Virus record (IMG/VR): IMGVR_UViG_3300020330_000002
Coordinates: 1 to 25,098 of that record
DNA length: 25,098 bases
Reading direction: 5' to 3' (one strand)
Source of the DNA: a virus
Taxonomy: Duplodnaviria; Caudoviricetes
Part shown: piece by piece, positions 1 through 25,098 of the stretch
How the letters are laid out: every line of letters starts with the position of its first letter
How positions within the stretch are numbered: the stretch's first letter is position 1
Program-made: the position numbers and the translations under genes
The notes under the pieces: generated by a model
The model's database searches: none
Seen by the model: only the letters and a program-made list of their open reading frames with translations
What the model was told of the DNA's origin: nothing

Positions 1-141
1 CCGTTCCCCAATGCAACCAACCCAAACTACGACATGGGTGGACCGTTCCCCAATGCAACCAATCCCGACTTTGACATGGGTGGACCGTTCCCCAACGCAA
101 CCAATCCCGATTTCGACATGGGTGGGCCATTCCCCAATGCA
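1..141 (+). repeat. 42-bp coding tandem repeat (MGGPFPNATNPDFD), at least 3.3 copies, continues past the window edge
   Basis: Full units at 34-75 and 76-117, partial units at 1-33 and 118-141, differing mostly at synonymous positions. Confidence 0.95.
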
Positions 142-984
142 CCTGGGCCTGGGACTGGGCCTCCTTCACCGTACGGTCCGAACCCGCAGATGCTTGGGCC
201 TGACACTTCGGACCCTGGGCCTCCTTCAATGTGGGGGCCGAACCCTCAGATGCCTGACCCCGCTGACGCTGATGCGTGGGGCCAGATGTTGGAGGGGATT
301 CAAGGCGAGTTTGGCAACGTAGACAGCATTTATAACCCGCAGCACGGTCCCCCCAGTGGCGACGGTTGGGGCTGGGACGATGAAAGCAGCGGCTACGACC
401 CTTGGAACCCACCTGGCGGTGGTGTGCCCGACATGAGCGGCTACGGCCCTTGGAACCCACCTGGTGGCGGTATGCCTGACATGGGCGGCTTCGGCCCCGA
501 ATACGACTATGGCATGCAGGGGTCAGGCCCAAGCGCAGGAATGGGGACATCCAACCCGAACACAGGGGAATACCTCCAGTTTGCCGCAGGGTTGGCAGAG
601 AACGAGGCGCAGCGCGGCATGCTGACCGAAGGCGACGCGTTCTGGGATATACAACATGACCGCAAGTGGGACGACATACATCGTCAAATCCCTGGGCTTT
701 ACAACAGTCTCGGGATGATTGATTCTGGGCTGTTCTCACGGGCGCAGGCTTTAGCGAGAGGCGACCAGAACACGGAACAGGCGATACAGGATTGGCAACT
801 TGAGAACGCCGTTTCGGCGCTGGATCGTTCAGACATGGCGTTGAACCAGCAGTTGACTGGTGGCCTGACTGGAAACTTGTTCAATGATTTCTCTGGCGGC
901 ACGATGGCTCCTGCCGCCCCCTCTGAGTACGGCTGGAGAGAGTATTTAGACGCATATCAGAACGGAACCCTGGGAGCCGCTTGA
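1..984 (+). CDS. Pro/Gly/Asp-rich repeat protein, 5'-truncated; putative internal virion protein
   Basis: Frame 1 is open from base 1 (PFPNATNPNYDMGG...) to TGA at 982-984; TGATG overlap with the next gene; helical C-terminal third. Confidence 0.75.
   Translation, partial: PFPNATNPNYDMGGPFPNATNPDFDMGGPFPNATNPDFDMGGPFPNAPGPGTGPPSPYGPNPQMLGPDTSDPGPPSMWGPNPQMPDPADADAWGQMLEGIQGEFGNVDSIYNPQHGPPSGDGWGWDDESSGYDPWNPPGGGVPDMSGYGPWNPPGGGMPDMGGFGPEYDYGMQGSGPSAGMGTSNPNTGEYLQFAAGLAENEAQRGMLTEGDAFWDIQHDRKWDDIHRQIPGLYNSLGMIDSGLFSRAQALARGDQNTEQAIQDWQLENAVSALDRSDMALNQQLTGGLTGNLFNDFSGGTMAPAAPSEYGWREYLDAYQNGTLGAA
388..483 (+). repeat. 48-bp coding tandem repeat (SGYxPWNPPGGGxPDM x2)
   Basis: Units at 388-435 and 436-483. 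Confidence 0.9.
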
Positions 985-2543
985 TGGGTGTTTGGGATTC
1001 GATCAAGGGTGGTGTTGGGGCTGCTTGGGATCAGACAGGCGGGCGCGCTTGGGATGCCCACCAGCGGGCCAACGAGGATGAACGTATCTTAGGGTTGAAC
1101 CCCGACAAGGGTCTTTACCAGGGTTTGGAGGGGGTGGCTGACTTCGCAAGGGGGTTACCTGACTTCGCAAAGGGGTATGCCGATCTGGTTTTCGATACGT
1201 CGCCGTCAGGGGTGGCATGGAACCTGAACAATTATCTAAAGGGCCAGTGGGCGCCAACGGAACCTGATCCCATTATTTCAGGCCCGACGATATATGGACC
1301 AGGGGTAACGGATCCCACTCCTGAGCAAATCGCTGCGGCAGCCGCTGCGGAAATGGGCGCCGCGTGGCAGCCTCAACACGACGCCGATTTCGGCGGGTTG
1401 ACAACCAACCCGCCCGCGCCGACCCCGTTTGCACGCCCCGAGTTTGACCCATCGGGGATCACGGGACCATACGGCACATACAGCGACGCGCTCGATGACA
1501 ACTACAACAACTACGTGTCGATCTTGGAGGGGCTTTCCACGGGTCCCCGCACGAGTCGAATCGAAGAAATGTACAGTCTCGCCACGGAGGAGGCTGCGCG
1601 TCTCAGCGGAGCTGCCGACGCTTATGGTCTGACGCAGGGTGAACGCATCACCAACGACGCTAAGGCAATGTATGAGCGGTTGGGTGGTTTGACAGCCGAC
1701 TTTGAAACAGAACTTCAACTTATACGGGAAGATCAGAGTAGTCGTCTGGGTGTTTCCAGGGAGGTACGGAACGCCCGTATAGACGAGGCTGCCGAAGGGC
1801 TGGGTGACGCTGCGGCGACATTCTTGGTGTCCGCAACGGCATCCAGCGACATTCTTGATGCACAGGGGAACCGCCAGCAGGTTCACAGTGACCGCATGGA
1901 CCGTTTGTATGCGGGCTGGTCGTTGGACAATGCGATGAGAGCGGTTGGTTTGGAGAAGTCGGAGCGCCGTGACTTGGCCGACAGGGTGTTGGCTTTGAAG
2001 GAGAACGCCAAGAAGATGCGGTACGACGAGGGGCAGAAAAGGTTGGAGCGTTTGTACGCCGCTGAGGAGTCTGCTGCTGACCGCGAGTTCGATATGGCTA
2101 CGACGTTGGCCGACATGGGTTACACCCATGGCGCCAACCTTGCCGAGATTGGCCTTGAGGGCGCGTTGGGGGTCAGCGAAGCCGAGGAAGCGTTTGATTC
2201 GCAGTGGGATGAGGCTGAGGCGTACTGGGAGAATCCTGTGACGGCTAACGCTTTTGCGGGGATGGATCCGTCGATGATGGGTGGCGCTGATCCGCAGACG
2301 ATGTTTGACAACTGGTTGGCGATTCAGCAGATGATGCAGGCTGGCGCTGGTGGTGCTGGTGATGATATTGGCCCGCTGCTTCAGGATCCAGCGTATGGGG
2401 CGCATTGGGCGGGCGCGTACACCATCGACCCAGCGACGGGGCTGCCAGTCTTCGATCCGCAGGAGATGACCGCTATCTCGGGTGCTATTGGCATGGCGCC
2501 ATCCGACCTGCTTTCTAACGTATACGCTCCTCCAGGCACCTAG
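984..2543 (+). CDS. Putative internal virion/ejection protein with coiled-coil core (519 aa)
   Basis: ATG at 984 overlaps the upstream TGA; Ala/Glu/Arg-rich helical middle; lies between a repeat protein and a giant protein upstream of the lysin. Confidence 0.65.
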   Translation: MGVWDSIKGGVGAAWDQTGGRAWDAHQRANEDERILGLNPDKGLYQGLEGVADFARGLPDFAKGYADLVFDTSPSGVAWNLNNYLKGQWAPTEPDPIISGPTIYGPGVTDPTPEQIAAAAAAEMGAAWQPQHDADFGGLTTNPPAPTPFARPEFDPSGITGPYGTYSDALDDNYNNYVSILEGLSTGPRTSRIEEMYSLATEEAARLSGAADAYGLTQGERITNDAKAMYERLGGLTADFETELQLIREDQSSRLGVSREVRNARIDEAAEGLGDAAATFLVSATASSDILDAQGNRQQVHSDRMDRLYAGWSLDNAMRAVGLEKSERRDLADRVLALKENAKKMRYDEGQKRLERLYAAEESAADREFDMATTLADMGYTHGANLAEIGLEGALGVSEAEEAFDSQWDEAEAYWENPVTANAFAGMDPSMMGGADPQTMFDNWLAIQQMMQAGAGGAGDDIGPLLQDPAYGAHWAGAYTIDPATGLPVFDPQEMTAISGAIGMAPSDLLSNVYAPPGT

Positions 2544-5500
2544 TGGTCACCGTTCCACGGTCGGCCCTGGCGAAGGCGGTAGCGGGGATCCCCCGCATAG
2601 CGCCGCTCCCGAAAATCGCAGGCGTCACTGGCGGTGCCGCTCGACGCGCACCGCAGATCATCGGGTCATACGATCCTGGCTTCGACCGAGACGAGGGGTT
2701 CTTCAAGAACCTGTTGACTGGTCCCATCGGGCAGGCTCTTTCCACTATTGATTTGGGCCGTTCGGCGGTGGTGTCCACTGTCAAGGAGGGCGTGGACCTC
2801 GTACAGGGGGAGGGGTTTTCTGGGTCGGATTGGGTGAACCAGGTGAAAACCCATTACGGGTTTGGTGACATTCTCCGTGACGAGGACATTGATTTGGGCA
2901 AGTGGGGGAACCGTGCTGTCGGCTTCATAGGCGATGTGGCGTTGGATCCGTTGACGTATGCGACGTTGGGTTCAGCGACGTTGGCGAAGGCTACGGCCCG
3001 TGAGGTTGCCGACCAGTTGGTTGCGGCGGGTAACAGGCAAGCTGCGAAGCGGGTTATCAAGTCGGGGTCGAAGTTGGCTGCGGGCGGTAAGGCGTTGCGT
3101 AGTGTCGGCTATGACGTTGGGTTGAGCATGTCGATGCCTGGTACGGGCATGTTTGGGCGTGCTGTCAGGATGGATCGTGTCCTAGACAACATCACGGGCG
3201 GCGCCATCAGTCGCCGCCGTGCAGCGCAGTGGGCGCCTTGGTTCCAGACGACTGGGGCTAAGTACGGGATGACTGCGAAGCAGTCGCAGGAGTTGTTTGC
3301 GAGGGCGGTTGGTAGTAGTCGGACGCAGGCCCGACAGTTGTTGGATGACGAAGCCAGGGCGCTTGCGGGGCGTCACGCTGGCAAGACTGGCACCGCTTAT
3401 ACAGCGGATCTGGTCAGCGAGATTTCTGACGATTTGTTCAACCTGTCCAACAGGGCGAGAACGTCACGGGTGGACCTGTTCTGGCGCAACGGGACGGCTT
3501 CTACCCGACCTCCTGAGTGGGCGCGTGTCACGCAGGGGTTGAGTGGTGACACGGTGCGTGGCACCGCTGGTGGTGTCGGCGGGTTCGCTGCCCGTGGCGG
3601 CGACAACGTGGTTATTCGCATGGCAGCGTCGGCCCCTGGACGTGTGTTGCAGAGCGCGTTGCGTTCACGCATCGGGAAGGGCTTGTCCAGGGGGTTGGAT
3701 CAGAAGGCGAAGCGGACGAAGTTCATGTTGGACGCTTTGGATTCTGGTGATGCGCTTTCGTATCAGGCGGCACGGGTTGTTGAGGATGGTGTGACCCGTG
3801 GTCACGCCAACAACGGGTTGTTCGCTGAGGCTGTGGATCGGTTGCAGTCAAAGATGTTGGGCGCCGCCTTTGAGGGCGGCTTCGACATCTCTGGTGCTGC
3901 TCCTGGTCCGATTTCGGGCAGGGTCACGATGGGTATGGGGGAGCGTGCTAAGGCTTCTGCGATTCTGTTGGATGCTATGGATGAGCCGTGGACGTATGCC
4001 GATGGCACGTTCAATGAGAATCTGCGCCCGTTCATAGACCATGTGGAGCAGTTCCGTCGTGTTGACACTGTGCAGCCTGAGAAGTTGCATGAGGAGTTGC
4101 GGAAGTTTTGGGATGAGATGGGTGAGACGTGGGAGACGTTGACTGGTCGCAAGATCGACAAGAGTGATCTGACCCCTGACGAGGTGTATGTGACTCGCCG
4201 TATGACGCCTGAGGCGCGGGAGGCGGCGAAGGGGGAGGGTTGGTATAGGGCGATGAAGAAGTCGGCGGACGCTATGGGGGAGCGTCTGGACCCTGATGCT
4301 GCTGCGGGGAGCGGCAAGCAGGATGTCAGGGATGTTGCGTATTCTCAGAAGGAACGTGCTTTCAAGGCTGGCGGGACGTTTACTTGGAAGGGGAAGAAGT
4401 TTGAGATCCTTACTCCTGGTGCTGCGACTACGGCGGGTGGGCGTGCCCCGTCGGTGCGCCGACAGATCATCGACTTCCTGAGAGAAGTCGATCCTGAGAT
4501 CGCAGACAACTTCTTCGTTTCTGACACGGCGAAACTGATCGACACGTACAAGGTCGCTCAGGGCCGTGAGATCCTGTGGGCTTCCATTGAAAGCAACTTG
4601 GCGAAGCACGGCATCTTTGTGGAGGCCGCCGATTTGCGCGCCTACAACGGGGTGATGAACGACATGGAGAAGGGCGCTGCGGGGATGCGCGCCCAAGCGG
4701 GGAAGCTGGGCGTCAAGGCGGAGGCGAAGCGCGTCCATTCGCAGGAGGCGGCAGCCAGGGCTAAGGGCAAGTGGGATGAGTCGCAGCAGTTGACTGACGA
4801 TGCGTCTGACGCTGCGACGCGGGCTAACGCTACGGCGGAGGCCGATTTGAACGCGTTGGATCCGAGGATCGCTCAGGTGCAGCGGGCGGTTATGAATCTG
4901 ACTGACGAGATTGACGGCAAGTTGCGGGATGCGGCGACGAAGCGTTTCCGCACCGCTCCTGATGTCGCGGATGCTCAACGCGATCTGTTCGACATGTCGA
5001 TTGCGTTGGAGTCCACGACCCGTCTGGCCCGCATGTTGAACACGGTCGCTGACGGGATAACGGATCGTGCCCAGAAGGCTGGCTTGTCTGACCTGAGTGG
5101 CCCCGCCGAGCATCACATGAAGCGTAAGGCTGCTTATGCGGAAATTCTTCGCCAGTTGGAACTGGCTAAGGATTTGATCGGTATAGCGCAACGCAAGGCT
5201 GGTCAGTTGGGTGCGTTGGACCGCACCGTTCAGGACATTCAAGACTTGGTTGACGGGCTGTCGGGCAAGTCTCGTGGGGGGCTGGGCCGCAAGGACGCTG
5301 GGCCGAAGTACATCCAGAACTATGTGGATCAGGTGGATGAGATCCGCAGGTTGGGCGTCGAGTTGGATGCGGAGATCACGTTCAACGCTGGTTGGCGTGC
5401 CCCCACTGATCTGAGCGATTTGACGAACCGTAACTGGGTGGAGCAGGCACGTCGAAGGTTGCAGCAGGATTTCACTGCCGAGGTGGCGGATCGGGCTGAG

Positions 5501-7531
5501 GCTTTGAAGTTGGGGGCTGATGCCGAAGCTGTTGGCACAACCCCCCAGGGTTCCCTGATTGACATTGAAGCGGAGCGGTTGACGATCGAGGCTGCTCGAC
5601 GCGAAGCGTTGCAGGAAGTCGTGAACATGAACAGGCGCGCCCAGGAGGCGTGGATTGAGGGTTCTCGTCTGGCAGGGTTTGATCCGATGGGTGGCCCCGT
5701 GGGTGGGGGCGGCCCGTACAAGGGACGCACGGGTCCGTTGGTGGATGGAAAATCAACAGCGCGGTTCCCGAACTATCAGAGGAACAAGGCTGAGGCTTTG
5801 GATCTGATCTCGCAGCGGGACGCTGCGGAAGCCAAGCTGCTTGACACTGAGATCGGTCAGGTTCTCGAAACGGACATGGGGAAGTTTCAGCAGGCCGAGA
5901 ACATGTTCAAACACATGATCGACGGCAGGTACCTTGACCCAGATACGAGCATTGCTGCGTTGCGTGCAGGGTTCAGGGACGGCGCTGTCCCCTTCGGACC
6001 TGCCGTCGATGGGAAACCAATGTATATGTCGATCCTTACTGCTGGTGACGGTGCCTCCGCTCGGGCGAACAAGGCGGTCAACGACAAGTTCTTGGACATG
6101 ATGCGGTCCACGTTGAACTCTGGGGCTGGAACAGGCAACGAGTTTTGGAAGGCGTGGGATTCGTTGACGGGCTATTTCAAAGCGCAGGCGATTGCGCGGC
6201 CCGCGTTCATTCAACGCAACCTGCTGGGCGGCGTGTTCAACAACATCCTGGCTGGGATGCAGTTCGACAACATGTTTATTTACATGAAGGCGCGCCATCG
6301 GGCGATGAAGGCGGGCTGGGATGATGCGTTGGCTGAGGCGGGGGTAGATCCTCGTGACTGGGACGGCAGCTTCCAGGATTTCCTGGGGAAGCGCCCCGCC
6401 GACCTGAAGCGGCGCGCTGCACGGTTGGGGGCCGAGAAGTTGGCGAAGAACCCGAAGGACGTGGTGATGCGCGACTTCGCCAGGGTGTACAGGTCGGGTG
6501 CTGTCGGTGCAGGTCAGGCTTCTATGGATGTCGCACAGTCGTTCCGACTGGGCGGCGCCACCCACATCGACCGTTATGGTCGCCCCATCAGGGCGAACAT
6601 GCTGCGGCGTGACAACGTGTTCAACACGGCGATTCGTAACGGCAACTCTGAGGCGGAAGAACTGTTGCGCGGCATGTTGGCTTTCGATTCGGTGACGACG
6701 GGCATGTCGGACATAGAAGCGATTGCCAGGGTCAACAAGTTCCATTTCAACTACTCGAAGGAAGCGCAAACCGACTTTGAACGACAGGTCGCTTCCCGCG
6801 CTATACCGTTCTATACGTGGACACGTAACTCGATTCCGTTGATGGCGACCCAGTTGGGTCGCAACCCGAAGCCTTTCGTTCGGTACCTCCAGTTGAAGAA
6901 CAACATTGAAAGCGGTGTTGAGAAGGACAGGAATGTTCCCGACTGGTACGGGGAGCGGTGGGGTATCGACCTGTCGGGCCTGTTGGGCAACCCCAATCAG
7001 GGGCAGCGAACATTCGCTTTCCCTGATTTGCCATTCATGGATCTCATCAACGTGGCGAAGATGCCTTCCAGGGAGACACCGTTTGGGCCTGCCCAGCACA
7101 TAGCGGAAGGGTTGGCCCCTCAGATCAAAGCCCCCATCGAGTACCTGACGGGAACGAACATCTTTACGCAGGCTGAGATCGGAACAGATTTCATTCCGCC
7201 TCCTCGCGTGTTCGACATCCCAGGGTTGTTGCCGTTCTTGTCGAAGGCGTTGCCGATGGGGATGGTGAAGAAGAACCATAAGGGCCAGTGGGGTATGCGA
7301 GAAGACTTCGCGTACCACCTCGGCAACTTCGTGCCCTATATCACGCAGATGCGGCGCCTCGCCCCGAAGGAGGAGCGATTCAAGGAAGACCTGTTGTTGA
7401 ACTGGTTGAATTGGATTTCGCCTATCGGCATGCGGGAACGCGATTGGCGTGCTGGTCGAGGCACGGCGTATGCGAGGCAACGTGACAGGTCTGAAGACAG
7501 GCGCCGCATGATTTCATTGGAGAACCTGTGA
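2543..7531 (+). CDS. Giant (1662 aa) putative DNA-ejection/internal virion protein with a C-terminus resembling large polyvalent phage proteins
   Basis: TAGTG overlap start; N-terminal 'GFIGDVALDPLTY' motif; C-terminal 'HFNYS..RAIPFYTWTRNSIP..PQIKAPIEYLTGTNIFT' pattern typical of large phage internal proteins. Confidence 0.7.
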   Translation: MVTVPRSALAKAVAGIPRIAPLPKIAGVTGGAARRAPQIIGSYDPGFDRDEGFFKNLLTGPIGQALSTIDLGRSAVVSTVKEGVDLVQGEGFSGSDWVNQVKTHYGFGDILRDEDIDLGKWGNRAVGFIGDVALDPLTYATLGSATLAKATAREVADQLVAAGNRQAAKRVIKSGSKLAAGGKALRSVGYDVGLSMSMPGTGMFGRAVRMDRVLDNITGGAISRRRAAQWAPWFQTTGAKYGMTAKQSQELFARAVGSSRTQARQLLDDEARALAGRHAGKTGTAYTADLVSEISDDLFNLSNRARTSRVDLFWRNGTASTRPPEWARVTQGLSGDTVRGTAGGVGGFAARGGDNVVIRMAASAPGRVLQSALRSRIGKGLSRGLDQKAKRTKFMLDALDSGDALSYQAARVVEDGVTRGHANNGLFAEAVDRLQSKMLGAAFEGGFDISGAAPGPISGRVTMGMGERAKASAILLDAMDEPWTYADGTFNENLRPFIDHVEQFRRVDTVQPEKLHEELRKFWDEMGETWETLTGRKIDKSDLTPDEVYVTRRMTPEAREAAKGEGWYRAMKKSADAMGERLDPDAAAGSGKQDVRDVAYSQKERAFKAGGTFTWKGKKFEILTPGAATTAGGRAPSVRRQIIDFLREVDPEIADNFFVSDTAKLIDTYKVAQGREILWASIESNLAKHGIFVEAADLRAYNGVMNDMEKGAAGMRAQAGKLGVKAEAKRVHSQEAAARAKGKWDESQQLTDDASDAATRANATAEADLNALDPRIAQVQRAVMNLTDEIDGKLRDAATKRFRTAPDVADAQRDLFDMSIALESTTRLARMLNTVADGITDRAQKAGLSDLSGPAEHHMKRKAAYAEILRQLELAKDLIGIAQRKAGQLGALDRTVQDIQDLVDGLSGKSRGGLGRKDAGPKYIQNYVDQVDEIRRLGVELDAEITFNAGWRAPTDLSDLTNRNWVEQARRRLQQDFTAEVADRAEALKLGADAEAVGTTPQGSLIDIEAERLTIEAARREALQEVVNMNRRAQEAWIEGSRLAGFDPMGGPVGGGGPYKGRTGPLVDGKSTARFPNYQRNKAEALDLISQRDAAEAKLLDTEIGQVLETDMGKFQQAENMFKHMIDGRYLDPDTSIAALRAGFRDGAVPFGPAVDGKPMYMSILTAGDGASARANKAVNDKFLDMMRSTLNSGAGTGNEFWKAWDSLTGYFKAQAIARPAFIQRNLLGGVFNNILAGMQFDNMFIYMKARHRAMKAGWDDALAEAGVDPRDWDGSFQDFLGKRPADLKRRAARLGAEKLAKNPKDVVMRDFARVYRSGAVGAGQASMDVAQSFRLGGATHIDRYGRPIRANMLRRDNVFNTAIRNGNSEAEELLRGMLAFDSVTTGMSDIEAIARVNKFHFNYSKEAQTDFERQVASRAIPFYTWTRNSIPLMATQLGRNPKPFVRYLQLKNNIESGVEKDRNVPDWYGERWGIDLSGLLGNPNQGQRTFAFPDLPFMDLINVAKMPSRETPFGPAQHIAEGLAPQIKAPIEYLTGTNIFTQAEIGTDFIPPPRVFDIPGLLPFLSKALPMGMVKKNHKGQWGMREDFAYHLGNFVPYITQMRRLAPKEERFKEDLLLNWLNWISPIGMRERDWRAGRGTAYARQRDRSEDRRRMISLENL

Positions 7532-8301
7532 GGGCTGCTTTCGTTTCCCGCTCAGAGTGGGGTGCTACCGCTCCGACCAAGGGGTGGACGTGGCTGAACC
7601 CGAAACGGGTGCAGGGCATCGTTATCCACCACAGCGGAGTGGAGAACGGCCCCACGGGGGCCGAAGCCGTGCGTGCCTTTGAACGCCACCACATGGGGGT
7701 CAGGGGGTGGTCGTCCATTGCGTACAATTGGCTTATTGATGTGGATGGCACAGTGTATGAGGGGCGGCGAAGTGGCGCCGTGGGTGGCGCCACCAAGAAC
7801 TGGAACTTCAAAACGGAAGCCGTTTCGTACATCGGGGACGGTAATCAGCCGTTGAGTTTGGAAGCCCAGCAGGGATTCCGAACGGTTATAGACGAGTTGC
7901 AACATAAGTACGGTGGGGGCCTGTGGGTCAAAGGGCATAAAGATTTGGCTTCTACCAGTTGCCCTGGGTTGTGGCTTTACGGCTGGGTGATGGGAGGCGC
8001 ACACTTCGAGGCGCCCCCTGGGGGGCACGCCCCTTCTGTTGATTGGGGTGACGTTACCACCTATCTGCGGGCGGTGGGTGCCAACTTTGACAGCCACCCG
8101 TTGAAGCGCAGGATGCGCGGCAACGAGGTGCGTCTTGTTCAATCAATGCTGAAGCAGCACAATTGTGACCCTGGCCCTGCCGATGGTATATTCGGTTGGA
8201 AAACCAAGGGCGCAGTCAAGCAGTTCCAACGAAACAGGGGCTTTTTGAAGGTGAACGGGGCGGTCAACAAGGCCACTTGGGACGCTTTGTTCTTTATGTA
8301 G
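7528..8301 (+). CDS. Endolysin: N-acetylmuramoyl-L-alanine amidase (Amidase_2/PGRP-like) plus C-terminal peptidoglycan-binding domain
   Basis: SRSEWGA, IVIHHS, GWSSIAYNWLIDVDGTVYEGR and GHKDLASTSCPG zinc ligands; PG_binding_1-like VRLVQSML..DGIFGWKTKGAVKQFQ. Confidence 0.95.
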   Translation: MRAAFVSRSEWGATAPTKGWTWLNPKRVQGIVIHHSGVENGPTGAEAVRAFERHHMGVRGWSSIAYNWLIDVDGTVYEGRRSGAVGGATKNWNFKTEAVSYIGDGNQPLSLEAQQGFRTVIDELQHKYGGGLWVKGHKDLASTSCPGLWLYGWVMGGAHFEAPPGGHAPSVDWGDVTTYLRAVGANFDSHPLKRRMRGNEVRLVQSMLKQHNCDPGPADGIFGWKTKGAVKQFQRNRGFLKVNGAVNKATWDALFFM

Positions 8302-8314
8302 GAGGTGCATTTCG

Positions 8315-8437
8315 ATGCCCAAAGGTAAGGGATACGACGACGATTCGATGCGCGACAAGGCGAAGAAAGACGCCGCCTATCTGCGTAGCACGAAACTGGG
8401 GAACGCCAACAGCGGCGGACGCCCCTTCGGGAAGTAG
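8315..8437 (+). CDS. Basic microprotein, 40 aa (MPKGKGYDDDSMRDKAKKDAAYLRSTKLGNANSGGRPFGK)
   Basis: Strong RBS AGGAGGT before the ATG at 8315; fills the gap after the endolysin. Confidence 0.75.
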   Translation: MPKGKGYDDDSMRDKAKKDAAYLRSTKLGNANSGGRPFGK

Positions 8438-8443
8438 GACACC

Positions 8444-8575
8444 ATGAAGGATGGTTCAACACCACGCCTAGTGAAGGCCGCCAAGGTGCTCGTCACCACA
8501 GTGAAAACTGGTGGCGGCATCGGTGAGGTCGGCTCACCGTCTAAGAGCGGCGCCCGTAAAGCCCTGCGCGACTGA
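8444..8575 (+). CDS. Basic microprotein, 43 aa (MKDGSTPRLVKAAKVLVTTVKTGGG...KSGARKALRD)
   Basis: AGGA upstream; ATG 6 nt after the previous stop; ends in a TGATG overlap. Confidence 0.7.
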   Translation: MKDGSTPRLVKAAKVLVTTVKTGGGIGEVGSPSKSGARKALRD

Positions 8576-8610
8576 TGCCAGGGAAGAAGCCTCGACGCCC
8601 AAGGTACTAG
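8575..8610 (+). CDS. Putative 11-aa peptide MPGKKPRRPRY
   Basis: ATG overlaps the previous TGA; its TAG is 1 nt before the next ATG, tiling the gap exactly. Confidence 0.45.
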   Translation: MPGKKPRRPRY

Positions 8611-8611
8611 C

Positions 8612-8749
8612 ATGCCTCTGATGCGCGGCGCTTCTCAGAACGCCATCAACACGAACATTGGGCGCCTCATCAACGAGGGGTACCCGCGCGATCAGGCGGT
8701 CGCTATCGCCCATGATCACGCCAAACGATCTAGAAAGAGGAAGAAATGA
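8612..8749 (+). CDS. Conserved small basic phage protein, 45 aa (MPLMRGASQNAINTNIGRLINEGYPRDQAVAIAHDHAKRSRKRKK)
   Basis: Resembles the widespread 'MPLxKGxSxxxISxNIxxLxxxGxPxxQAVAIA' phage family; ATGA overlap with the holin. Confidence 0.85.
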   Translation: MPLMRGASQNAINTNIGRLINEGYPRDQAVAIAHDHAKRSRKRKK

Positions 8750-8940
8750 CTACTTTGAATTCGGGGGACTGGAGAGACAAGCTAGAACGGGCAGCAGCTA
8801 CGTTCGCACAAGCATTCCTTTCCGTGTTTATACTGGGGGACATGTCCACAATCGAAACTGCTTCCGTAAGTGCTGGCGCTGCGTTGCTGGCCCTGGTGAA
8901 AGCTTGGTGCAAGGAAGTATTGGACAAGCGGGCTGCGTAA
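8746..8940 (+). CDS. Holin, r1t-like
   Basis: W..LERAAATFAQ signature, two hydrophobic segments, charged C-terminus, near the endolysin. Confidence 0.85.
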   Translation: MTTLNSGDWRDKLERAAATFAQAFLSVFILGDMSTIETASVSAGAALLALVKAWCKEVLDKRAA

Positions 8941-9245
8941 TGTCTGACGAATGGGAGATGTTTCTCGCTGAACACGGCGACGACATCACGGAAACAGTGC
9001 ATGGCAACATGCGCCGTGACGTGAACCTGTTCGACATAGAAGACGGAACGCATGCGGGCTGGTGCAAAGACAGGCTCGGCGTCCTCATCGTTTTAACCGA
9101 GGAGGAAGCCGAGGGGCTTGTGTCTGAGGACTGGCGCGTCCAACAAGGGTACAGTGTGCATCCCGTGTTCAAGGAGTTCTTCGGCAGGCTGATTCAGGAC
9201 ATGACGGTGCGGGCATTGGATGCCCGCTCCGACCCTGAGATCTAG
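8940..9245 (+). CDS. Acidic hypothetical protein, 101 aa (MSDEWEMFLAEHG...)
   Basis: TAATG overlap with the holin stop; it is the 3' half of track ORF 8658..9245. Confidence 0.75.
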   Translation: MSDEWEMFLAEHGDDITETVHGNMRRDVNLFDIEDGTHAGWCKDRLGVLIVLTEEEAEGLVSEDWRVQQGYSVHPVFKEFFGRLIQDMTVRALDARSDPEI

Positions 9246-9646
9246 TCCAGGTGGTACTTGTCCGCAAGGGCAGGCATCTTGCGTTTCAAAATTTCCGCCA
9301 AGAGTTTCGGCGCTTCGTCACGCCTGCGCGCCACCGTGGTTTTCGGTATACCCGTTACTCGCTCTATTTGACGAAGAGACAACTGGGCGCCGTAACGGCA
9401 TTCGAGCACCATTCGGTGTGGTTCGGGGAGTTCAGCCAACGCTTCGACAACAACTTTGTCTTGAGGTGACAACCACGTCGCCGCAGACGAGGAATGCGGC
9501 TCACGACCTGGTGGTGTTTGCATCAACGCGGCAAGCTCGTTCAGTGGTCTAGAGGTGTCACCCATTGGGAGCACGGCGCGGTAGTAATCGTTGAGTGCTC
9601 GGTCAAGTAACCAGCCCGTGGGATCCACACTGACCATTTTCGACAT
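9242..9646 (-). CDS. Sigma-70 region 4-like HTH protein (putative late-transcription regulator)
   Basis: ALAELPEPHRMVLECRYGAQLSLRQIERVTGIPKTTVARR matches the sigma r4 HTH; no clear region 2. Confidence 0.8.
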   Translation of the reverse strand: MSKMVSVDPTGWLLDRALNDYYRAVLPMGDTSRPLNELAALMQTPPGREPHSSSAATWLSPQDKVVVEALAELPEPHRMVLECRYGAQLSLRQIERVTGIPKTTVARRRDEAPKLLAEILKRKMPALADKYHLD

Positions 9647-9649
9647 CGA

Positions 9650-10096
9650 CTATCCCAACAAATCCCACACCTCTCCCGCCTTGATTGCATAGTACTCGTT
9701 TCCTTCTGGGAAAGCGCGGACTTCGGCGGCCTCTATGAGTCGGCGCAACTTCTTGATCGGGAACATGAGTTGCCGATCATGGTGTGAGTCGTGGAGGAAC
9801 AGGCGGACAGGCATGACGTTGCGGTCCCACCACAGCAGCGTCTGCCACTTATCTAACTTCATTTGAACTATTTGTTTGCGTCCGAAGCCTTGCACTTCAA
9901 CCAGGTAGTCGGATGTCAAATAGTCTGGTGTGTGGCGGATACGCAGCGGCAGTTTCCACATGGCTATGGGGGGACGGTTCAGCCCGAACCTGACGTAGTT
10001 GACGCCGCACCATTCCTCGAACACGCCTTCAGCCAGGTCGCCCATGCCGTCGAGGCGTTTCCCAAACTCCTGTTCGGAGAACTGGGCGTTGCTCAT
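9650..10096 (-). CDS. PD-(D/E)XK-fold nuclease-like protein
   Basis: G..AE..F helix then TPDY....LVEVQG; likely start ATG at 10096 (MSNAQF). Confidence 0.6.
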   Translation of the reverse strand: MSNAQFSEQEFGKRLDGMGDLAEGVFEEWCGVNYVRFGLNRPPIAMWKLPLRIRHTPDYLTSDYLVEVQGFGRKQIVQMKLDKWQTLLWWDRNVMPVRLFLHDSHHDRQLMFPIKKLRRLIEAAEVRAFPEGNEYYAIKAGEVWDLLG

Positions 10097-10182
10097 AGTG
10101 GTGACAGGCCCAAGTGCGCTAATGAACAAAACACAAATCTGGTTTTGAACGCACCTGGACCTGCCACTCCGTAACCTATCAC
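10093..10182 (-). CDS. Possible 29-aa linker peptide (MIGYGVAGPGAFKTRFVFCSLAHLGLSPL)
   Basis: GTGA overlap with the rusA stop and ATGA overlap with the downstream start. Confidence 0.35.
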   Translation of the reverse strand: MIGYGVAGPGAFKTRFVFCSLAHLGLSPL

Positions 10183-10520
10183 AGCTTCGTCGCCTCGATG
10201 TGATACACCAACTTGTCGTCAGGGTAGGCGATGCCGTTCAACCCGTCCAACGTGGCCTTGATCGCATTGTCCAAGTCGAAACGCAGTTTCGACGTGGCGT
10301 CAGGCATCTCCTCGATCTCAATGGTTTGATACTCGGGAGTGTACGCGATCCTCATAAGGATCGGGCTGTCAAACATGGGGCCGTCGTATGCTTCTGCGAT
10401 TGTTGCCTCGTACTCCAACGTCTCCTTCGGAGTGTAGACACGTCCCCGTCGCGTCATGCGGGGGCGCCCCTTGGGTCGGGGGCGCCCCTCAACGATAAAC
10501 GCGTATTCCTGATTGGGCAT
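10179..10520 (-). CDS. rusA: RusA-family Holliday junction resolvase
   Basis: GRPRPKGRPR..YTPKET N-terminus and DLDNAIKATLDGLNGIAYPDDKLV catalytic motif; start ATG at 10520. Confidence 0.93.
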   Translation of the reverse strand: MPNQEYAFIVEGRPRPKGRPRMTRRGRVYTPKETLEYEATIAEAYDGPMFDSPILMRIAYTPEYQTIEIEEMPDATSKLRFDLDNAIKATLDGLNGIAYPDDKLVYHIEATKL

Positions 10521-11541
10521 CTTGGAATGCTTTCTCTGCAAGTTTCCGTATCTGATACAACTGGTCGTGCTGGGGTTCACCGCCGACATAGAATTTGTGG
10601 GTGGACCTGTTGTCTAAATCCATCAACCAAGACACTACACGATCAAGAGAGTGGCCGTCGCGTGCAGCGAACGCAGCGAACTTATACAACCATCCGTGCC
10701 GACCTTTCCCTGCGCCTTGGTTCTCTATGAACGCTGACGGTGGCGGCCCATTCACAAACATTTCTTTCAGTGTGCCCCACATTGCCTTCGGCGCAGCCCT
10801 GCTTTCATGTGAAAGCGGGCGTCGCTCCATCCGTTGCGGCATTACCTTCAGCAACGCAGCCGCTTTGATGTCAGCGACCTTGCCTCGTCGGGCATTTGCC
10901 CGATGCAGAAACTCCTCCAACGGTATAGGGGTTCCGTCCTCTTCGACAATTATTTGCCTGTCGTGATGCGGTCGGTTACCAAAGTAGGGGAGCCTAACAA
11001 AGTTCCCTGGGGGGCCTGGTAGCGATTCGCTTTTCGGGAACGGCGAGTCGGTTGGTACGTCTGCGATCTGTTCGGCTGCTTGAAGACAGTTTCTCATGTC
11101 GGCAGTGGAGCACCAGGTGTCGGAGAACACCCAAATGTGGGCGCCCCCTGATCGTGTGCGTTCCACCCATGCGGGTATGTCCAACGCTGCGAGAACGGCG
11201 CGCAGGCTGAACGCATAGTTCGCCACCTCATCCTCTGTTCCCTGCCCTGAGTGGTGCTCAGACTTGGCGTCGATGTCGATGCACCCCCAAGCGCACACCC
11301 ACAACGCAGGATCCATGTCGGGGTATCGGCGGTTCTCATCCCACCCTCTGGGACCGACGTGTTTGTGTTTCGGGTCGTACACCATCGGGTAGATACCCAG
11401 CGGGGCTTCACCATCTAGGTGTCGGCGGAAGTGGGCCAACGAGAGGTCTTCCCAGATGGTGTGCGGGTGGTCGCCTGATTCTCCCCACGCATAGGGGAAC
11501 CCATGGAATGTCATGTGGAACCATGACGTGAGGTCAGTCAT
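10489..11541 (-). CDS. Archaeo-eukaryotic primase (prim-pol) with C-terminal helical domain
   Basis: HLDG..LGIYP, CIDID (motif I), ERTRSGGAHIWVF (motif II), FPK..GNFVRLPY; adjacent to the helicase. Confidence 0.88.
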   Translation of the reverse strand: MTDLTSWFHMTFHGFPYAWGESGDHPHTIWEDLSLAHFRRHLDGEAPLGIYPMVYDPKHKHVGPRGWDENRRYPDMDPALWVCAWGCIDIDAKSEHHSGQGTEDEVANYAFSLRAVLAALDIPAWVERTRSGGAHIWVFSDTWCSTADMRNCLQAAEQIADVPTDSPFPKSESLPGPPGNFVRLPYFGNRPHHDRQIIVEEDGTPIPLEEFLHRANARRGKVADIKAAALLKVMPQRMERRPLSHESRAAPKAMWGTLKEMFVNGPPPSAFIENQGAGKGRHGWLYKFAAFAARDGHSLDRVVSWLMDLDNRSTHKFYVGGEPQHDQLYQIRKLAEKAFQDAQSGIRVYR

Positions 11542-12574
11542 GGTCGAGCGCGCCTAGACGGTACTGGATCACCGTTTCTTCCCACGGGTCCAACAGTTTA
11601 CCTGCCTTCGTGATCTCCATATTGATGGTGACCTTCTTGCCGTCGAACCTCTTGTTCTTAACCAGGGCCACACCGAACACGTTTTCTAGTTGTGCTCGTT
11701 CGTCGGGAGCCAACCCGTCGGCTTCGTGTGGGCGCCACACGGTCAGCATGAAGTGGGCCAGATCTTCTCCACCGTAACGACCCGCCTCGATGCCTAGAGC
11801 TGAGCCACGGGACGCTGAGCCACGGGACGCCTGATGCACGATGATGGTCACCGCATCGTGCCTCATCCCCAGCGACTTCAAAGCCGATATGCGGGATGGG
11901 TCATCGGCCAGGTCGGAGTCGTCTAGTTGGGAAGCAAAGTCCCAGACGAACACGTCGGCCTTGCGCCCGTATGCGTTCTCAGCCCATGTGCCCAGCATGT
12001 GGTCCGCTACGTCCAGAGGTCCCTCTGTTTGGATACCCGCCTTACGCATCGCTGCGGCGTACTGGGACAAGGTGGAGCGGTCGATGATCCGCAGGTTCCT
12101 GAGGTCTGTCTCCGACTGGTGACGTATCGCTGCAAGGATCTGGTCGTCGCCCCTGCGGGCCAGATCGTACACCTCGCGTGGATTTCTGTTGAGCCTGATG
12201 CTCAACATGCGAGACAGCACCATCAAGTCGGGTTCGTCAGGTGTCATCCACATGACGACGTTGTTCGGGTTGCGGGCAACGGCGTTGATTATCAGCAGCG
12301 TCTTGCCCGTGTGGGCTTTACCAGCCACAACCAGGCATTCACGTTTCTTTAGACCGCCGCCAAGTGCGTCGTCTATTTCGTGGATCCCAAGGGGCCACTT
12401 GTTGGATGCATCTGACGCGTCTTCTATCAGGCGTTCAGCAATGTCTAGGCAGGTAGGCAGGCTAGGGACGGCAACAGGGCGGGCGGGTTCTTCGGGGGAG
12501 AGAGTAGCCGAATCACCAGCCCGCGCCTGCTGCACCCGCGCCTGAGCCTCATCGAGGGTCAGCCGCGTGTTCAT
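11534..12574 (-). CDS. DnaB-like (SF4) replicative helicase
   Basis: GIHEIDDALGGGL, Walker A GKAHTGKT, Walker B VFVWDF, IIVHQ (H3), LVKNKRFDG (H4). Confidence 0.9.
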   Translation of the reverse strand: MNTRLTLDEAQARVQQARAGDSATLSPEEPARPVAVPSLPTCLDIAERLIEDASDASNKWPLGIHEIDDALGGGLKKRECLVVAGKAHTGKTLLIINAVARNPNNVVMWMTPDEPDLMVLSRMLSIRLNRNPREVYDLARRGDDQILAAIRHQSETDLRNLRIIDRSTLSQYAAAMRKAGIQTEGPLDVADHMLGTWAENAYGRKADVFVWDFASQLDDSDLADDPSRISALKSLGMRHDAVTIIVHQASRGSASRGSALGIEAGRYGGEDLAHFMLTVWRPHEADGLAPDERAQLENVFGVALVKNKRFDGKKVTINMEITKAGKLLDPWEETVIQYRLGALDHD

Positions 12575-12575
12575 G

Positions 12576-13160
12576 TCACCTCACGTATGCGGGGGGGCGC
12601 GTGAAGGACGAAGGCAGTTTATCAAAGTCGATGGCGTAGCCAGCGTACCTGTTGAGGTGGGCACCCCATTCTCCTCCTAGCCGTTCAACAGGCTTGACCT
12701 TGGCGTCAGGGTAGGTCGCCACGTTGGTGATCTTCCGACCGTTGACTTCGCCAGCCGACTTGGCGCTCTGATTGCAGTAGAAGTTCGAGTCCATCGACCC
12801 GAACGTGATGCCGCTGAGGCGCTCGTACTCAATGGCTTGAGTAACGTAATCAAAGGCATCCTCCCTGATCCACGGCGACTTGGGGCGTGTACCAGAAGCC
12901 GCTGAGCCGCCCTGTGAGGGCGCCTGAGGGGCTGCGGGGGGCGTTGGGGGGACTGGTGCCACCTGAACGCCTGGCATGGCCTCAGCAATCGCCTGTGCGG
13001 CTGCGGTGGCAAACGTGTTTGCATTCACGATGCCATGCAGGTCGCTCCAGTTGGCACGCACCTCTTCATACGTGAAGACACCCGCACTTACCAAAGCAGC
13101 CATTACCTGAGCCGTCGCAGAGTTACAGTTCTGCGCGACTATCAACTTGTCCTTATCCAT
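12576..13160 (-). CDS. Hypothetical replication-module protein, 194 aa (possible ssDNA-binding/annealing role)
   Basis: RBS GGAGG 6 nt before the ATG at 13160; two domains joined by a Pro/Ala linker; sits between exonuclease and helicase. Confidence 0.65.
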   Translation of the reverse strand: MDKDKLIVAQNCNSATAQVMAALVSAGVFTYEEVRANWSDLHGIVNANTFATAAAQAIAEAMPGVQVAPVPPTPPAAPQAPSQGGSAASGTRPKSPWIREDAFDYVTQAIEYERLSGITFGSMDSNFYCNQSAKSAGEVNGRKITNVATYPDAKVKPVERLGGEWGAHLNRYAGYAIDFDKLPSSFTRPPAYVR

Positions 13161-13998
13161 TTGCATCCTCCGATGCTGTCGTATTGCCTTTGCAAACAGA
13201 CCAGCACGGCGCCCACTTCTCGGAGCACCACCAGCCTGCATCATTCAACGGCCAAACCTTCAGGCTTGACTGTTCCACGAGGCGGCTCGCCGCCTCGACC
13301 TTGCGTCGCAGGAACTGGAAGTCCTGCTCGCCTCGTTCAACTGTCAACGACGACACCTCACCGCTCGCACCGTACATGCAGTAGAACGTCATCGTCTTAC
13401 GGCCCGTCGCCCAACAGTACGTGGTGGACTGGGGATCCCATTTCCTGTAGTCCGACTTCTGAAAATCGGTCTTGAAGTAGTCACGGCCAGGGAACTTCCA
13501 ATCAACCAAACCCATGTTGCTATCTATTAGGTCGATGCGTCCCGTCATCCGAACGACACGCTCGTCGTCCTCAAACAGCAACTCGTTGAAGTCCACCTCC
13601 ACCCCGATGGGGGTCAGGCTCGGGTACACCTGCTCGTACCACGAATCCAATCTCGTTGCGCCCGTCTTCTCCATAGCGGAACGAGACTTGAACTTGTCCC
13701 ACTTGGTGATCGTCGGAACGAGGTCGTCCAACTCGTGGACGAACCGCTCATGGAGGGCAGTATAAGTCTCGTCACAGAGGTGGATTGGGGCAGCCATCAA
13801 CCCGTCGGGAACCGTGATGATGTACTCGACGGCGTTGTGGCATGCCGTACCCAACGTGGAGGCAGCCCCCTCCCAATCGGCAACCTCTCCGCTCCATATG
13901 AGACGTGCCCGTTCAGGGCACATGTCCAACGCCTTCAGGTCGGACTGGTGCCAGGTGTGATGCCAACGTCCGTCTTCGATGTAATGCTCTTCGTTCAT
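13153..13998 (-). CDS. RecB/Cas4-like PD-(D/E)XK exonuclease with probable Fe-S cluster
   Basis: QSDL..CP, GTACH, GRIDLI, LVDWKF, QSTTY, C-terminal CSEKWAPCWSVC; RBS AAGGAG before the ATG at 13998. Confidence 0.88.
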   Translation of the reverse strand: MNEEHYIEDGRWHHTWHQSDLKALDMCPERARLIWSGEVADWEGAASTLGTACHNAVEYIITVPDGLMAAPIHLCDETYTALHERFVHELDDLVPTITKWDKFKSRSAMEKTGATRLDSWYEQVYPSLTPIGVEVDFNELLFEDDERVVRMTGRIDLIDSNMGLVDWKFPGRDYFKTDFQKSDYRKWDPQSTTYCWATGRKTMTFYCMYGASGEVSSLTVERGEQDFQFLRRKVEAASRLVEQSSLKVWPLNDAGWWCSEKWAPCWSVCKGNTTASEDANG

Positions 13999-14026
13999 TT
14001 CTCTCTCCTTCTCTCTTGGGCTAGAG

Positions 14027-14079
14027 GCTAGCAGGCCCACCCCCTAAGGGGTGGGCCGCTGGCCTGCTTGCCTGCTAGC
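14027..14079. other. Nested GC-rich inverted repeats in the intergenic leader of the replication operon
   Basis: GGCCCACCCC-CTAA-GGGGTGGGCC (14034-14057); GCTAGCAGGC (14027-36) can pair with GCCTGCTAGC (14070-79). Confidence 0.75.
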
Positions 14080-14083
14080 AGCC

Positions 14084-14092
14084 AGTATAACA
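14084..14092 (-). promoter_or_regulatory. Putative extended -10 promoter (TGnTATACT) for the replication operon
   Basis: Minus strand reads TGTTATACT about 90 nt upstream of the exonuclease start; no good -35. Confidence 0.5.
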
Positions 14093-14118
14093 CTGTTCTT
14101 TCCGTAGGTCGCGGACGG

Positions 14119-14529
14119 TCACTGGTTCGCTGCCTCCCGCGCCGCATTGGTGGCGACGGGATGGGCCACGATAGCAGCCATTTCCTCCTTGCTTATCTTG
14201 TTGGCGGGCAACGCCTTGGGTAGGAACCTCATACCCAAGGTGTGGCCGAAGTGGTGTTCCTCGGCCCACGCCTCAAGCAGGCCCCTCGCACCCACCGCCA
14301 ACATGGCGTTTTGAACTGTGCCGTTCCTGCCTGTCCTTATACGGGAAGCCTCAACGACTGCGCTCCGTCGGTCCTCAAACACGAGGTCAGTGGACGCCAA
14401 CGCTTCGCCTGGTTTGTTCACCGCCTCCTGCACGAGATGCCACAGGGCACGAGAGCGAAGTGTCTTGTAACCCCGCTGCCTGTCCACCCCTGTCGGGGTG
14501 GAGATCGCTGGAATAATCTTTTTATTCAT
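14119..14529 (-). CDS. Hypothetical protein, 136 aa
   Basis: RBS GAAGGAGAG before the ATG; protein-like composition. Confidence 0.75.
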   Translation of the reverse strand: MNKKIIPAISTPTGVDRQRGYKTLRSRALWHLVQEAVNKPGEALASTDLVFEDRRSAVVEASRIRTGRNGTVQNAMLAVGARGLLEAWAEEHHFGHTLGMRFLPKALPANKISKEEMAAIVAHPVATNAAREAANQ

Positions 14530-14683
14530 CTTGCTCTCCTTCTGTCACTTCCAGTGACAGTACATCTGCTTTGGATGTCTGCCATCGGCCAGTTGTCAAG
14601 TTGCCGTCTTCATCAACGACGAACGGGATCAGCCCCGTCAACAGCACCTCGTATGTCATGGTTAGATTCTTTGGTTTCCCCAC
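14522..14683 (-). CDS. Hypothetical protein, 53 aa (MGKPKNLTMTYEVLLTG...EGEQDE)
   Basis: RBS AAGGAG before GTG at 14683; stop overlaps the next start. Confidence 0.65.
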   Translation of the reverse strand: MGKPKNLTMTYEVLLTGLIPFVVDEDGNLTTGRWQTSKADVLSLEVTEGEQDE

Positions 14684-14724
14684 CTTTCTCCTTCCGCTCG
14701 TTTCGCATTGTGCATATACGGTCT

Positions 14725-14754
14725 ATCATAGTACGATACGTTGTGTGTGTTCAA
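14725..14754 (-). promoter_or_regulatory. Putative sigma-70-type promoter TTGAAC-N18-TATGAT
   Basis: Lies in an AT-richer gap directly after the whiB stop. Confidence 0.6.
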
Positions 14755-14978
14755 ACCCCCCCAAGCGCAGCCCTCCTCAATGGACGCCGCTTCTTCGGAG
14801 CAAGCCCACCCCAAACACCGAACACCTCAGGCGCCGACACCGCATGAGAAAGACACTCCTCCCTCACAACGCAAGAGGCACACACAGCCTTCGCCTCCGA
14901 AGGATCACCGTTACCCACCTCCAAGTAGAAGAGATCAACAGGTATCCCCGCACACGCAGCATCCTCTCTCCAACTCAT
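14751..14978 (-). CDS. whiB: WhiB-family Fe-S transcription factor
   Basis: W..AAC..DLFY..AKAVCASCVVREECL..GVWGGL..RR, with four conserved Cys. Confidence 0.97.
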   Translation of the reverse strand: MSWREDAACAGIPVDLFYLEVGNGDPSEAKAVCASCVVREECLSHAVSAPEVFGVWGGLAPKKRRPLRRAALGGV

Positions 14979-15208
14979 TCGGCAAGCTCCTCAAACACGG
15001 TGCCCCAACAGTCCCCGCAGATATACCCGAAGCCGTTGCGGGCACCCATCACCAGTTCACGCTCAGCCGACGACAAGGCAGGAAACAGATCCTGAACCAG
15101 CCCCTCCCTGAGCACAAACCTATTCCACGCCGCCGTCGGCACGCCACCCGCCAGGTGCCGCTCCTCGCCGCAGGGGCCGCAAGTAGCCCTGATCTCACTA
15201 CCCTTCAT
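14975..15208 (-). CDS. Small zinc-finger protein, 77 aa
   Basis: CGPC...VQDLFPALSSAERELVMG...CGDCW; overlaps both neighbours. Confidence 0.75.
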   Translation of the reverse strand: MKGSEIRATCGPCGEERHLAGGVPTAAWNRFVLREGLVQDLFPALSSAERELVMGARNGFGYICGDCWGTVFEELAE

Positions 15209-16259
15209 CCATCTCTCCTATCTGTTCGAGCAGCCACCCGTATGCGGCTGCCGCCTGTTGCGGGACAACACCGTTGCCCAACATCTTCAACTCCTGGGAG
15301 CGGGACAAGCCCGCACCTGTCACCCACCCATCAGGCAGACCCATCATCCACTCCACGAACCGTGACGACAGCTTGCTGTCGGTCACTGGGGCGGGGGCGC
15401 ATCGTCCACTCGCCCACTCCCATCGGGCGATGGCGTCGGCATAGTCTCCCCACCCAACTTGGCTGCCACCACGTTCAGGGGATCTGAGTTTCTGTTCCAC
15501 TGGGACGGACCCGCATTGTTCGCCCCGTCCTGGGCTGTCGGCGTCGGCAACAGACGCTGCACCTCTATCGACAGGGACTTGCCGTGCCCGTTGCCGTTGC
15601 GATGCTTCTCCCTCTGCTCCGCCGTCCACGCATCCCACTTCTCCACCGTCTTGCCCGCCCCCATGTCGTTCACCACAGGCGTAGGCAACAGATGGGGTAT
15701 GTCCCACAGGTTCGCCCCCATCTTCGAGTTGCGATGCACGTCGGGCGTCACCCCATGCTTCGCTGCCTGCGCCGTCGGCGTGGGCAACTGCGAACCATCG
15801 GTCGCGCCTATGACAGGCACCCACAGACTGGTCGGCTCGAACACATGCCCACTCCGCATCGAAGCCTCCTTCGGCCAACGCATCGAGGACTTGCCCGAAG
15901 GCATCACCCTGGTTGGCGGTGAGCAAACCCCGCACGTTCTCCAAGAACAACCACTGTGCGCCTGCTCGTCTTGCCACAGAGACGACATCTCTAATCAACC
16001 ACCTTTCATCATCTATACCTGCCCGCCTCCCAGCATGGGACACGGGTTGACACGGGAACCCTGCCGTGATCGCATCCACCTGCGGTGGATCGGCGATCTC
16101 GGTCAGGTCACCCAAGTTCGGTACCCCGAACCGTGCATCCAACACGGCAGAGGCATGCTTGTCTGTCTCAGCCACCCACACCAGGTCGGTGTCGATGCCT
16201 GCCAGTTGCAGCCCTAGTTCAAGGCCGCCGTACCCTGCACACAGGGCGCCAACCCGCAC
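15198..16259 (-). CDS. DNA cytosine-C5 methyltransferase (catalytic chain)
   Basis: Motif I ALCAGYGG, IV GFPCQP, VI ENV, VIII HRRDRWF, IX/X FVEWMMGLPDGW..LGNGVVP; GTG start at 16259 overlaps the upstream TAG. Confidence 0.95.
   Translation of the reverse strand: MRVGALCAGYGGLELGLQLAGIDTDLVWVAETDKHASAVLDARFGVPNLGDLTEIADPPQVDAITAGFPCQPVSHAGRRAGIDDERWLIRDVVSVARRAGAQWLFLENVRGLLTANQGDAFGQVLDALAEGGFDAEWACVRADQSVGACHRRDRWFAVAHADGAGSEAWGDARRASQLEDGGEPVGHTPSVAYACGERHGGGQDGGEVGCVDGGAEGEASQRQRARQVPVDRGAASVADADSPGRGEQCGSVPVEQKLRSPERGGSQVGWGDYADAIARWEWASGRCAPAPVTDSKLSSRFVEWMMGLPDGWVTGAGLSRSQELKMLGNGVVPQQAAAAYGWLLEQIGEMDEG
15383..15988 (-). CDS. Overprinted alternative-frame ORF within the MTase with LPTP repeats; putative target-recognition (beta) subunit
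   Basis: 201-aa ORF on the same strand in a different frame; AAAGGTGG upstream of the ATG; LPTPTAQ/LLPTPVVND/LLPTPTAQD/MPTP repeats typical of phage C5-MTase variable regions. Confidence 0.75.
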   Translation of the reverse strand: MSSLWQDEQAHSGCSWRTCGVCSPPTRVMPSGKSSMRWPKEASMRSGHVFEPTSLWVPVIGATDGSQLPTPTAQAAKHGVTPDVHRNSKMGANLWDIPHLLPTPVVNDMGAGKTVEKWDAWTAEQREKHRNGNGHGKSLSIEVQRLLPTPTAQDGANNAGPSQWNRNSDPLNVVAAKLGGETMPTPSPDGSGRVDDAPPPQ

Positions 16260-16693
16260 TACTCCTTCACCTCCACCCACTCAACTGGCTTCGGGAAGAG
16301 TTCCTTCGCCCCGTCGGGGCCGAACTCCCACCTCCACTTGTCGCCGTCCTCACCACACCACACCATGTAGCCCGTCATCAGGTTGCCGATGGTGAAGATG
16401 AACAAGTCTTCCTGCCCCGCCTTGGAGTCGTAGTCCGTGAACAGCAGGTCACCGTCCTCGTTCTCATCGAACCAGAACCTCAAGTCTGCGAGGATGGCCT
16501 TCGCATCGGCACACGTATCGGGATAGTTCGAGTCCATCCACGAGAACCACTTCTCCTCCCCGTCGGGGCCGAAACACCCCCCCTGTTTGAGGTCGTCGTT
16601 GTCATTCAGCGCACACATGCGGCGGTATGCCTCCGCCTGGTGCTTCTTCGGGAGCACCGCAGTGCTCTCCTCCAACCTTACATAGTAACCCAT
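16259..16693 (-). CDS. Hypothetical phage protein, 144 aa
   Basis: RBS AAAGGAGAG; Trp/acidic-rich, GEDGDKWRW motif. Confidence 0.8.
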   Translation of the reverse strand: MGYYVRLEESTAVLPKKHQAEAYRRMCALNDNDDLKQGGCFGPDGEEKWFSWMDSNYPDTCADAKAILADLRFWFDENEDGDLLFTDYDSKAGQEDLFIFTIGNLMTGYMVWCGEDGDKWRWEFGPDGAKELFPKPVEWVEVKE

Positions 16694-16720
16694 ATCACTC
16701 TCTCCTTTGTTTGTTGTTTG

Positions 16721-16924
16721 TCAGCCGACCTGCATCAAAGCGCCACAGATCGAACACGAATAGGCGTCACCCAACGGGCCATCAGTTGTCTCGTGATCCC
16801 ACGGCACCTCATCGCAGTTGTGTTCAGCCACCTTCCTGGCCCTAATGTGGGCCAGCCTCTCTGCCCTGTCGTCATCCAACATCTGTTGGACTGACGGATC
16901 AGACATGTCCATGTACTTAGGCAT
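16721..16924 (-). CDS. Zinc-ribbon-like microprotein, 67 aa (MPKYMDM...HNC...CSICG)
   Basis: ATG at 16924 overlaps the end of the upstream gene; HxC and CxxC motifs. Confidence 0.7.
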   Translation of the reverse strand: MPKYMDMSDPSVQQMLDDDRAERLAHIRARKVAEHNCDEVPWDHETTDGPLGDAYSCSICGALMQVG

Positions 16925-17048
16925 CGTCTTCATCCTCTCGTCGGCGCAGTTCTTCACGCCCCTCGTTGACCTTCTCTTCCAACTCATCGCACAGATCCTC
17001 CAAGGTGTCTGCATCCATGAGTGTCAGGTCTTCCATCCACATGCTCAT
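16917..17048 (-). CDS. Acidic coiled-coil microprotein, 43 aa (MSMWMEDLTL...)
   Basis: ATGA overlap with the upstream gene. Confidence 0.65.
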   Translation of the reverse strand: MSMWMEDLTLMDADTLEDLCDELEEKVNEGREELRRREDEDDA

Positions 17049-17218
17049 GGCTTGCCCCCACATTCGGGGCAGCCCTCGCACACAGGAGTGAGGTACATCT
17101 CTGTCTCCTCCCAATCAAGGATCCACGAATCCAAGTCATGGTCGATGTGATCCCTGGCGCAAACACCAGGCGACCCGTCTCCCAACCAGATGGTGAACTC
17201 AACCTTGAAGATGCTCAT
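17045..17218 (-). CDS. Microprotein, 57 aa (MSIFKVEFTIWLG...CEGCPECGGKP)
   Basis: ATGA overlaps at both ends; GGAG RBS; absent from the supplied track. Confidence 0.7.
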   Translation of the reverse strand: MSIFKVEFTIWLGDGSPGVCARDHIDHDLDSWILDWEETEMYLTPVCEGCPECGGKP

Positions 17219-17346
17219 AGCCACTCCACCAGATCGCCGTCAGCAATCTCGCTGTAGTCCAGCCCCTTCCAATCAGCAATGGCCTGCCACACCGACTCCT
17301 CCGTATAAGGACGGTCGGGGTCGTGGTAATCCTGCCAACTCTCCAT
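17215..17346 (-). CDS. Acidic microprotein, 43 aa (MESWQDYHDPDRPYTEESVWQAIADWKGLDYSEIADGDLVEWL)
   Basis: RBS AAGGGAG before the ATG; ATGA overlap downstream. Confidence 0.7.
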   Translation of the reverse strand: MESWQDYHDPDRPYTEESVWQAIADWKGLDYSEIADGDLVEWL

Positions 17347-17355
17347 GTCTCTCCC

Positions 17356-18231
17356 TTACCTTTCCTGCGCGAAGCGCACGTTGTTTATTCCCTTCGGGCA
17401 CATGCCACACTCGACACACGCCCCCTTACCGACACGCTCAGGCGGGCGCTTCACGCCCGCCGCCATCGCATCAGACCTACGGGCAGCCCGCTCCTCGTCG
17501 GACTCCCACACAATCAAAGGCACCTTGCCCGTCAACTCAGGGCAGCGTGGCCCCTTGCGTTGCTTCGGGAACAAAGCAGCGATCTCCTCCGTCTCCTGCC
17601 AAGTGGCACCACAGAACGCATACTTCACCCACCCCCTCGGATCTACCTCCTGCACCTGCCTAGCCGTGTCCACATTGTGCCTGTCCACCGACAGGTACAC
17701 CACCAGGTTCGGTGCGGGCACACAGTTAGCGACGAAGGTACGCACCAGCATGTGCCCCCTCGTATACAAGAACACCCGCATATCAGGGTGGAACAAGGCA
17801 ACCTGATTCCACGCCTGCAACTCATCGAACGAATCCAACTCACCATCCCAATGCGGACGATAGAACCTGTCCCCCACAGGGACGCCACGCTTCACCATCT
17901 GCACCTCCACATCGTGGACGAGGCGATCAAACAAGGGCACCAGCTCATCGAACGACCTGCCCCTGGTCAGGTCCGTGTTGTGCGTCAACAAGGCGCGGAC
18001 ATTCGGGTACACCTCCGCTGCCCCCGCATAGCACCCCTCGCAGAACGGAGTCATCCACTTGCACTCCGACGACAGGGTGCCGAACGAGTTCTTCACCACC
18101 ACCTCAGCCTCATGCCCGCCCGCCTTCTTCTGATGCTGCCAAGGCGACAACTTCCTGTTGCCGCTGGCCTTGAGTGGGACGGGTGCCCACACCTTGCCGA
18201 TGCGGACTTGCTGCTCATGCAAAGATGTCAT
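17356..18231 (-). CDS. GP88-like Cys-cluster protein (radical-SAM-related fold suspected)
   Basis: GNRKL, CKWMTPFCEGCYA, RPHWDGE, FLYTR, NLVVYLSVD, CP...CVECGMC. Confidence 0.75.
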   Translation of the reverse strand: MTSLHEQQVRIGKVWAPVPLKASGNRKLSPWQHQKKAGGHEAEVVVKNSFGTLSSECKWMTPFCEGCYAGAAEVYPNVRALLTHNTDLTRGRSFDELVPLFDRLVHDVEVQMVKRGVPVGDRFYRPHWDGELDSFDELQAWNQVALFHPDMRVFLYTRGHMLVRTFVANCVPAPNLVVYLSVDRHNVDTARQVQEVDPRGWVKYAFCGATWQETEEIAALFPKQRKGPRCPELTGKVPLIVWESDEERAARRSDAMAAGVKRPPERVGKGACVECGMCPKGINNVRFAQER

Positions 18232-18484
18232 ACAACAACCCCTTACAGGCGGTCACCAAGTGGCCGCCGCTATTCAACTCAGGATCGCACGCAGCGAACA
18301 CCGTCGCCCCGTTGCTCAACACCAGGACAGCCACACCAGCGGCGCACCACTCCCTGTCCTCCGCATACTTGTCGCCGCTTTCCGTCTCATCAACCCAGCC
18401 GACAAGTTCCTTCTCAGACTCCACCATCGGGCGGATCATCACGATCCTATGCCCGATGAGCGGGTCCGTTGTTGTATTACCCAT
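18215..18484 (-). CDS. Hypothetical protein, 89 aa
   Basis: RBS GGAGG; LIGHRIVMIRPM..E..GW and LSNG..VF..DPE.N.GG pattern. Confidence 0.75.
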   Translation of the reverse strand: MGNTTTDPLIGHRIVMIRPMVESEKELVGWVDETESGDKYAEDREWCAAGVAVLVLSNGATVFAACDPELNSGGHLVTACKGLLYDIFA

Positions 18485-18644
18485 TGCCTTCCTCCCTCAT
18501 CGCATCGAATCTCAGGTTCGCAGCAAAATCAGCAGCGACCTGCGGGTCGCACTCGAAGCAGCCGTCGCCCTCGCACTCCTCGCAGTCATCGTCCACTTCG
18601 GGCGGGTTGCCCAACCACTCAGGTGTCACAAACTCACGCACCAT
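18477..18644 (-). CDS. Cys-rich microprotein, 55 aa (MVREFVTPEW...CEECEGDGCFECD)
   Basis: AAGGGGG upstream; overlaps both neighbours. Confidence 0.7.
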   Translation of the reverse strand: MVREFVTPEWLGNPPEVDDDCEECEGDGCFECDPQVAADFAANLRFDAMREEGNG

Positions 18645-18807
18645 GTACCCCCTTATAGTAACTAGTCACCATGTGTCCGAACGAGGAAAACAGATCCTCC
18701 TCCAACAACCTATACTGGTCCTCCTGGCGGATACGATCCAGCAAGCAGGTGTCGTCACAGTTCTGCGGGTCGCCACAAAAGCGACACGCATCTACCTCAC
18801 ACATCAT
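18634..18807 (-). CDS. Cys-rich microprotein, 57 aa (MMCEVDACRFCGDPQNCDDTC...)
   Basis: RBS GAGGAG; tiles the gap between neighbours. Confidence 0.65.
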   Translation of the reverse strand: MMCEVDACRFCGDPQNCDDTCLLDRIRQEDQYRLLEEDLFSSFGHMVTSYYKGVHGA

Positions 18808-18907
18808 CTCTCCTCTCTAATAGTGCCAGCACGGTGCTGACAACAACCAATAGGGCGCTACCCCAGAACACGAAGAACAAGAAACCTTCGACGCTAAGTT
18901 GACTCAT
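18797..18907 (-). CDS. Single-pass membrane peptide, 36 aa (MSQLSVEGFLFFVFWGSALLVVVSTVLALLERRDDV)
   Basis: ATGA overlap with the upstream gene; hydrophobic stretch of about 22 aa. Confidence 0.7.
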   Translation of the reverse strand: MSQLSVEGFLFFVFWGSALLVVVSTVLALLERRDDV

Positions 18908-19050
18908 ACCACCACCCCTTCTTCCGCGCATTCTGAACACACGCGATTATTCTCGCCCGTGCCGTCGCCAAAGTTGACGTACACGGTTACGCCCTCACCG
19001 TTGGCAACTTCATCGCCACACCAGTCACAGGCCAGTTCTGGATTCCTCAT
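18904..19050 (-). CDS. Zinc-finger microprotein, 48 aa (MRNPELACDWC...CSECAEE)
   Basis: Two CxxC pairs; purine-rich RBS; first gene after a strong promoter. Confidence 0.75.
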   Translation of the reverse strand: MRNPELACDWCGDEVANGEGVTVYVNFGDGTGENNRVCSECAEEGVVV

Positions 19051-19091
19051 ACCATCACCCCCTCTCCTCCTTCTTCTCCCTACTAGACACC

Positions 19092-19120
19092 AGTTTACTT
19101 GACAAGGTGGCACCAGTCAA
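19092..19120 (-). promoter_or_regulatory. Sigma-70-type early promoter TTGACT-N17-TAAACT
   Basis: Near-consensus hexamers with 17-nt spacing in an intergenic gap. Confidence 0.8.
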
Positions 19121-19137
19121 GGTGGCGCGGCACCTAC

Positions 19138-19326
19138 TCACAAACCCCACGCCTCCTCCCACACACGCACCAGGCCATCAGCCTCAGCCACACTGGTGCA
19201 TGGAATCCTCAGGATGATAGAGTCCGACGAATCCCCCGTCGGAGCATCCATCCACACCTCCACCTGATCCCCCGTCACGAACACATGACGAGGCGTACCC
19301 TTCACTATCGCACGGAAAATACCCAT
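19138..19326 (-). CDS. Hypothetical protein, 62 aa (MGIFRAIVKG...); the frame is also open upstream to 19410 through the repeat
   Basis: RBS AGGAG before the ATG at 19326. Confidence 0.7.
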   Translation of the reverse strand: MGIFRAIVKGTPRHVFVTGDQVEVWMDAPTGDSSDSIILRIPCTSVAEADGLVRVWEEAWGL

Positions 19327-19340
19327 CGCTCCTGCTCCTC

Positions 19341-19403
19341 TCATTTGGATTGTTGGTCGCTTCATTTGGATTGCTGGTCGCTTCATTTGGATTGCTGGTC
19401 GCT
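19341..19403. repeat. 21-bp tandem repeat x3 (TCATTTGGATTGYTGGTCGCT)
   Basis: Units at 19341-61, 19362-82 and 19383-403 with one mismatch in total. Confidence 0.97.
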
Positions 19404-19540
19404 CATCCATCAGCGTTGCTCCCTTCTTCGCTCATCAGAGCGAACCATTCAATGTGCCTACGCATCTCGTCAGGCGTCAACTTGTTCGCCGCATCGCACA
19501 ACTGCATCAGCTGATCGTGCGTCCACTCCTTATCAACCAT
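19403..19540 (-). CDS. Microprotein, 45 aa (MVDKEWTHDQLMQLCD...)
   Basis: RBS GGAGGAG before the ATG at 19540. Confidence 0.7.
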   Translation of the reverse strand: MVDKEWTHDQLMQLCDAANKLTPDEMRRHIEWFALMSEEGSNADG

Positions 19541-19703
19541 CAGCCTGCTCCTCCTGCTCGATGTGAGCGTTGTGATCACGACGCACCCACTCCACCGTGG
19601 CCCGCCACTTGGTCGTCTCCCAATCGCACCCATCAGGACACGAACAGAAACCACCCACTCCTAGTGAGCCTGCATGGACAACACGTAACGCATGACTACT
19701 CAT
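19533..19703 (-). CDS. Microprotein, 56 aa with C2H2-like ligands (CSCPDGCDW...HNAH)
   Basis: Strong RBS AGGAGGT before the ATG at 19703. Confidence 0.7.
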   Translation of the reverse strand: MSSHALRVVHAGSLGVGGFCSCPDGCDWETTKWRATVEWVRRDHNAHIEQEEQADG

Positions 19704-19745
19704 AACATCCACCTCCTAGTGGATATGGGCCACCTCCTAGTGTTC

Positions 19746-19761
19746 ATTGCCACATGGCAAC
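19746..19761. promoter_or_regulatory. Palindromic operator candidate TTGCCA-CA-TGGCAA (copy 1)
   Basis: The identical 16-mer ATTGCCACATGGCAAC recurs at 20735-20750; both copies are intergenic. Confidence 0.7.
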
Positions 19762-19786
19762 GAACTACCAGGATCGAGCCAAGCTG

Positions 19787-19825
19787 AAAAGAAAACAAGA
19801 AAAGGCGGACCCTATTGGGTCCGCC
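19787..19825 (-). terminator. Rho-independent terminator
   Basis: 9-bp stem GGCGGACCC/GGGTCCGCC (19804-19825) followed on the minus strand by a long U-rich tract, about 25 nt after the stop at 19850. Confidence 0.85.
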
Positions 19826-19849
19826 CATTCTCTATATTGTGACTACCGA

Positions 19850-20575
19850 TTAGACGCTGACGGCATCTTTGAGGACGCTATCTTCGGGCGTGTGGGTTAC
19901 CGTGACACCTAGCGCATCAGCGAGCATGCCGACACAACGGATAGCGGCCTTATCTTCCGTAGCCATTGTTCCGTTATGGGCGTCAAGTGCAGCGAATACC
20001 GTAGCGACTAAGCCGTCGCCGTCGATAGTTGCCACGGCGGCACCGTTGGCATCAGCAGCAGAATCAGGCGCATTGCCACCATCCTCAGGCTTAGTCGTAG
20101 GCGGAGAATCCGCAAGGCGCATAGCCTTAGCATGGTCCCGCGCTTCCGCTGCCGTAGGCTTATTGGTCGTCATCCATTCCACAATGGCTGACCTCCGCGC
20201 GCCTTTGTTCTTCCACGCTAGGGCCGCCAGGTATTTATGAGCAGCGAACGAAACGCCCTCTACCCTGACCGCCTTAGGAAAGGCCGTAGCAACATTGCGC
20301 CACTGGATCAGCGTATTCGCTGACCGATTGCACTTTGCATCGTTGCTATCTTCGGTAGCAGCGAGAATAGCGAATACTTCCGCTTCTTTCACCGTTTCAC
20401 CGCTAATCGAGCGATGCCTCCAGTGTGCTACGTCCCTAGGGATTAGCACCGCGATGGCATCACCAACCGTGAACGCGCCGCGCTCATGAGTATTAACTTT
20501 CCCTACCAGCGTTTTCAGTTTCGCATCGGTAGGGAAGTCCCTACCCTTATCGGTAGTCGTGACTGTCTTAGCCAT
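19850..20575 (-). CDS. Putative DNA-binding early protein resembling LmbU-type regulators, 241 aa
   Basis: RBS GAGGAG before the ATG at 20575; VGD...NTLIQWRNVATAFPKAVRVEGVSFAAH resembles the GDW...TLxNYxxVAxxF..R..LSFxHH pattern. Confidence 0.55.
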   Translation of the reverse strand: MAKTVTTTDKGRDFPTDAKLKTLVGKVNTHERGAFTVGDAIAVLIPRDVAHWRHRSISGETVKEAEVFAILAATEDSNDAKCNRSANTLIQWRNVATAFPKAVRVEGVSFAAHKYLAALAWKNKGARRSAIVEWMTTNKPTAAEARDHAKAMRLADSPPTTKPEDGGNAPDSAADANGAAVATIDGDGLVATVFAALDAHNGTMATEDKAAIRCVGMLADALGVTVTHTPEDSVLKDAVSV

Positions 20576-20734
20576 TGTTTCTCTCCTCACCACATACGTG
20601 GCAGGCGTGGCATAGGTCAGCGTGACCTACGGTCACGACTAGACACATATGTGATTGTCAAATAACAAGCGTCGACCGACCTGGCCGACTAGGAACCACA
20701 TTACTACACAAGGCCGCACCGATCAAGACCCATT

Positions 20735-20750
20735 ATTGCCACATGGCAAC
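20735..20750. promoter_or_regulatory. Palindromic operator candidate (copy 2)
   Basis: ATTGCCACATGGCAAC, identical to 19746-19761. Confidence 0.7.
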
Positions 20751-20787
20751 CATGCCACCGATAGCAACTACCCTGCAGCAGTAGTCC

Positions 20788-20933
20788 GCCTACCCTCGGG
20801 CGCATGGTTCGCCTTACGCCTGGTGTTAGGGGCGCCTAACGCCTGGTGCCAAACACACTTCACCAGAAACCGTAGGCAAAGCTGACAGCCAGGGTGAACC
20901 TGGCCTAACGCCGAAAGTAAAGCAAGCCTAACA
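20788..20933 (+). repeat. Degenerate array with 23-bp phasing, core GCCTAAC
   Basis: Cores start at 20788, 20811, 20834, 20857, 20880, 20903 and 20926. Confidence 0.75.
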
Positions 20934-21057
20934 GGTTCGCTGGGCAACTGGCAGGGGCACCCCCAAGGGGGGGCGGGCCCCCTCTACGAACCATGTATAG
21001 ATAAGCGTTTCCGATACGTTCGAGTTCTCTGGCTTCCGCCCTGGGGGCTTTTGCTCA

Positions 21058-21092
21058 CACTTATACTGGGGCTTGCACTTATACTGGGGCTT
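21058..21092 (+). repeat. Direct repeat CACTTATACTGGGGCTT x2 (18-bp period) upstream of terS
   Basis: Copies at 21058-74 and 21076-92; partial CTGGGGGCTT at 21041-50. Confidence 0.9.
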
Positions 21093-21142
21093 TGACATCT
21101 TCGTCTCAGGCTTGGGGCCTGTTCCTTGATGTCTGGGCTTGC

Positions 21143-21187
21143 GGCTAGAGGGCGACGCTCCGCGTCGCCCGTGCCTAGCCCTTTTTT
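21143..21187 (+). terminator. Terminator-like hairpin with T tract upstream of terS
   Basis: GGGCGACGC-TCC-GCGTCGCCC stem enclosed by GGCTAG/CTAGCC and followed by TTTTTT. Confidence 0.6.
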
Positions 21188-21266
21188 AATATGATGTTTG
21201 GTGTCCCACCCAGTGTTTACTAGGGTGTTTGGTGGGACAGGTTGGTGTAGTTGTTGGAGGTGTTTG

Positions 21267-21725
21267 ATGCCGCAGAATGGTGGTGGTCGGGGCTGGAAGG
21301 TTGATCCTGATTCTGGTGCGAAGGTGATGCCTGAGCAGTGGGCGACGTTTTTGGATTGGGTTCTTCAGGGTCCCGATAGGGAACCTAAGTTCCAGTATGA
21401 GTGGGCTGAGCAGAATGGGTGTCATCCTGATTCTATTCGTCGGTGGAAGCGTGATCCGAGGTTTGTGAGGGAGTGGGATCGTCGTGCTGCTGAGTTGAAT
21501 ATTCATCCTGAGCGGACCCAGGGTGTGATTGATTCTTTGCATGCTGCTGCGGTTGGTGGGTCTGTGCAGGCTGCGTCGTTGTATTTGCAGTATGTTGAGA
21601 AGTTCACGCCGAGGCGGCGTGTGGTTGTTGATGATGAGCGTGAGGTTGTTGGTTTGTCGGATGACGAGTTGGCTGATGAGCTTGCGGGTTTGGTTGCGGA
21701 GTTTCGTTCTGAGGGTGGTGGATGA
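21267..21725 (+). CDS. terS: Probable terminase small subunit (HTH)
   Basis: RBS GGAGGT; HTH-like QYEWAEQNGCHPDSIRRWKRDPRF; GSVQAASLYLQY and LSDDEL motifs; first gene of the packaging operon. Confidence 0.75.
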   Translation: MPQNGGGRGWKVDPDSGAKVMPEQWATFLDWVLQGPDREPKFQYEWAEQNGCHPDSIRRWKRDPRFVREWDRRAAELNIHPERTQGVIDSLHAAAVGGSVQAASLYLQYVEKFTPRRRVVVDDEREVVGLSDDELADELAGLVAEFRSEGGG

Positions 21726-22600
21726 TAATGGCTGGGCTTGTTTCGATGTGGGGGCCTAATGCTCAGGGGGTTCGTTCTCGCCCTGATCGGTCTGTGAGTT
21801 TGCAGCCCGAGTTGTTGCGTGTAGAGCAGATGCGTCCGCAGCAAATGGGCGGTGTTTTCCATTGGGGTGGTTACGGCAACCCTCCTGCTTTGTGGCAGTC
21901 GGGGCCTGACGGGCGCGGTTTTTGGGGGGGTGCGTCTGACCTTGAGGGTCGAAAGTTTTTGGAGGCTGCTGCGGAGCAGGCTCGCAGGGAGGGGAAAGAT
22001 GTGCCTCCCGATCCTGAGGGAGGGTCGGCTGAAGAGGGAAACTGGGTGACGAAGATTTATGACTACCTTGGCCGCACTCCGCGCTATATATCGCTTCCTG
22101 ACGAGGGTGGTATCACGGATGATGTGCCTGAACCTGCGGACAGTGACGCTGTTGAGCCTGTCCCCGATCCTGTGCCTGAGCCGCTGCCTGAGCCTGATGA
22201 TGGACCGTGGCTGTTTCAGGGGCTGCCTGATGCTGTGGCCGATGATCCAGAGTTTTCTGCTACTCAGTTGCGGGATCTGGTTTCGCGGATGGGTGGTGAG
22301 CCTCCTCGGATTGGGCGTCAGAATCCTGAGTCGTCTCGGGATGGGCGTGAACGGGGCGGCGATTTTTTGCCTGGGGCGCCGTTGTCTGATGAGCAGAGGA
22401 GAATCAATCAGCGTGGTTTGGAGGGGGCGCGTGATGTGTTGAGGGGGCTTGGTGGTAGCGTGGGAGACATGCCGTTGGAACACAAGTTGGCTTTGGTTGC
22501 GGCGATGGTTGGTGCTGGTTTGTTGACTGTGGGAACGGGTGGGTTAGCTGGTCCTGCGTTGATGGCTGGCGGTGGTTTGTCGTTGTTGAGCAACCAGTAG
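21722..22600 (+). CDS. Acidic Pro-rich protein with C-terminal hydrophobic/Gly-rich segment
   Basis: ATGA overlap with terS; PEPxPEP linker; LALVAAMVGAGLLTVGTGGLAG tail. Confidence 0.7.
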   Translation: MIMAGLVSMWGPNAQGVRSRPDRSVSLQPELLRVEQMRPQQMGGVFHWGGYGNPPALWQSGPDGRGFWGGASDLEGRKFLEAAAEQARREGKDVPPDPEGGSAEEGNWVTKIYDYLGRTPRYISLPDEGGITDDVPEPADSDAVEPVPDPVPEPLPEPDDGPWLFQGLPDAVADDPEFSATQLRDLVSRMGGEPPRIGRQNPESSRDGRERGGDFLPGAPLSDEQRRINQRGLEGARDVLRGLGGSVGDMPLEHKLALVAAMVGAGLLTVGTGGLAGPALMAGGGLSLLSNQ

Positions 22601-22611
22601 GTGCGTGGTGC

Positions 22612-22722
22612 GTGGTGCGTAGGGTTGGTGCTACGGCGCTGTTGTTGAGTGTTTCGGCTGTGGTGTGTGCTGCCTTCATGGTTTGGGGTTTGGGTCGGAC
22701 GTTACAATCGTTGTTCGAGTAG
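22612..22722 (+). CDS. Membrane peptide, about 36 aa (MVRRVGATALLLSVSAVVCAAFMVWGLGRTLQSLFE)
   Basis: Fills the gap; its stop abuts the next ATG; one TM helix; start uncertain. Confidence 0.55.
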   Translation: MVRRVGATALLLSVSAVVCAAFMVWGLGRTLQSLFE

Positions 22723-22896
22723 ATGAGCACGATCACTAAGTTCGTTGTGGCCGTGACAGGCTTGTTGGTGGCGGTTGGTACGTTGATTGGAACGATTAGC
22801 ATGAATCTTGGTCGGTCATCGAAGCCTGAAGGGGTTACTATCATTTTGAATAGCCCTGAGGCGTATGCTGAGTTCCTTGCGGATCATCCTGGGTGA
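22723..22896 (+). CDS. Membrane peptide, 57 aa (MSTITKFVVAVTGLLVAVGTLIGTISM...)
   Basis: N-terminal TM helix; TGATG overlap with terL. Confidence 0.7.
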   Translation: MSTITKFVVAVTGLLVAVGTLIGTISMNLGRSSKPEGVTIILNSPEAYAEFLADHPG

Positions 22897-23783
22897 TGAG
22901 CCGTCTGGGTGAGCTGCGTCAGGAAGCGGAGTGGAGGAAGTGTGGAAGAGATGAGTCGTACTTCTTGCGTAAGTATTGGCATATTGCTCATCCTGCTCAT
23001 GGTCGAATTCTTTTTGATCTTCGGGATGCCCAGTCTTTCGCTTTGAGCCATTGGGCGGATAACCGTTATTCGTTGACGTTGAAGGCCCGTCAGATCGGGT
23101 GGTCTACGTTGGTGGCTGCTCACCAGTTTTGGTTGGCGTTTTTTCATGCGGATCAGAACATTATTGATTTGTCGCGTACTGAGCGTGAGGCTGTTCAGTT
23201 GTTGCGGAAGACGAAGTACGGGTTTAAGCATTTGCCTGGGTGGATGGTGGAGCGTGGCCCGAGGCAGCTTGTTGAGCATCAGCAACGCATGTTTTTCGGC
23301 AATGGTTCTCAGATTGTTTCGATGCCGTCTGCGTCTGATCCTGCGCGTGGTGAGTCCGCCACGCTTATCGTGGTGGACGAGTGGGCGTTTTTGCCGAATC
23401 CAGAGGAGGCGTGGTCCTCTATTGAACCTGTCGCTGACGTGGGTGGCCGTATTATTGGTTTGTCTACGGCGAATGGGTCGGGAAACTTTTTTCATCATTT
23501 GTGGACGGGGGCCAGCACGGGGAACAACAAGTTCGAGTCGATGTTTTTTCCGTGGTCTGCGACTGAGGATCGTGGCCCGTCTTGGTACGAGGAGAAGAAG
23601 CAGTCGATGCTGCCTTGGCAGTTGGCTCAGGAGTATCCGACTACGCCTGAGGAGGCGTTTGTGCGGTCGGGTAACCCTGTGTTCGATTTGGATGTGTTGG
23701 ACGACATGATGGTTCGTTGCCGCCCTGGGTTGTCGGGGTATTTGCATGAGTTATCGCCCAGGTCTGTAGAGTTCAGGTCGTGA
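22896..23783 (+). CDS. terL: Terminase large subunit, ATPase domain
   Basis: Walker A LKARQIGWS, Walker B LIVVDEWAF, coupling motif LSTANG, QEYP..PEEAF..SG. Confidence 0.95.
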   Translation: MSRLGELRQEAEWRKCGRDESYFLRKYWHIAHPAHGRILFDLRDAQSFALSHWADNRYSLTLKARQIGWSTLVAAHQFWLAFFHADQNIIDLSRTEREAVQLLRKTKYGFKHLPGWMVERGPRQLVEHQQRMFFGNGSQIVSMPSASDPARGESATLIVVDEWAFLPNPEEAWSSIEPVADVGGRIIGLSTANGSGNFFHHLWTGASTGNNKFESMFFPWSATEDRGPSWYEEKKQSMLPWQLAQEYPTTPEEAFVRSGNPVFDLDVLDDMMVRCRPGLSGYLHELSPRSVEFRS

Positions 23784-24454
23784 GTTTGGAGGTTTGGTGT
23801 AAGCCTGAGTCCAACCATGCTTACGTGTTGGGTGTTGATACGGCTGAGGGTTTGGGCCATGGCGATTATTCGTGCATCCAGGTGTTGGATGTGAGCACGG
23901 GCGATCAGGCGGCGATATGGCACGGCCATATTCCGCCTGACGAGCTGGCTGCTGAGGTGTTCAGGGTTGGTTTGTGGTATCGGGATGCGTTGTGCTGTGT
24001 GGAGTCGAACAATCATGGTTTGACGACGATTACGATGTTGCGCCAGTTGGGGTATCCTCGCATGTTTCGTAAGCGGTCGTTGAACCAGGTGACTTCCAAG
24101 GTGTCGATGGAGTTTGGTTGGCGGACGACACGCACGTCGAAGCCTTTGATGATTGACGATTTGGGGATGGCGTTGCGTAACGACGAGTTGCGTCTGTATG
24201 ACCGTCATACGGTCGGGGAGTTGCGGACCTTTACCCGCAATGAGCGTGGCAGCATGTCGGGGTCGCCCTATGACGACAGGGTGATGGCTTTGGCGTTGGC
24301 GAACCAGATGAGGAAGTACGCTCACGCCCCCGAGTATGTGGATCAGCCTGATGATTATTGGACAGTTGAGTGGTTTCGCAGGCTTGCCGTTGCCGATGAC
24401 GCTGATTCCTCCTTATACAGGATTGGTGCGAACAGCGTCCGTGGGACACCCTGA
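23780..24454 (+). CDS. terL: Terminase large subunit, RNase H-like nuclease domain (separate ORF)
   Basis: YVLGVDTAEG..DYS, VESNNHG, GW.TT..SKP, DDRVMALALA; GTGA overlap with the ATPase ORF. Confidence 0.93.
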   Translation: MSLEVWCKPESNHAYVLGVDTAEGLGHGDYSCIQVLDVSTGDQAAIWHGHIPPDELAAEVFRVGLWYRDALCCVESNNHGLTTITMLRQLGYPRMFRKRSLNQVTSKVSMEFGWRTTRTSKPLMIDDLGMALRNDELRLYDRHTVGELRTFTRNERGSMSGSPYDDRVMALALANQMRKYAHAPEYVDQPDDYWTVEWFRRLAVADDADSSLYRIGANSVRGTP

Positions 24455-24500
24455 CCGCTGTTTGTAGACATGTCTATTCATTTCACCCAGGAGTATTTTT

Positions 24501-24764
24501 ATGGCGAAGAAGTTCGTTTCGTTCACTAGCGGTACCACAACCGTTGACGGCCCGAAGGGCCAGAACAACAAGATGGAGCGTGGTGGCTCTGTGTCAGCGA
24601 ACCCTATTTGGGAACCTGGTGGCCCCAGTTCACCCAAGCAGCGGTTTGATTCACCCAAGGTGAACAACCAGACGGGCGGTTACGGCGAAATTTCGGTGCG
24701 TGACACTCCGTTCAACCAGCATGGCGAGACGGGCAAGGTTGAGCCTGCTTCTAAGCAGCCGTAG
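24501..24764 (+). CDS. Hypothetical protein, 87 aa, Gly/Pro/Ser-rich
   Basis: RBS AGGAG before the ATG. Confidence 0.75.
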   Translation: MAKKFVSFTSGTTTVDGPKGQNNKMERGGSVSANPIWEPGGPSSPKQRFDSPKVNNQTGGYGEISVRDTPFNQHGETGKVEPASKQP

Positions 24765-24766
24765 CG

Positions 24767-25039
24767 GTGGCGGTTCTGCCACCTGATGCCACATTTGATG
24801 ATTTCGTTTCGTATACGGAATCTGTTCGGGGGCCTGTGGGTTCGGATGAACTCGCAGACCTTTGGTTGTGGCGTCAGAAGCTCCTGACTTTGCGTGTTGA
24901 CACGAAGTCGGGTTACCGTTCCCAGTTGCCTGCCGACGAGCAGCATTTGTCTCGCCGCGAGTTGGGGGACAAGCGGTATCAGGAGGCGAAGTCTCAGGGC
25001 CGCAATATTGAAAGGTTGCCTGATAGGGCGATGTTCTGA
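24767..25039 (+). CDS. Hypothetical protein, 90 aa
   Basis: GTG 2 nt after the previous stop; TGATG overlap with the next gene. Confidence 0.7.
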   Translation: MAVLPPDATFDDFVSYTESVRGPVGSDELADLWLWRQKLLTLRVDTKSGYRSQLPADEQHLSRRELGDKRYQEAKSQGRNIERLPDRAMF

Positions 25040-25098
25040 TGCCTCGTAAGACTCGTAGTGAACTTTTAAGCGATTATCAGCATCGGCTGGACCTGTCG
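25039..25098 (+). CDS. 5' end of the next gene (MPRKTRSELLSDYQHRLDLS...), probably portal by position
   Basis: ATG overlaps the previous TGA and the frame is open to the window end; identity rests on synteny only. Confidence 0.45.
   Translation, partial: MPRKTRSELLSDYQHRLDLS

Follow-up and report, generated by a model that had tools for sequence, protein, structure and literature searches.

A phage cytosine-5 methyltransferase gene coding in two frames, with putative target-recognition modules on a probable nested β chain

The DNA analyzed here (the window) spans the 25,098 bases of a virus record and has matching DNA in marine metagenomes, and its methyltransferase gene is a real dual-coding gene, with both reading frames under selection. 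On the basis of sequence comparisons, we hold with moderate confidence that this gene gives rise to a two-chain DNA cytosine-5 methyltransferase (C5-MTase), in which an α chain is accompanied by a β chain carrying target-recognition modules. It is very likely that two chains are made, and the chance that the enzyme is multispecific is about even. Relative to the two-chain enzymes of the M.EcoHK31I and M.AquI kind, what we judge to be new is a β chain that appears to be modular and shuffled.

By match, the gene products of the window include terminase, endolysin, primase, DnaB-like helicase, RusA and WhiB; the presence of WhiB, together with the finding that most bacterial relatives lie in Actinomycetota genomes, suggests an actinomycete host. 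The methyltransferase is the sole PF00145 match in the window, and no restriction enzyme was recognized among the 23 ORFs scanned. The 4-mer palindromes CGCG, AGCT and GGCC are depleted over the whole window (z of -6.6, -5.3 and -4.6, respectively), which fits restriction avoidance and is insufficient to assign methylation targets. Elsewhere in the window, the terminase large subunit appears to be split into two ORFs with a 4-nt overlap (22893-23783 and 23780-24454), which correspond by PHROG position to ATPase-like and nuclease-like parts, and coding tandem repeats with units of 42, 48 and 21 nt lie at 1-141, 388-497 and 19341-19403, in ORFs whose functions are unassigned.

The two probable chains and selection on both frames

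All features of the gene lie on the minus strand. The α chain (353 aa, 15198..16259) is recognized as a C5-MTase by the PF00145 profile, motif alignment and an AlphaFold model. Its ORF is open from 16280 to 15198, and the likely start is the GTG at 16259; this codon is preceded at 10 nt by GGAGG and shares bases with the stop of the gene upstream. PF00145 covers residues 10-170 only, and the motifs follow the order expected of C5-MTases: I (16224-16244), IV with PCQ (16047-16061) and VI with ENV (15933-15941), which together span 15933..16244; VIII, of the form RxR (HRRDRW, 15795..15812); and IX (15333-15371) and X (15264-15281), within 15264..15371, which were placed by alignment to M.HhaI 273-308 (with a weak domain score) and have high pLDDT. 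The AlphaFold model has the catalytic-domain fold, with Z of 25.3 and rmsd of 2.9 against M.HhaI over 235 aligned residues. Residues 171-272 (15465..15770), by contrast, form a predicted disordered loop under the β modules, with a hydrophobic fraction of 0.13 vs 0.31. As pLDDT is below 50 throughout this loop, α would be without a folded recognition domain of its own; none was found between motifs VIII and IX in the AlphaFold model, and sequence variation there tracks the other frame. The loop is predicted to be a shadow of the β modules that is kept open.

The β chain (201 aa, 15383..15988, matched by phrog_1008) is an ORF inside α in the +1 frame. The first-pass annotation had reported both ORFs, and their coordinates and frames proved correct on re-reading. 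It had also credited β with its own ATG and a ribosome-binding-like sequence, and indeed the Shine-Dalgarno-like AAAGGTGG (15999..16006), examined alongside the start contexts of 40 close loci, stands 10 nt ahead of the ATG, while an in-frame TGA at 15995-15997, three codons 5' of the ATG, shuts the β frame upstream. The β leader (residues 1-67, 15788..15988), which lies over α motifs VI-VIII and is distinguished by stop counts, codon fixation and its EcoHK31I-type register, is likely the part that binds α. M1, W16, W38, P58 and an aromatic residue at position 50 are invariant in 36/36 unique close leaders. A second candidate start, in which AAGGAGG is followed after 5 nt by the ATG of M44 (15857..15871), is the one used by database records of β (158 aa), and Met is present here in 30/36 leaders. 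Met codons at residues 29 and 36, as well as GTG/TTG codons, are further candidate starts. Searching 5' of the leader with a loose pattern and no null, we find a start codon in 55/55 and an SD-like word in 52, many at site -179. The GAT at the β start is not distinctive, since other Asp columns are equally fixed, and GAT at β +6 is not enriched in loci found with α (4/20). Just 5' of β, a mini-ORF in the β frame (MMKGG-stop, 15998-16012) marks the site at which β begins in some relatives (L014, L015 and L071), and may represent either a start that was lost or a means of coupling translation.

The match to phrog_1008 is split over two frames, with β residues 34-168 covering profile positions 99-215 and α residues 253-352 covering 207-319. 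No Pfam or NCBIfam family was found for β, a β profile had no real match among PDB sequences, and the ESM Atlas matches are to unnamed clusters only (score 0.95-0.96). Modeled alone, the β chain of one relative (L175, of class B as defined below) gave a low-confidence model (pTM of 0.27; Foldseek gave nothing under E 6), which for this reason counts neither for nor against a TRD fold. In the RNA run X20, a single 151-nt contig at 15836-15986 proves neither transcription nor translation.

The relatives sampled comprise 180 loci: 80 viral contigs found with α and 16 found with β, 5 annotated phages, and 79 metagenome loci found with β. Together with the window, these make 181 records, and removal of 17 without a motif VI-VIII anchor and of 30 duplicates leaves 134 loci. 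A separate bacterial set holds 50 loci found with α, of which 45 are anchored. In the 59 codons that lead up to the first module, the +1 frame of 55 representatives (<80% identical) contains 0 stops vs 122 expected under synonymous recoding, and the upstream control contains 153 vs 198 expected (54 representatives). The +1 leader is open in all 65 of the viral loci found with α (0 stops vs 60.4 expected, 34 representatives), and 0 stops compare with 70.8 expected in the bacterial loci found with α (n = 45); as the representatives are related, these counts and those for codons are not fully independent. Stops in the β frame of homologs, the warning sign named at first pass, are thus absent from the 55 viral-set, 34 α-found and 45 bacterial loci alike. 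Codons that are silent in α and needed by β recur above background, with GGG in 44/45 (background 19%), GCC in 41/41 (45%) and xTA in 25/45 (10%), 10 of the 55 representatives not being anchored for this test. Of the 45 compared, only the window lacks the conserved β glycine, and the β-required GGG is fixed in 41/41 of the bacterial loci found with α.

Within the modules, variation peaks at the β third codon position in 7/7 types; in α-only regions, it peaks at the α third position. The leader is relaxed in the window's close clade, where variation at third positions measures 0.209 in the overlap and 0.226 beyond it, and Pro39 of β is replaced by Leu in 6/36 unique close leaders. Under the modules of the window itself, there are 0 α-frame stops vs 7.1 expected (P = 0.00025) when the β protein is held fixed and codons are drawn from 12 window genes. 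In the window alone, neither the openness of the leader (P = 0.086) nor that of β under the α loop (P = 0.37) is significant; the case for β rests on relatives. The earlier observation that both frames are stop-free accordingly exceeds chance for α under the modules in the window and for the β leader in relatives. In classes A, B and D (47 representatives), α stops under the modules number 0 vs 144 expected (partly by class definition), and in the 4 class C loci, in which motifs IX and X are in β, 20 vs 17.1; the agreement with expectation in class C indicates that the α frame is kept open only where IX or X must be reached. Overprinting, as proposed at first pass, probably fits the leader and probably does not fit the modules.

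Modules and layouts among relatives

Beyond the leader, β carries three modules of different types: module 1 (type c, 33 aa, 15689..15787), module 2 (type a, 46 aa, 15551..15688) and module 3 (type b, 36 aa, 15443..15550), all of them putative target-recognition domains (TRDs). A tail beginning MPTP (15383..15442) lies over the structured WGDY helix of α and has 10 nt in common with the head of module 3, which in class B relatives stands immediately before motif IX. The three LPTPxxx repeats of the first-pass annotation survive as three LPTP-headed units; as copies of one repeat they were rejected, being different modules with only 9-13 identical residues per pair and a shared head of 12-15 nt. 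The terminal MPTP, previously counted as a further unit, covers the start of the α DYADA helix and opens a short tail rather than a full module, and it was rejected as a fourth module. The head of the first module, LPT, is the +1 reading of α VA(H/Y) just past motif VIII.

We resolve four layouts among the relatives, in numbers that mirror the search queries and not natural frequencies. In class A (87/134 loci, including the window), motifs IX and X are in α and the modules in β; class D (17/134) is arranged as class A with later modules in α; class B (12/134, plus 2 near-identical loci with an early α stop) has IX in β and X in α; class C (4/134) has both IX and X in β; and a further 12/134 loci are truncated. 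The bacterial set (n = 45) is made up of 29 class A, 6 class D, 6 class B and 2 class C loci, with one class A locus having an α stop and one truncated locus. The modules had been described as units normally found in-frame in single-chain enzymes, which does not hold here: α-frame modules occur in 17/134 loci, 15 of which also have a β module. One module type can occur in either chain, as module 2 of the window is in the α frame in L053 and module 3 in L101. Because the layouts differ only in the point of frame handover, single indels could interconvert all four.

Annotated records of relatives often show one gene only. The isolated Gordonia phage Baddon (gp4, L236:489-1559) has the window layout with an unannotated nested β, and phages Samy, Chickaboom and Colucci are class C relatives. 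One locus (L018) has two methyltransferases of this kind in tandem. Three skipped loci (L056, L062 and L070) have an α frame broken near motifs VI-VII, with α entering the β leader in L056 and L062, and are either pseudogenes or assembly errors. Finally, a dcm gene on a Listeria seeligeri plasmid (L233:832-2202) has a short unannotated +1 ORF over motifs VI-VIII, with TL-type tandem units, IX and X in α. The end of this ORF resembles what we take to be the usual post-VIII linker, and the locus suggests a fifth layout and an origin of β in an interdomain linker that moved into the +1 frame.

The first-pass suggestion that modules are exchanged between relatives is supported by sequence comparison, in which close relatives differ by gain, loss and reshuffling of modules. 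There are 18 different arrays among 35 complete close relatives, as typed by signature with unassigned modules pooled as one type, and the array differs in 25 of 35 pairs whose leaders are at least 97% identical. The loci have arrays of 1 to 8 modules, and database proteins contain up to 11 profile stretches. Contigs from public runs depart from the window sequence at the module heads 15539, 15702 and 15780 and, by our reading, continue into other module types. Contig joints, which are leads only given their short sides and <95% likeness, include a 99-nt skip over module 1 in one X11 contig and a skip of 177 in X16/X18.

The position of the modules between motifs VIII and IX, where the TRD of C5-MTases is located (excerpts of PMC5944983), leads us to infer with good confidence that they are TRDs. 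The last head is no more than 50 aa from motif IX in 11 of the 14 rows of class B, and in several class B loci one module is all the sequence between the leader and IX. The TL motif of such enzymes lies 10-50 residues ahead of motif IX and has the consensus PT(I/L/V)(T/A/S/V) (excerpts of PMC2413257). The module heads read L-P-T-P-T-A, with P at the I/L/V place in 99% of 254 modules, the T and P being partly set by the search pattern. Neither a PDB profile search nor Foldseek of the low-confidence L175 model matched the modules to a solved TRD in sequence or fold.

Comparison with known methyltransferases

The closest parallel to the overlap is M.EcoHK31I (YGGCCR), whose β is likewise nested in α in the +1 frame, begins between motifs IV and VI, and is open over VI-VIII. 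Its β is initiated separately, internal Met codons were able to rescue the enzyme, and deletion of the β N-terminus weakens association (excerpts of PMC2836561). Long same-strand dual coding with two functional products is rarely reported for prokaryotes, and the enzyme is presented as an exception (excerpts of PMC3404938). With a primer from PMC2836561, we found an EcoHK31I-type locus in 81/5,426 E. coli genomes and no true match on plasmids. The one locus fetched (L232:1531-2460) matches the β primer over 31 nt and encodes an α of 309 aa and, in +1, a β of 176 aa, with motif IX in β and the TL motif in α. It adjoins a NotI-family endonuclease and IS3 remnants, and its β is unannotated in the RefSeq record. 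Relative to motif VIII, its β ATG lies at -167 and that of the window at -173, a difference within 6 nt; the two leaders have the same register of W, G and an aromatic residue, and α reaches motif X in both. The division of parts is a mirror image, with IX in β and the TL motif in α there, whereas IX is in α and TRD-like modules are in β here, so that the contrast drawn at first pass, with IX in the main frame of the window, holds on the fetched locus. The EcoHK31I-type β is also without an LPTP array, and its gene is next to a restriction endonuclease, whereas none was recognized among the 23 window ORFs scanned.

Against the leader profile, the EcoHK31I-type β scores 17.3 bits vs 8.5 for the best of 1000 shuffles; in a second comparison it reaches 19.1 bits, and the shadow frame of a single-chain control 15.8. 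Among three ordinary dcm controls, the +1 frame has stops in two, one of which still scores 15.8 bits, and the leader is open in one. Since 19.1 bits is close to the 15.8 of a stop-containing control frame, the similarity of the EcoHK31I-type β is partly a shadow of α. Motif IX, which M.EcoHK31I has on β, is on α in the window and on β in the class B relatives (12/134). The window enzyme likely works like M.EcoHK31I and, by the placement of IX, is not a member of its type.

In M.AquI (CYCGRG), two chains are split in the variable region and the small chain holds its distal part (excerpts of PMC3404938), a division of parts equal to that of the class C relatives. Compared by description, β of M.AquI holds IX and X, whereas in the window both are in α and β is fully nested. 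An α that ends after VIII, with IX and X on β, is found only in class C, and not in the class A window.

M.SPR, M.phi3TI, M.rho11s, M.H2I and M.phiBssHII are single-chain enzymes that resemble the window enzyme in being phage orphan MTases with tandem variable units between motifs VIII and IX. In such Bacillus phage C5-MTases, several tandem TRDs lie between VIII and IX and are shuffled as cassettes (excerpts of PMC8936443 and PMC2413257). By DNA position, the window has tandem exchangeable units in the same place, on another chain. Again compared by description, the multispecific Bacillus phage TRDs center on the TL motif, whereas the window modules are LPTP-headed and lie on the other chain in the other frame. 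PHROG 1008, named "DNA methyltransferase", matches β, the α C-terminus and 80/94 β leader-plus-module rows; it differs in that class C phages have it annotated as a separate second gene, and the nested β is unannotated in Baddon. Within open-licence papers, we found no account of this phage family or of TRD modules in an overlapping frame, and the layout is not described in the excerpts of PMC11954522, PMC3025963, PMC10885494, PMC3091744 and PMC8788219.

Alternatives, mechanism and implications

An alternative route to the modules is a programmed +1 frameshift near motif VIII, which would fuse α(I-VIII) to them and leave the fusion either paired with full-length α or, in class C, as a single chain. 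We consider this quite unlikely. Although the first module head follows directly after motif VIII in +1, and one shift gives a canonical single chain in class C (4/134; 2/45 bacterial), ~50 codons of the +1 frame ahead of VIII have no stops and are under codon constraint, which a shift at VIII does not need, and start codons with SD-like words stand at its 5' end. There is also no homopolymer of at least 5 in 15988-15775 (one X_XXY_YYZ match is present), a fusion made in the window would be without IX and X, and the β of M.EcoHK31I is separately initiated (excerpts of PMC2836561). That two compensating indel errors made a single-chain gene look like this one is suggested only by the look of the frames, and its probability is next to negligible. 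None of 8 public sequencing runs has an indel listed over the methyltransferase stretch, which disposes of the compensating errors considered at first pass; two of the eight resemble one data set deposited twice, X7 is possibly the source of the window DNA, and in X7 and X6 the whole compared stretch is within one contig each. The same layout also recurs in 87/134 loci, in 29/45 bacterial loci and in the isolated phage Baddon, and assembly error was rejected on independent assemblies.

Two further possibilities accept the β frame and differ on its product. The modules might be structural spacers or host-interaction cassettes in a two-chain enzyme of single or relaxed specificity, as their non-canonical TL motif, the lack of a structural match to known TRDs, and array lengths that vary among the loci and database proteins would allow. 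This is unlikely given that α has no folded region able to be a TRD, that in class B a single module stands alone between leader and IX, and that the tandem TRDs of Bacillus phage enzymes are shuffled as cassettes in the same way (excerpts of PMC8936443). It is very improbable that only a shortened β from M44 is made in the window's clade, or that β is decaying there: the strong AAGGAGG ahead of M44 and the relaxed leader of the close clade point this way, whereas M1, W16, W38, P58 and the aromatic at 50 persist in 36/36 leaders and M44 in only 30/36, and module variation is in β phase.

In the two-chain reading that we prefer, a catalytic α and a separately initiated β would assemble into one DNA cytosine-5 methyltransferase. 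Translation of β would begin at its own ATG, and its leader would bind α as the N-terminal part of M.EcoHK31I β does. Each module would be able to dock where the TL-motif TRD lies next to motif IX. An array of several modules would confer more than one specificity, and its modules would be exchanged, with both frames preserved, by recombination at the 12-15 nt that their heads have in common. The enzyme's role is likely that of an orphan phage methylase shielding phage DNA against host restriction enzymes.

The design in which two chains come from one gene is proven in one E. coli enzyme, and the layout is common in the relatives examined here. A profile of the β leader and first module matches 24,396 clusters, nested or not, at 50% identity; at E 1e-10 the number is 13,879. 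Somewhat short of an even chance, and put forward tentatively, is the wider view of a very large phage and prophage C5-MTase family whose specificity resides on a separately translated, overlapping cassette chain, with modules that are shuffled via their 12-15 nt heads and hop chains by single frameshifts. Such an enzyme would be a combinatorial multispecific methylase. Its specificity might come from a chain acting in trans, comparable to the S subunit of a Type I system concealed within a Type II gene. If the two-chain reading is right, specificity prediction or cloning from the annotated ORF alone would miss the specificity chain, and the modules would be short DNA-recognition units that form a library of natural origin, mappable by swapping. 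The four layouts would then record a gene moving domains between frames, and phages would gain a quick means to retune their anti-restriction methylation.
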